From Spirochaetia bacterium (GTDB taxonomy: Bacteria; Spirochaetota; Spirochaetia; SP-2023), in assembly GCA_965225855.1 (NCBI GenBank), contig CBDDCK010000005.1:1248001-1312000 (forward strand): 64,000 nucleotides of DNA, given 5' to 3'. The notes under the pieces were generated by a model. It worked only from the letters and a program-made list of their open reading frames with translations, made no database searches and was not told where the DNA came from. The translations under genes and the position numbers were made by a program. This document shows, in pieces, positions 1-64,000 of this stretch. Numbering within the stretch: position 1 is the stretch's first letter; the number at the start of each line of letters is the position of its first letter.

Positions 1-696
1 TTTGAGCATATTACCAAAAACTATTTCTACCCACAGTGGGGCACGTTGGGCTTAATTGCCAAGCAGAGCTTACCCCCTACTCTAAATATGGTAGTGGTTT
101 CTTTTTTGCTAGGTATGGTAAACCGTTATGCCAGTATTTATGGGGGTATAGCGGCCGTAGCCGCCTACGGCATTTCCCTGCGGATTGAACAGATTGTGCT
201 GATACCCAGTATGGGAGTGTCTACGGCTTTAACTAGTATTGCTAGCCAGAACAATGGTGCCGGCCAGATAAGGCGGATTCGTCAAGCCTATGGCTTTACC
301 TTATTGATGGGTATGCTGCTCTTATTGGTAGTGATGCTACCCTTGGGCCTGCTATTCTCGCAGGTGGTGGTGCGTTTGTTTACGGCCGACAGCCAAACAG
401 TGGAGATAGCTATCCAATACTTGGGTATTTGTGTGCTAACATTTTTCCCGTATTTGCTGATGATATTTTCCAGCTCTATCTTTCAAGCCATGCAAGTACC
501 CCACTATGCCAGCTATTTAACCATTAGCCGCAACTGCCTATTGCCTTTAATCACCTTTCACTTGTTTCCCGTTACCTTTGGGCTAGGCCTGCAAGGACTA
601 TGGCTGGCGATTTTATTTAACAACGTATTGGTGGCCTGTATTACTCTATATTTATGCCTACGCATTTTACGCAAAGCCTTAGGGCCAAACCAATAG
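1..696 (+). CDS. MATE family efflux transporter, C-terminal part (5' end outside window)
   Basis: Multiple TM helices; AVAAYGI..RIEQ and SQNNGAGQ..R motifs typical of MATE. Confidence 0.85.
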   Translation, partial: FEHITKNYFYPQWGTLGLIAKQSLPPTLNMVVVSFLLGMVNRYASIYGGIAAVAAYGISLRIEQIVLIPSMGVSTALTSIASQNNGAGQIRRIRQAYGFTLLMGMLLLLVVMLPLGLLFSQVVVRLFTADSQTVEIAIQYLGICVLTFFPYLLMIFSSSIFQAMQVPHYASYLTISRNCLLPLITFHLFPVTFGLGLQGLWLAILFNNVLVACITLYLCLRILRKALGPNQ

Positions 697-1076
697 AGAA
701 GTCACAGCAATAAGCTAGGACAACAAGCCACCATAAAGGATATTTTCATGAATAAACTATAACTAATTATTCTACTTACTAAACTTAGCAAACCTAGTCT
801 ACGCTGGCAACCTACACGATGATACATAGCAAATTAACTTAGGCCAAGTATAGCCTCTAATACAAAACATTGTAGGCTCTACTAAATGGCAATATTTATT
901 TAACTTTCGGTTCATAGTGGAAAATCTGCATCTTTTTATAGCTTGAATCATAACGGTAATATTTATGAATTACATATTTTGAAAGCCCCACTGGGGAATA
1001 CCAGCGGGACAAGTAGCCTCAAAAGATACAATAAAGGCTTGCAGTAGGAGAATTTTAGAGGGAGTAAATAATCATA

Positions 1077-1105
1077 GGCCCTGCAAGAAAAAATCTTGTA
1101 GGGCC
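1077..1105. terminator. Hairpin, probable terminator between convergent genes
   Basis: GGCCCTGCAAGA-aaaaa-TCTTGTAGGGCC inverted repeat. Confidence 0.55.
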
Positions 1106-1141
1106 ATGAAGTTCTCTTAATACTATATCCAGGCCCTTTTC

Positions 1142-1582
1142 CTAAAAAGAAGGTTTACGAATCTGATCAATACCCCATTTTTCATGTTTATAGCGTTCCA
1201 AAGGAAAGTCAAAATACTTTACCAGAACAATTTCTGCAAGATAAGCAATTTCGCTTCCTTCTTCTAGGTGGCCACCGATGGGACCGGTTTTACCGCTCAT
1301 ACACTGAATATGGCAATGTGCTTTATGATTGATAATTACCCCTTGCAGTGAAGTCATTTCCATAGGCTGCTCAATTTTGTATAAAATATCTTCCGGAGGG
1401 AAACCAACATGCTTGATATGGTGTAACGAAGCCACACGCAATGCAGCAATCCCACAGAGTACCGCCCCCGTTTGAATATCATGTTCTCTTGCAGCAGCTT
1501 CAATACTCTCTTTGAGCAATTCTCTCGGTTCCAAGTTTAAGATTATGCTTTGGCTACGCCCTTCTTGTACAAACGTATTCAA
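1142..1582 (-). CDS. PPC/DUF296 domain protein
   Basis: L.P.E.L..SI, SLQG, HCHI, GGHL.EG motifs; TTG start. Confidence 0.8.
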   Translation of the reverse strand: MNTFVQEGRSQSIILNLEPRELLKESIEAAAREHDIQTGAVLCGIAALRVASLHHIKHVGFPPEDILYKIEQPMEMTSLQGVIINHKAHCHIQCMSGKTGPIGGHLEEGSEIAYLAEIVLVKYFDFPLERYKHEKWGIDQIRKPSF

Positions 1583-1822
1583 GATTGTTCTCCTTTTATA
1601 TTTTGTTTATTACAAGTATTATAACTTAAATTTAGAGAAATTATTTTCAAATACCTCTAACAGTGGTTTGGCAAATGTTTCAATATTATTTTTACCTCAT
1701 GGCCATATAGTCAAAGAAGGGTTCGTCAACCATAAACGGAATAGTTTTTTATCTACTCTTACATTTTATCCTAATATTCCCTAATAAACTATATTAGAAA
1801 TCTTGCTATTGCTCATAATTCA

Positions 1823-2296
1823 TTATACAACCAAACTAACCGGTATTTTGCCTACAACTTTACGAACAGATTCTGACCCTACATGATCCAAATGATAGAT
1901 CAACCCAGGGGCATGGATATCGTTAGGAAAAAACACAGTACAGATCCCCGTTGGACAAGCCAACAAATTGTAGATAACTGGCATTTGATAGTATGTAAGA
2001 TCTTTCTCTTCATTATACGGAATCTGAATGCTACTATCTCTATCTAAAAGGGCCCAGCCCATACTCTCTCGGCCTTTTAGAATTACTTGTACGTCAATAT
2101 ACTTTTGATGAGTCTCCAGCTTAGGCACAGACTCGGTATCATAATCCATTAAAACATAAAACATACCTTCATCGAGCATATACTTACCATTTTCTTGTAC
2201 TTGTATCGAGTTATCATTCAAGATTTTCAACATATGCTGAATGGCAACTGGGCAAGATTTTTGAAAATCTTTGTCCTCGACTTTTCCTACAAACAT
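1823..2296 (-). CDS. YhcH/YjgK/YiaL family protein
   Basis: ETHQKYIDVQ, FFPNDIHAP and VRKVVGKI motifs. Confidence 0.9.
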   Translation of the reverse strand: MFVGKVEDKDFQKSCPVAIQHMLKILNDNSIQVQENGKYMLDEGMFYVLMDYDTESVPKLETHQKYIDVQVILKGRESMGWALLDRDSSIQIPYNEEKDLTYYQMPVIYNLLACPTGICTVFFPNDIHAPGLIYHLDHVGSESVRKVVGKIPVSLVV

Positions 2297-2305
2297 ATTA
2301 TTTCC

Positions 2306-3232
2306 TTACATAAAATGATTATACTGTGTACCATGTGTTTTAAGCTCTACCCCATATAGAGAAGTGGAAGCCGTAACATATAGGTAATTTTGCTGTCGTC
2401 CTCCCAAAGTGCAATTAGAGACTCGCTCTGGAATCGGAATATGCCCTAGCTTTTCGCCACTAGACGAAAAGACAAGGATACCATCTTCACAGCTACAAAA
2501 AACATTGCCTTGGAAATCCAAACAAAAGCCGTCTGGTATACCCGGTAATATCTCGGCAAAAATTTCCTTATTCTGCAATTTCTTGCCATGTACTTCATAT
2601 CGCAGAATGTGTCGATAACCCGATTTAACGAATTCCACACAAGACATATCGGCTACATAAAGATACTTTTCATCGGGAGAAAAACCTAAGCCATTGGGCC
2701 TTTGCACGTCCATGGTCGCTATCTCTAATGATTGTTCTGACTCGTTATAGCAGTATACATAACAACCTATAATCTGGCTCTCTGCACGGTAACCTTCTTC
2801 ATTACTCAAAATACCATAAGGTGGATCGGTAAACCAAATCGTGCCGTCACTTTTTACCACCAAGTCATTGGGAGAGTTTAAACGTTTATCCTCCAAACGG
2901 TCTACCAATATTTCTATTTCGCCAGAAGGATAAGTACGTGAAATACAACGCCGTCCGTGCTCACAACTTAGCAGATAGCCAGAGGGGTCGCGATAGTTGC
3001 CGTTACTATAATGGGAGTAGGTTTTTTCCACTTGAAGCCCACAATCATAGCTGTAGCGTAGCAAACGATTGGACTTGACATCGCTAAACAATATATAGTC
3101 TTGCTGTGGCGTATCACCTTGAAACCAAACAGGGCCCTCCGCCCACAATGCTCCGCTACAAAGCTTTTCAATCTTTGCTTGTGGAGATATTAGTTCCTCA
3201 AACATACGATGATAGCTTTTTAATATAGCCAT
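2306..3232 (-). CDS. SMP-30/gluconolactonase family protein
   Basis: WAEGPVW, NSPNDL, FTDPPYG, PNGLGFSPD, PDG motifs. Confidence 0.9.
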   Translation of the reverse strand: MAILKSYHRMFEELISPQAKIEKLCSGALWAEGPVWFQGDTPQQDYILFSDVKSNRLLRYSYDCGLQVEKTYSHYSNGNYRDPSGYLLSCEHGRRCISRTYPSGEIEILVDRLEDKRLNSPNDLVVKSDGTIWFTDPPYGILSNEEGYRAESQIIGCYVYCYNESEQSLEIATMDVQRPNGLGFSPDEKYLYVADMSCVEFVKSGYRHILRYEVHGKKLQNKEIFAEILPGIPDGFCLDFQGNVFCSCEDGILVFSSSGEKLGHIPIPERVSNCTLGGRQQNYLYVTASTSLYGVELKTHGTQYNHFM

Positions 3233-3234
3233 GC

Positions 3235-4410
3235 TTATTTTCCCCAAATTTTGCGGTAAACCTCACGATAACCAACAGGAGGATCATAAACATTGTCTTC
3301 TTTAACATTTGAACCATCAATCACAAATATCGGCGGGATATAACCGCTACTTGGTTGCCCGGCAATGGCTCGATTCAGCTCATCAATCAATTGCCAACCC
3401 TGCATATATAGAGGCTCCGGAACTGTAGCCGTTTGATAATCGGTTTTACGTATACGGACAAAAGCCGGCTCATCACCATCTCCAGCAGAAATATTGTAAG
3501 GGGGACCAGCACCGTCAATATTTTGTTGTTTTAATGTGGCTTTCATTCCCGTAAAGTAGTTATCATTGATTGCCAAAGCGTAAAAATCTCGACCGTAGTC
3601 CTGTAACAAGCGACTGGTTAAAGTCGGCATTCGGCTGCTAGTTTCGGCAATTGGCGTATCAATATATTCGAGAACCTTGCCACCAAACTCTTCAATCGTA
3701 TCACGCATGGTATCTGCTTTATCAATAGCAATTTGGTAATTAGAATCCGTAAAAATCACAGTGCGAACAACACTATCACTATGTGAGGCTGCATGAGAAA
3801 TGGCGTACAGGGCGGCAGTTCGAGCTACGTCTAAGGCATCGGTGGTGATGTTAAAATATAGCTTAAATTCTGGGGCAGGGCCAGGCTTACTCACAGCATG
3901 CCAACCAACAATTGGTATTCCCAATTCTTCGGCTTGCTCCAGCGATTTTTTGGCTGCATTTGGATACCAACCACCAATAACAATACCATCTGGCTTGCGA
4001 GCAATGGCCTGATTTAAAGCAGAGATCTGATTATTAGCCGAACCTTGCCCATCAAGAATTTCCATTTCCCAGCCAACTATTTCTATCGCTTCTTGAGCAC
4101 CTTTACTCACAGAAATCACACCACCATTGGTCATATCTGAGCCAACAAATATAATTAAACGTGAGCCTTGTACTTCTGGACCTGTAGAAGGGCCATCCCA
4201 TGTTGTGCCGACACTAGCTAAGGATTTCTCTAGCAATTTTTGCACTTTTTGCGTATTCGCGTTGCTAATCTGCCCCTCTTCTTTGTCACTGCCGCTTGAA
4301 GAACTTTTCCCTCTTGCCAGCAAGCTAAAATTAAATATCACCAAAATTGTGAATAGCATAGCCGTCAAAGCTATATTTTTAATTGGAAAACGTAGATGCT
4401 CTTTCCTCAT
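3235..4410 (-). CDS. Sugar ABC transporter substrate-binding protein
   Basis: Signal peptide; type-I periplasmic binding motifs (WDGPSTGP, ALNQAIARKPDGIV). Confidence 0.85.
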   Translation of the reverse strand: MRKEHLRFPIKNIALTAMLFTILVIFNFSLLARGKSSSSGSDKEEGQISNANTQKVQKLLEKSLASVGTTWDGPSTGPEVQGSRLIIFVGSDMTNGGVISVSKGAQEAIEIVGWEMEILDGQGSANNQISALNQAIARKPDGIVIGGWYPNAAKKSLEQAEELGIPIVGWHAVSKPGPAPEFKLYFNITTDALDVARTAALYAISHAASHSDSVVRTVIFTDSNYQIAIDKADTMRDTIEEFGGKVLEYIDTPIAETSSRMPTLTSRLLQDYGRDFYALAINDNYFTGMKATLKQQNIDGAGPPYNISAGDGDEPAFVRIRKTDYQTATVPEPLYMQGWQLIDELNRAIAGQPSSGYIPPIFVIDGSNVKEDNVYDPPVGYREVYRKIWGK

Positions 4411-4477
4411 CTTAAAAACTCCTTTTCTTGATATTATTTCAAATAATGGGCTAAACATTAGCATAAGTTTTGAGTTT

Positions 4478-4575
4478 GTCAAGAAGAATTATAAAAATTT
4501 ACTTCCTTTAGCCCATTGAAATCTCTGTTAGAAGAATCAGTCAAGAAGAATTATAAAAATTTACTTCCTTTAGCC
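4478..4575. repeat. 36-bp direct repeat duplicating the permease 3' end
   Basis: GTCAAGAAGAATTATAAAAATTTACTTCCTTTAGCC at 4478-4513 and 4540-4575. Confidence 0.85.
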
Positions 4576-5636
4576 TGCTTTTTTGGCAATTCACGTTTGG
4601 CCCGCCGCGACCTAGTATGTTTAGTTTTGCGATTTTGAGCATAGGCAGCTAAACCCAATGCTAGTACCAACGTCCCCCCATTAAACAATGGTTCAACAAA
4701 AAATGCACTACCATACTGTTGAATGCCCGTTGTACCAACGGCTAGCAAAATCACTGCCATCATAGTTCCCCAGATATTGATGCGTCCGGGCTTGATGCTA
4801 GTTGAACCCAAAAACGCCCCAACTAAAGCCGGCAATAGAAAATTCTGGCCAACGCTAGATTGGCCAACTCCTAGCTTTGCTGCCAACATCACCCCGGTAA
4901 AGGCTGTGATCAACCCTGAAGCCCCAAAGGCACAGATAATATATTTATTAACCGGAATACCATTGAGCAACGCCGCAACAGGGTTACCACCTACAGCATA
5001 CATAGCCCTACCAACTGGCGTATAAGCCGTAATCAACCACAACAACAGACATAAAAAGAAAGCATACAGCGAAATAACTGGAAAAATGCCAATGTCAGTA
5101 AAATAAATATTTTCAAAGGTTTGAGGTATGTCCTGCAGAACTACCTGCTTGCCTTCCGTATGCCACAGAGAGATAGCGTAGATAATAGTACCGGTCCCCA
5201 AGGTAGCCACAAAACTGTCTATATCAGCCAAAGCTACTAATAAACCATTGAGTACACCGTAGATACAGCCTAATAACAGGACAATAACGATGGCTACAGG
5301 CCAGCTGAAATCGTAGTGCTCTTGCAATGATATAGGGAGTACATGCCAAAGAGTCATAGCAAAGCCTACATTCAAGTCTATCTTGCCGACAATCATAGTG
5401 GTACTAGCTGCCAGTGCCAGTAGGGCAATAATAGATTTATCCCCTAAAAGTGCCCTAAGAGTCAATATACTAGCAAAATGCTTGGTACTTAAACTGAAAA
5501 ACAGAATCAGAATTACCGTAATAAATACCAATGAATAGCGTATAAACATCTGTTGTAAATAACACCATAAACCGTCATCTTGTATAGAAACATTTTGTTC
5601 TAAGGCCGTAGCTTTCATACTGGTTTGTTTTTGCAT
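4551..5636 (-). CDS. Sugar ABC transporter permease (RbsC-like)
   Basis: IDL.VG, GR.MYAVGGNP.AA.L.GI motifs; multiple TM helices. Confidence 0.9.
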   Translation of the reverse strand: MQKQTSMKATALEQNVSIQDDGLWCYLQQMFIRYSLVFITVILILFFSLSTKHFASILTLRALLGDKSIIALLALAASTTMIVGKIDLNVGFAMTLWHVLPISLQEHYDFSWPVAIVIVLLLGCIYGVLNGLLVALADIDSFVATLGTGTIIYAISLWHTEGKQVVLQDIPQTFENIYFTDIGIFPVISLYAFFLCLLLWLITAYTPVGRAMYAVGGNPVAALLNGIPVNKYIICAFGASGLITAFTGVMLAAKLGVGQSSVGQNFLLPALVGAFLGSTSIKPGRINIWGTMMAVILLAVGTTGIQQYGSAFFVEPLFNGGTLVLALGLAAYAQNRKTKHTRSRRAKRELPKKQAKGSKFL

Positions 5637-5682
5637 AATCTTTTCTCCGTAGACGACAACTCTGAATGACTATATCTATAAT

Positions 5683-7221
5683 TTAATTGGAAGCATAATT
5701 AAAAATATTTTGATGACTGACCTGGTTTCCAATTAGTTCCTGACTGATTTTATTTTTGTTAAACACCAACACACGAGAGCAAACCTTAGCAACTTCTTCA
5801 AAATCTGTTGAAACAAGGAGGAGAGACTTACCGTTGGCCAATATATCCAAAAATGTTTGGTAAATGTCGGCACGAGTGCCAATATCTACTCCAGCAGTAG
5901 GGTCTTCCAGAACCAAAATATCGTTGTTTATATCGAGCCAGCGGCTCAAAACCACTTTCTGCTGGTTGCCTCCAGAAAGAGCCGCAATATCGGCACTAGG
6001 GTTTGCAGGGTGTATATCGAGTTTATCTATATACATTTTCGTCTTGCTAGCCATTTTTTTATTGTGATGCAGCTTCCACGAATGGCAACCATGATTTTGC
6101 TGATTTAAGAATAAATTTTCTTCTAGCGACATATTCATTACCAAACTCTCCTTTACTCGGTTTGACGCGAGCAAAGAAAGCCCATGTTTTATCGCCCATT
6201 GAGGAGATAATTTTATTGTTGATTGTGCTTTAGCTAAATCATAAGATTTTTTTTGTAAATATAATTTCCCTTGTTGTATGGTTTGTAAACCAAACAGACT
6301 ACGACCAATCTGTTCATGGCCTGCCCCACGCAATCCCACCAATCCCAGTAATTCTCCTCTCAACAGTTGCAAAGAAAGAGGCCCAACCTGACCAGTTACA
6401 AAGTTTTCCAAAGCTAGTAATGTTTCGGATTGCGCCCCAGCTTGAATTTGTGGGGCTTTATAATTACATTCAACCTGGGTTTTACCTACAATATGGGTGA
6501 TCATCTCTTGATTAGTCATAACCTTGGTAAGATTGTTAGCTACAACCGCTCCATCGCGAATAATCAATACTCGGTCAGATATTTGAGAAACTTCATCCAT
6601 TCGATGAGTAACATAAATTATGCCTACTCCGGAATTCTTAAGATACTCGATGATTTCAAATAATTTATGGACATCTTCGGCAGGCAAAGAAGCCGTGGGC
6701 TCATCTAAAACCAGTAGTTGGGCTTTACTCGCTAAAGCACGAGCAATCGCAACCATGCTTTTTTCCGTCTGTGATAACTCAAAAATCCGCTTTTCTGGCG
6801 ATAGATGCACTCCTACTTGTGCAAGGGCTTGCTCTGCCTGCCTCTCCACTTTTTTCCAGCTAATCAGATGACCACGAAACATGGGAAAACCTATGCTGAA
6901 AGCTATGTTTTCCCCAACAGTCATCCAGTCTATCAAGCCCAAGTCTTGATGAATAAAGGCTATCGGTTTTTCATTGCCTCTACAAATGCTTGTTGCATTT
7001 TCAATCCTACCATATTCGCCAAATAAAATCTGGCCTTCATCTTTTGCATGGATACCGGCCAAAATTTTGATCATGGTGGATTTGCCCGCACCGTTTTTTC
7101 CCAAAAATGCCAAAACTTCGCCTTTATCTACAAATAGGCTGACATCTTTAAGGACTAAATTTCTACCAAATGCCTTAAAAATATGCTTCATTTCCAATAG
7201 ACATTGCGTTTGCGTTTTCAT
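5683..7221 (-). CDS. Sugar ABC transporter ATP-binding protein (RbsA-like)
   Basis: GKNGAGKST, LDEPT, LSGGNQQKV; tandem ABC domains. Confidence 0.95.
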   Translation of the reverse strand: MKTQTQCLLEMKHIFKAFGRNLVLKDVSLFVDKGEVLAFLGKNGAGKSTMIKILAGIHAKDEGQILFGEYGRIENATSICRGNEKPIAFIHQDLGLIDWMTVGENIAFSIGFPMFRGHLISWKKVERQAEQALAQVGVHLSPEKRIFELSQTEKSMVAIARALASKAQLLVLDEPTASLPAEDVHKLFEIIEYLKNSGVGIIYVTHRMDEVSQISDRVLIIRDGAVVANNLTKVMTNQEMITHIVGKTQVECNYKAPQIQAGAQSETLLALENFVTGQVGPLSLQLLRGELLGLVGLRGAGHEQIGRSLFGLQTIQQGKLYLQKKSYDLAKAQSTIKLSPQWAIKHGLSLLASNRVKESLVMNMSLEENLFLNQQNHGCHSWKLHHNKKMASKTKMYIDKLDIHPANPSADIAALSGGNQQKVVLSRWLDINNDILVLEDPTAGVDIGTRADIYQTFLDILANGKSLLLVSTDFEEVAKVCSRVLVFNKNKISQELIGNQVSHQNIFNYASN

Positions 7222-7552
7222 GATTTTAAACCACTTGTTTCAGCTGTATGCCGGTAAACGCTATTTCAAATAGCGGTTTAGATTATTTATTAAGTCTTTT
7301 CACTTTGTCAAGAAAAAATTACAAGAAGCTATCGGTATTTATTTCTATATTTTACAATATTTCTATTATATTCCAAAATAATTTCTCAATCAGATATCTT
7401 ATTGAAAAAATATTTTCTTGAATTGTTTTATACCAAAACCTGATTTCATATATTGACATAATTTGCAAATGAAATAGTATTAAATACGGTTTTTATAGCT
7501 GTTTTAGCTAGAGAACCTACTAAATCTTATTATTAAAATTTAAGGATCTATT

Positions 7553-8557
7553 ATGCAGAGGGTTAATTACGACAGCTTAAAACAAACGTATATTGCTGCG
7601 CTAGTCAAAAGAAATATGGAATCACAACCTGCCGATATGTTAGCTAGTGCGTTTGCGGATATGGCTTGGGATGGGACATATTCCCATGGAATCTATCGCT
7701 TCCCTGTCTTTATTAAGCAAGTCGATGAAGGAATGATTAAACTAAACAATCAACCTATCTGTGTAAATAAACTTTCTGCTTTAGAGCAATGGGATTGCCA
7801 GCTTGGGCCTGGCCCACTCAACGGTATTATTTGTAGCCAGCGATCGATAGAGCTCGCCGAAGAATACGGTGTAGGTGTAGTGGCTATGCGCAATAGCAAT
7901 CACTGGATGCGCGGCGGTGCTTATGCTCTGAAAGTGGCCAGAGAGGGGTATGCCTGTATTGCTGCCACCAATTCAACGGCCGTAATGCCCGCATGGGGTG
8001 GCAAAGATACCCGCTTGGGAACAAACCCGCTTATTATCGGTATTCCGGGCAATCCTCCGACTCTGCTAGATATGTCTTGCTCTCAATATTCTTACGGTGC
8101 TCTGGAAGTTGCCAAGGTTGCTGGTAAAACTTTAGAAGTTGATGGAGGTTATGATGCTGAAGGTCGCCTCAGCCGTGATCCAGATGCTATTAGCCAAACA
8201 CGGCGCTTGCTGCCCGCAGGATATTGGAAAGGCGCTTCACTCTCGATAGTTTTGGACATGCTCGTTTTTCTATTGGCCGATGGCCATAGCACAGTCGAGC
8301 TCACCCAGGATATCGGTGCCGAAACCGCTATTTCTCAAATGTTTATCACTTTAAATATCAATAAAACGACAGACCAAAATACAATGCAAGAAAAACTTGC
8401 CCGTACTATTAAATTTGTACTCGATAGCAAGCCTATCAACGAAGACGCTTGTATCCAAATTCCTGGACACTCTATTGAGAAATTTATCAAAGACCATGAA
8501 GAAAATGGTGGTATGCCTGTAGACGAAAAAACTTGGAATACGATTCAAAGTCTATAG
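7553..8557 (+). CDS. yiaK: 2,3-diketo-L-gulonate reductase (Ldh_2 family)
   Basis: SHG..RFP.FI, RNSNHWMRGG.Y, MPAWG, GTNPL, GYWKG motifs. Confidence 0.9.
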   Translation: MQRVNYDSLKQTYIAALVKRNMESQPADMLASAFADMAWDGTYSHGIYRFPVFIKQVDEGMIKLNNQPICVNKLSALEQWDCQLGPGPLNGIICSQRSIELAEEYGVGVVAMRNSNHWMRGGAYALKVAREGYACIAATNSTAVMPAWGGKDTRLGTNPLIIGIPGNPPTLLDMSCSQYSYGALEVAKVAGKTLEVDGGYDAEGRLSRDPDAISQTRRLLPAGYWKGASLSIVLDMLVFLLADGHSTVELTQDIGAETAISQMFITLNINKTTDQNTMQEKLARTIKFVLDSKPINEDACIQIPGHSIEKFIKDHEENGGMPVDEKTWNTIQSL

Positions 8558-8565
8558 GAAGCTCT

Positions 8566-9677
8566 ATGTATTACTTGGGTTTGGATTATGGCGGTACAAA
8601 AATTAAAACCGCTCTATACGATGAGGCAGGTACAGAAATTGGGATTGCGGTACAACCTTCTCAAGTAGATACATCTATGCCACGGGTTGTCGAAATTGAC
8701 AGAGAAGGGCGGCCTTGTGGTAAAGGAATTCTCTCTTCTGATACCCGCTCTATCGGGCTGATACAATCTTGGCGAGAACAAAAATTAAATAAGGCTCTAT
8801 ACCCATACATCTTGCAAGAGATATGGCCATTTCATCCATTGGCCTCGCTGGCCATATCTAAACAAAGAAGAGACACAGCAACTCGAGCATAGTTGCCATA
8901 TTACACTCATGGAGCATGATTATTTACGGTTACTACCTGTGTAGTGAAATAGTAGCTGAACGCAGCAATATTAGCGGCAGTGGGCTAATTGATATTCGCA
9001 AAGGGGAGTATTCTCTGGAAGTTCTGCAACAAACAGAGCTGGCCCATATTCGCAATAAATTATGCCCTATCGTTGAATCAGCTGATTTTTGCGGCAAAGT
9101 TAGCCAAGATGCTGCTGTAGCAACTGGTTTACTACAAGGAACGCCCGTATATGGCCGGTTTTTTTGATGTAGTGGGTGCTGCCGTGGCCTCTGGCCTGTG
9201 TTCAGAAAACGATTATCATGCCATTATGGGAACATGGTCGATTAGTACTTGCCTGTCTTCAAGCATTATAGCAGGAGATGATTCGCTTCAGATTCCTATG
9301 GGGGAGTTACGCTGCCTTGCCAGGAATGTATCCGTGCACGATGGTAGCCCAGCTTCAACTCCGGACTTTGCCTACAACGATCAGGTTTTACAACGCCTGT
9401 CGCCAGAACAAAATTCCCTGTTTTTTTACCCGTATCTCTACGCTTCTAATATAGGAGATAGCACTCCGGCTACTCTGTCTATTGGCCTACACAATCATCA
9501 CCGCTATGACGATATTTTATATGCGGTATATGAAAGTATTTTATTGGCGCATATGGGTGCATTTGCAAAAATTAAAGACAGTTCAGCCTAAACCAGAAAG
9601 ACTATTGTTAACCAGTGGTCCAAGCCAATCTAGGCCTTGGATGCAAATGTTTGCCGATTTTATCAATTTGCCGGTGT
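8566..9677 (+). pseudogene. lyxK: FGGY family sugar kinase (L-xylulose kinase-like), fragmented and truncated by the prophage
   Basis: YYLGLDYGGT.IK start; pieces in several frames (ERSNISGSGL, GFFDVV, W.QMFAD); apparent internal deletions. Confidence 0.75.
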
Positions 9678-9720
9678 TGACGTTAAAATGATAACTTAAC
9701 GGGATAGGACGTGATAACTT
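9678..9720 (+). repeat. Prophage left end with two putative transposase-binding boxes
   Basis: TGACGTTAAAATGATAACTT...GGACGTGATAACTT; GATAAC boxes 23 bp apart; exact terminal base uncertain. Confidence 0.65.
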
Positions 9721-9978
9721 GGGATTTTTTGGGACAAATGGAAGGTAAAAATTGGCTTACTTTCCAAAATAAAAAAGTAAAACCAAAATAAAAAAGTAAA
9801 AAATTTTTCATTGCACGAGAAAAAGCCAGAATCCATTTTAAACACCAAGCCAGAGCAAAAACGCTCAAAACCTTAAAAAGCCAAAGCGGTGCTAGGATAA
9901 CCAAACCATGCACCGCTTTTTTTGTGCCTTTCGGCTGAATCCACAAAATGCCTAAAGCTATTCATTGTAGCATTTTAT

Positions 9979-10007
9979 TTGACAAATTATACGTTTTGTG
10001 CTATACT
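9979..10007 (+). promoter_or_regulatory. Sigma70-type promoter of the phage left-end operon
   Basis: TTGACA-17 nt-TATACT with extended -10 TG. Confidence 0.65.
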
Positions 10008-10062
10008 ATAGAAAATTTAAAACAAGGCATAAAGGAGAAATAACCATCAAATTACCAATGGA

Positions 10063-10338
10063 TTGCCAAAAGGAGAGGCACGGCCAATAACCACAACGCC
10101 CGTGCCTTCCGAAAACCCGCCCGAGTTTGAAATCAGGCGAAACAAACATTTTGAAGCTGTGGACTTGCTCACTGGTGAGCTTGTACCGTTGCCTAAAAAT
10201 GTTGCGATACGTTGCCGCACCGCTTGGCTTATTATACGGGGCAACAACATTTTTGCCAAGGCCCGAACCCGCAAAGCTGCTTTTGATATTGCAGAACAAG
10301 CACTATATGAAGAATTGGGGGCTAAAAATAATGGGTAA
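10063..10338 (+). CDS. Hypothetical phage protein
   Basis: ORF downstream of the promoter; start uncertain. Confidence 0.4.
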   Translation: MPKGEARPITTTPVPSENPPEFEIRRNKHFEAVDLLTGELVPLPKNVAIRCRTAWLIIRGNNIFAKARTRKAAFDIAEQALYEELGAKNNG

Positions 10339-10564
10339 ATATCATATTTTAGCACCTGTAGTTGTTGTGGCTCTATGGAACTTACTAGCGAAATGATTAT
10401 AGCCAAATATGCAGACCAAAGCCCCGCCTTTGTTTGTGAACAATGCGCAAACGAGCACAATATTCAAGCAGGAACAAAACCATTGCACAGCCTAGCAAAA
10501 CAAGGCGAACGTTTGCGCATTGGCATTCCTTGCGATCTTGCTACTGTTTTTGGGAGGTCAAAAA

Positions 10565-11362
10565 ATGCCTAATTTCAAACCCGAATGGGCAGAGCTACTC
10601 AAAAAAGCGGTAGAAGAACCGGGAACGATTGCTAAAGGCTTTGCTTTATTTCATCGCTATTCTATTGGCAACCAAGTTTTAGTTATGGAACAGTGCTATA
10701 GTAAGGGTATCGCTCCTAGCCCGGTAGCTACTTATAAACAATGGAAAGAGCTGGGCCGCCAAGTCAAAAAAGGCGCAAAGGCGTTATATATGCAAGTACC
10801 TTGTTACTATAAAGCTAAGACAGACGCAGAAACCAAAGAAGAATTGCCACCGATTCTAAAAGGTTTTCGCTATCAAAAATTATGGTTTGTGTTATCCGAA
10901 ACCGAAGGGCTAGACTTTAAACCGGAAGAACAGCCGCTAAAGTGGAATAGTAAGCAAGTTATACAAGTTTTAGATATTCAAGAAGTCCCTTTTTCTATGG
11001 TCAATGGTAATGTTGGAGGCTATGCTTGTGGCCGTGAATTAGCCATAAATCCCATAGCCGAAGGCAAGGTAATGGTTCGGCTTCATGAAATGACCCATAT
11101 TGTCCTTGGGCATACTGAAAATTTTGCTATAAGCTCAATGATTTCAGAGCGCAGCAACCAAGAAGTAGAAGCCGAAAGCGTGGCTTTTATTTGTGGTAAT
11201 ATCTTAAACCTTCCTTGTATGTCCGACAGCCGGGGATATATCCAAAATTGGCTAAAAGAAGGCCAGATTAGCGATGTTATGGCCCAGCGGATTTTCGGAG
11301 CAGCAGACAAAATTTTGAAAGCTGGACAACAAAAGACAGAGCAGAGAGGTGACGCTGCATGA
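10565..11362 (+). CDS. ArdC-like ssDNA-binding/antirestriction protein with zincin metallopeptidase domain
   Basis: YS.GNQ, ATYKQWKELGRQVKKG.KA, HEMTH, E.EAE..AF, S..YI..W motifs. Confidence 0.8.
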   Translation: MPNFKPEWAELLKKAVEEPGTIAKGFALFHRYSIGNQVLVMEQCYSKGIAPSPVATYKQWKELGRQVKKGAKALYMQVPCYYKAKTDAETKEELPPILKGFRYQKLWFVLSETEGLDFKPEEQPLKWNSKQVIQVLDIQEVPFSMVNGNVGGYACGRELAINPIAEGKVMVRLHEMTHIVLGHTENFAISSMISERSNQEVEAESVAFICGNILNLPCMSDSRGYIQNWLKEGQISDVMAQRIFGAADKILKAGQQKTEQRGDAA

Positions 11363-11380
11363 TGCTTTCTTATTTTATGG

Positions 11381-11608
11381 GTGACCAACTTGACGAGCAA
11401 GCCTATGCAAATGCTTGAGGATAACTATGATAATGCTTTATTGGAAGCCGAAAGCAGAGGCATTGAAGAACCCCCGCTTTATAGTTTTAATGAATTTATT
11501 GAATTGATTAACTCTTGGGCAGAACAAACCCCACTTACAGAGGCGTTATGTTTTGTCGACAATTTGCTAGTTAATTTTGATTATTACGCTTTTCTGTTCC
11601 CAAGATAA
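11381..11608 (+). CDS. Hypothetical protein
   Basis: Short ORF following the ardC-like gene. Confidence 0.4.
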   Translation: MTNLTSKPMQMLEDNYDNALLEAESRGIEEPPLYSFNEFIELINSWAEQTPLTEALCFVDNLLVNFDYYAFLFPR

Positions 11609-11864
11609 AGCAGCATAAGGTAGGGCTTTATTTGTCCTGCCTTTCATAAAGCTATTTTTCAAAAAATCGGGGCAAGCCCCGAACCCGTTTGTTGCCTTTC
11701 GGCTATGGGGTTTCACACCCCAAACCCCGTGGCAGGGAGTTTCCCTGCACCCTTTTTTATCAAATCTTGTGGCATCTTTCGCAGATATATTCTACTAGCA
11801 TTTGTTTCTCTATTTTTGCCAATACCTTCCCTTTAACCTCTAATAAAAATTATTGGAGGTTTTT

Positions 11865-12359
11865 ATGTTTAAGAAAAAACCACGCCTTACTTTAGGCGTT
11901 TTGCAGCGTTCTATCCGTTTTATTGATGGATTCCCCCGTTGGGGCTGCTTTGTTGCCTGTATTCTTACGGCTATTCAGCGCAGCTTAGGCCGTATTTTGC
12001 ACGCTCACGAAATTCAGCAATGGTATTGGCAATGCGTTGAAAAAGGATTCATCAAGCACAACGATTTACCCATCAAAAAAGGTTGCACTCAATGGTATCG
12101 CTGCTTTGTGGTCGATCGAGTGGCTGCTTTTAATTTGGCTATGCAGATGTTTGGCGGTAGACGCAGGGCTTTAGCCGTCGATCAACAACACCCGGCTAAT
12201 ATGCGTATTTATCGCTGGCGTACTCGGTTTGGGGTTCATTTTACTTATGGCAGCCCCCAGCGAAATCTACACGATCCCGATTCTAGGCTGAAACTATTCG
12301 GCCAAGACGGAGAGCGGGACATGCATGTTGCAGAACAGGATAGCGAGGCCGAACAATGA
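11865..12359 (+). CDS. DUF261-like (papain/C39-like) protein, candidate endolysin
   Basis: Q...WGCF..C N-terminus, later HF...DP; first gene of the lysis cluster. Confidence 0.5.
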   Translation: MFKKKPRLTLGVLQRSIRFIDGFPRWGCFVACILTAIQRSLGRILHAHEIQQWYWQCVEKGFIKHNDLPIKKGCTQWYRCFVVDRVAAFNLAMQMFGGRRRALAVDQQHPANMRIYRWRTRFGVHFTYGSPQRNLHDPDSRLKLFGQDGERDMHVAEQDSEAEQ

Positions 12360-12619
12360 AAGAATTGTTTTCAGGAGCTAACGGCAGAATTTCTAGCAAG
12401 CGGGTTGGTGGCTTTTTGGGTTTGTTCCTAATGCTGGGTATTACCATTTTTGGCGTTATCCAAGACCCTGCCAGCTTTATTGAGGCCTTGCAAATTTGGG
12501 CTATGTTGGTTGGCGGATTGCTGGGGATTGGCGTTGCTGAAGGCCTAGTACAAAATCAAGTACAAAGCCATGCACAGAAACAAACACCTAAAGGAGAGCA
12601 ACAATATGATATGGCTTAG
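12356..12619 (+). CDS. Putative holin (2 TM)
   Basis: G..SSKR followed by two TM helices; position in cluster. Confidence 0.55.
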   Translation: MKELFSGANGRISSKRVGGFLGLFLMLGITIFGVIQDPASFIEALQIWAMLVGGLLGIGVAEGLVQNQVQSHAQKQTPKGEQQYDMA

Positions 12620-12872
12620 TTTATCCGCTATCACCTTAGGGTTGAGCGGGAGTTTGTGGCTTAGCGCAAAAATCCACAAAAGGCGTTACCAGCGAAAGCT
12701 AGATAAATGTCTGGCTCAAGTGCGCGGCGAGTATCAACGCCAAATTGCAAAAATGCAAGAAATTCAACAACACAAACAACAACAAACTAAAGCCGTGCAA
12801 TCGGCTAACAAACCCGAGGAGGTCAACCATGCGTTGGACAATGTATACAGCAGTTTTCATGCTGGCCGTTAG
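12606..12872 (+). CDS. Putative i-spanin
   Basis: N-terminal TM helix plus coiled coil; overlaps the next lipoprotein gene. Confidence 0.45.
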   Translation: MIWLSLSAITLGLSGSLWLSAKIHKRRYQRKLDKCLAQVRGEYQRQIAKMQEIQQHKQQQTKAVQSANKPEEVNHALDNVYSSFHAGR

Positions 12873-13128
12873 CTTTGGGAGTCTTTTCAGTTGCCAGACA
12901 AATCCACAACCGGTCGCAAATTTGGAGGTATCTTGCCCGACTGTGGGTGAGCTTTCCAGTAAAGAGCAACGGCAACAATTGATTGCAGCTATAACCAAAG
13001 ATATGGCCAAACAACAGCAAGATAAACTTGTTTTATTGCTCAAGTTGTGGGCCCTTGATGTCAACGAGATTTTGGCTGCTTATCGCCAGTTAAAAATACT
13101 TGCAAGGTGTGAAGATGAACCAAAATAG
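12829..13128 (+). CDS. Lipoprotein, putative o-spanin
   Basis: GAGGAGG RBS; signal peptide ending LFSC lipobox. Confidence 0.5.
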   Translation: MRWTMYTAVFMLAVSFGSLFSCQTNPQPVANLEVSCPTVGELSSKEQRQQLIAAITKDMAKQQQDKLVLLLKLWALDVNEILAAYRQLKILARCEDEPK

Positions 13129-13366
13129 TGAGGTTGTAGCCGAGTTGCGTGAAATTCGAGCCGAGCTAAAGCATATCAACCAGCGTTTTGACGAGGCCTT
13201 AGCTTACCAAGACAAGCTTGCCGAAATGCGCTTTAAGGCTTTAGAAACTAAACAAGAACAACAAAGCAGAATTATCGACAAAATGCGAAGCCGTATTTTA
13301 TCTTGGGGCGGAGCTTTTGCCGTTTTAATTGTGCTCTCTGGCTATGCTTTTCGGTTGCTAACATGA
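13115..13366 (+). CDS. Coiled-coil protein with C-terminal TM helix
   Basis: Coupled ORF; occupies the Mu gp25-like position. Confidence 0.55.
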   Translation: MNQNSEVVAELREIRAELKHINQRFDEALAYQDKLAEMRFKALETKQEQQSRIIDKMRSRILSWGGAFAVLIVLSGYAFRLLT

Positions 13367-13899
13367 GTCAACGCAGCAGTTTGGATTTTCTGCCCAAAGA
13401 ATTGCAAGAATTGATACAGCGACTTTGGGGCGAAGGGGCTACGATTGATCAGCTTGCCCAGCTTTTGCGTTCTCAATTGGGAGACCAAGCACCCAGTCGC
13501 TCTAGTATAGGACGCTATGCCAAACGCTTAAAAGAACAACAAGAAGAGGCTGTCCAGCGCAACGCATATTTAGCCGAAGTGCTGAAAACCATGCCACCCG
13601 AAAGCCGAGACAATTTGACTGTGGTTGTCTCTGAAAGTCTAAAATGCAAGATTTTCCAGTTTATGCACGAGTTAGACCAGCAGCACGAATTGCGATTGGA
13701 CAAGCCGGACAAATACGCCAATTTGTTGTGTAGCTTGGGTAAGGCTTTGCAGTCTTATGAATTGGCTTTGAACAACAACCAGAAACGCCGGCACGAAGAA
13801 CGCAAGGCTTTGCTGGACGAAGTCAAAGCTAAGTTAGAAAAAGACAAGCGTATCAACACCCAAGCTCTAAATGAAAACATGGAGAAATTTTATGAATAA
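13363..13899 (+). CDS. Mu gp27-like/DUF3486 protein (putative small terminase)
   Basis: RSS.D.LP, SRSSIGRY motifs; precedes terL. Confidence 0.8.
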   Translation: MSQRSSLDFLPKELQELIQRLWGEGATIDQLAQLLRSQLGDQAPSRSSIGRYAKRLKEQQEEAVQRNAYLAEVLKTMPPESRDNLTVVVSESLKCKIFQFMHELDQQHELRLDKPDKYANLLCSLGKALQSYELALNNNQKRRHEERKALLDEVKAKLEKDKRINTQALNENMEKFYE

Positions 13900-15193
13900 A
13901 GATAATGCCCTTGTTGCTCTATACGGCTACCAAAGAGCGTGGATGGAAGATCAAAGCCGTTTCAAAATTGGCATGTTTGCTAGGCAAACGGGCAAAACCT
14001 TTATTTGCACGCTAGAAATTGTGCGTGCTGTTATGGACGCCGAAGCAGCCCAAAAGCGTTGCAATTGGCTGATTGTTTCGGCATCGGAACGGCAAAGCAT
14101 TCATGCCTTGCGCATTGTTAAAAAGCATTTGCGGGCATTGGACGCCATCATGCAAGAAAATGGCAGTGCTTATTTGGAAGATCGAAATGAAAGCAAGCAC
14201 GAGATCGTTTTGCCCAATGGCAGCCGTATTACTTCCATTGCCGCCAATCCCGACACGATACGCGGTTATAGTTGCAATGTCTACGCCGATGAATTTGCCT
14301 TCCACGAAGACAGCGAGGAATTATGGCGGGCCTTGTTTCCGATTGTGAGCAATGGTTATCGCTTGTTGATTACTTCTACCCCCAACGGCAAAGGCAACCG
14401 CTTTTATCGTTTGTTTACCGAAAATGGCAACGGCTGGAGCAAACACAAAACCGACATTTACCAAGCGATTGAGCAAGGCTTGCCACGCAATGCCCAAAAA
14501 ATCCAGCAGCATTTAGCCGATCCCGAAGCATGGGCTCAAGAATACCAATTAGATTGGCTGGACGAGGCCACCAGTTGGTTGCCTTATCAATTGATCACCA
14601 CTTGCGAAACAAGCAAACTGGGTAATTACAACCAAAATTCTTGCTATGTCGGCATAGATATTGGCCGCCGGCACGATTTATTTGTGTTATGGGTTTTAGA
14701 AAAGCAGGGCGATGTGTTTTACCAGCGAGAATTGATTGCCCAGAAAAGCGCAAGTTTTGCCGTGCAAGAAAGTTTTCTGCGCGATGTAATCAAACGATAC
14801 CGACCCGTACGAGTTTGCATCGACCAAACCGGTATGGGCGAGCAGTTTACCGAACGGGCCAAAGAAAATTACGGCAGCTATACGGTGGAAGGGATTTTAT
14901 TCAATAATTCCACCAAGCTGGATTTAGCCAACGGTTTACGGCGCAATTTTGAAGAGCGCACGATCCGTATTGCAGAAGGCGACAAAGTTTTAAGAGACGA
15001 TTTGCACAGCCTAAAACGCACGACCACCCATGCGGGCAATGTGCGTTTTGTGGCCGACCGCAACGAAAATGGCCATGCCGACCGCGCCTGGGCCTTAGCC
15101 TTGGCATTGCATGCCGGGCAAACCGAGCACCAACCTTTTGAGTACGAAACGGTAGAAGCCAACGACTGGGATAATGGCATAAATTGGGATTAG
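13892..15193 (+). CDS. Terminase large subunit (Mu gp28-like)
   Basis: ARQTGKT, DEFAFH, STPNGKGN, GIDIGRRHD, GHADRAWA. Confidence 0.95.
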   Translation: MNKDNALVALYGYQRAWMEDQSRFKIGMFARQTGKTFICTLEIVRAVMDAEAAQKRCNWLIVSASERQSIHALRIVKKHLRALDAIMQENGSAYLEDRNESKHEIVLPNGSRITSIAANPDTIRGYSCNVYADEFAFHEDSEELWRALFPIVSNGYRLLITSTPNGKGNRFYRLFTENGNGWSKHKTDIYQAIEQGLPRNAQKIQQHLADPEAWAQEYQLDWLDEATSWLPYQLITTCETSKLGNYNQNSCYVGIDIGRRHDLFVLWVLEKQGDVFYQRELIAQKSASFAVQESFLRDVIKRYRPVRVCIDQTGMGEQFTERAKENYGSYTVEGILFNNSTKLDLANGLRRNFEERTIRIAEGDKVLRDDLHSLKRTTTHAGNVRFVADRNENGHADRAWALALALHAGQTEHQPFEYETVEANDWDNGINWD

Positions 15194-15229
15194 TAAAAAT
15201 CTAACCGGTTAGATTTTTGGAGATAGACT

Positions 15230-16814
15230 ATGAGCAAGAAGAAAGCGAAAAAACAACACAAAACCGAGCCGTTAGCGGTTAGCAACAAAGAGCAAGCGAT
15301 ATACACACCGCCCGGTGTCGATACCGTAGAGGCTATGAATAACGAAGAGATCAGCAAATCCCTTTCCCCTTCCAGGCTGGCTAATTTGGTCAACGAAAGC
15401 AAAAAGGGCAATGGCTTTTCTTTGGTTACTTTGGCTTTGGAAATGCGAGAAGAAGACGCCAGTTTTGGCGGAAACTTGAGAACACGCAAACTAGCAGTAT
15501 TAAACCAACCCCGCACTTTACAAGAAAGCGACAACGCCAAAGCTAATGAATTGATTGCTAAATTATTGAGCAAGCGATATTTTAATAAGCTGTTATATTG
15601 CTTATTGGAAGCTACCGAAGTCGGCTATGCGGTGCTGCGTTTGGTTTGGCAGACTAGCGAAAATGGCTATTGGTTGCCCGTTTCGGTGCATCGAGTAGAC
15701 CCGCGCAGAGTCGGTTTTGACCCCAATACCGAGCAATATTTTTGGCGCAACTTTGACGACCCCGAAGACCGCAAGAATATCATAGATGGCAGCGGCTTGG
15801 AATATATGGTTTATACCCCCGATGAAGTGCTAATGCCCAACAGGGGCGGTTTGGCACGGCTAGCAGCTTTTGCATTTATGGCTAAACGCTTTAGCCTAAA
15901 CGATTGGGTAAAGTTTCTTTCCAGCGTGGGTATGCCGTTGCGTGTGGGCAAGTATGAACCCAGTGCCCAAAGCGAAGAACGCCAGATATTAAAGCGGGCG
16001 TTACAAATGCTAGGCAGCGATAAGGCCGCCGCGATCCCCAAAAACACCGATATTGAATTTTTGGAAGCCAACAACAGCGAAGGCGCAACCTTTAAGTCTT
16101 TGCCCGAATACTTGGACAAGCAAATTGCGGTTGCGGTATTGGGGCAGACTTTGACCAGTGGCACCGAAGGCGGGGGCTGTTATGCGTTGGGGCAGGTGCA
16201 ACATGCGCTTGAATATTTTGCCTGCCGATTGCGTAAGCATTACCGCAGAATTGCAGGAGTTAGTCGAAAAGATTTGCAGTGTAAACTTTATTAGGGACAC
16301 AGCCCCGTATGTAAGCATAAAGACCAAGCTACAAAATTATTTACAAAAGTTAGCCGTAGTGGTAACTACTCATTATAGCAAGTTGGATCAAGGCCTTGAT
16401 CCAGCTTGGAAAGCTATATTATAGCAAGGGGGATCAATCCATTGATCCAATGCGGAAAGATATATTATAGCAATTACAAGGTAAACTCTTGGCAAATTGG
16501 TCGTCCAGATATTTGCCAACAATACGAATTGAATACAAAATTGAAAATCGGAACGCATTCCGTATTTAGTGATTCAGGCAACCAAGACTAGGAGCTAAAC
16601 CAGCTGAACGACAAGGCCCTAGAATACAATTACTAAACAACCAATAAATGATATATTGAAGGCGTTAAATTCTAGCAGAAACTTTAAGCAGTTTCAAAAC
16701 AAGATAGCCAAAATAGCCCTTTCAGAGCCCGATAAGGGGCTAGTGCAAGCATTGACCCTATAGCGGCTGCCAAAGGCGCATTGCTTGGCCAAAGAGATGG
16801 CGATCATGCCTAAA
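15230..16814 (+). pseudogene. Portal protein (Mu gp29/DUF935), 3' part frameshifted and interrupted by 23-bp repeats
   Basis: GMPLRVGKY, LGQTLTS, YALGQV motifs; frame breaks after ~16200; 3' end approximate. Confidence 0.8.
16355..16473 (+). repeat. 23-bp periodic repeat array (~5 units) inside the portal gene
   Basis: Unit starts at 16378, 16401, 16424, 16447, 16470; ends CCAATGCGGAAAGATATATTATAGCAA. Confidence 0.85.
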
Positions 16815-18160
16815 TATTATCGCATTCAAGAGGTAGCCAAAAACGTGGGCGACTATATCCAAAACAAAGGCTTGAAAACTAGCCCCGAAAGAAAGTAATG
16901 GGTTGGCGCAATATATATGCCCGAGAGCACGCCACGGCCTTTACCGTGGCCAAGCTAAAAGATTTAAATTTGTTGGGCATGGTGCAAAAGGAAATACGCC
17001 ATAGCATAGAGCATGGCGACAAGTTTAGCGACTTTCAGAAGCGTATACAACCTAAACTGCAAAGGTGGCTGGATTCGGTGCGCCGGCAAGACCCCGATAA
17101 ACTCGAAGGCGCAGAATTAGAAAAATGGAGACAGCGCAAAGACCGCTACCGCTTGAGGCGGATTTTTGAAACCAACACCCGCCAAGCCTATGCCCAGCAC
17201 CACTACCAAAGGGGCATGGACAACAGCTTTAACACGCATCTTATTTATCGTATCGGGCCGAGTATTAACCACCGAGTCGATCATGTAATGTTAGATGCTA
17301 CGGTATTGCCCAAAGATCACTCGTTTTGGGATACACACTTTCCGCCCAATGGCTGGAATTGCAAATGCTATGTAAGATTTTTAAGCAAAGATGATGTAGC
17401 CAAAGCACGCAAACACGGGGTGGTAGATTTAGAGAGCACAGACCCGCGCACTGGCCACCATACACGCACCAAACCGATCAACGAAACTGCGCCAGTAATC
17501 CAATGGCGCAAGTTTGTGCGCAAGGACGGCCAAACAGTAAGAGTGCCCAGAAATATCGACCCGGGCTTTGAGTGGAATGCCGGGCAGATCAACCGCAATA
17601 CTTGGCTGAAAGATCAGGCCATTAGAAAAGCCCGAGCCCTAGAGTTGGTCACAAAAGAGTTGCAACAATTAGAGCAGTTGATCGTTAGCAATACCGCACA
17701 ACAAGCAGCTTATCAAAGTTTTATCACACAGCACCATATGCAAGAAAAAACAGGCAAAAGCAGTGTTTCTGTAGGGGTAATAAAAGAACAGGAAGCGAGT
17801 TATTTAGGCCGACAAAAACTAAAACTAAGTAGCCCGATTATAGAAGTTTCCAGCAAGCGGCTAACGATGAGCCCTAAGAATTTAAGGCATCAAAAAGCAG
17901 GCAATGATTTAAGCTTGCAAGAATGGCTAGAATTGCCCAAAATGCTAAAAAGTAAAAAAGTAGAAGTTTACTATGATAGCCAGCATCGCAATTTACTTTA
18001 TGTTTACCCAGCTAAAGACGGCAGGCTAATTAAGATTGTGGTTAGCCCCAATTATGTAGATAACGGCTTGATTATTAACTATGTAAATACTGTATTTAAA
18101 GTACCAAAGGCAAATATAGAAAGCGATACAAAAGCCAAGATACTGAAGAAAATACGATAG
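16806..18160 (+). CDS. Mu gpF head morphogenesis protein with C-terminal extension (frameshift near 16895)
   Basis: AFTVAK, IFETN, FPPNGWNCKC, IDPGF.WN.G; N-terminal ~30 codons in another frame. Confidence 0.85.
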
Positions 18161-18498
18161 CGTGATAGGCACCTACTCTATCCTAACGCTCGAAAACGTG
18201 GTGGATCGGTGATTTTCCACTCCTCCGCTACCGTATAGGTATTGTATTAAAATTTCATAAATTTGGAAAGTAAGAGACAAAAAAGGAAATAAAGCAGCGT
18301 ATGAAAGCACCTATGCCGTACAGGTAAAAGTCCTCTATATTGGTAATTTATCGTTGTTTCATGCCCACAGGCTAGCGCATGCGATGGGAACTACTCTGGG
18401 AAATAATTTAAAAAGTTTTAAACTAAAGACAATAAAATAAAAGTCCCAGCCAAATATAGCTGGGGCTACAAAAGTATAATATCTACACAATAGATTCT

Positions 18499-18777
18499 TT
18501 AACAAGGAAACTTCAAATTCAAATATGATTTATGATTTTTAAGATTTTTAATTAAAATATCTACAACAGTTTTGTGGTCATCAAAATCACAATATGCGTT
18601 CATAGAAAGTGTAATATTAAGCAGATTTGTAATTACAACATTTTGTATATTTTTCGGAAGGCTAAACAGCGTAGTATGAAGTTTCTTCTGTTCTTCTGAA
18701 TATTCTGCGTTTTCCTTTTGAAATTTTTGCATTCCTTTTAAGAACTTTATTTGTTCCTCAATATAATCATCATCCAT
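18499..18777 (-). CDS. Hypothetical protein (AT-rich moron)
   Basis: ORF with GAGG RBS. Confidence 0.55.
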   Translation of the reverse strand: MDDDYIEEQIKFLKGMQKFQKENAEYSEEQKKLHTTLFSLPKNIQNVVITNLLNITLSMNAYCDFDDHKTVVDILIKNLKNHKSYLNLKFPC

Positions 18778-18878
18778 TATACAAATACCTCTCTGGTTAA
18801 ATTACTAGAACCGTAAAAACAATTCTGCCAATAGTATACAGATTTTTATAAAAAATCATAAATAAAACCGCAATTTTT

Positions 18879-19403
18879 TTATTCTTTTCCCTTTTCTTGC
18901 AATAAACGATCAGCGCATTGAAATAATAAATAAAAGCAGCGCATAATAGCTAGAGTGGATACACTGAGCACTAAAACAATTAAACATTGATGAACTAATT
19001 TTGCAATTCTGTATACGGAACTACAAGCATATTCCTTTACTTCCAGCATACCAAATCCTAATAAAATAATACAAATAAAAATCGTTATGGAAGCATATTT
19101 ATAAACCCATACAATCATTTTGCCATATTTTTCTTTGATAGTAATAAATACAGGTTCTTTTAAAATGTTTAATAATAGGGGTAGTCCCGCAAGAATAAAA
19201 GCCAAAGCTGTACTAAAACTAGCAAATAGTGCGTTGTATAATTGGGATATATTAACATGCAGTGTTCTATTCACAAAGAAATAAATAATAATTACAGGAA
19301 TAGAAATTAGCAGGTCTTTAAGAAAAAATACTTTATATTTAAATTTTCTAGCTTCCTGCCAGTACCAGCTTTTCATCGCATTGTATATATCCTTTAGTTT
19401 CAT
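18879..19403 (-). CDS. Membrane protein (about 4 TM)
   Basis: Hydrophobic segments; ATGA overlap with the upstream gene. Confidence 0.7.
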   Translation of the reverse strand: MKLKDIYNAMKSWYWQEARKFKYKVFFLKDLLISIPVIIIYFFVNRTLHVNISQLYNALFASFSTALAFILAGLPLLLNILKEPVFITIKEKYGKMIVWVYKYASITIFICIILLGFGMLEVKEYACSSVYRIAKLVHQCLIVLVLSVSTLAIMRCFYLLFQCADRLLQEKGKE

Positions 19404-20272
19404 TGTGAATTAGTATAATTACGCTGCCGAAGAAAATGAATCAAAATCTTATAAGCTTCAGATGCCTTTACCATGCCACTTTTTTCGCTGATAACAGGAA
19501 AATCGGCTTCATCTCTTTCCTTATATTCTTTTAAGCTATACTTTTTTAATTTTTCATTAGTAGAACCACCATTAAGAATAATATCATCAAATTCATTCAA
19601 TAAATTAATATTGAAAACTTTCTTAAAATCTGATGCTCCTCTTTTTTTATTGTATTCTTTACTAAACACAAAATTTTTACTGTTCGTAACCCTGTCATAA
19701 TGTTGTGGTAAATTTTTTATATCATCTTGCGCTATATCTTCTGCAAAGTTATTTCTATCAGACTTTATAATATACTCAATACTTGAAAGGCTTAGCAGAT
19801 CGTTAATAACTTTGCTCGGGTCTTCTCTCATGATAGGCATAAAGGCTAGGTAATCAACTTTATTGGGGAAGTAATACTGCATATATGGCGGTATTATAGT
19901 TACTCTAGGTGCATCTTGGTTAAACTCCATTGCCATATAATTACCATAAATTACAAAATGTGCTAAATCTATCAAGGCATTGCCGTCTCCCAAGTCCAAA
20001 CCAGAAATATCGGTAGTTTCCATATTCATAATACCGGGCAAATTTGTTTGCCGTACATATCCAATAAATCCTCGCACAAAACCTTCGCTACAATCATCAA
20101 CTTTACTAATTACAATGCGACCCGTTGTTTGTACTTTATAGTAATTCTCTTGATTTGTAATATCATGATCGGATAAAATATTAAACAATTGGTAAATATC
20201 TATTTCCTGATTTTTTAGCTTAGCTTCTATTTTATGGTAATAAATTTTACGCTTTTTAGTTGACTCTGACAT
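19400..20272 (-). CDS. Soluble accessory protein (290 aa)
   Basis: Long AT-rich ORF with AAGGA RBS. Confidence 0.75.
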   Translation of the reverse strand: MSESTKKRKIYYHKIEAKLKNQEIDIYQLFNILSDHDITNQENYYKVQTTGRIVISKVDDCSEGFVRGFIGYVRQTNLPGIMNMETTDISGLDLGDGNALIDLAHFVIYGNYMAMEFNQDAPRVTIIPPYMQYYFPNKVDYLAFMPIMREDPSKVINDLLSLSSIEYIIKSDRNNFAEDIAQDDIKNLPQHYDRVTNSKNFVFSKEYNKKRGASDFKKVFNINLLNEFDDIILNGGSTNEKLKKYSLKEYKERDEADFPVISEKSGMVKASEAYKILIHFLRQRNYTNSQ

Positions 20273-20501
20273 ATATAATTACTTCCTTAAATATTTCCTC
20301 CCATGATCTATAATACCTTATGATAATCTAGCTGCAACCCAAAACTCACCCAACCGTCCCTAAAAGATTCCTAAGCCAGTTGATCGCCAGAATTATCAAG
20401 TAATGCCACCCAAACCTCAACCCAAATTTTTATTTACTATCCGTTTAATTTTTAGGCTTGCTTTGTTGCCAAAGGCCGGTTTTTTGTTCTTTGGCTATTT
20501 C

Positions 20502-20822
20502 CTAATTGTATTCGTCCCATTCTTTAGTTGTTTTCACACTAGCTTTTTTAGTAGTTTTAGGCCAAATTATTATAGATGTTGTTATTGTTAAAGCTGCTGA
20601 AACAAAAGCAAAACCATAAAGGGCGATACTAAAGGCTTGCCCATAATAGCCTATTGCTTGATAGTAAACTTCAGCAAGTGATTTACCGCTGACAGACTCG
20701 ATATTAGCAAGATATTTACCTACATTATTCATTAAGTAGCCTGCTCGAAATAATGCTCCGCTGCCAACAGTTCCGAATATTGAAGCTCCTATAGCATTGG
20801 TTTTTCGTTGTCCTTCTGTCAT
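20502..20822 (-). CDS. Small 2-TM membrane protein
   Basis: ORF downstream of the repressor. Confidence 0.6.
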   Translation of the reverse strand: MTEGQRKTNAIGASIFGTVGSGALFRAGYLMNNVGKYLANIESVSGKSLAEVYYQAIGYYGQAFSIALYGFAFVSAALTITTSIIIWPKTTKKASVKTTKEWDEYN

Positions 20823-20885
20823 TTTCTTCCTTACATAATTTATTTTGTAGCTAAAATAGCCCCTTCATTTTCAGCACAAACCCCC

Positions 20886-21425
20886 CTAAGCCCTCTTATC
20901 TTTTTGCAAATAACTGACAGCTAAATTCTCTAAAGCCTCCAGGCGTTTCTCTAATTCGCCTACCTTACCATGTAAAACGCAATTTTCACGCACCAATCTA
21001 GTTTGCTCCAAAGATTCTAGCCTAGCTAACCGTTCTTGTAAAGTTTGGTTTTCTTGTTCTAATTTTTCTACCTCCGCTCTATCGGCTTTAGTTTCCACTG
21101 TTTGGGCGACTGTATCTAATCTTGCATCTGTTTCTTCCAAAAAGCGACAAAAAGACTCTCCTAAGCCAAAGCCTAAATCATCTATCTTTTTATCTACAGA
21201 TTCTGCCGACTGGCGCAGCATTTCACCTTCGCCAGTAATAAGCCAGTCCATACTTATCCCTTTTTCGGATATAAATATTTTTACACTGTCTGGAACGGAA
21301 TTTTCTCCATTTTCGTATCTTGATAATGTATTTTGTTTTATAGAAAGCACATCTGAAAGATTCTTTTGATTATAACCTAAGTATTTTCGGGCTTCAGCTA
21401 ATCGTTTACCTATATTTTTTTCCAT
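20886..21425 (-). CDS. Prophage repressor (XRE HTH plus coiled coil)
   Basis: IGKRL..AR, LSRYENG, MDWLITGEGEM; divergent from the ner-like gene. Confidence 0.85.
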   Translation of the reverse strand: MEKNIGKRLAEARKYLGYNQKNLSDVLSIKQNTLSRYENGENSVPDSVKIFISEKGISMDWLITGEGEMLRQSAESVDKKIDDLGFGLGESFCRFLEETDARLDTVAQTVETKADRAEVEKLEQENQTLQERLARLESLEQTRLVRENCVLHGKVGELEKRLEALENLAVSYLQKDKRA

Positions 21426-21441
21426 TTTTCGGATTCCTATG

Positions 21442-21470
21442 TTGACTTTTCTACTTAATAAGGATATATT
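21442..21470 (+). promoter_or_regulatory. Putative early promoter
   Basis: TTGACT-17 nt-TATATT in the repressor/ner intergenic region. Confidence 0.5.
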
Positions 21471-21532
21471 ATCCGAGAAAGGTAGAGAACACTACAACGA
21501 GAGTATAACAAAAAAGAAAAGGAGAAAAAGAC

Positions 21533-21844
21533 ATGGAGCCAGAATTGACCCGCCGCTTTATCCAGTCAGAGCTCGCTTATCGTAGTTTGAGTCAGTCCGA
21601 CTTGGCTCGATTAACCAATTTATCATATGCCCAGCTAAATAATGTTCTAACTGGAATTAGAGCGCATACGAAAAGAGGCAAAACTATTCGGCATCAAATA
21701 GCTGAATGCTTTGGATATCATTCATGGGAAGATTTAGAGAGTGCAGCCGCCAGTGCTGTACATAGATTAGATGACAATCCCAACATTCCAATAAATAAAG
21801 CAGGGAAAATCCCTGTAATTACTCAAAAGGAGATAACAGCATGA
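21533..21844 (+). CDS. Ner/Cro-like HTH regulator
   Basis: LSQSDLARLTNLSYAQLNNVL HTH; first early gene. Confidence 0.7.
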   Translation: MEPELTRRFIQSELAYRSLSQSDLARLTNLSYAQLNNVLTGIRAHTKRGKTIRHQIAECFGYHSWEDLESAAASAVHRLDDNPNIPINKAGKIPVITQKEITA

Positions 21845-22413
21845 GCAAGTTAAGTTTATTTAACTTTGGCCCGCACGAAGTGCGAGAGCTAGAAAAAGAC
21901 GGTGAACCTTGGTTTGTCGCAAAAGATATTTGCCAAGCCCTTGGTTTGGAAAATCACAGAAAGGCCTTAGCTGATCTGCCAGAAGACGAAAGGGAGTCAC
22001 TAATAGTTACTACCTTAGGTGGTAAACAAGAAATGATTATAGTTTCCGAGCCCGGCATGTATCGGCTTTTGTTTCGCAGCAACAAACCCAAAGCCGAGCC
22101 GTTTGTTCGTTGGGTAACCCACGAAGTTTTGCCCAGTATTCGCAAGCAAGGCTTTTACAAGCTGGAGCGGGAAGTAGCGGAACAAAAAGACAAAGCCCTA
22201 AATGCCTATGAATGGTATTTTGAAGCCCGCCAGGAATGCAAAGTTTTAGAAGAACGCTACCGCAAAAGCCATAGCAAACTAAGCGCATACGAAATAGCGC
22301 AAATTCAAAACATGGCGCTCCAAGACAAAAGCACCAGCCAAATAGCTATGGAAGTGGGCCGCAGCAACACCACAGTACGCAAATACAAAAAACAAATGGA
22401 GGTGGGGGTGTGA
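21841..22413 (+). CDS. BRO-N domain antirepressor-like protein with C-terminal HTH
   Basis: PWFVAKDIC, TLGGKQ, SEPGMY, WVTHEVLPSIRK. Confidence 0.9.
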   Translation: MSKLSLFNFGPHEVRELEKDGEPWFVAKDICQALGLENHRKALADLPEDERESLIVTTLGGKQEMIIVSEPGMYRLLFRSNKPKAEPFVRWVTHEVLPSIRKQGFYKLEREVAEQKDKALNAYEWYFEARQECKVLEERYRKSHSKLSAYEIAQIQNMALQDKSTSQIAMEVGRSNTTVRKYKKQMEVGV

Positions 22414-22664
22414 ACGAAGAAAAAGTAATAACCATTGAAGGAGAAGAAGGAGACACAATGTTGCGTGCTACGAAACTCGGAGAAGGTGAAAGAGCTTGTC
22501 TGGCTTTTGAGTTTTTAGGGTGGAATAAAAGTGATGCTTGTGTTTTTCAGGAAACCTATATCGTTCCTTGGGATTGTGTTACGAACTCTTGGATATTGGA
22601 AAAGTATTCTAATTGGTTATTAGATAGACAAAAATACTTACTTTCTTTTTTGGTGCAGATTTAA
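22410..22664 (+). CDS. Hypothetical phage protein
   Basis: Translationally coupled ORF. Confidence 0.5.
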   Translation: MNEEKVITIEGEEGDTMLRATKLGEGERACLAFEFLGWNKSDACVFQETYIVPWDCVTNSWILEKYSNWLLDRQKYLLSFLVQI

Positions 22665-22665
22665 A

Positions 22666-22713
22666 AGCGTGGCTAAACGGGGCAAGCCGAGGGTTCGATT
22701 CCCTCGCACGCTA
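22666..22713 (+). ncRNA. Minimal tRNA-like structure (acceptor-like stem plus T-arm only)
   Basis: AGCGTG/CACGCT stem and CGAGGG-TTCGATT-CCCTCG arm. Confidence 0.55.
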
Positions 22714-23391
22714 TAACTAGCCCGTATGGGTTTAGTAGTTTTAATCAAGGAGTTTGTTGTGAACGAACTAGAAGAACTAAACAAATTACTCACGGATAAT
22801 GGGTATACCATTGTTAAATTTGAGGATCGCCCTAGGGGCAGGTCTTCCTATATTCTTGGCGATGAAATGCCCACCAGGGAGTTTCATTTAACCCTGATTA
22901 AGCGGGATCAATAAAAGCTCGGATTTGTGGCAATATGCGCTCTGCATTGCTGATTGCTTCGGTAAGAATAAGAACGCCTTGGGTATTCTTGCCTTGAATT
23001 GCTTTCTTAAGATCGTCAGCTACTGCAATTTGCATTCCTAATTGCAGGGCATTTGCTCTAAATTCTTGTTCAGTCATAAAAGACCTCCGGTAATTGTTTT
23101 TGTGGGTAAGGCAAATACAGCGAGGCAAAGGCAAAGCGCCAAGACGCCCCGCGGCTGGACAGACAGCGATTTTACACCAAGGATTCCGACTAGGGGGATA
23201 AATGATAAATATTAGAATAATGATGAGTTACGCTTTTGTTTTTGTGTTTTTACTTTTTGCGCTCTATAAAATAGTGGTATTTTTGGGGCTCACTTCAGAA
23301 ACAACAGACAACAAAATTTCGTATATGTTTATGTATATAGGAATTGGGATATTCCTAGTCAATTATATTCTACTGGAACTAGAGGGATAAA

Positions 23392-23616
23392 ATGAACGAC
23401 TTAAAAACCATGATACGCATTCGTATCTTGCAAGGTCAAAATAACTATGAGATTGCGCAGGCTGTGGGCACGCCATTGTTGTTGGTCGATCGAATCCGCC
23501 ATGAAATAGACAGCGAAATTGAGGCCGAACAAGATTACTTGGCCGGCATCCAGCCTGCCCCGTTTACAGACGAGGAAATCCGCCGTGGTTCAGCCTGTGG
23601 CGAAGGTTGTAGTTAA
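23392..23616 (+). CDS. Small HTH-like phage protein
   Basis: NYEIAQAVG motif; coupled ORF. Confidence 0.5.
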   Translation: MNDLKTMIRIRILQGQNNYEIAQAVGTPLLLVDRIRHEIDSEIEAEQDYLAGIQPAPFTDEEIRRGSACGEGCS

Positions 23617-23618
23617 TC

Positions 23619-23846
23619 ATGGGAAAAGACTTATTACAAGGCGTTTATCGCTACCAATTGCCCGTGTCGTTGTACCGGCAAATACAGCAAAGAACTTGTT
23701 CTAAATACCGCCATCACGACAACACCAGTTTGATTGCTGAAAAGCAAATGTTGCTATTGCGCTTGATTGCCATAGAACTAGAGCAGGAACGCCGCACCCA
23801 AGAGTATCGGCACATACTTAGAAAGGCAGGGTTGCCATGCAAGTAA
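23619..23846 (+). CDS. Hypothetical phage protein
   Basis: Coupled ORF in the early operon. Confidence 0.5.
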   Translation: MGKDLLQGVYRYQLPVSLYRQIQQRTCSKYRHHDNTSLIAEKQMLLLRLIAIELEQERRTQEYRHILRKAGLPCK

Positions 23847-24109
23847 ACAGTGAATACCTAACCAAAAGCAAACAACAAGTTTTGCAGGTATTTTGGGCGG
23901 TACTCAATGGCGGTATTGCAGGGCGTAGCTTTGGTGATTTGGCCAAAGAATTAAATTTGAGCGAATCGGCTTTGTTGAAAGATTTACACAACTTGGCAGC
24001 CGTTCGCTATGTGGAGCGTAAAACGAATGCCCAGTTTTGGGGTGTAAGTACAGATTTTATAGAACAATTTGCCCAAGTGATCGAGAGCTTGGGCTTGAAG
24101 GTGAAATAA
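23837..24109 (+). CDS. Winged-HTH protein
   Basis: DLAKELNLSESALLKDLHNL...YVE. Confidence 0.7.
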   Translation: MQVNSEYLTKSKQQVLQVFWAVLNGGIAGRSFGDLAKELNLSESALLKDLHNLAAVRYVERKTNAQFWGVSTDFIEQFAQVIESLGLKVK

Positions 24110-24118
24110 GGTGAAACA

Positions 24119-25162
24119 ATGAAAACAAAGGAATTAAAAGAAGTCAATCCCGAAGCAACGGGGTTGGCAGCCAAAGCGCAAGCCGTGGCAGTGCAAAGCG
24201 ACCACGAGATGGCAATCGATCGGCAATTTGCCAAGGAAGGCGAGGTATTTGAGCTTTCGATTGTGGAAACCAAAGTGGTGCAGCTCCAGCAAATTGCAGG
24301 GCAAAGCATATTGGAAATGGGCAGGCTATTGACTTGGACAAAAGAGCGTGTTGGCCACGGCAATTTTATCAAGAGTTTAAAGCGTATGAATATTAGTCAA
24401 AGCACGGCAAAAGCGTATATTCAGGTTTATACGAAGTTACAGAAATCAAATCGACAGCCGGTTGTCGATTTGGGAATAACCAAAGCCCTAGAATTGGTGC
24501 GCAATTACGAAGAGGAAGAGCTGGAGGCTTTGGCAGATGGCCAAGAAGTGGACGGGCGCACGCTGGACGAGTTTGCCGGTATGAGTCGCACGGAATTAAA
24601 AACCGCTTTGCGTTCCAAAGAAGAAAAGTATAAGCAAAATTTAGAGGCGGTGAACAAGCAAGCGGACGCACTGCAGAAACGCAACAGCAAATTAGCCCAG
24701 CAGGTGGAAAACTACGAATCGGGCAGTGATCGGGGCTGGGAGTTTGCCGTTCAGTGGTTGGAGCGTATGAGCAAACAAGGTCAAGCGATCCACAGTGCAG
24801 CCAAAGAATTGGAAAGTTTAGCCGTGCAGTGGGCAGAGTTTATTGAGAACGGCGATCAGCGGGCTTTGGCAGGGCAGCCGTTTTTGTTGAGTAATTTGAG
24901 CTTTTATCAAAATTTAGTGGCCACTGCGATAGACCAATGCGATGGAGCGTTGCAGCAGGCCATGGCAGCCCATCACCCCGATTTGCAATTTCCAGCAGGG
25001 ACGCAATACCCCGCTCTGGGTTTTAGTAGGAATAACTTGCCCAAAAATATGAAATTTAATCCCGCCTCTGTGGAAGAAGCGGACAACCAAGAAATTGATT
25101 TTGAACAGGTTTTGAGTGAAGAAGGTTTTACTGAAGAAAAGCCTTTCTTGTTTGATTCGTAG
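24119..25162 (+). CDS. DUF3102-domain protein
   Basis: EMGRLL...KE...HGNF...A..Y motif; precedes the transposase. Confidence 0.7.
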   Translation: MKTKELKEVNPEATGLAAKAQAVAVQSDHEMAIDRQFAKEGEVFELSIVETKVVQLQQIAGQSILEMGRLLTWTKERVGHGNFIKSLKRMNISQSTAKAYIQVYTKLQKSNRQPVVDLGITKALELVRNYEEEELEALADGQEVDGRTLDEFAGMSRTELKTALRSKEEKYKQNLEAVNKQADALQKRNSKLAQQVENYESGSDRGWEFAVQWLERMSKQGQAIHSAAKELESLAVQWAEFIENGDQRALAGQPFLLSNLSFYQNLVATAIDQCDGALQQAMAAHHPDLQFPAGTQYPALGFSRNNLPKNMKFNPASVEEADNQEIDFEQVLSEEGFTEEKPFLFDS

Positions 25163-25164
25163 CA

Positions 25165-26925
25165 ATGAGCGTAGAAGATTTTGGTAAGCGTTGGCAAGCA
25201 GCCCGTGGCCAAGGCCAAGCGAAAGGGCTTGTTATCGCAGAAATGGTAAGCACTTATGGTTGGAGCAAGCAAACTTGCTACCGCAAATTGGCCGAAGCGG
25301 GTTTTCGTAGCAACAAGAAAAAGCGCAGTGATGCGGGGACTAGCAGCATGAAAGAAAACGATTTACTGATTTTGTCGGCTATGTTGCAGGAGGGTTTGCG
25401 CACAAATGGCAAAGCCCAGCTTTTAGTGCCAGAGGCCCGCTCGATTATGGCGATCAATGGTTTTACGATTCCCATTAGCAACCGCCAGTTGAATCGTTTA
25501 CTAAAGCAATTGAAGCTGGATATGCAGAGTTTAAAAACGCCTAAAATCCATAGCCATTTGCAAAGTTTGCACCCCAATCATGTTTGGCAAATAGACCCCA
25601 GTTTTTGCACGATCTACTATCTGAAGAATGGCCAGCAGGTGATTATCGAAGATAGCGAAGCCTACAAAAACAAGCACGACATTTACGAAAAGCTAAAGAA
25701 GAACCAAGCCAAAGTGTGGCGGTATGTAATGAGCGATCACTATAGCGGCTATACTTTTGTGCGCTATTACCAAACCCACGGCGAAAACCAGCAGGTGGCG
25801 TTTGATTTCTTTTTGCAAGCAGCGATGAAGAAAGAACGCAATCCGCTTTGTGGTGTGCCCAAAATCATTTTATGGGACAAGGGAAGTGCCAATACCTCAA
25901 AGGCGATGATTGCGGCTTTAACGGCCTTAGGGGTTAAGGTTTTGACGCATGCCGTGGGCAAAAGCAATGTCAAGGGCAGCGTAGAAAACGCCAATAACCG
26001 GGTTGAGTGTAGCTTTGAGACGCATTTGCGCTTTAATCCTTTGCATTCTGTAGAGGAGATCAATATCGCAGTAGAGGCGTATTTTATTGCCTACAATGCC
26101 AATTTGCTACCAGAGCGGGACAGTCGTTTAGAGCGCAAAGGCAAGCGTGTACGCACAGAGCTTTGGCTAGAGATCAAAGAAAGCGAATTGCGATTTTTGC
26201 CAGAGCTAACGATTTGTAGGCGGTTGTTAGTGAAACCAGCCGAGCAGCGCACTGTTAAAAATGATGGTTGCATAGATTTAAGGCATACTTTTTATAAGCA
26301 AGGCGGTAGCTATTTAGTTGCACCTTTGGGTTTGGTGCCGGGTGATAAAGTACAAGTACAGTGCTTGGCCTATGATGGTGCTGCTATTTTGGTGCATTAT
26401 CGGGACAAGCAAGGCAGGGCACAAACCAGCCGAATAGAGAAGCCTTTGGCGGTAAATAATGCTGGATTTATTGCGAGTGCAGCCGTGATAGGCAAACAAT
26501 ACAAAGTAGCAGATGATAGAAACGAACAGAACCGCAAAAAATTAGAGTCTTTAGCCCACCCAGAAGGTAAAAAGAAGAATGCCAAGCCGTTTGCCCATTT
26601 AAACGAAGGCCAAGGTTTACAAACCCACAACCAAATTATAGCCACAGTAAACCAGTACAACGAAAAACTATTGCATATGCCGTTGCGGGGCAATTCTATT
26701 GGTTTGGGGCAAACGCAAATATACCAAGTTTCATACAGCCTTATCGAAGCCCTAACTTGGCTGAAAAACAAGCTAGAGAGCAATAACTATCAATACAGCA
26801 AAGAGTATGTAGGACTGGTTAAAGGTCAAATGAAGGAGGGCAAAATCGAAGAAGCAGATTTAGAGGGGATATATCAAAAAATAACAAAGGAGGATACAGA
26901 TGTACTGTATTTCAAAGAGGCTTGA
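25165..26925 (+). CDS. Mu-like DDE transposase (A)
   Basis: RSD.G, PNHVWQID, WDKGS, KGSVE catalytic motifs. Confidence 0.9.
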   Translation: MSVEDFGKRWQAARGQGQAKGLVIAEMVSTYGWSKQTCYRKLAEAGFRSNKKKRSDAGTSSMKENDLLILSAMLQEGLRTNGKAQLLVPEARSIMAINGFTIPISNRQLNRLLKQLKLDMQSLKTPKIHSHLQSLHPNHVWQIDPSFCTIYYLKNGQQVIIEDSEAYKNKHDIYEKLKKNQAKVWRYVMSDHYSGYTFVRYYQTHGENQQVAFDFFLQAAMKKERNPLCGVPKIILWDKGSANTSKAMIAALTALGVKVLTHAVGKSNVKGSVENANNRVECSFETHLRFNPLHSVEEINIAVEAYFIAYNANLLPERDSRLERKGKRVRTELWLEIKESELRFLPELTICRRLLVKPAEQRTVKNDGCIDLRHTFYKQGGSYLVAPLGLVPGDKVQVQCLAYDGAAILVHYRDKQGRAQTSRIEKPLAVNNAGFIASAAVIGKQYKVADDRNEQNRKKLESLAHPEGKKKNAKPFAHLNEGQGLQTHNQIIATVNQYNEKLLHMPLRGNSIGLGQTQIYQVSYSLIEALTWLKNKLESNNYQYSKEYVGLVKGQMKEGKIEEADLEGIYQKITKEDTDVLYFKEA

Positions 26926-27706
26926 TTTTTTGCGTCTTGGTTTATGGACTTTAATGCTGATCAGTTTAATTGCCAGTATGCGCCATGTGGCTTGGCTGTA
27001 TTCCACACTGGAATTGGGCAGCGAAACAGCGGGCTGGATTTCGGCCTTTAGCTTTGATGCCAGCGTATTTTTGCTAACGCTAATCGGGGTGAAGTACAAA
27101 CAAGGAACAGCGCAAAGGCGTTTTATTCGGGTAGGAATTTATACCAATGCGGTAATTAGTATCTTGGCCAACATTATGCACGGCGTTGAGCACCAACAAG
27201 AGCTAGAACGGGTCAAAGGTTTTTTATGGCAAATTATTCCGTATGTGTTCAGTTTTGCCGTTCCGCTAATGGTGGTTTTCTTAGCTGAAGTTTTGAGCAG
27301 GCAGGAGAGCGAATTAGAAGCCGAAGTGCGCAAACAACAAAAGAAAGAGGCAAAAACTGGTCAAAATAGTGGACGAACAACTGGACGAGAATTGACCGAA
27401 ACCGAACGAGCAAGTGGCCGAGAATTGGCCAAAACTGGACGGCTAACAAAAACCGAACGAATGGAAAAGGTAGCCGAAGCAGTGGCCGAAGGTAAGCGGT
27501 CGAGAAATGAAATAGCCGAATATACAGGTGTTCCAAAGAGTTCGGTAGGTGATGTATTGAACGAATTATACCAGACAGGCCGTTTGGTCAAAAACGAATC
27601 TGGTCAGCCAGAATTGCCCAGTTCCGAGCAGTTTCGGTCAGACAGTTTAGATAGTTTGGTCAGTAATCCGTCCATCATCAACCAAACAGAGGAGTTAGGA
27701 GCATGA
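26900..27706 (+). CDS. Membrane protein (DUF2637-like) with C-terminal HTH
   Basis: About 4 TM helices, then EIAEYTGVPKSSV. Confidence 0.6.
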   Translation: MYCISKRLDFLRLGLWTLMLISLIASMRHVAWLYSTLELGSETAGWISAFSFDASVFLLTLIGVKYKQGTAQRRFIRVGIYTNAVISILANIMHGVEHQQELERVKGFLWQIIPYVFSFAVPLMVVFLAEVLSRQESELEAEVRKQQKKEAKTGQNSGRTTGRELTETERASGRELAKTGRLTKTERMEKVAEAVAEGKRSRNEIAEYTGVPKSSVGDVLNELYQTGRLVKNESGQPELPSSEQFRSDSLDSLVSNPSIINQTEELGA

Positions 27707-28542
27707 ACAATATATCGCAAGAGGCATTGCGTCAATTTGGTTTGGTAAGGCATCCTTTTTGGGGTGATTGTCAAAGCCACGAAAAAATTTACTACACGGT
27801 CGACCACCAGTGGGTCAAAGCAGCGTTAGACCAAGCGGTTCGCTTGCACGGTTGTTTGATTGCCGTAGTGGGTGAAGTTGGCAGTGGTAAAACCACTATC
27901 AAGAACGATTTTATCGAAAGACACGAAGGCGCAAGTATTATTCAGCCGTTTTTGTTGGATAAATCGGCTTTGCGGGTGCAGCATGTAGAAGAGGCCATAA
28001 TTTATGGTTTAGACCCAAGTGCGAAACTTTTTCGCAGTCGTGAAGCACGCAATCGCCAGCTTACCCAGTTACTACAAAGCAGCACCAAGGCCGGCAATAA
28101 GCATGTTTTAATCATCGAAGAAGCACAAGATTTGTCGGTAAATGTACTAAAGCTTTTGAAGCGGTTGGTAGAAATTCGCAGCGGCAATAAAGCGTGTATT
28201 TCGGTAGTGATGATTGGCCAGAGCGAATTGCTAGCGCGTTTAGATGTTAGCCGTAGCTATCATTTACGAGAGATTATCAATCGTACAACGGTTGCCGAAA
28301 TAGCACCGCTACAAGAGCCAAAGCAGATCGAACAATACCTAAAGCTCAAATTTGACAATTACAAGGGTATTTTTGGCATAGATGCAGCGCAAGCAATTTT
28401 AGATGTGCTTAGTGAGATAAAAAGTAGACAAAGATGTTCGGTAGCTTATCCGCTAGCGATAAACAATGTAGTAAGCAAAGCGTTAAATAGTGCAGCCGAG
28501 CTGGGTTTAGAAACCATCAATGCAGATCTAATCCACTCTTGA
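27703..28542 (+). CDS. AAA ATPase, MuB/ExeA-like transposition protein
   Basis: Walker A GEVGSGKT, Walker B LIIEEAQ, IGQ.EL. Confidence 0.9.
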   Translation: MNNISQEALRQFGLVRHPFWGDCQSHEKIYYTVDHQWVKAALDQAVRLHGCLIAVVGEVGSGKTTIKNDFIERHEGASIIQPFLLDKSALRVQHVEEAIIYGLDPSAKLFRSREARNRQLTQLLQSSTKAGNKHVLIIEEAQDLSVNVLKLLKRLVEIRSGNKACISVVMIGQSELLARLDVSRSYHLREIINRTTVAEIAPLQEPKQIEQYLKLKFDNYKGIFGIDAAQAILDVLSEIKSRQRCSVAYPLAINNVVSKALNSAAELGLETINADLIHS

Positions 28543-28725
28543 GTAAATACGATAAAAAAGCCACCAAAAAGCACTCTGGCAAAGGTTGCTTTGGTGGCCA
28601 ACCTAGAAAGGTACAAAGGAGAACGAATCAAAATGGATAATTCCGAACAATTACACAACCAACGGCAAGATTTTCGCAATCAACAGCTAAGCAAAAAACT
28701 AACAAACGACACAAAAGGAGAAAAA

Positions 28726-29370
28726 ATGAACAATCGAGTATTAGAGCTACCAGAAGCTCTAAGGGAAATTGACGGGGGTAAGTATATGCTAGACACCCAA
28801 GGCAATTTGTGCCCGCTAAAAAATATCAAAGAGGTAGATATTCTGCGTGATGACTTGGTAAGAGAGTTAACACAGAAAGCCATAGATATGCAACAGCAAC
28901 TGCATAACTTCAAAAAACAAGTATTGGATAATTTGCACAGCTTTGTTGATTTGAGCCTAGAGAAATACGGCACGAAGCTAGGAGGTAAAAAAGGCAATAT
29001 CAGTTTTTTGAGTTTTGATCACAACATCAAAATCATTTTGCATGTACAAGAGACCTTAGTCTTTGACGAGCGGTTGCAGGCAGCCAAAGCCTTGATTGAC
29101 GAATGCTTGTTCGATTGGATACAAAACGCAAATACCAACTTGCAAGTATTGATAAACGATGCCTTTAAGGTCAACAATCAAGGCAAAATCGACACCAAAA
29201 GAATATTGAGTTTGCGCAAATTAGAAATCCATGATCAGCGCTGGCAAAAGGCAATGGAGGCGATTGGCGAGAGCTTGTCGGTGCAGCACAGCAAAGAATA
29301 TGTGCGTTTTTATCTTCAAGACGGCAACGGGGAATATAAAGCCATTTCTTTGGATTTTGCAGCGTTGTAG
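28726..29370 (+). CDS. DUF3164 family protein
   Basis: RDDLV, GGKKGN, FDERLQAAKALIDEC, ISLDFA. Confidence 0.85.
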   Translation: MNNRVLELPEALREIDGGKYMLDTQGNLCPLKNIKEVDILRDDLVRELTQKAIDMQQQLHNFKKQVLDNLHSFVDLSLEKYGTKLGGKKGNISFLSFDHNIKIILHVQETLVFDERLQAAKALIDECLFDWIQNANTNLQVLINDAFKVNNQGKIDTKRILSLRKLEIHDQRWQKAMEAIGESLSVQHSKEYVRFYLQDGNGEYKAISLDFAAL

Positions 29371-29376
29371 GAGTAG

Positions 29377-29775
29377 ATGATGATTAGCACGAAACAAGCC
29401 CAAGCCTTGCGTTTGCAGTGCACCAAAGCTTTAGGAATGAGTGAAAGCGACTATAGAGGAATGTTGGGTGAGTACGGGGTTTCTTCGAGTAAGCAGTTAG
29501 AGACCACACAATACCACCAATTGATGAAAAATCTAAAAGGCAGACAAACCCCACAAAACCCGAAAGGGTATACAACAGCGGACAAGCAAATGAGTTTAAT
29601 TTATTACCTATGGGGCGAGCTCTACAAGATTGGTAGGGTAAAACACAAGACAAATTCCGCTTGTTTGCATTGGATGCGCAAATATCTAGTGCAGCCCGAT
29701 GGAATCATTGAGTTTACGCCATACCAAAAAAGCAGGTGTATTGAACGGCTCAAAAAATGGCTGGAGCGGGATTAA
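29377..29775 (+). CDS. GemA/gp16-like protein (DUF1018)
   Basis: LGM...YR.ML, SSKQL, IYYLW..L, IE.LKKW. Confidence 0.8.
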   Translation: MMISTKQAQALRLQCTKALGMSESDYRGMLGEYGVSSSKQLETTQYHQLMKNLKGRQTPQNPKGYTTADKQMSLIYYLWGELYKIGRVKHKTNSACLHWMRKYLVQPDGIIEFTPYQKSRCIERLKKWLERD

Positions 29776-29829
29776 TAAAAAACGCTTTTGTTTTGGAGAT
29801 CATCGAAAGCCCGGCGTTTGTCGGGCTTT

Positions 29830-30249
29830 TTATTGTAATGATTTACCTAGTTGTTCTTGTGGTAGCTTTTCTTTTAATATCGCAATGTATTGGTTGTGTT
29901 CTTGTTCTTCGATTAGGCCATAATCGTAAAGCTCTTCAATTTCTAGGTAAGTTTTCATTGCTTCCCTGCGGATACGGTAAACGTGAGATGAAGAGATATT
30001 GTATTTTCGTGCTAAATCAAAAACTTGTTTCTTATCGCAATAATTACCTTGTATGGGTAATTTATCAATAATATTTATGTTTCTTTGTAATTTATAAATT
30101 GGCGTTTGTTTAGGTATATAGGTATTACTACCACCTAGCATAGATATAAAAATATCACGTGCTTTCGTTTTTTCGCTTTCAGGTTCAGGAAACTTTTCCA
30201 AAGCGTTGTTAAAAGCCTCCATAATACAGACAGCAGAGCTAATTTTCAT
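29830..30249 (-). CDS. Mor/C-family transcription activator
   Basis: GG...YIP, LARKYNISSSHVYRI. Confidence 0.75.
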   Translation of the reverse strand: MKISSAVCIMEAFNNALEKFPEPESEKTKARDIFISMLGGSNTYIPKQTPIYKLQRNINIIDKLPIQGNYCDKKQVFDLARKYNISSSHVYRIRREAMKTYLEIEELYDYGLIEEQEHNQYIAILKEKLPQEQLGKSLQ

Positions 30250-30382
30250 ATCCTTAAATATTAAAATATATAAAGTATTTAATCTATAAGGGTTGCCGTT
30301 ATCGTTGGCATTTGTAAGAGATAAATGCCAGAGACATTTACCAGACTATAAATGCAACTGCCAAAGATTTTATGCTGTGTGC

Positions 30383-31333
30383 ATGGATTTTGACGGCAAT
30401 TTATTAGCAATCCCCGAGCTCAATGCAATGAACGGGGAATATAGCCCGCCAACAGAATTATTGTTAGTACCTGCGGGTGATTTTACGGGGCGAGATGGCA
30501 CGCCCTACAAGAACAGCAAGCCCAATAAAGTAGTAGCTTTATTCAAGAAGGAAGGCATTGCCTTGGCCATAGATTTTGACCACAGCATTTACTACAACGG
30601 TGGCGGTGCTGCTTGTGGCTGGATTGAAAAGTTAGAAATTCGAGACGGTGCTATTTGGGGCACCGAAATTGAATGGCTGAATCAGGCACGCTGGGCTTTG
30701 AAAGAAAAAAAGTACAAATACTACAGCCCGCACTATGTAGTAGATAGGGCTAGTCATGAAATTGTGCGTTTAGATGTGGTTTCGCTAGTCAATAGGCCAC
30801 GGCTTAGCGTGCAAGCCTTAAATACAATGGAACAACATAATTACAGCCAAAAGGAGCAAGGAATGAATCTACAAGACGAGTTAAATGCAGCTCTGAAAAA
30901 CAACCTAGAGTTTATCAAACAAGCTAGTGAAGCAGAAGCCAAAGCCAACCAGCTACAAAGCGAAGTCAATGCGCTAAAGGCAGAAAAAGAACAGCTTACA
31001 GCCAAGCTCAAAGAGCATCAAGAAAAACAGGCAGCAGCCTCTAGCGCAGCTTTTCAAGGTGAGCTCAACAGCTTTTTAGACGAGCAAGTCAAGACAGGTA
31101 AATTACCACCCGCACAAAAAGAGTTTTATGCCAAAACCGTTCGCTCTAAAGAGGAGTTGAACAGCTTAAAAGAGTTGTTGAAAGATGCAAAGAATTTATT
31201 GCCAGACGGCAAAGATGCTAGCAAACAAGACCCAAAAGTTTTCGATGAAGAGCTAAACGCACTGGGTTTCGATGCAGAAGACATGGAGCTGGCAAAAAAT
31301 ATGGGTTTAGAGCCTGCGGACTTTAAAAAATAA
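30383..31333 (+). CDS. Mu gpI-like prohead protease with C-terminal scaffold (likely internal start at 30863)
   Basis: IDFDH, A.GWI, YKYYSP, SLVN.P; AAGGAG RBS before the internal ATG. Confidence 0.85.
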   Translation: MDFDGNLLAIPELNAMNGEYSPPTELLLVPAGDFTGRDGTPYKNSKPNKVVALFKKEGIALAIDFDHSIYYNGGGAACGWIEKLEIRDGAIWGTEIEWLNQARWALKEKKYKYYSPHYVVDRASHEIVRLDVVSLVNRPRLSVQALNTMEQHNYSQKEQGMNLQDELNAALKNNLEFIKQASEAEAKANQLQSEVNALKAEKEQLTAKLKEHQEKQAAASSAAFQGELNSFLDEQVKTGKLPPAQKEFYAKTVRSKEELNSLKELLKDAKNLLPDGKDASKQDPKVFDEELNALGFDAEDMELAKNMGLEPADFKK

Positions 31334-31360
31334 TTATTGGCTATTCAAAAGGAGTTTAAT

Positions 31361-32275
31361 ATGGCTAAAAATTTATCTACAACATTGCGCAACTTAGTGG
31401 TAATACTATCACGATCTTTTAATAAATTGATGCTATCGGCAGAACCAGCAGATTGGCAAAAATTTACTTACAAAGAGACAACCAAAAACGCCAGCAAAAA
31501 GTTTGCTTGGTTATCCAAGTTTCCAGCGTTGGAAAAATGGATAGGTAACCGAGTACACAAAAAGTTGGCTAAACACGATTACAGTGTAAGTGTAGATGTC
31601 TATACGGCTACTGCGGATATATTGCGTACTGAATTAGAAGACGAAGGCCCTAATGTGTATCAAAACTTGCCACAAAGTGCGAAAGAAGTAGTCGATGTTC
31701 AGCGTAACGAAGCGTTATTCGGTCTTTTAGACAAGCCCCCTACTTGTTATGACGGGCAAGATTTTTTCGATACCGATCACCCCTTGTATCCCAATGAAGA
31801 TGGAACGGGTACTGTTAAAAACCAAAGCAATCTTTTAGGTACTAAAGGTAGTGAGGCAGTGGCATGGGTACTGCTCGATACTAGCCGTACGGTTAAACCT
31901 TTGGTTTTGGTTGAACGAGACAAGCCCGAATTCAAGTGGAACAAGGAAGGAACAGAGCCTTACTTTGAGGACGAGCTTTGTTCTATGGGTGTTCGTATCC
32001 GTGAAGGTTACGGAGTAACCTTGCCACAGTTAGCCTTGAAATCTTATAAAGATTTGACCGAGGCTAATTTTCAAGAAGCCTTAACTGCAATGCAGGAAAT
32101 GAAAACCGATGGCAATCGGCTTATGCACATTAAACCAACATTAATGGTTGTACCACCTTCCCTTGAAGCAAAAGCCCGTACTTTGCTGGAAGCCCAAACA
32201 AAGGCCAGTGGGGCATCAAACACCTATTATAAGCGTGTGAATTTGATAGTTTCGAGTTATTTCACGGGAGACTAG
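31361..32275 (+). CDS. Mu gpT-like major capsid protein
   Basis: WL..FP...KWIG, CYDGQ.FFDTDHP, W.LLD.SR..KP, L.VPP.LE. Confidence 0.95.
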   Translation: MAKNLSTTLRNLVVILSRSFNKLMLSAEPADWQKFTYKETTKNASKKFAWLSKFPALEKWIGNRVHKKLAKHDYSVSVDVYTATADILRTELEDEGPNVYQNLPQSAKEVVDVQRNEALFGLLDKPPTCYDGQDFFDTDHPLYPNEDGTGTVKNQSNLLGTKGSEAVAWVLLDTSRTVKPLVLVERDKPEFKWNKEGTEPYFEDELCSMGVRIREGYGVTLPQLALKSYKDLTEANFQEALTAMQEMKTDGNRLMHIKPTLMVVPPSLEAKARTLLEAQTKASGASNTYYKRVNLIVSSYFTGD

Positions 32276-32284
32276 GAGGAAATT

Positions 32285-32578
32285 ATGGCTAAGAAAACAA
32301 AGCAAAAAGCCCCAGAAGTTTTAGAGGCTTTGGAGTCTCAAGAACAAGTAGAAGTACAACAAGAATCACCAAGCGATACAGAGGTTAGTATTCCACAGCA
32401 AGAAGAAGTCGCAACAGTAAAGGTGCAAGTGCGCACCAAGGTTTGGCAAGGAAAGCGTATTGACCAACGGCGTAGAGCTGGATTAGTAGTGTTTCCCGAA
32501 TGGGCAGAGCACGAAGTTTCTAGTGAACAATTTGAGTTACTGGAAGCAGACGATTTTATTGAGGTCGCAGAGGTTTAA
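32285..32578 (+). CDS. HI1506-like protein
   Basis: RRAG..F and L..D..I.V motifs; follows the capsid gene. Confidence 0.6.
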   Translation: MAKKTKQKAPEVLEALESQEQVEVQQESPSDTEVSIPQQEEVATVKVQVRTKVWQGKRIDQRRRAGLVVFPEWAEHEVSSEQFELLEADDFIEVAEV

Positions 32579-33025
32579 ATGCGCTTTTTGTCGGTGGCTT
32601 ATATGGAACAACGATTCCCCGCCCATATGCCCAAGCAAGGGGGAGCTTACAATGTGTTTGCCCCCAGCAATGGTAATTTTGGCAGTGGGACAGCGCATAG
32701 ACCATCGAGCACCACAGACAGCAGCCGCATAGAAACGGCCATAGATTCGGTAGAAACATGGTTTGTAAGGCAAATTCCTATCTTTGGCAGGGCAACCCCT
32801 TCATTGTTGCCTTTGGACTTAAAAGAAGCATTGGCAGATATGGTATTTGCTAGGTTGTTCAATATAGAAGGCAAAACCAAAGACGATATGCAGCGTTCTA
32901 TACAAGCAAGAGATTTGATTTTAGCTGTAGCACCTAGTTATGACGGGGCTACTGTAGAGGGTGGGCAAATTGTGTTAAGTGAAGACGCCCCGCTTGTCGG
33001 GCTTGCCTTTGGGTGGGATAGCTAA
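32579..33025 (+). CDS. Putative head-tail adaptor (gp36-like)
   Basis: Gene position; weak motifs only. Confidence 0.5.
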   Translation: MRFLSVAYMEQRFPAHMPKQGGAYNVFAPSNGNFGSGTAHRPSSTTDSSRIETAIDSVETWFVRQIPIFGRATPSLLPLDLKEALADMVFARLFNIEGKTKDDMQRSIQARDLILAVAPSYDGATVEGGQIVLSEDAPLVGLAFGWDS

Positions 33026-33484
33026 ATGGCCGGTAATAGTCGCGGTGCCAGGTTGGAAGTCAATTGGGATATGCTCGATTTAGATGTATCTTTATTGAGT
33101 TTGGGCAATAAATACGACTTGCTAAGCCAATTGAGCCAAAGCGTTGTAGGGCAAACCAAAGAGCGTTTTGAGAGCAAGAGAGCCCCGGACGGCCACGAAT
33201 GGGTAGGACGCTCTCCAGCTTACTTGAAAACCAATCCGCCCGGTTCTACTTTGGTTCGGGGTGGTTTTTTGAAAGATACCATTACCGATCAAATTTACAG
33301 CCCAGAGGTGGCGGTAGTCGGTAGTAAACTCTCTTATGCCAAAGTGCACCAGTACGGCGGCAAAGGCGAGTTTAACGGCCAGCAAATCAATATCCCAGCA
33401 CGGCCGTATTTGGGTGTGAGCAGAGAAAACAAAGCTACCTTGCGCAAAATAGCCGAAGTCTGGATACGAAAGGCGGTAAGCTAA
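33026..33484 (+). CDS. Virion morphogenesis protein (Mu gpG-like)
   Basis: RF....PDG..W, YA..HQYGG, IPARPYLG. Confidence 0.9.
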   Translation: MAGNSRGARLEVNWDMLDLDVSLLSLGNKYDLLSQLSQSVVGQTKERFESKRAPDGHEWVGRSPAYLKTNPPGSTLVRGGFLKDTITDQIYSPEVAVVGSKLSYAKVHQYGGKGEFNGQQINIPARPYLGVSRENKATLRKIAEVWIRKAVS

Positions 33485-33485
33485 T

Positions 33486-33959
33486 ATGCCACAGTCGAGT
33501 TATCTTAAATTGCGCCAGGCCGTAATTGATTATATCAAGAGCAAAGTATCGATTCAGACGCAGGCGCATAGTGGCAATTTTACCAAGACCGAATTGGACA
33601 GTATTCACTTGCACCAAGGCGACTTGATCTTAGTTGCGCTAAATTCGGTTCGAGATGGCGCAGCGCATTTTAGCTTGTTTTTGAAGCTAGGCCACGATGC
33701 AGAAAATAAAGCAGATGTAAAGGCATTGAATTTATTGCATCAGTTGCAATTCCACTTGGGCAAGTGGAAAGACCAATTACTGGCCAAAAAGATTCGTGCC
33801 AGTTGGCAGACTTTGGTCAGCCACAAGTTGGCCGAACAGAATTGTTATTTATGGCGCATGGATTTAACCGTGCCGATTTACGATGAAGATTATTTAGAGG
33901 AGTATACCCATGAGTATAACATTTACACAGATACCGACCAATTTACGGGTGCCGGGTAG
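33486..33959 (+). CDS. Putative tail completion protein (gp37-like)
   Basis: H.G.F...EL motif; position before the sheath. Confidence 0.5.
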   Translation: MPQSSYLKLRQAVIDYIKSKVSIQTQAHSGNFTKTELDSIHLHQGDLILVALNSVRDGAAHFSLFLKLGHDAENKADVKALNLLHQLQFHLGKWKDQLLAKKIRASWQTLVSHKLAEQNCYLWRMDLTVPIYDEDYLEEYTHEYNIYTDTDQFTGAG

Positions 33960-35052
33960 CTATCACGAAATTAGCAACCGCTTGGCGGGAAATAGTAAGA
34001 CGTTAAAAGTAATGTTGATTTTTGCCGCGCTTAGCAGTGCCAAAGAAGAAGAGAAAAACAACCCGACTCTCTATAAGCCGTTGCGCATCATGACGGCCAA
34101 GGACGCTACGGACAATTTGGGCAATGGTGATGGCCAGAAAATCATCGAGGACTTTCTCGACGTAAACGATACGCTGGAAGTTTATGCTTTGCCCATTCCC
34201 AGCAGTTGGAGTTCAATTGATTTCGATACTTCGGTTTGGCCGAAACTAAAGGATTTTCCTTTTGATTGGCTGGTGTATCCGGGAGAATCGGCCACACAAA
34301 TTGGCTCTATCGAAATCGAGCTAGAAGATCGCTACAAGGCCACACGGCAAATAGGGGCGCGGTGCTTTTACTATAAGGCCGACAGCTCTAGTAATTTAGC
34401 CACTTATGCCGAGAGCCGCAACAATCCGCATATGGTTTTGTTGCCCTTGCTTAATAGCAATTCTAGCCAAAAAGAATGGCTGGCCCGTTTTGCCGGGGCG
34501 CTAACCAAACAGCTAGCGATCGACCCATCTAGCAGTTTGAACCAGATTAAAGTTAAGGGGCTTACCAGCAGCGAGCAGTTTAACTTTACCGAGAGAAATA
34601 CCTTTTTGTACAAGGGTGTATCGACTTGGATAGCAGCTAAAGACGGCAGCGTTTATGTCGAGCGGGTTGTAACTAATTATACCCAAACAGCAGACGGGGT
34701 AGCCGATTCGAGTTATTTAGATGTACAAATTCCCGAAACTTTGGACGCAATCCGTAAATTGCAAAATGCTGAAATTCGCAAACGCTTTAAGGGTGCAAAA
34801 CTGGGCCCCGATACGCTTTCGGTGCAACCAGGGCAAAATGTTTTGACGCCAGCAATTTTGAAAGGCTTTTTGTTGGACTTGTATCGCAGCGTGTTTGTCG
34901 GGCAAAACCTTTGGTGCGTGAATCCAGAGAAATACAAAGAGAGTTTGCGAGTCGAAATAGATTCTAAGGATAAAAACGCAATTCTTTGGTACGACCAGCC
35001 CGAATTGATTGGACGCTTTGATGTGGCCAAGGGTTTGAGTGAATTTAATTAG
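33910..35052 (+). CDS. Tail sheath protein (Mu gpL-like)
   Basis: I.F..IP..LRVPG.Y.E, ERN..L..GVST, D.SYLD. Confidence 0.9.
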   Translation: MSITFTQIPTNLRVPGSYHEISNRLAGNSKTLKVMLIFAALSSAKEEEKNNPTLYKPLRIMTAKDATDNLGNGDGQKIIEDFLDVNDTLEVYALPIPSSWSSIDFDTSVWPKLKDFPFDWLVYPGESATQIGSIEIELEDRYKATRQIGARCFYYKADSSSNLATYAESRNNPHMVLLPLLNSNSSQKEWLARFAGALTKQLAIDPSSSLNQIKVKGLTSSEQFNFTERNTFLYKGVSTWIAAKDGSVYVERVVTNYTQTADGVADSSYLDVQIPETLDAIRKLQNAEIRKRFKGAKLGPDTLSVQPGQNVLTPAILKGFLLDLYRSVFVGQNLWCVNPEKYKESLRVEIDSKDKNAILWYDQPELIGRFDVAKGLSEFN

Positions 35053-35069
35053 GAGTTAAGGATAAAATC

Positions 35070-35441
35070 ATGGCCAATCGCAGATTAAAAGAGATTGAAA
35101 AAATCAATATCGCAGGTTTGGGCTTTGTGCCCTTGAAGCAAGACAGCGCAGAGTTTACCCCAGAATACCAAAAACGAGATGTACAGAAAGGACAATTGCC
35201 AGAGTATGACGGCTATAGAGTGCAGCGCAACAGTGCTGTGCTAAAGTTTGGCTTGAATGACCGGGCGGGTGAGAGCTGGCAGCGCAGGCTAAACACTGTG
35301 GACGAGGCAGAAATCACTATCTACTACAGCGATAACACCAGTACCGTAATGCACGAGGCGTATTGTCAAGATGTGGGTAGCACCAAAGGTGGAGAAATTT
35401 CGGGCTTTGTGTTTGAAGCCTCTACCAGCGATGATGCGTAA
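35070..35441 (+). CDS. Tail tube protein
   Basis: Size and position directly after the sheath. Confidence 0.7.
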   Translation: MANRRLKEIEKINIAGLGFVPLKQDSAEFTPEYQKRDVQKGQLPEYDGYRVQRNSAVLKFGLNDRAGESWQRRLNTVDEAEITIYYSDNTSTVMHEAYCQDVGSTKGGEISGFVFEASTSDDA

Positions 35442-35467
35442 GGGATTGATGCCTAAAGGATTGATGT

Positions 35468-36427
35468 ATGGAGAATAGCGGAAGTTTATATCCAAGCAAA
35501 CCGGAATTGGATTTGCACAACGGTAAATTTACCAATGGCGATGCTAGCGCAGGGGTAATGCCCAGCGTTTTAGATGCCAATACTCTAAATTTGATTTTGG
35601 ATAATTTGAGCGAGGCGATAAAGGCTTTTGGCCTAGTGCCAGACAACAAAGCGAGTTCTATAGGGCAGCTCAAAAAGTCTTTATTGTGGGCAGCAGGTCA
35701 TTGGCAGGAAGACATGGACGCTGTGGCAGGCCAAACGATTTTGCATAGCGGAGTTTTGTATCTTTGTAACCAAAATCACAAGACCACCGCAGCCAAAGCT
35801 CCCACTCAAGAGGGCGCACCGTGGGCACTACTGGCCACCGATGAGAGCATTGCCAAAGCCATAAGAATCACAGGAAACAACGCAGAATCATATGGCAGAA
35901 CCTATGCCAAACTCCTCGATAACGATCTGGAAACTAAGCTGAACAACGTCATAAGCAACACCAAAGCCAGCGTAGAATCATATGCCGACACCCAAGACGA
36001 TCAACATGATTGGGCTTTAGAAACTAAGCTGAAGAATTGGGTTAAGGCGTTGTTCCCAGCGGGGACTATTTATATCAACACCTATAGCAACACAAATCCT
36101 GCGGCCCTATTTGGCTTTGGTAGCTGGTCTAAAATCAATGCCAATGCCTTTATAGGGCAAGCTGGTAATAACTTTAGGCTGGGATATTATAGAAATCAAG
36201 CCGCCCCGGATATTACGGGTACTATGTTTGGAGGAATAGCATCAGGAAATGGAGCATTCGAATACACACGTTTCGACAAGAAAATGGGATATACTTCAAG
36301 AAATGGGTATTCTAGAGGTACTATAGTCTTTAGGGCCAGCAACAGCAATAGCACTTACTCAAACGACAGCAGAGGCGGATTATACCCTTACACATTAGGG
36401 GGTAATATCTGGTATAGGATCAAATAG
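35468..36427 (+). CDS. Tail fibre / receptor-binding protein
   Basis: FT.GD...G...S...A..LN N-terminus; P.G.IY...NP..LFG.G.W C-terminal module. Confidence 0.75.
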   Translation: MENSGSLYPSKPELDLHNGKFTNGDASAGVMPSVLDANTLNLILDNLSEAIKAFGLVPDNKASSIGQLKKSLLWAAGHWQEDMDAVAGQTILHSGVLYLCNQNHKTTAAKAPTQEGAPWALLATDESIAKAIRITGNNAESYGRTYAKLLDNDLETKLNNVISNTKASVESYADTQDDQHDWALETKLKNWVKALFPAGTIYINTYSNTNPAALFGFGSWSKINANAFIGQAGNNFRLGYYRNQAAPDITGTMFGGIASGNGAFEYTRFDKKMGYTSRNGYSRGTIVFRASNSNSTYSNDSRGGLYPYTLGGNIWYRIK

Positions 36428-36438
36428 AAAGGATTTAT

Positions 36439-37056
36439 ATGGAACAACCAAAATTCTACATAGCCATAAAAGATGGCAAGGTAATCGCCAACTGGGGCGG
36501 TTTTGAAGAGTTAACGGCAGACGAAATTAAGGGGATTTGTAATAACGAAACCCCAGACGAAGTACGAGAAATTGATAGAGATCAAGGAGTAACCGATGGT
36601 TTCCCTTTATCTTGTTATAACGATGATTGGAGCTTGAAAACGCCCGAAGAAATCGAAAAGTTAGGCTTTGATGGAAAAGGCAACAAGCTGCCCACCGAGC
36701 AAGAAAAAGCCGAACAAAAGGCCAAAGAGCAAAGGAAAGAGAAACTGCAAGAAAGCCAAAGGCAGTTAAACCGGAAGATAATTCGCAATCAAAACTATAT
36801 AAGGGTGAATTTTGCACCGATAGCCCAAGCCTTGGCAAGGAATAGCTATGACAAAACCAAGACTTTTGCCCAGCAAAGGCTAGATATCGCCCGCATCGAA
36901 AAGCGGGAGCTAGAAAATCTAAAAAGTCAAAACAAAGAGTTTTTGGATAATTTAGAGCAACAAACCCCAAAATACCAAGCCGAGTTAGCCAAAGTATCTA
37001 AAGAATTAGAGACTTTAGAAACCGAGTTACAAGCTCTGGCAGGAGGTAAACAATGA
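36439..37056 (+). CDS. Putative tail fibre assembly/associated protein
   Basis: Follows the fibre gene; coiled-coil C-terminus. Confidence 0.5.
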   Translation: MEQPKFYIAIKDGKVIANWGGFEELTADEIKGICNNETPDEVREIDRDQGVTDGFPLSCYNDDWSLKTPEEIEKLGFDGKGNKLPTEQEKAEQKAKEQRKEKLQESQRQLNRKIIRNQNYIRVNFAPIAQALARNSYDKTKTFAQQRLDIARIEKRELENLKSQNKEFLDNLEQQTPKYQAELAKVSKELETLETELQALAGGKQ

Positions 37057-37438
37057 AAACATTTCAATTAAATAGCCCTGTTGAAGTGGCAGGGAAAACA
37101 TACGAAGAGCTGTCTTTGCGCAACATGAAAGCCAAAGACATGCGCTTATTGGCAGAAGAAGAAAACAGTGCGGACAATCAAATAAACTTGGTGGCTACTT
37201 TGGCACAGGTAAGCCCTGACGTTATTGACGAACTAGAAATAGCCGATTATAACCAGTTATGTTTGTTTGTTCTGGGGCAATTAAAGCCAAAAAAGTCTGC
37301 GAAGCGATCCTAGCCGACATTCTGTTTATTTTTGGTGGCATGGATTACCAAAGCCTGCTAGAGATGGACTTAGACGAGCTAGAGCGTTGGCACGAGCTAG
37401 CTAAAGAGCGTGCCCCGCTAGTGTTGGGATTCAAATGA
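37053..37438 (+). CDS. Tail assembly chaperone (37053-37313) with -1 frameshift extension to 37438
   Basis: gp41-like motifs; in-frame A AAA AAG at 37289-37295; -1 frame reads LADILFIFG...MDLDELERW. Confidence 0.85.
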
Positions 37439-39886
37439 GCGATGATATAAATGTTGGCTTGCGAATCGACCTAAAGGGCGACCTTCAGCAGCAATTGAGG
37501 GGAGTGCGCAGCCAGTTTAGCCAAATGCAGCAGATGACCAAGGTTATGAGCCTTGCGTCTTTAGGCCAAAGCCTCGGCAGTTTAAGCGGGCAAGCACGGG
37601 GATTGACCGATGAGCTAAAGCGACCCTATATGGAATTTGAGCGCGAAATAACTAGCGTCAAAGCTAGAATGATGGGCACTAGCGCAGCTCAATACAAAGA
37701 ACTAAAACAACAAGCCAAAGAGCTTGGGGCAACTACGATTTTTACTAGCCAGCAGGTTGCGCAAGGCATGAACAAGCTGGCCATGGCCGGCTTTGATGCC
37801 GATGAGATCAAAGCCAGTATAGCCGATGTAACGGCCTTTGTGCAGGCCAACGATATTGATTTTGGCACGGGTGCCGATATTGCCACCGATATAGGCACGG
37901 CCTTTGGCTATCAAGCCGGTGAGCTGGGCGAAGTGATGAATGTGCTTACATTGGCAGCCAATTCCGCCAATACCGATATTGGCATGCTGGGCGAAGCCAT
38001 GAAGTACGCTGCTGCCGATGCCAAAAATCTAGGTCTTTCCCTAGAAGAGACAACGGCTATGATGGGGCTCTTGGCCAATGCGGGTATCAAAGGCAGTATG
38101 GCCGGCACCACACTAAAGGAAACCGTCAAAGCCCTAGCCGTACCCGATGATAACGCACACAAGGCTTTAGAGCGACTTAGCATAAAAGTTTATGACGATA
38201 AAGGTCAAATGCGCAGCATTTCCAGCTTGTTGCGTGAAGTAAACGAGGCTACCGCAGGCTTGACGCAAGAACAACGAGCAGCTGAAATCAACACCATATT
38301 TAAAGGAGCGTGGTTCGCGTGGTATTTTGACCTTGATGAGTCAAGGGCAAGATGCCTTTGAGAAATTCCTTGCGTTGTTAGAAAGCTCTGCTGAAGGCAC
38401 GGTGCGAAAAATGCAAGATACCATGGCTGAAAGTTTGGCTGCGGGTTTGGCCGGTATCAACAGTCGCAAAGAGGCCTTGTTTAGCACTATCACCGAAGCG
38501 GGTCGTGAGCAATTAGTTGGTGTACAGCAATTAAAAATTGGCTTTTTCGATCATCTGAACAATATAGCCAAAGAAAACACAGTGCTTGCCGGGCGCATTA
38601 GTTTGGCCACGCAATTGCTTAGCGATATAGGCGGGGTATTGACCTCTAGCGGTGCAGTGCTTTCTACTGTTTTGTCGGGGTTTACTGCGTTTTCAATGTA
38701 TAAAAATCAACAAGCAATGCAAAGTATGGCTGCCAACCCTAAAGGTTTGTTGGGCGGTGTGTCTGCTAGCCAGCCTTTGCCAGTATGGGTGGTAAACAAT
38801 GGATTAAGTACACAAGCTGCTATGCCTACAGCAATCGCTACAGGTGTGGAACAAGGTTTTAGTAAAGGGGCTGCCAAAAGCGGTTTTTGGCATGGTAGGA
38901 AAGGTAGTGCTTTTAAGGGCGGTTTGGTTGGTTTGGCTTTTGGTGGGTTATCTATGGGCTTGGAAGCCTTGGCTATTCGGCAATCGAAACTAACTGGCGA
39001 AGAACAACAAAAGGCCATGAAAAGTGTCTGGAATCGCAATTCTTGGGGGTTGTTTGGCAGTACCGCAGGTGCGGTAATTGGCAGTATGATCGCACCTGGC
39101 CCTGGTTTGTTTATCGGTGGGGCTTTGGGTCAGTTGGTCGGTGATGGCATTGCTGGCAAAATTGAGCACAACAAAACCGATGAAGCAAAGTATCAAAAGT
39201 TTTTAGAAAACAACGATAAAATTTACGGAAGGCAAAATGATAATTGGCTGCCTTTTTTTAGTAAAAATAGCTTGATGAATAAAATTACTAACAATTCTGG
39301 TACACAAAACCAAAATGTAGATAGCTCTTTAGCAAACATAAAAGAATTATTAACCAAACAACCAAAAGCAGGACTATTCAAAAGTGAACTACAAGAATGG
39401 CTAGGCGAAAACATTACAACCCCAGAAGTCTTAGCTAAAGAATTTATGGGATTAGCGGGGCAAATTAGAACAAATAAAGGTTTGAGAAGTAGCTTTAAGG
39501 CAAGCATTGCCGAATATGTTGGCTTAGACAAAGTCGTTTACGATATACAAGCTCCGTTTTTAGAAATGTTTATTTCTAGTATGCCTGAAAGTTTTAAAAG
39601 TTCGGATGCCTTTGCCAAAAATATAGAATCTATCAACCAAGATATTGGCCGTAAAATACAGAGAGGCCAAAATGTCGATACTATCGAGTATATACCCGAT
39701 TTGGCTAAAGCCCTAAACAAATTTAACTTTGAACAAAGCCAAGAGAAAGAAGAAAAAGTAAAGCAAGGGTTAGATTTACAGAGACAAACTTTTACCGAAA
39801 TCCAGCGGGGCAATGACCTTACCGAAAATATGCTGAAAAAATTGGAAAGCCGTTCTTTTGTTTATAAAATTGGAGCAAGTCGATGA
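37435..39886 (+). pseudogene. Tape measure protein (TP901-type), split by a frameshift near 38305
   Basis: AKELG.TT.F, LA.AG, GIKGSMAGT; ORFs 37435-38361 and 38327-39886. Confidence 0.85.
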
Positions 39887-41028
39887 AATTGCCCCAATTT
39901 TATAAAGCTAGTTATAACGGGATTGATTTTAGTGTGCCTAGCAGCAGCCGAACAACACAGCATGCTTTGGTGCAGTACCACAGCCCCTATGCATCACATA
40001 GTACAAAAGACGATTTAGGCCTTGCAAGTGAAGCTATTAGCATTCAAGCCTTTGTTTCTGGCAATGATGCTTATGAGAAAGCAGCAGCTTTGCGCAAAGA
40101 ATTAGACAAAAGAGGTGTTGGTAAATTAGTGCACCCCAGTTATGGCGAGTTAGAGGTTTTTGTTCAAAGTGTAGAAGAAAAACAAGACTATGCCGATGGC
40201 TTGTTTTATGTAGGTTTTAGTCTTAGCTTTTTGCGTGCCGATGAGCGCAAAGAATTAAGTAGTATCGCAGCCAGTGCCGATTTAGAACCGCAAGCCTTGG
40301 CCTTACAAAAAGAGTTTGCAGCAGCGAGTGAACGCCGTATGCATTTAATTCCCAACGATAAACAATTCAACCCTGCCCAAATACGCAAAGAGCTTGCTGA
40401 TCTAAACAACGCAATCCAAAGCCTGTATCGTTTGGCAGAAGTGCCTTTTGCGTTCATGGAAGAATTGCTTTTAGCTGTAGATGAATGGCACAATTTCACT
40501 TTAGCCCCATCTGAAATAGCAGCCAATATTATGAACATGAGTGCCAATTTAGCACAGGCTATTTTGAGTGTGCCCAACAAAATGCTTGTCAATCTAAAAC
40601 GAACTATCGCCAATCTAAACAGAGGCCTTAAACGCTTAGAAGCTTTGGGAAACGGGCAAACATTGCAACAATATCAAATGCAATTACAAGCAAGCGCAAG
40701 TCAAATTGTGGCATTGTTTTATCCAGCAGCGCAAGCCATTGATAGCCAAGCCCAAAGCAGAGAGCAAGCCCAACAAATACAGCAAGATTTAGATGCCTTA
40801 CTTTCCAAAATAAAACCGAAAGTCGATTATGCCCAATACGAACAACTTATAAAAATAGAGCAATCTTTTTATGCAGCAATAGCTAGTCGTATGGCTAGCT
40901 TGCCACAACAGAAAACTTTGCATACCGATGAGCCGTTGCCTGTAGCATTGCATCGCGTGCAGGGTAAAAATATTAGCTTAGTTGCTAATCCGTTTTTTCC
41001 TGAAAGCGGGGTGCTGTATGTCTCTTGA
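39883..41028 (+). CDS. DNA circularization/tail protein (Mu gpN-like)
   Basis: ASY.GI.F, DLG, G.LVHP.YG. Confidence 0.85.
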   Translation: MKLPQFYKASYNGIDFSVPSSSRTTQHALVQYHSPYASHSTKDDLGLASEAISIQAFVSGNDAYEKAAALRKELDKRGVGKLVHPSYGELEVFVQSVEEKQDYADGLFYVGFSLSFLRADERKELSSIAASADLEPQALALQKEFAAASERRMHLIPNDKQFNPAQIRKELADLNNAIQSLYRLAEVPFAFMEELLLAVDEWHNFTLAPSEIAANIMNMSANLAQAILSVPNKMLVNLKRTIANLNRGLKRLEALGNGQTLQQYQMQLQASASQIVALFYPAAQAIDSQAQSREQAQQIQQDLDALLSKIKPKVDYAQYEQLIKIEQSFYAAIASRMASLPQQKTLHTDEPLPVALHRVQGKNISLVANPFFPESGVLYVS

Positions 41029-42124
41029 ATTGCGCTTTACGGTGTATGTCGGTGCACAAGCCCTTACGCATATCGACAATGTACGCATAGAGCGCAGCCT
41101 AGAAAACTTTGCTTACGGGTTTTCGTGTATTTTAATGCCAACTAATGTAGATTTTCAAGCTGGCGATAAAGTCCAAGTCTTTTGGGACGAGCAAAAACTT
41201 GGCAAGCACAAAGACCCTATATTTTGTGGCTATATCGACCATGTGAATTTACAGCTTTCGGGCAGTGGCTACAGTGCTACTTTCAGCGCAAGAAGTTATG
41301 CTTTGGATTTGATAGATTCGGTCGATTCGTTGCAAGGTATTGATGGCGAGATAAGCGATGTTGTCGAAAAAGTTTGCCAAAAATATTCTGTGCCGTTCAG
41401 CAATACCGCAGGCCAAAGTTTGGGCAAGGTGCGCTTTGCTTGTGAGAATGAAAGCCCGTTTCGCATTCTCAACGATTTGGCTAAGGCCAGAGGCGCAATG
41501 CTCATTACCAACGGTTGGGGGTCGCTAGAGTTAGCCAAAGTAAAAAGTGATATTCTCAATAACAACGAAGTTTTTGGCTTGAGTAACATAATAGACTTAG
41601 AATACACACAAGATTTGAGCCAGTGCTATCACAAGTACAAAGGCGTGATAGCCGCCACAGAATACCAAGAAACAGATAATCGCATACGCAAAAGCCGTGT
41701 GTTGCAAATTCCCACCGATGGCGAAAGTATTGGTTTATTGCGTTCTCAATTAAAGAATGAACGCAATCGGCGTTATGGTATGAGCCAAAAAATCAAGCTT
41801 AGTATCCAAGGTTGGCAAATTTCTAATGGTAAAACTCATTGGTACGAAAACAGCAATATCTTGATAGAAATGCCAGAATTGGGAATCCAGAAGCGCAGCT
41901 TTTTTGTGTATGCCGTAGCTTTGAGCTTATCTAAATACGGCGGTTATAGAGCAGAGCTATCGTGTTGCAACAAAGCAGCTTTTGACTTAAAAACACGTCC
42001 CAGCGAAAATTTAGCAGCCAAACCACAAACCAAACAAACTATGGTAACGATGAGTAATCTGGAAAAACAAAAGAATAACAACAAGCCTAAGTTTGATGGC
42101 AAAGGTCAGGTTCGTGGCTTATGA
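41018..42124 (+). CDS. Baseplate hub (Mu gpP-like)
   Basis: I.RSLE, GYID, RS...DLIDS, ESPF. Confidence 0.8.
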   Translation: MSLELRFTVYVGAQALTHIDNVRIERSLENFAYGFSCILMPTNVDFQAGDKVQVFWDEQKLGKHKDPIFCGYIDHVNLQLSGSGYSATFSARSYALDLIDSVDSLQGIDGEISDVVEKVCQKYSVPFSNTAGQSLGKVRFACENESPFRILNDLAKARGAMLITNGWGSLELAKVKSDILNNNEVFGLSNIIDLEYTQDLSQCYHKYKGVIAATEYQETDNRIRKSRVLQIPTDGESIGLLRSQLKNERNRRYGMSQKIKLSIQGWQISNGKTHWYENSNILIEMPELGIQKRSFFVYAVALSLSKYGGYRAELSCCNKAAFDLKTRPSENLAAKPQTKQTMVTMSNLEKQKNNNKPKFDGKGQVRGL

Positions 42125-42840
42125 AAGTTAGTGTCCACAAGGTCAGTCGCAGTAGTTTAGAAGAAAATTGTATCCAAACTCAAAACGGTAGTTTTAGCTG
42201 CGAGACCCAAGATTTACAGCCCTATGGTTTACAGCGTCATCTACCTACAGAATCTATGGCGGTGGTATTGCAATCTGATAACCAAAGCAGACGCTCTGGT
42301 ATTTTGGGCTATATCGAAAAACTGTATGAATTGAAAGAGGGCGAGGTGTTGTTGTACAGTGAGCACGGCCAAGTATTGTACTACAAAGACGATGGCAGTT
42401 TGCATTTAGAGGCTGCGGGCAAGCTTTCTCTACACAGCGATGAAGAAGACCTTTATAGCCTACTAAAAGACCTGTTAACGGCCATTAAAGGTTTGACCAC
42501 CGCAAAAATTGATACCGAAGTAAACGGGGGTTCAGTAGCTGTTCCGGGAGGCAGTAGTACGGTTGCTAAAGCAGAGGGAACCAACCCGGGAGTTGGGCTT
42601 TCGCAAAATAGCAGCCAAAAGTTAGACGAGATAGCCCAAAGGCTGGACAAATTATTACAAAAAGGCAAGAAGCCCGAAAGTGCCCAAAAGCAACAAGAGC
42701 AACAACAAAAACGAGAACAACAACAACAGAAGGTAGCACAAAATACCGAAGAGCAACAACAAAGCCAAAAAGACAAAGGCAAACAGGACAAAGCAAATAA
42801 AATTGGGGTATTTGAATTAGAGCTAGGAGCGCCTACATGA
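42121..42840 (+). CDS. Baseplate spike (Mu gp45-like) with Q-rich tail
   Basis: QPYG, LKEGEV.LY...G. Confidence 0.75.
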   Translation: MKVSVHKVSRSSLEENCIQTQNGSFSCETQDLQPYGLQRHLPTESMAVVLQSDNQSRRSGILGYIEKLYELKEGEVLLYSEHGQVLYYKDDGSLHLEAAGKLSLHSDEEDLYSLLKDLLTAIKGLTTAKIDTEVNGGSVAVPGGSSTVAKAEGTNPGVGLSQNSSQKLDEIAQRLDKLLQKGKKPESAQKQQEQQQKREQQQQKVAQNTEEQQQSQKDKGKQDKANKIGVFELELGAPT

Positions 42841-43787
42841 ATATACAAACTGGCAAAATACAAACCGATATAACCGATACCAAACTACAGCAATTGGTTA
42901 TGCAAACTTTGTTATCAGAAACAGAAACCAATTTTCGGCCAGAACTAAAAACTTTGCTAGAATCTGGGGCAGTAATACAAGGCATTATTAATGCAGAAGC
43001 GATGTTTTGGGAGCTGAACGATGATATGCCTTCGATTCCCGATGCTTGGGGGCGGGCTTTGTTTGCTATGGCTCTGCCCGTTCGTGGTATTGTGGAAATG
43101 GATAAAGTGGGCTGGATCGCCGCGGCTGGAGCGGCTGGAGTTAGTGCTGGAGTTAGTGCTGGAGTTAGTGCTGTTGCGGCAAAGTTTGGCCTAGCTCTGA
43201 CACTAGGTGTTCCAACAGGCTGGGTTGCATTGGCTTCAGCAGGGATTGGCATACTATTGGTTGAAGGGCTTTATGGTGGAATAGGGGCATTTTCCCCTAA
43301 TTTCAATAGCACAGTAGGACGGGGTCAGATAGGTCAAGCAAATTGGGACGAAGCCATACAAGATTATGGCTCTTATTTCTCTACATATTTAGATAAGGTT
43401 GTGCAGGCCATCGAGCTAAAAAAACAAATGAAGAAACAAATTGAGACATACAAGCTCAATGACCTAAGCGTAAAGTACAATCCAATGGATAAGAAAAACG
43501 TTAAAGTCTTAGAAAACTTTATGATTGGTGCTGTATTGCTAATGAAAACAAAACGGGCAGCCGAGCGCATAGCAGAAGGGCGCAGTGCTGAAGATGCCCT
43601 AAAGTATGGCATTGCGGCTTATCATGGTGTAGATATGAACGATGTAAACAAAAAGTTGGGGCGGGCAGGAGCTTTGACATTTCCAAGCGAAGCCGAATTT
43701 GCCAGCCTAGGAACAAAACGCAAACAGCATTATGACTACATTAATGAGGCGTTTACTTATGCTAAGTCTCGACTAAGCCCACACTAG
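42837..43787 (+). CDS. Protein with hydrophobic Gly/Ala segment and lytic transglycosylase-like C-terminus
   Basis: E...G.GQI, N...GA..L, IAAYHG, Y...  pattern resembling SLT. Confidence 0.5.
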   Translation: MNIQTGKIQTDITDTKLQQLVMQTLLSETETNFRPELKTLLESGAVIQGIINAEAMFWELNDDMPSIPDAWGRALFAMALPVRGIVEMDKVGWIAAAGAAGVSAGVSAGVSAVAAKFGLALTLGVPTGWVALASAGIGILLVEGLYGGIGAFSPNFNSTVGRGQIGQANWDEAIQDYGSYFSTYLDKVVQAIELKKQMKKQIETYKLNDLSVKYNPMDKKNVKVLENFMIGAVLLMKTKRAAERIAEGRSAEDALKYGIAAYHGVDMNDVNKKLGRAGALTFPSEAEFASLGTKRKQHYDYINEAFTYAKSRLSPH

Positions 43788-44011
43788 CCCAACAAGCCGA
43801 AATAGCCATACAAACGCAATTGGGCAATTGGTTTGCCGATGAGAATTTAGGCAGTGAATTACACCAAGCCAACCAATTAAAGAAAACCCGAGAAAACTAC
43901 CTAAAGCTGCGCCAAAGCCTATTAAAGGCCGTAGCGCATTTACCGGTAGAAGTAGAGACTTGGCAGGAAAATAGCGAGTTTCAATATAGAATAACCGAGG
44001 TAAGCCAATGA
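43759..44011 (+). CDS. Mu gp46-like baseplate wedge protein (start possibly frameshifted)
   Basis: W.AD..LGS.L motif; immediately before baseplate J. Confidence 0.55.
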
Positions 44012-44931
44012 ACTTCCCCACATTAGAGACTTTAGAACAGCGCAACCTAGCGCAAATAAAAACCCAATTCCCCGATTTAGAGAGTGAAGGCAAAGGCATT
44101 TTGGAAGTGATGGCACGAATGCACGCCAGCGCAATGCACTTGGACTTATGGTATGATCGACTACCATGCGCAGCAATTGTTTCCACAAACGGCCACGGGC
44201 AAGTTTTTGGACAATTTACTCACATGGCGGCCTTTGCTGCGCATGGTAGCTAAAAAGGCCAAAGGCACGGCTACTGTGGCGGGCAGTTTGGGCTCTGTTA
44301 TTCCAAAGGATAGCGTAATTAGCGCTGACAACGGCCAGCGATATAGTATCTTACAAGAAACTACTTTGAGTGCCCCAAATCAAATAATACAGGTGCAGGC
44401 CAAAGAGCCCGGAGCGGCCGGCAATGCAACCAATGAAAAAGCCAAATGGGAATCATCAATTAGCGGTATGTCGACCAAAGTTTTGGTTAGCGCCACAGGT
44501 GGCAGCAATAGCGAAAGCGATATTAGACCAAGTTACAAAGCAATATAATAACAATAGGTAACACGACATTATACCAATTGGTAAAGCAATATTAAACCAA
44601 GTTAGAAATTGATGTTAGAGCAAGGCGGATTAAGTCCATTATCCAGTTTAGAAAGGTATATGTTACCAAGGCGGAACACGGCCTTACACCAATGTGGAAA
44701 GATATATTGTAGCAAGCTAAAAGAAGCCTTTATTCCAGTATGGAAAGATATATTGTAACAAGTTGGATCAATAGATTGATCCAATGCGGAAAGCTGTATT
44801 ATAGCAAGGCTGATCAATAGATTGATCCAATGCGGAAAGCTATATTATAGCAATTGACATTACAAGCCACAGCTAGTAAAAGCAGCACCCAGCGCGAAAT
44901 CTTAACATTAGGAGCAATAACATGGGCTTAG
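44008..44931 (+). pseudogene. Baseplate J (gp47-like), frameshifted, with middle part occupied by 23-bp repeats
   Basis: FPTL, Q.FP.TA, G..GN, GG...ESD; C-terminus ILTLGAITWA resumes after 44853. Confidence 0.85.
44521..44853 (+). repeat. 23-bp periodic repeat array (~14.5 units)
   Basis: Gap-free 23-bp register with CAA/CAG at a fixed position; ends CCAATGCGGAAAGCTATATTATAGCAA. Confidence 0.9.
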
Positions 44932-45569
44932 ATGTGGCCAAACTTTTGGGTAGACATAGTGTAGCACAATACCGTGCTGCATTGCTAGCGTTATTGCCAC
45001 AAGGTAATCTTTGGCAAGATGAAAAGCAAGATAGCAACGGCCAGATATACCGCCTTTGCGAAGTTTGGGCACAAGAATACGCTAAGCTAGAGGATATTCT
45101 GTATAGTTTGCATGCCCAAACATCGCCACTAACAGCCAAAGAAATACAGCCTTGGGCACTAGCTACCGGTATCAGTTTGCTAGAAAGCAGGCAATTAGCG
45201 CAGCGAATAAAAATCTTAGTAACGTTGATAGGCAGCCAAGCTAGTACACAAGAGGGAATCACAGGTATAGGGAAAATGTTGGGTTATACACTCAAATTAG
45301 AGCGCAACAACAATACCAAAGCACAACAAAGAATCAAATTGCATTCGGCAAGTATGGGGTTTAAAGCGTTAAGCAGCGAAATTGCCACAGAAAAAGTAGC
45401 TAACTTAGGCCGTGTGCGTTGTGGCAAAAGGCTTTGGCCAAATCAATCGGCCATACATACCACAATAGCCGAAATGCCAAAGCACCAAAATATAAGAGCA
45501 GAAGTAAAACTACTAGAGGACTTGCTGCCAGCGCAGTGGAATATAGATACTCGTTATGAATCGTTATGA
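44922..45569 (+). CDS. Mu gp48-like baseplate protein
   Basis: Y..AL.ALLP.G..W and LLPA motifs. Confidence 0.75.
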   Translation: MGLDVAKLLGRHSVAQYRAALLALLPQGNLWQDEKQDSNGQIYRLCEVWAQEYAKLEDILYSLHAQTSPLTAKEIQPWALATGISLLESRQLAQRIKILVTLIGSQASTQEGITGIGKMLGYTLKLERNNNTKAQQRIKLHSASMGFKALSSEIATEKVANLGRVRCGKRLWPNQSAIHTTIAEMPKHQNIRAEVKLLEDLLPAQWNIDTRYESL

Positions 45570-45722
45570 ATCGGTTGATTCAAAAGGGCAACCAGTTGCC
45601 CTTTTGAAATGTTGTACCGGCACAACATTTGGTGGCAAGATAACAACAATTGCAAATTGTGTCAAGTGGTACTTCAAGTAGCTATTGGGTAAAATACCCA
45701 TTCTGGAAAGTAGAAAAAAATC

Positions 45723-45766
45723 GAGTTATCACGTCCGATGGCACAAAGTTATCGCGTCCTGCATCA
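45723..45766 (-). repeat. Prophage right end with two putative transposase-binding boxes
   Basis: Minus strand TGATGCAGGACGCGATAACTT...GGACGTGATAACTC; boundary supported by the second copy at 52912. Confidence 0.8.
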
Positions 45767-45990
45767 GATTGGTAAGGGCTTTAATGTTGATGCAAGCTGG
45801 AAAAATACGCCGCATTCTGTGGGCGATATAAAGCTCAATTAGATTAATTTTTGATGGGGCTACAGTAGCGGCGTAGTCTTTACAACAAGCACCACTGCAG
45901 GGTGTTATCAAAATATGGGCTACTTGAAGCCATTACTCGCCATTCACCCCTTACCCCCGCATTATTTTTTATATTTAATGAAGGTACCTG

Positions 45991-46333
45991 GTGGATAGAT
46001 GGCAGGTGGAGCGTAACTCCTAAAACTGCGAAAAACTTTTAGTTGCCAAAAAAGAAGAAGAGTTTGAACTCAGTGCTCCTGAGTTCGAAGAATTGGCATT
46101 GGCTGCGTAGCAGTCACGGGCTTTGGGAACTTTGCTTCAAGTTCTCGGTAGCTTGTTAGATTATGAAGCTTGCTGTTGTGTATCGCATTGTGACACACCG
46201 GGACTCTTAGCAATGCTGGTAGTAATGAAGCACGTTGGCTTGCCTTTATTGCTATGAGATTTGACAGCTGACTAAACCTGTAGAAGTTTATCTGTCTCCC
46301 TTTGGGACGCGGGTTCGATTCCCGCCACCTCCA
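45991..46333 (+). ncRNA. ssrA: tmRNA, apparently lacking its 5' acceptor strand
   Basis: Tag frame 46045-46110 AKKEEEFELSAPEFEELALAA*; T-arm GCGGG-TTCGATT-CCCGC followed by CACCTCCA. Confidence 0.85.
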
Positions 46334-46436
46334 TAATATAGAGGTTTCGGTTGTTCTACCGAGCCTATCCAGCCCATCTTTTGTTTATTCTTCCCATCTT
46401 GTGCTTCATCTTAGATTCCTCCGTCAAAGGAAATGT

Positions 46437-47180
46437 ATGCATGGGATTTTTATTACAGCAACCAACACAAATAGAGGAAAGACTCTAATTACAGCCGCCC
46501 TACGATTATGGTTGCAACAGCAAGGCCAAAACTGCCTAGCCATGAAGCCGGTACAAACCGGCATGGAACAACACCAAGTAAGTCCTGATCTATATAGCAT
46601 TTATGCTTTGGACTACCCAAACCCAAATCAACAACAAGTATATCAAGACTTGAAACCACTATTACCATTATTGCAACCATACTGCTATAGTCAACCTTGC
46701 TCACCTCACCTAGCAGCAGAAATTGACCATTTACCCAGCCCGGATATTGGCCATATACAAGATTGTGCGCAATCTTTAGTACAACAGAAACATTGTGATA
46801 TATTGCTAATAGAAGGTGCTGGAGGTTTATATGTTCCTCTCGATCGCAAAGCAAAAACAAATATGGCCAATCTAGCGAAAAGATTGGGCTTGCCCATATT
46901 GCTCGTGGCCCAAAGTGGCTTAGGTGCCATTAACGATACTTGTTTGAGTTTGACGGCTCTTAAACAAGTAGGGTTGCCTATTATTGGTTTTCTATTAAAC
47001 GATTTATCTTCAGAAGCGGGCCCGGAATATATCCGTGCCGATAACCCTAAAATTATTGAACAACTCACTGGCATAACCTACTTGGGTACCTTACCATACC
47101 TAGCAAACCCTAAAGACAAAAGCCAAATGCTAAACGCATTCCAAAACCTTAGCGGTTTAGAACAATTTTTGATCGGTTAG
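46437..47180 (+). CDS. bioD: Dethiobiotin synthase
   Basis: FIT.T.T..GKT, MKPVQTG, SPHLAA, EGAGG, LGAIN. Confidence 0.95.
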   Translation: MHGIFITATNTNRGKTLITAALRLWLQQQGQNCLAMKPVQTGMEQHQVSPDLYSIYALDYPNPNQQQVYQDLKPLLPLLQPYCYSQPCSPHLAAEIDHLPSPDIGHIQDCAQSLVQQKHCDILLIEGAGGLYVPLDRKAKTNMANLAKRLGLPILLVAQSGLGAINDTCLSLTALKQVGLPIIGFLLNDLSSEAGPEYIRADNPKIIEQLTGITYLGTLPYLANPKDKSQMLNAFQNLSGLEQFLIG

Positions 47181-47366
47181 CTCGATTGCTAGCGAGGGTA
47201 ATCTGCTGATATTTCTTTTAACCCCAAGCACCACCCCACCCCCCAAACCAACAAACCCAAAGCAACCACCCCAAAGCAACCACCCCAAAGCAACAAGCCG
47301 AAATAGCCATACAAACGCAATTGGGCAATTGGTTTGCCGATGAGAATCTACAAGTCATCGCCTGTC

Positions 47367-47595
47367 TTGCTACAATATAGCTTTCCGCATTGGTATAAAG
47401 TATTGTTCCGCCTTGGATCAAGGTCTTGTTCCGCATTGGTGCAATATAGCTTTCCGCATTGGTATAAAGTATTGTTCCGCATTGGAGTAATGCCTTACTC
47501 CGCATTGGTGCAATATAACTTTCCCACTTCGATCAAGGCCTTGATCCGCATTGGAGTAAGGTATTGATCGAAGGCGGAGAGATGTATCATAGCAA
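47367..47595 (-). repeat. 23-bp periodic repeat array (8+ units) with an inverted terminal unit
   Basis: TCCGCATTGG-like core ending at 47393, 47416 ... 47554. Confidence 0.9.
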
Positions 47596-48065
47596 GGCAC
47601 TAAAAACCATAAAAATAAGCAGGCCATAGACTTGCTAAAACCCAACAACATCGTAGAAAGCCAAAACTGGGACGACCTCAAATAGGGCCAGTATGCCGAT
47701 GCTTTGACCTTAGCCCACAGCGTCAATGCTGGCATTTTAGACGACTTGCACAATATCTGGCTATATATTGCGGGCCGATGACCCCAACTGCGATATATTG
47801 ATACCGCCCAATGGTTGGCATGGTTGGGTTGGCACGGTTGGCATGGTTGGCGTTGTGCTTGCTATCGCATAGCCTTAAGCCTTTTGATTGGCATGGATTT
47901 TGAACCACCTTACAACACTAACACACAAAAAAAGTGCCCAAACATAAAAAAACTTACAAAAAGCTTGTATAGGCCTTGACGCAACACCCCCCCTAGCAAA
48001 ATGGGGATTTACAGACTAGCCCGTATGGGTTGGTTAATCTTTATCCATTGTTGGAGGTATTGCTT

Positions 48066-50813
48066 ATGTATAAGCTCAAACTACTTTTATTGCCAGTAGC
48101 CTGGCTACTGGCCTTTATGGCCTTGGCCTGCGCCCCACCCGATGACGATGATCGATCTTCTGGGCCGTCTAAGCCGACTATCAATAACGCCATCTACGAC
48201 TTTGCTACGGCGCTGTTAACCGTACAAGGTACTGACTTAAGTCCTACAGAAGCCCAAATCCAAACCATCGTAGTAGATGGCGTAGCCTTAAGTTCCTATA
48301 CTGCAGATGCCAAACCCACTGGGCCAGATAATAGCAATCTGGCAAAAGGTAAGTACCGTATGAAAAGCGATGGCACAGCGATTTGGCTTAGACTTACCGA
48401 TCCACATAAAGCTGCTCTTCAGACCAAGGTGGGTATGAATACCAATGGTCTAAAAAAAGGGTTGCTTACTAGCTCTGGTGCTTGGGCGGGTTTAAATACA
48501 GCCAAAGACTTAACCGTTAGGAATGTACCCGATAAGCAGTCTAAAGTATCCGATGACAATCAGCCATCTAAGCAAACTGAAGACGAACAAGCTGAACAAG
48601 TCGAACAAGCTGAAGAGCAGTCGCCTGAAGCTGCAATTACCCGTGCAAGCTACCATGTTGGCACGGCGCTGCTAACTGTACAAGGTTCTAACTTAAGTCC
48701 TACAACTGCGACCCAAGCCCAAATCCAAACCATCAAAGTATATGACCTAGTCTTAAATTCTTATACTGCAGATGGCACAGCCACTGGGGCAGATAGTAGC
48801 AGTCTTGCAAAAGGTAAGTACCGTATTAAAAGCGATGGCACAGCGCTTTGGCTTTACCTTACCGATCGACATAAAACTACTCTGAATGGCAAGACAGGTA
48901 TGGATACCAATGGTCTAAAAGATGGGTTGCTTACTAGCACTGGTAGTTGGGCGGGTTTAAATACAGCCAAAGACTTAACCGTTAGTGGAAACCCCGAAAT
49001 TACCGGTGCAAGCTACCATGTTGGCACGGCTATCTTAACTGTACAAGGTTCTAACTTAAGTCCTACAGAAGCGCAAATCCAAACTATCGTGGTAGATGGC
49101 GTAGCTTTAGATTCCTATACTGCAGATGCCACAGCCACTGGGGCAGATAGTAGCAGTCTTGCAAAAGGTAAGTACCGTATTAAAAGCGATGGCACAGCCA
49201 TTTGGCTTTACCTTACCGATCGACATAAAACTACTCTGAATGGCAAGACAGGTATGGATACCAATGGTAGAAAAGTCGGGTTGCTTAGCGTTGGCACTGG
49301 TAGTTGGGCGGGTTTAAATACAGCCAAAGACTTAACCGTTAGTGGACACCCCGAAATTACCGGTGCAAGCTACCATGTTGGCACGGCTATCTTAACTGTA
49401 CAAGGTTCTAACTTAAGTCCTACAGAAGCGCAAATCCAAACCATCGTGGTAGATGGCGTAGCTTTAGATTCCTATACTGCAGATACCACAGCCACTGGGG
49501 CAGATAGTAGCAGTCTTGCAAAAGGTAAGTACCGTATTAAAAGCGATGGCACAAAGATTTGGCTTTACCTTACCGATCGACATAAAACTACTCTGAATGG
49601 CAAGACAGGTATGGATAGCAATGGTCTAAAAGATGGGTTGCTTACTAGCACTGGTACTTGGGCGGGTTTAAATACAGCCAAAGGCTTGGCCGTTAGTGGT
49701 AACCCCGCAATTACCGGTGCAAGCTACAATGTTGACACGGCGCTGTTAACTTTACAAGGTTCTAACTTAAGTCCTACCAGTGCGACCCAAGCCCAAATCC
49801 AAACCATCGTGGTAGCTGGCCTAGCCTTAGATTCCTATACTGCAGATTATGCCAAACCCACTGGTGAAAATATTCATTATTTATTAGAAAAAGGTAAGTA
49901 CCGCCTGCATAGCGCTGGCACAGCGCTTTGGCTGAAACTTACCGATCGACATAAAGCTACTCTGAATGGCAAGGACGGTATGGATAGCAATGGTCTAAAA
50001 GATGGGTTGCTTACTAGCACTGGCACTTGGGCGGGTTTAGATACAGCCAAAGCCTTGGCCGTTAGTGGTAACCCTGAAACTGCAATTACCCGTGCAAGCT
50101 ACAATGTTGGCACGGCGCTGTTAACTTTACAAGGTACTCTCTTAGCTAGTGCGACCCAACTGCAAATCCAAACTATCACGGTAGCTGGGGTAGCTTTAGA
50201 TTCCTATACTGCAGATGGTACAGCCACTGGGGCAGATAGTAGCAGTCTTGCAAAAGGTAAGTACCGCCTGCATAGCGCTGGCACAGCGCTTTGGCTTTAC
50301 CTTACCGATGACGATAAAGATGCTCTGAATGGCAAGACAGGTATGGATAGCAATGGTCTAAAAGATGGGTTGCTTAGCGTTGGCACTGGTACTTGGGCGG
50401 GTTTAAATACAGCCAAAGACTTGGCCGTTAGTGGTAACCCCGCCGCAATAGGCGATAGAAGTGAATACACACCTGCCTTGGGTTATTTAGAATTACAAGG
50501 TTCTAACTTATATGGTACTACCCAAGCCCAAATCCAAACCATCACGGTAGCTGGCGTACCCTTAGATTCCTATACTGCAGATGGCACAGCCACTGGTGAA
50601 AATGGTTATAATTTAATCAGTGGTAAGTACCGCATTAAAAACGATGGCACAAAGATTTGGATTCAACTTACCGGTGCCGATACAAATGCTATTAACGCCA
50701 AGCCTGATATGAATACGCCTGGTAAACAAGACGATAAGCTTAGCGTTGGCACTGGTGCTTGGGCGGGTTTAGATACACCGAAAGACTTGACCATCGATGA
50801 TTTTAGCCCATAA
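48066..50813 (+). CDS. Large surface lipoprotein with ~7 tandem ~120-aa beta-rich repeats
   Basis: Signal peptide ending ALAC; repeated ASYHVGTA.LTVQG...WAGLNTAKDL units. Confidence 0.9.
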   Translation: MYKLKLLLLPVAWLLAFMALACAPPDDDDRSSGPSKPTINNAIYDFATALLTVQGTDLSPTEAQIQTIVVDGVALSSYTADAKPTGPDNSNLAKGKYRMKSDGTAIWLRLTDPHKAALQTKVGMNTNGLKKGLLTSSGAWAGLNTAKDLTVRNVPDKQSKVSDDNQPSKQTEDEQAEQVEQAEEQSPEAAITRASYHVGTALLTVQGSNLSPTTATQAQIQTIKVYDLVLNSYTADGTATGADSSSLAKGKYRIKSDGTALWLYLTDRHKTTLNGKTGMDTNGLKDGLLTSTGSWAGLNTAKDLTVSGNPEITGASYHVGTAILTVQGSNLSPTEAQIQTIVVDGVALDSYTADATATGADSSSLAKGKYRIKSDGTAIWLYLTDRHKTTLNGKTGMDTNGRKVGLLSVGTGSWAGLNTAKDLTVSGHPEITGASYHVGTAILTVQGSNLSPTEAQIQTIVVDGVALDSYTADTTATGADSSSLAKGKYRIKSDGTKIWLYLTDRHKTTLNGKTGMDSNGLKDGLLTSTGTWAGLNTAKGLAVSGNPAITGASYNVDTALLTLQGSNLSPTSATQAQIQTIVVAGLALDSYTADYAKPTGENIHYLLEKGKYRLHSAGTALWLKLTDRHKATLNGKDGMDSNGLKDGLLTSTGTWAGLDTAKALAVSGNPETAITRASYNVGTALLTLQGTLLASATQLQIQTITVAGVALDSYTADGTATGADSSSLAKGKYRLHSAGTALWLYLTDDDKDALNGKTGMDSNGLKDGLLSVGTGTWAGLNTAKDLAVSGNPAAIGDRSEYTPALGYLELQGSNLYGTTQAQIQTITVAGVPLDSYTADGTATGENGYNLISGKYRIKNDGTKIWIQLTGADTNAINAKPDMNTPGKQDDKLSVGTGAWAGLDTPKDLTIDDFSP

Positions 50814-51019
50814 GTACATGCGGTAAGCAATGCTTGGTTGTTGCAGCCTTGGTAAGTTTTTTAGCAAGGTTGCTTTTACCAATTGTATCCTTGGTATGGA
50901 GAAAATACCAAGGCTATAAAAAATTTATTAAGGCTGTAAACTTTTTTTAGTAATAGCTTTGCACAAAAGCTTTGAACAAACCCCTTACAATAATTATTAC
51001 CAGAACGTTGCCATAACAA

Positions 51020-51100
51020 TTAAGAGAGTCTCTTAATGCCCAACAAGAGAGCCTCTTAATGCCTAATAAGAGATTCTCTTAATAAGAGACCTTCTTAATA
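51020..51100. repeat. Four copies of the palindromic AAGAGAnnCTCTTAAT-like motif
   Basis: Seen directly downstream of the lipoprotein gene. Confidence 0.7.
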
Positions 51101-51328
51101 ACTAACAAGAATTTTTTGTAACAAGATAAACTTTGGCCAAGTCTTGCTTGCCTTTTGGGTGGGGCAAAAACTTGGCTTTATTTTAAATTACCATTAATGA
51201 ACTAATCCAATGGACAATTTAAGATGAGGTAAAAGAGATTCTAAGACAGTTGAGCCTATCTCAAGCCGAGACTCAAAAAAGGTTATGATAAGAGCTTTTG
51301 CTATTAAAAATGGCATTAGCAGTAATCT

Positions 51329-52591
51329 TTATTCATGAAAACGAGAAAATATTATTATAGCGTTCTGGCCACCAAAACCAAAATTATTGGACATAATATT
51401 TTCGATAGCAATATCTTGGCGTGTTTCTTTTATAATATTTAAACCAATTTCTGGGTCTTGCTGCTCACAGTTGATACTCGGATGAACAATGTTTTCTTCA
51501 AAAGCGAGCAATGTAGCAATGGCTTCAATAGCTCCCGATGCACCAATCGTATGGCCAGTCATTGATTTTGTACTGTGCACAGGTATCGTTTGGGCTATCG
51601 GGCCAAAGACTTGATGAATTGCTTTTGCTTCTGCTATATCTCCCAATTGGGTAGACGTACCGTGAGCATTAATTAAATGAATGTCTGCTGGGTTTAGTTG
51701 AGCTTGTTGCAAAGCTTGCTTCATTGCATAGGAAGTACTGCGCCCTTCTGGGTGAGGGGCAACCAAATCATAGGCATCGGCCGAAAAACCGTAGCCAGCA
51801 ACTTCAGCATAAATTTTGGCTTTGCGTTGTTTCGCATGCTCTAGCTCTTCCAAACATAAAGCACCGGCACCATTGCTAATAACAAAACCACTACGCTGCA
51901 AATCAAACGGCCTACTGGCTAATTTAGGCTGTTCGTTGTAATGCGTTGTCAAAGCCCCAAGATTGCCAAAAGCCCCTACACCCGATGAACTTAAACTCGC
52001 TTCTGTTCCTCCTGCAAACATCACATCAGCTAGGCCAGACTCTATCATCATGCAGCAAAGCCCAATACTATGGCTTGAGCTGGCGCAAGCCGAAACGGGG
52101 GCAAAATTGGGCCCACACAAACCATAACTCTGAGCAAAAAAACCGGTTGCGGTATTCGGAATTACATTCAAAACATATAGTGGCGAAATACTAGCTACCC
52201 CTTGCTTTTGGAAGTACGATTGATTGCGCTCATGGCTATTTAAGCCACCTTCGCCCGAACCTAAAAGCGCACCCACACGGAATGGGTCTTCCTTGGACAT
52301 CTCAAGCCCCGAATCCATCATAGCTTGGCTTGCGGCAATTTGCATATATATCGTAAACTCGTCTAACCGTTTAAGCCATTTTCTATAGAGGCCAAAACTC
52401 TCACAAGCATTTTCCGGTACGGGGAAATAGCCCCCAATCCTAACACTATAATCTTCTAAAGCAGGAAATATGGTAGAAAGGTCGATAATACCACTTTCCC
52501 CTTGAGCAAGGTTCTGCCAAAAGCTGGGCACATCATTGCCAAGAGGATTGATTGTACCGATTCCTGTTACAACGATTGTTCTATTTTTCAT
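51329..52591 (-). CDS. fabF: 3-oxoacyl-ACP synthase II
   Basis: VVTGIG, SACAS, NAHGTST, GH..GA.G, NNFGFGGQN. Confidence 0.95.
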   Translation of the reverse strand: MKNRTIVVTGIGTINPLGNDVPSFWQNLAQGESGIIDLSTIFPALEDYSVRIGGYFPVPENACESFGLYRKWLKRLDEFTIYMQIAASQAMMDSGLEMSKEDPFRVGALLGSGEGGLNSHERNQSYFQKQGVASISPLYVLNVIPNTATGFFAQSYGLCGPNFAPVSACASSSHSIGLCCMMIESGLADVMFAGGTEASLSSSGVGAFGNLGALTTHYNEQPKLASRPFDLQRSGFVISNGAGALCLEELEHAKQRKAKIYAEVAGYGFSADAYDLVAPHPEGRSTSYAMKQALQQAQLNPADIHLINAHGTSTQLGDIAEAKAIHQVFGPIAQTIPVHSTKSMTGHTIGASGAIEAIATLLAFEENIVHPSINCEQQDPEIGLNIIKETRQDIAIENIMSNNFGFGGQNAIIIFSRFHE

Positions 52592-52911
52592 ATATCATCT
52601 TCTATTTTGCAATTACTGTTGCGTGCGATTACTATCCTAGGAGTTGTATTTTTACCACAAAATTATCATTATTTCTAACTTTTTAATTCGCAATATTGAT
52701 AGAATCTAAACGAATACGAATATTTTGTAAATCAAAATTGATTTCGACACCAATATTCGGATGAAAAGTTAATATATTCAAAATAAAGTTTGCCTCTTCC
52801 CCCAAGGGCAAAGTAAATGGCGTATACTTTACTATATCTGGATGAGTATTAAATACATCAAGACACCGCCAACCTTTAAGTAACAAAAGAAGCCTATATG
52901 GCACCATAAAT

Positions 52912-55900
52912 TGATGCAGGACCTGATAACTCGATTTTTTTCTACTTTCCAGAATGGGTATTTTGCCCAATAGCTACTTGAAGTACCACTTGACACAATT
53001 TGCAATTGTTGTTCTCTTTGCCACCAAATGTTGTGCCGGTACAACATTTCAAAAGGGCAACCAGTTCCCCTTTTGAATCAACCAATTCATAACGAGTATC
53101 TATATTCCACTGCGCTGGCAGCAAGTCCTCTAGTATTTTTACTTCTGCTCTTGTATTTTGGTATGTTGTTCTTTCGGCTATTGTGGTATGTATAGCCGAT
53201 TCATTTGGCCAAAGCCTTTTGCCACAACTGTAACAATAAAACGACTTGCGTGCAAATTTACTTACTTTTTAGATAGTTACCCAGACTATCAAATCTGGGT
53301 AACTATCTAAACTCTAGCAGCGTTGCTGTACTGCACTCATAACCACCTTACAGCACCGCTGCTAGCCGTCTAAAGCCTGTAATTCGGCTTCCAAACTTTT
53401 TGTTCTTTTTAGCTTGGTTGTTCCAGCCTTTGGCTATATTGGCTTCCCGTATTTACCAAGGCTGAAACAACCAAGCATTGCTTACAGCAATAACAAAACC
53501 CTACTTAATAATTTACAACTTGAATAGCATTGGTTGGGTATGCTAAACCACCCATTACAAATCCTGCTGCTACTTCAAGGTTGTATGCACCATTATTATC
53601 ACGAAGACCAACCTTAACCAGTATCTTCTCGGCTTCCGCTCTTACACTACCGCTTAAAGTAATAAATAATCTGCGTCTATTTACCCCCATAGAACCTGTG
53701 GCTGTGTTTTCACCTGCAGTTGCGTGCTGGGGTAATGTGTATCTCTTATTACCATCACCGGATACAAGCGTCAATTTGCTAAAGTCCCACTCTGCAACTA
53801 CTCTCGGTAAATTGGCACCCTCAATCGATAATATGCCTTCAATAATAGAGTAGAGTACGGTGTTGATTTTGACTACATACCCACTAACGGTAATAGGGTT
53901 ATTGCTTGTGTCTTCAGCGCTACCACCTGCAAATCCTGCTGCTGCTTCCAGGTTGTATGCACCATTATCATCACTTTCACCATTCTTAACCAGTATAGCA
54001 TCGGCGTTCCTTTTTTCACCACCCTTTAAAGTAATCGTTAAGCTTGTTGCACTTGCTGCAGAACCTTTGGCAAAGTGTGTAGTTGAAGCTGGGCTGTGTG
54101 CTCTTAATGGGACACTCTTACGACCATTACCTGCAACAAACCTCAATTTGGTGAAGTCCCAGCCCCACACTGTTGACGGTAAATTGACACCTGTAATCAC
54201 TAACACACTTGTAGCAACATTGTAGGTTGCACGGGTAATTGCGGGGTTACCACTAACGGCCAAGGCTTTGGCTGTATCTAAACCCGCCCAAGCACCAGTG
54301 CCAACGCTAAGTAACCCATCTTTTAGACCATTGCTATCCATACCGTCCTTGCCATTCAGAGTAGCTTTATCGTCATCGGTAAGTTTCAGCCAAAGCGCTG
54401 TGCCATCTCTTTTGAGGCGGTACTTACCTTTTACAAGACCGCGATTATCTGGCCCAGTGTCATCGTCATCTGTAGTATAGGAACTTAAGGCTAAGCCATC
54501 TACCACGATGGTTTGGATTTGGGCTTGGGTCGCACTACCTAAGTCAGTACCTTGTACGGTTAACAGCGCCGTGCCAACATGGTAGCTTGCACCGGTAATT
54601 GCGGCTTCAGGCGAATCCTCTTCGACTTGTTCGACTTGTTCGGCTTTAGGTTGCTTAGGCGACTCTTCTTCAGCTTGTTCGACTTGTTCGACTTGTTCGG
54701 CTTTAGGTTGCTTAGGCAACTGCTTATCTTCGGTTTGCTTAAGCGACTGCTCTTCGGTTTCGGTCTTAGACTGCTGATCTTCGACTTCTTCGGTTTGTTC
54801 AGCTTCTTCAGTTTGCTTAGATGGCTGATTGTCATCGGATACTTTAGACTGCTTATTTTCGGGTACATTACTAACTTCCAAGTCTTTGGCTGTATTTAAA
54901 CCCGCCCAAGCACCAGAGCTAGTAAGCAACCCTTTTTTTAGACCATTGCTACCCACCTTGCCATTCAGAGCAGCTTTATGTGGATCGGTAAGTCTAAGCC
55001 AAAGCGCTGTGCCATCATTTGCAATACGGTACTTACCTTTTTCAAGACCACGACTATCTGGCCCAGTGGCTGGGTCATCTGCAGTATAGGAACTGAAGGC
55101 TACACCATTTGTTCGGCTTCCTACCACGATGGTTTGGATTTGGGCTTCTGTAGGACTTAAGTTAGTGCCTTGTATGGTTAACAGAGCCTTGCCAACATCG
55201 TAGATGGCGTTATTGATAGTCGGCCCAGAAGACGGCGCATCATCGTCATCGGGTGGGGCGCAGGCCAAGGCCATAAAGGCCAGTAGCCAGGCTACAGGCA
55301 ATAAAAGTAGTTTGAGCTTATACATAAGCAATACCTCCAAAAATGGATAAAGATTAACCAACCCATACGGGCTAGTGTGTAAATCCCTATTTTGTTAGGG
55401 GGGGTGTTGCGTCAAGGCCCATACAAGCTTTTTGTAAGCTTTTTATAAGTTTTTTTGTGCTTTTTTTATGTGTTGGCACTTTTTTTGTGTCTTAGTGTTG
55501 TGTGTTAGTGTTGTAAGGTGGTTCAAAATCCATGCCAATCAAAAGGCTTGAGATACCTTGGGTAAAAATTTGTAATACGCTAGACGCAGTCCGGGTGTTG
55601 CGTTTCGTATGATCGTACGAAACATCATGGCACAAAGTATAAGAATTTGGTATAAGAATTTGAGTTTTTTGTATCGCAGTACAGCCCAGTTTTTAGCAAA
55701 CATATTATGATTTTTTTAGAGACTGCCACAGTCTCATTGGAAAATCCCTAGGTTGCCAATCAAAAAAGCTAGTAAGGTTTTCAGTCAAAACCTTACTAGC
55801 TTTTTTCAGAAATCTTACTAGCTTTTTGAGACCGTGGCCCGTTACCATGATATTTTGAAAGCATATTGTTGCCGACAATGACCCATATGCCGAAAAACAA

Positions 55901-56074
55901 AAATTTTTTACTTTTTCCATTTGTGGATTCAGCCGAAAGGCACAAAAAAGCGGTGCATGGTTTGGTTATCCTAGCACCGCTTTGGCTTTTTGAAGTTTTG
56001 AGCGTTTTTGCTCTGGTTTGGTGTTAAAAATGGATTCTGGCTTTTTCTCGTGCAATGAAAATTTTTTTACTTTT
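52912..56074 (-). mobile_element. Mini-Mu derivative carrying a lipoprotein gene
   Basis: 52912-53226 is the reverse complement of prophage 45420-45766; 55918-56074 is the reverse complement of ~9792-9950. Confidence 0.75.
53505..55325 (-). CDS. Surface lipoprotein, paralog of 48066-50813 with different C-terminal repeats
   Basis: Identical signal peptide; shared repeats, E/Q/K-rich linker, two distinct WDF.KL repeats. Confidence 0.9.
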   Translation of the reverse strand: MYKLKLLLLPVAWLLAFMALACAPPDDDDAPSSGPTINNAIYDVGKALLTIQGTNLSPTEAQIQTIVVGSRTNGVAFSSYTADDPATGPDSRGLEKGKYRIANDGTALWLRLTDPHKAALNGKVGSNGLKKGLLTSSGAWAGLNTAKDLEVSNVPENKQSKVSDDNQPSKQTEEAEQTEEVEDQQSKTETEEQSLKQTEDKQLPKQPKAEQVEQVEQAEEESPKQPKAEQVEQVEEDSPEAAITGASYHVGTALLTVQGTDLGSATQAQIQTIVVDGLALSSYTTDDDDTGPDNRGLVKGKYRLKRDGTALWLKLTDDDKATLNGKDGMDSNGLKDGLLSVGTGAWAGLDTAKALAVSGNPAITRATYNVATSVLVITGVNLPSTVWGWDFTKLRFVAGNGRKSVPLRAHSPASTTHFAKGSAASATSLTITLKGGEKRNADAILVKNGESDDNGAYNLEAAAGFAGGSAEDTSNNPITVSGYVVKINTVLYSIIEGILSIEGANLPRVVAEWDFSKLTLVSGDGNKRYTLPQHATAGENTATGSMGVNRRRLFITLSGSVRAEAEKILVKVGLRDNNGAYNLEVAAGFVMGGLAYPTNAIQVVNY

Positions 56075-56186
56075 AATACTGTAGGAAGGAAAAATAAGAA
56101 AATTATTAATAGAAAAGAAAAACGAAGACTCGGCTGCAATTTAATCATTTTGGTAAGCAGTATGCCATAATCATACTGCCAAATTT

Positions 56187-56759
56187 TTAATCAACAAAAT
56201 AAACTTCTAGCGCACAAACCATCGCAACTTGATCACCTACCAATAGTTGGCCAAGTACTTTCGCAAAAATTCCATCGCTTTCACCCAATTGGCAAGCCTG
56301 TAATATTGCAGTTTTGCCGGGCATTACTGGAAGTAAATAATGGGCTCCTAATATTTTACTAGCTCGAATATTGAGATATTGCATTTCTTGAGGCGCAAAG
56401 ATCGGCTGATTGGTTTTATGCAACTTCTGAAAGTAAGCTAAACATAAAGCTAATTGCCCCAGCATTTCAACCTGTAAAACTCCGGGGTAAACAGGGTTGC
56501 CAGGAAAGTGCCCGGCAAAAACCCAATCATCTGGGCTTAAATAGCTTTGCCCCAATAACAACCCTGGAGGACTTTCATCTAAACCAACAGGAGCAAAACG
56601 CCGCAATTCTTGACACAACAAAAATGGACTGCGGTGTGGTAACAATTTAGATAGCTCTAACTCACCCCAATTAAATTCTTGATATTCCAACTCATCGGAT
56701 ACCAAAGACCAAAGAGACTTTTTACGCCACCGGCGCAACAAATTTTCAATTGTATCCAT
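56187..56759 (-). CDS. FabA/FabZ-like hydroxyacyl-ACP dehydratase
   Basis: LPHR.PFL, F.GHFPGNPVYPGVL..E...Q. Confidence 0.85.
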   Translation of the reverse strand: MDTIENLLRRWRKKSLWSLVSDELEYQEFNWGELELSKLLPHRSPFLLCQELRRFAPVGLDESPPGLLLGQSYLSPDDWVFAGHFPGNPVYPGVLQVEMLGQLALCLAYFQKLHKTNQPIFAPQEMQYLNIRASKILGAHYLLPVMPGKTAILQACQLGESDGIFAKVLGQLLVGDQVAMVCALEVYFVD

Positions 56760-56760
56760 T

Positions 56761-57795
56761 TCAGATAATCTGATATTCTCGCGCTGTATCTCGAATATTC
56801 TGAACAAAACATTGTTTTCTCTCTTCTGCCATAAAACTCATCATCACATTGTTTTCCATAATGCGCAGCAACTCAACTACTTCAAAACCACAATCCTCAA
56901 CCAGGACATGATATTCATGGCAAAGCTCTGAATAAAACAACATAGGATCATCGGAATTAATTGTCAGTGGTATTCCTTCATCATAAAACAGACGAACAGG
57001 ATGATCAGCAGCTTTAGAAACAAAACGTTTGGTAAACAGATTACTGGTTAAGCAAATCTCCAAAGGAATTTGCCGTTGCCGCAGCTCATTACGCAATTTA
57101 GGGTCTTCCATTGCACTAAGACCATGGCCAATACGCTCCGCATTCAACAAATCAATACTATCCCAAATGGATTGCGAACCAACATCTTCTCCTGCATGAG
57201 CAACGCAGTGAAGATTATGTTTCTTCGCCTTGGCAAAAACTTCTTGATATTTTGAAGCAGGACCTACTTTTTCTGCCCCGCCCAAACCAATGCCAATAAT
57301 GGCTGAACGCGGATGGGACAAAACATGATCTAAATTCCTCATCGCATTTTGAGGGCCAAAGCTTCTCGACACATCGATCAAAAATTGACAGTTATAACCT
57401 TGGGCAGCTAACTCTGTTGCTCCTTCGTCCAAAATATCGGCAATATCTGCATAATTAGCACCATCTAATAACAATCGAGAAGGAGAAAAAAACAATTCAG
57501 CATAGCGTACATTATTTCTTTCTAAATAATCTTTCAGATCAACAAAATAATATTTTAGGTCTTCTACTTTACAAACGCATTTTTGTAAAACATTTAGAAA
57601 AAAAGAAATAAACTCATCTAAACTCTCGATATAATAAAGCTTTGATAAATCCTCTTTAGAGGAAACCCCTTCAATTTCCACATTATTTTTCTGATATAGT
57701 TTCCACAAAGTATCTAATTGAATGCAGCCTTCTATATGTAGGTGTATTTCTGCTTTAATAACTCTTTCTATAAACTTTTCTAGTTTTTCCTGCAT
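56761..57795 (-). CDS. add: Adenosine/adenine deaminase
   Basis: KAEIHLHIEG, HAGE, RIGHG, NSDDP. Confidence 0.9.
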   Translation of the reverse strand: MQEKLEKFIERVIKAEIHLHIEGCIQLDTLWKLYQKNNVEIEGVSSKEDLSKLYYIESLDEFISFFLNVLQKCVCKVEDLKYYFVDLKDYLERNNVRYAELFFSPSRLLLDGANYADIADILDEGATELAAQGYNCQFLIDVSRSFGPQNAMRNLDHVLSHPRSAIIGIGLGGAEKVGPASKYQEVFAKAKKHNLHCVAHAGEDVGSQSIWDSIDLLNAERIGHGLSAMEDPKLRNELRQRQIPLEICLTSNLFTKRFVSKAADHPVRLFYDEGIPLTINSDDPMLFYSELCHEYHVLVEDCGFEVVELLRIMENNVMMSFMAEERKQCFVQNIRDTAREYQII

Positions 57796-57833
57796 TACCT
57801 ATTCATTCCTTTACTAAAATTTCAAAAAGAACA

Positions 57834-58475
57834 TTATTTATCAAGCATTTTTTCAACAATATCGCTAATGGTTTTCTGAACTGCTAAGCGCTCTGTATAC
57901 TGAACTAAATATGAAGAATTTTGGCTTGGAACACTAATCAATATTGTGGGCACTCCCGTAACCATTGGGTAATTTACAAGCAATTCTTTCATTTCTTTCA
58001 ACTTGTCTTCAACCAATGAAGAATCAAACATGTTCACAAAACCTTGCTCCTCAATACCATAACGCTGCTGAAACCATTGAGCCACAGCGTTTATATCAGA
58101 AACATATTTCGCACTATCTTCCCCTTGACGAGCTTCGTAATAATTGGCCAGCAACCCATCATTGGCAATGCCTAATTGTTCCATGGTTAAATAAACGCGC
58201 GCATCAAAAATCCAATTTTCAAATGTAGCTGGGATACTCCTAAATTCAATTCTATTAGCAAATTGTCTTTTTAGATCTACCCAATTCTTATGGAAATATC
58301 GGCAATGATTACAACCCAACCAAAAAAACTCTAGCACTTCAATTTTATCGGTTTTTATCAATCGATGTTTGGTCTGGATTTTTTTCACTCCACGCGGGAG
58401 TTTTTCTTCGGCACGATTGCAAGATGACAACAAACTAAATAATAAAATGCACAAAATTAGCATTTTTTTTTGCAT
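57834..58475 (-). CDS. DsbA-like thiol:disulfide oxidoreductase (lipoprotein)
   Basis: EFFW.GCNHC and GVPT; lipobox LSSC. Confidence 0.85.
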   Translation of the reverse strand: MQKKMLILCILLFSLLSSCNRAEEKLPRGVKKIQTKHRLIKTDKIEVLEFFWLGCNHCRYFHKNWVDLKRQFANRIEFRSIPATFENWIFDARVYLTMEQLGIANDGLLANYYEARQGEDSAKYVSDINAVAQWFQQRYGIEEQGFVNMFDSSLVEDKLKEMKELLVNYPMVTGVPTILISVPSQNSSYLVQYTERLAVQKTISDIVEKMLDK

Positions 58476-58696
58476 CTAATTACTCCTATTAAATAGTAAA
58501 TTTATTGCCATACATTACTAGCTATTGCCAATATCCATAAAGCTCGGCAACAATTATCGCATATTAATGATGAACATACAAGCCTTTAAAATCTAATTTT
58601 CTCGAAAGCCCCTGCAGGCTATAATTCCTGAAAAACCGAGTTGCCATTGATTTATAAGTTTGCATACGAATTGATATAATTTGACTTATTGGCTAT

Positions 58697-59698
58697 TTAG
58701 CGTGGAAATTTTTCCACATATTCTGGGATTTCCAGCATAGGGGGGCGTTCATCTTCTAAAATAGCTTTGGCCAATAACTGGAATTGTTGTTCGTGAACTT
58801 GAACTCGGCGGAATATTGTGAGCAATTCTTCATTGGTTTGTAAAATGTCAAAACGGTTTAAACGCGAAAAAAAAGTTTGCAAAATGCCAAATGACATACG
58901 ACTAAGTGCTGTAATGGGCTGGTTTCGGTGTATCCGTTGATCTAAATCTGTTTGAGCAAAAGCATTAATACTATACATATTGAGCACATCTAGCAAATGG
59001 GCGGTCTCCACGCCATAGCCAATAGGAAAAGAAATACTTTCTAATACTTCACGCCGCACTGCATATTCACCGGATAAAGGTTGAATCATCGCACTCAATT
59101 CAGGAAAAAATAATGAAAACAGCGGCCGTATTAAAATTTCTGTAACACGGCCTCCACCGGAAGCCCGAATACCACCAGAATAGGTAATGGGCCTATCGTA
59201 AAAAGCTTTTACATATTTCACTTCATCACGTTCAATTAAAGGTCCCACCAAACCATAGACAAAACGCGGATGAATATTTTCAATATCCGCATCGACATAA
59301 ACAATAATATCGCCTTTGAGTTGGTAAATCGCTTTCCATAGATTTTCCCCCTTACCCTTCTTTTGCTCTAAATTCGTCAAAATATCGCTGGAAAGGTAAG
59401 TGTCTGCGCCAAACGAACGGGCCATTTCTAACGTGCGATCTTCTGAGCCTGAATCAATTACAGCAAATTCATCAATTAACGGATAACGCCGCATCAATTC
59501 GGAAACAAAAATAACCACTTCTTTGCCAATCGTTTTTTCTTCATTTAAAGTTGGGATACAAAGAGAAATAGTTAAACCTTTCTGTTCTTTAATTTTAATC
59601 AAACGTCGAATATCGGCAAATGCGGTATGGTGATAGGTATTTTCTTCTAACCATTTTTCGCTTTTATCTGAATTATTTACTAGAAATTCATCACTCAT
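58697..59698 (-). CDS. gpgS: Glucosyl-3-phosphoglycerate synthase
   Basis: P.LNEE.TI, GKGE.LW, DAD, GGRVTE, QPLSGEYA, GYGVE. Confidence 0.9.
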   Translation of the reverse strand: MSDEFLVNNSDKSEKWLEENTYHHTAFADIRRLIKIKEQKGLTISLCIPTLNEEKTIGKEVVIFVSELMRRYPLIDEFAVIDSGSEDRTLEMARSFGADTYLSSDILTNLEQKKGKGENLWKAIYQLKGDIIVYVDADIENIHPRFVYGLVGPLIERDEVKYVKAFYDRPITYSGGIRASGGGRVTEILIRPLFSLFFPELSAMIQPLSGEYAVRREVLESISFPIGYGVETAHLLDVLNMYSINAFAQTDLDQRIHRNQPITALSRMSFGILQTFFSRLNRFDILQTNEELLTIFRRVQVHEQQFQLLAKAILEDERPPMLEIPEYVEKFPR

Positions 59699-59719
59699 AA
59701 TAGAGTCCTTTCGCCATTC

Positions 59720-60871
59720 TTAACTACAATAATCATCGGCTTTTAACAACAGTAGCAACAGTTGACAAATACCTTTAGGCAGCATATTTATATGAACCGC
59801 TTCATCACTACTATCCATATTATTGCCAAGGGTTAGCCCTACTGTAACGGCTGGAATATTGCGCACAATAAAAGCTGCTAATTCTGAACGACTGGGATAA
59901 ATTTGTGGCTGGACATCTAACCATTCCAAAATATTGCGGGTACTACGAACCAACGGCGAACGATAAGGGATACCCCCAGGAAGGCGAAGCGAAAGGCGTT
60001 GAAAGGTAATTTCCGCATCGGTTTTGGAACTGTACTCATCCGCCAAATCACTGATAAAATCCGATAGGTTTTGGATAATTGCACTGTCTTCCCCACGGAT
60101 TTCCAAATTAAGATTGCCTTCTGTCGCTATGCGATTAAAAGCATGCCCTGCCCGAATGGAAGTTAGCGAAATTACCGTTTTGGGCCTCGATGGCAGAGGA
60201 TAGGCAAGTAAAGCATTGATCATTTCCGTTAAGTAATAAATAGCTCCTGTGGCTTCATTGCTATTTCGTTCTGGCCGGCTCTTGTAAGTAATATTTCCAC
60301 GCAAAACCCCATGACTGGTGTGACTGATCCGTCCTAAATCTAAGCCTTCCAAACAAATGCCATAATCAATTTTCCGTTTGCCTTGATCAAAAAAGAATTG
60401 CAAACCAGCCAAATCTCCAGAGCCTAAACTGCGTGTTGAACCCATAAATATAATATTTGCATTGGGCTGGTAATCCAACTTTTCAAAAAATACGGGTAGT
60501 GCTGCATTGACCGCACAACCCAAGCCATTATCAGCAACACCAATGCCACTTACCAATTGCGGTTGGATGCTAACTTTATGATCGTAGGTTTCTGTAAAAT
60601 GGGTATCCAGATGGGAAACCACTAAGATATTTTTGTCAGGATTTTTTCCCGGTAAAATTCCTACGCCATTATCCATTTCATCGCGCCCGCATTGGATTAA
60701 ATTATTAGCAGCATTCACACGTTCACAAAAAATTTGACTTCGGCTGGCTTCTTTAAATGAGGGCGCAGGTTGTTCATTGATCATCACCAAATTAGTCAAT
60801 ATCAATTCTTGCAACTCTTTGTATACATTTTCAATACGTGGTAACCATAAGTTAAAAAAATCGCGATTCAT
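59720..60871 (-). CDS. M20/M25/M40 family metallohydrolase
   Basis: SHLDT, G.G..DN..G, G...N.I. Confidence 0.8.
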   Translation of the reverse strand: MNRDFFNLWLPRIENVYKELQELILTNLVMINEQPAPSFKEASRSQIFCERVNAANNLIQCGRDEMDNGVGILPGKNPDKNILVVSHLDTHFTETYDHKVSIQPQLVSGIGVADNGLGCAVNAALPVFFEKLDYQPNANIIFMGSTRSLGSGDLAGLQFFFDQGKRKIDYGICLEGLDLGRISHTSHGVLRGNITYKSRPERNSNEATGAIYYLTEMINALLAYPLPSRPKTVISLTSIRAGHAFNRIATEGNLNLEIRGEDSAIIQNLSDFISDLADEYSSKTDAEITFQRLSLRLPGGIPYRSPLVRSTRNILEWLDVQPQIYPSRSELAAFIVRNIPAVTVGLTLGNNMDSSDEAVHINMLPKGICQLLLLLLKADDYCS

Positions 60872-60992
60872 AATAAAAATCCCTTTGCTTGAATAATTGC
60901 TTGGCTAGATGCAAAGCTTGCAAAATTTTCGGTTTGTTACGAGCATAATGAAAAGCAGACCAACCAACACTATCGGCAATGGTTGATTTAGC

Positions 60993-61442
60993 CTACCGTT
61001 TGAGCAGCAACTTTGCTACCTCTAATTGCCCTGCAGCAACAGCAACAATCAGCGGTGTTTGCCCATTGTCATCTCGGCTATTAATTTTTGCTCCATTATC
61101 CAGTAATAAAGCAACACTGCGCTTTCTGCCACTTTCTGCAGCCAAATGTAATGCCGTTCTCCCTTGAATATTTTGCAACCCCAACTTAGCACCATTATCC
61201 AACAAATATTGTGCAACATAATAAAATCCATTCGAGGAGGCAGCCATCAAAGCACTAAAACCAAAAGAATCTTGGGCGTTAGGGCTTGCACCATGCTGCT
61301 GGAGCAAATCGACCAAAATTTGTTTGCCCGTAAAAGCTGCAGCCATAATTGGCTGATAACCAAAATGATCACCATCGTTTACAAGGGCCCCATTTTCCAA
61401 TAAAAATTGAGCTGTTTCAAAATAGCCAGCAAAAGATGCCAT
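60993..61442 (-). pseudogene. Ankyrin repeat protein (fragment)
   Basis: G.TALH.AA and G.TPL..A repeats; starts and ends mid-repeat. Confidence 0.7.
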
Positions 61443-61706
61443 TATCGAGCAGTTTTTTTACAACAGTTAAATGCCCTTGCCCCGCTGCCGAAACCTAAAG
61501 CTGCTCCCTTTTCCCTAGGGCATTCACTTATACGATTTATTTGGCTATAGAGGGGTCTAACCCAGATGAATGGCGAGGATAAAAGACAAATAAAAAATAG
61601 TGTATGTTTCAAAGGAAAGCTCTTTTAAACCTTTCAACAAAGTGTTCCATTTTACAATTTTTACCACATAAACGGGAGCCGCACGGCACTAGCCTGAATG
61701 GATAAA

Positions 61707-62894
61707 TTATCTCTGCGCCCTATAGTTACCTTTTTTATCGCGAAGCTCCCAACTTAGCTGAAAGTATTGTTCATCACCTTCTTGAAGATATAGTTCTCGC
61801 TGCCAAGTATTTCCTTCATATTGTATCAACAAATGATGCTTGCCCGCTGGTACCGTAACACTATATTCCAAACGGGATTGTTCATAATTATGGTTGTTTT
61901 GTTTTTCTATCACAACATTTTCCCAAGCAGGGGTCCATCGCTGTTTACTCTGTCTCTTCAATGGAATACCGTCAAGTAATAACATGGCTTTTTCTGGCAC
62001 CAGTAATACCAGCTTGCTTTCTCTTTCTTGTAACTGTAAATCTACCAGTTTGGTTTTTCCAACTTCAATTGTAAATTGAGCGCGCGCATAATAATTCTGA
62101 CTGCTTACTTGTATACTGTGCGACCCCAAACCTACAATTTGGTAAGCTTTGCTATAAAAAGCCGTATCAGCCCTACCGCTAGAGTTTTTATGATTTCGAT
62201 CAAAAACCCAATTGTAATGGCGATTGTCAATTTCCATACTGAAATGAAGGTTTGGATTTTCAAAATAATTTGATTTATTCGCTTTTTGGGGCCTCAATAA
62301 GCGGAAACGAACCATGCCAAAATTTTTTTTAACAAAGCGCACTCTATATTGATAATTAGAAACATTTTCTGCATTACTTTGAAACGGGTAAAGCACAATG
62401 TAAATAGGGAAATCTTTGACTTCAAGCAAGATATTTTGCCCTAAGTTATTCACATTAGAATCCGAAGACAGTGCTTTATTCGCAGGGCTAATAAGGTCAA
62501 AGCGAAACTGCGATTTACCGGCCAAGCCTCGGGTTAGTAAACGCCGCCCCTGAAATTGAACATTTTCTGTTTTCTTAGTAACCAATTCTGCTTGATTATA
62601 TATCATCAAACTAACAGGCTGCCCGTTTTGTTCAAGATAGGCTAACTCTAATTCAACGGCCTGATATAGTTGGGCATCTTTTAACTTCAAAGACAATATT
62701 TGATAAATTCCAAACTGTCCATTGGGCTGAGCATCATTGGATTGCAGCTCTCTAATCAATCTACCCAGAATAGGCTCTTGATTTTGAGCTGGCAAAATTT
62801 GCAATATAAAATAAAAAGCAAGCAAAACTAACATCTGCTTTTGCATAAATTTAAGGAAAGCAATTTTTATCATTATAAATAAACCATTATTCAT
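61707..62894 (-). CDS. Hypothetical exported protein (PEGA-like C-terminus)
   Basis: Signal-like N-terminus; VPEKA.L.LDG...G.H.L.I. Confidence 0.6.
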   Translation of the reverse strand: MNNGLFIMIKIAFLKFMQKQMLVLLAFYFILQILPAQNQEPILGRLIRELQSNDAQPNGQFGIYQILSLKLKDAQLYQAVELELAYLEQNGQPVSLMIYNQAELVTKKTENVQFQGRRLLTRGLAGKSQFRFDLISPANKALSSDSNVNNLGQNILLEVKDFPIYIVLYPFQSNAENVSNYQYRVRFVKKNFGMVRFRLLRPQKANKSNYFENPNLHFSMEIDNRHYNWVFDRNHKNSSGRADTAFYSKAYQIVGLGSHSIQVSSQNYYARAQFTIEVGKTKLVDLQLQERESKLVLLVPEKAMLLLDGIPLKRQSKQRWTPAWENVVIEKQNNHNYEQSRLEYSVTVPAGKHHLLIQYEGNTWQRELYLQEGDEQYFQLSWELRDKKGNYRAQR

Positions 62895-63174
62895 GTCTAA
62901 CCACCAGCAAATATCTTAACAAACTGGCAAGTATATCAAAAATACTGATTTTATAATTTCTACACAATATTAGAAGATTTCACCAAGTATTCCACGTTAT
63001 TGACGTTTTCTATTTCAATAAAAGTTCAGCAAATAAAATTTTGAAAAAATAATTTACCAAAATACCGCAAATGAAGTAACACAACTGTAGAAAATAAAAA
63101 CACCAAATTGACTCTGGTACTCTTATTTTCTAACTTTTCTCAAAAAATAAATCCCGCCAGCTAATATGACAAAG

Positions 63175-63726
63175 CTATTCAGCTGATCGAGTAGTCTCTT
63201 CTCCAGAATTACTTTGCACAATTTCATCTTGAGTATCATTCGGTTCTAAAGCTTTTCTTTCTTCGGCTTTTTGCTTTTCAAGGCTGCGAACAACAATCTT
63301 CATATTTGCAATTTGTTCATCGTAAAGACGAATTTTCACCGTGTAATTTCCGACCATTTTAATGGTGCGTCCAGGGACATCGATGCGCTTCCGTTCAATA
63401 TTAAACCCTTGGTGGGCTAATTGTTCGGCTATGGTTGCATTCGTTACCGAACCAAAAAGACGCCCCCCATCAGCCGATGGCATGATAATTTCAATTGTAA
63501 TTTCTTTTTCCAGCCGTTCTTTGTGTCCTAATGCTTGTTTGCGTTTTTGCTCTTTACGAGCAGCAATCGACTTAGCTTTGACTTCAAAGTTATTGATGTT
63601 CAAACGGTTATACGGTAAAGCGATACGCTGGGGTAACAAAAAATTGCGCGCATATCCATCTTTGACAATACACACATCACCTTCTTCACCCAGGTTCTTC
63701 ACATCTTGGTTCAAAATAATTTTCAT
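63175..63726 (-). CDS. rplI: 50S ribosomal protein L9
   Basis: MKIIL..DV.NLG..GD...VKDGYARNFLLP, LFGSVT. Confidence 0.97.
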   Translation of the reverse strand: MKIILNQDVKNLGEEGDVCIVKDGYARNFLLPQRIALPYNRLNINNFEVKAKSIAARKEQKRKQALGHKERLEKEITIEIIMPSADGGRLFGSVTNATIAEQLAHQGFNIERKRIDVPGRTIKMVGNYTVKIRLYDEQIANMKIVVRSLEKQKAEERKALEPNDTQDEIVQSNSGEETTRSAE

Positions 63727-63748
63727 ACTCAATCTCCGTAAACAAAAC

Positions 63749-64000
63749 CTATTTCCCAACAAATGGCAACAAAGCCAACATGCGAGAATGTTTAACTGTC
63801 AGGGCCAATCGCCGTTGGTGCTTCGCACAGGTTCCGGTAATACGGCGTGGCAAAATCTTTCCAAGCTCTGTAATAAAACGCTTTAAACTATCGGGGCTCC
63901 GATAATTCATGGTAACAGTATTTTTGCAAAACCGACAAACTTTACGGCGCGACTGAAAATATCGGCGATGACCACTGTACTGGCGATCTGGCCGATTGCC
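63749..64000 (-). CDS. rpsR: 30S ribosomal protein S18 (5' end outside window)
   Basis: RRKVCRFCK...[15 protein letters not shown]...LLPFVGK*. Confidence 0.92.

Follow-up and report, generated by a model that had tools for sequence, protein, structure and literature searches.

Bacteroidota and spirochaetes contain HU-HIG proteins in abundance, and to our knowledge no function has been assigned to them. Tandem operator and centromere-operator arrays such as lambda OR1-3 and ParR/parC consist of degenerate dyads at a fixed spacing, lie beside the gene of their binder and are often found upstream of a promoter. Sites of 23 bp are known from Tn552. Like lambda OR1-3 and ParR/parC, the arrays described here adjoin the gene whose product presumably binds them, in many cases directly ahead of the promoter. 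However, the presumed binder is an HU-Ig protein instead of an HTH/RHH protein, and arrays are also located behind the gene and at dozens of loci far from it.

With the Ig-fused subclade of the HU-HIG proteins (PF14848/PF18291 and DUF4469, PF14734; structure 4FMR), as presented in the parts of Burroughs et al. 2017 (PMC5499826) considered here, our genes share the domains, the lineage-specific expansion, the fast divergence and the patchy occurrence in spirochaetes. Those parts describe no DNA arrays, whereas most of our genes carry a private array of 22-23-bp units and several of the arrays are dispersed genome-wide. REP/BIME sequences and their RAYT, in the sections of Di Nocera et al. 2013 (PMC3733652) used, are likewise species-specific palindromes of 20–40 bp which are grouped, intergenic and present at a home gene and in dispersed copies. 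The repeats at our locus, here named family A, differ from these by the lack of a GTAG/CGTC tag and of a Y1-HUH gene, by their strict phasing and by long shared flanks. As far as the excerpt of PMC8705779 goes, our transposable elements resemble B3-like phages in their TG ends, a 36-kb prophage, a DDE transposase with MuB and 6-bp duplications at five mini elements, and it gives the 6-bp target duplication as the B3 signature. Mini-Mu elements are engineered tools there, whereas here natural mini-elements amplified a family of 112 genes. A description of such HU-Ig arrays was not found in the literature searched, with subscription journals and supplements outside its scope.

The prophage and its surroundings

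We analyzed a stretch of 64 kb, here referred to as the window, of a spirochaete genome (G000) that is 94% complete and whose L9 is matched best by Borrelia. It contained a B3-like (Mu-like) prophage of approximately 36 kb. The left end (9678..9745, plus strand) was unlike the 29 other left ends of the genome in its outer bases. The right end (45710..45766, minus strand) showed two end sites spaced by 23 bp, and 32 such right ends were present in the genome. The MuA-like DDE transposase (25165..26925, plus strand) was the only rve-family match of the genome. TG ends, DDE transposase and a 6-bp target duplication place the host element among the B3-like transposable phages; the full prophage had no matching target duplication. 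The ArdC-like, lysis, terminase, portal and gpF genes are located left of the repressor and the transposase. A tmRNA gene at 45979-46336, 200 bp from the right end, was missed by ARAGORN and was the only match of the Rfam scan of the window, which thus gave no structured ncRNA family for the array. Contig C3 begins with a 100% copy of window positions 44993-45767.

In total, three family A arrays were found in the window. One of them (locus A31) lies within the baseplate J gene. The portal gene was broken in the same way by a second array (16372..16473, plus strand), which replaces part of the gene and was skipped by one contig of sequencing run X5. A third array (47367..47591, minus strand), of class II (see below), is located between gp46-like and gpF-like remnants, outside the prophage. 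A lipoprotein gene (48030..50813, plus strand), with the array 439 bp upstream of it, belongs to family f0, the cargo of mini-Mu elements. A 23-bp array of unrelated sequence (family B) was present at 51022..51101 on the plus strand; its home copy lies upstream of an HU-Ig gene at C5:194413. A related prophage in the congener G002 contained no array of the family A type.

Structure of the array in the baseplate J gene

The array at locus A31 (44522..44853, plus strand) consisted of 14 full units of 9+14 bp at 44528-44849 followed by a terminal GCAA, all in exact 23-bp register with no indels. This is in agreement with an earlier reading of the window from its sequence alone (the sequence-only reading), which had counted about 14.5 units. 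In each unit a 9-mer of the form CC-N5-GG is combined with a 14-mer whose arms are arranged as 5-4-5. The two alternating unit types of that reading were seen at the 3' end. In comparison with the closest unit at other loci the units had 0–7 mismatches, random 23-mers mostly 10–16. The last four units differed from units elsewhere by 0–4 mismatches and the first seven by 4–6. This degenerate section (44522..44688, plus strand), with 4–6 mismatches per unit and no indels, occurred once in the genome and was present in a second strain as well. The terminal 27-mer said to be common to the window arrays ended all three of them with 0 mismatches and was matched in none of 100 shuffles.

The left junction was bridged by contigs of the runs X4, X5 and X6 of a second study (X4 and X6 being one sample) and the right junction by a contig of X6, so that the array is not an assembly artefact. 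Reads over the junctions had been the check suggested with the sequence-only reading, and a chimera is ruled out by contigs of two studies that bridge the locus. A contig of run X1 reached 30 letters across the left junction, where the bridging threshold would have required one more; both an array allele and an array-free allele were present in this run.

A protein-coding repeat was rejected, since stops occur in all three forward frames, as was A-specific (DGR-like) mutation of the units, since the mutation spectrum was mixed. Around the array no excess of sigma-70 promoters or terminators above shuffles was found. An extended -10-like motif was enriched in the arrays (97/607), but this is one repeated motif.

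Replacement of J sequence

The N-terminal 171 codons of J are located at 44008..44521 (plus strand) and the reading frame extends 8 codons into the array. The sequence behind the array (44854..44931, plus strand) encodes the C-terminus of a J allele that has diverged and is also present at array locus A38. The sequence-only reading had the J frame stop after GGSNSESD and its C-terminus resume right after the array; the latter is corrected here to that of a diverged allele.

An intact J of 344 aa was available on contig C4, where the tail region occurs once more, with flanks 98% identical to the window. This permitted the comparison with an intact copy that had been proposed earlier. The middle of J comprises 467 bp in C4 and 355 bp in the window, with the left breakpoint after 44521. 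Since 355 bp stand where C4 has 467 bp, the array is a replacement of J sequence and not an insertion. At the left junction, J coding sequence (44505..44521, plus strand) matches a unit in register, here referred to as a pseudo-site; its 17-nt score was reached by 0.24% of random positions. The lost J segment, as seen in C4, contains a pseudo-unit matched by 0 of 20,000 random positions, and the intact J carries a 14-mer of the array that has a background of 3 per Mb. The idea that the degenerate units are partly converted J was rejected, since random-coding controls were equally good in 186/400, 245/400 and 350/400 cases; the last two units were not significantly colinear with J (129/2000).

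An apparent frameshift in J near 44144 was absent from the four runs compared and from the C4 copy and is probably an assembly error. Single-base indels relative to the C4 copy were found at window positions 37764, 38386, 39045, 43772 and 44144. Those at 43772 and 44144 were contradicted by short-read contigs, so that assembly errors may account for the splits of the tape measure gene and of the J N-terminus. In runs X4 and X6 the J fragment and the array were joined to DNA of the lipoprotein cassette (loose end at 44350), which suggests that both travel as a module apart from the prophage.

Family A across the genome

A weight matrix scan of the genome, in line with the profile search proposed earlier, identified 51 family A loci; the 27-mer was present in 0 of 40 relatives. 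Outside the studied species neither family A nor family D (see below) had a match in the genome-contig collection or in metagenome contigs, and six single 19-mer matches were found in viral contigs.

Most of the loci (44/51) flank f0 lipoprotein genes of mini-Mu elements within 1.3 kb, and at 22/51 a flank contained a phage-ORF match. The statement of the sequence-only reading that all copies lie in phage-derived DNA is supported as a strong link to Mu-like DNA; the third window array is outside the prophage though between phage gene remnants. Of the 51 copies, 49 lie outside the full prophage and only two disrupt genes within it; for this reason the disabling of prophage genes, suggested with the sequence-only reading, is not the main role of the arrays, though it may still play a part.

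An AAAG-type unit with G(C/T)AA ended 50/51 arrays, the exact 27-mer only 6/51. A fixed terminus therefore exists as a unit type and not as an invariant sequence. A run of seven degenerate flanking units was found at the J array alone (locus A20 has two), and the polar decay is no general trait. No indels were present at any family A locus.

The loci comprised 20 near-identical arrays 3' of f0, 17 upstream of f0 (class II) and 14 with mixed flanks, and 37 of them descend from two founder arrangements. The class II arrays, placed between gp46-like and gpF-like remnants, carry inverted terminal units and have both ends fixed, with a middle that varies from 5 to 10 14-mers, which is the pattern of unequal exchange. 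The family A flanks formed 14 left and 8 right clusters in 19 combinations, two of the left clusters being one flank shifted. Arrays that share flanks do not represent independent insertions. Independent insertions with a target duplication, as in MITEs, were not seen; the flanks were common to loci and the junctions were replacements. At four of seven junctions with an empty allele (J twice, cas2 and f0) in-register pseudo-sites were found (p<0.01, in windows picked after the junctions had been inspected); the other three were not significant. At C5:676227-676341, in the interval that separates cas9-cas1-cas2 from a long CRISPR array, a family A array is joined via a 14-bp pseudo-site to a cas2 fragment that arose by duplication.

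Further array families and the mini-Mu elements

Tandem-repeat analysis revealed further unrelated intergenic families, namely B (37 loci), C (29), D (45), E (36), F (11) and G (3), and a family H with a 21/43-bp repeat. Independent non-coding families peaked at a period of 21–23 (24 families, compared to 9 at 17–20 and 3 at 24–27). Arrays of B, D and E were also present at non-phage sites. Family D had no home near any HU-Ig gene; its 22-bp arrays separate methyltransferase/TPR genes in cassette-like runs at C5:113205-132156 and 769057-784916. Family C loosely resembles G and has no exact HU-Ig home. At C4:313914, C5:1698021 and C5:1700904 its arrays follow fragments of type I restriction genes, beginning 3 bp behind the stop codon, and contain a ribosome-binding-like word. 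Degenerate intergenic arrays of 22–24 bp restricted to a single locus were found at C1:57296, C4:1722, C5:225662, 728687, 808281 and 1605220.

Family f0 is species-specific and comprises 112 predicted lipoproteins, with window members at 48030-50813 and 53505-55361. It had no match in three congeners, and Atlas matches were under 0.9. Mu-like ends were present in the genome as 29 left and 32 right ones; they form 16 pairs within 4.5 kb, with copies of 2.3–3.7 kb. All 16 paired mini elements enclose an f0 gene and five had matching 6-bp duplications; a family A array was present in only 5/16, and four of the five with intact duplications carried none. Three more pairs of left and right ends with matching 6-mers lie far apart, which suggests rearrangement. 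Upstream of f0 genes the families A, C, D and E were mostly mutually alternative. Additionally, in 96/112 f0 genes (window 47975-48003, for example) the -10 region and a TTGAC -35 box are separated by DNA that includes a poly-C tract, with C7 in 80, C6 in 15 and C9 in 1, and the promoter is possibly phase-variable.

HU-Ig genes and their arrays

The genome had 14 PF14848 matches, and 18 HU-Ig (PF14848+DUF4469) loci were found by our own profile of five genome proteins, which matches PDB 4FMR at 3e-16. The HU-Ig partner genes are located outside the window. Five dispersed families each have a home copy beside one HU-Ig gene, and HU-Ig home regions were common to 26 E, 29 B and 37 H-type loci; the F home array resembles the F units by eye, below the BLAST threshold. 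Just upstream of TTGACA-type or similar promoters, arrays were present at o241, o349, o647, o879, o1842 and C5:1103551, each of these six HU-Ig promoters with a different family (E, E variant, B, G, F and H). The sister proteins o241 and o349 (100/99) had related arrays; a second sister pair, C1:274 and C5:736661, shared none. Six of 13 HU-Ig genes of the genome missed the array threshold.

The best partner of family A was f21, a divergent HU-Ig paralogue. It has the HU DNA-binding domain and the C-terminal DUF4469 Ig domain of the Ig-fused HU-HIG subclade, with PF14734 at 2e-11 and PF14848 at 8e-7 (29.6 bits, just below the cut-off; 30.8 bits and above it in a second search). The arrays A12, A25 and A42 lie 76–81 bp behind f21 and A41 behind an f21 fragment. 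Of 11 A-type dyads outside arrays six were at f21, two upstream and four right after the stop. As the f21 copies are near-identical, they provide about two independent sites for the link between A and f21, and the adjacency could stem from shuffling. Close relatives of J or f21 with genomic context were not found; four f21 homologues came without context.

In a sample of the class, 13 of 150 other genomes contained the HU-Ig family. A 22/23-bp array was located within 330 bp of 24 of the 33 HU-Ig genes with full flanks, and none was found at periods 19/20 or 25/26. A second set, which leaves out two loci with short flanks and in which three loci share one array, gave 8/9, so that 32/42 genes carried an array and none had one at the control periods, in a sample of loci that includes close kin and near-duplicates and is not independent. 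Using lag-specific controls, 0/133, 4/119 and 3/117 control genes had such an array, and 5/100 in the HU-rich genome G028. The pairing of gene and array refers to spirochaetes. The arrays of these other spirochaetes were degenerate and indel-free, as seen in the J array over its 5' half, and two of them tested for spread were confined to 1 and 5 sites. In three congeners there was no PF14848 match and no family A, nor any excess at 22–23 bp in their 400-kb samples. In the congener G002, which has no PF14848 gene, a separate family of intergenic tandem repeats with units of 20–21 bp was present.

Origin of the array

The J array is probably a stray array of binding sites for an HU-Ig protein, most plausibly f21, which would have reached J by recombination between mini-Mu elements and prophage and not by enzymatic addition of units. 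HU-Ig dimers may bind side by side every 22–23 bp, so that the spacing is kept while the bases drift. Home arrays would have been captured with short flanks into mini-Mu elements carrying f0 and multiplied together with them. They would then alter their length by unequal exchange, swap flanks and join unrelated DNA at unit-like sequence, and the J copy may have entered the prophage by exchange in J/gp48 homology. Together with capture and unequal exchange, such joining would account for the spread, the length variation and the replacements in J and portal. The gradient of the J array could reflect an old degenerate array of home type whose 3' units were refreshed from younger arrays with the same flank. 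IHF, according to the part of PMC8421141 consulted, introduces two bends into DNA that are separated by 9 bp; that this spacing fits the 9+14 unit is only suggestive. In the passages of PMC5499826 available to us, the Ig domain of 4FMR narrows the clasp, making DNA binding there unlikely, and HU-HIG proteins are regarded as unlikely to be sequence-specific factors.

The same paper, in those passages, proposes that HU-HIG proteins intercept parasitic DNA. The HU-Ig proteins and arrays could accordingly form a system against mobile elements, with arrays in or beside DNA of transposable phages and a bound protein that silences them or steers gene-breaking recombination. The breaking of portal and J in the only prophage with a transposase and the phage-ORF flanks at 22/51 loci point in this direction. 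We nevertheless consider it unlikely, as 49/51 copies lie outside the full prophage and 37 go back to two founders, an intact J persists, B, D and E arrays occupy non-phage sites too and the two arrays tested in other genomes had hardly spread. A functionless palindromic minisatellite, hitch-hiking like REP/BIME and shaped by slippage and cassette duplication, with f21 nearby by chance, would explain why the arrays fold better than shuffles (z -3.6), vary in copy number internally and occur in only 5/16 paired mini elements. Such slippage is at odds with the complete lack of indels across loci, the peak of non-coding families at period 21–23, the arrays at 32/42 HU-Ig genes elsewhere and the lack of a RAYT, and it is quite improbable as well.

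It is very unlikely in our opinion that the arrays serve the B3/Tn552-like transposase with its 23-bp footprint as auxiliary sites or arise as its products, being either an enhancer or a MITE-like element. End sites spaced by 22–23 bp, class I arrays 110–200 bp from right ends in seven cases and the inverted terminal units of class II would fit this. However, the array sequence is unlike the end sites, four of the five mini elements with intact duplications carry no family A, the flanks are shared instead of being new targets and the related prophage of G002 lacks the array. We regard as most remote the directional addition of units by a dedicated enzyme (RT, HUH or Cas1-like), which the sequence-only reading had suggested, alongside a short repeat-built mobile element, because of the fixed terminus, the fixed period and the polar decay. 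The gradient at J and the terminal unit type in 50/51 arrays speak for it. Yet this gradient is restricted to one locus of 51, class II arrays vary between fixed ends, and addition of units at one end across loci, as in CRISPR-like or telomerase-like arrays, was not found. That reading had seen no dedicated enzyme in the window, and this extends to the 94%-complete genome, in which we found no reverse transcriptase (RVT_1 profile only), no Y1-HUH transposase (RAYT), no resolvase family and no IS110 (DEDD) or Nop-domain gene, although bacterial Tas proteins may escape PF01798. Two tyrosine recombinases were present among the housekeeping genes, both XerC/XerD-like.

Going beyond the stray array of binding sites that we prefer, the HU-Ig proteins might be orthogonal, sequence-specific phasing proteins. 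The arrays A, B, C, D, E, F and H, each read by its own paralogue, would be swapped onto mini-Mu cassettes of a domesticated transposase and set the expression of the f0 lipoproteins, and the same arrays as recombination hot spots would have grounded the phage via portal and J. We put this forward as a tentative and rather doubtful extension.

Conclusions

New in this genome are the simultaneous dispersal of multiple array families, their placement on a lipoprotein family amplified by mini-Mu and the pseudo-site junctions that broke two prophage genes. At least six distinct pairs of protein and array in one genome would permit a direct test of cross-binding. The escape of arrays to dozens of loci on a very large family of surface lipoproteins multiplied by natural mini-Mu elements, for which we found no counterpart in the literature searched, would represent a route to both the expansion and the control of an antigen family.
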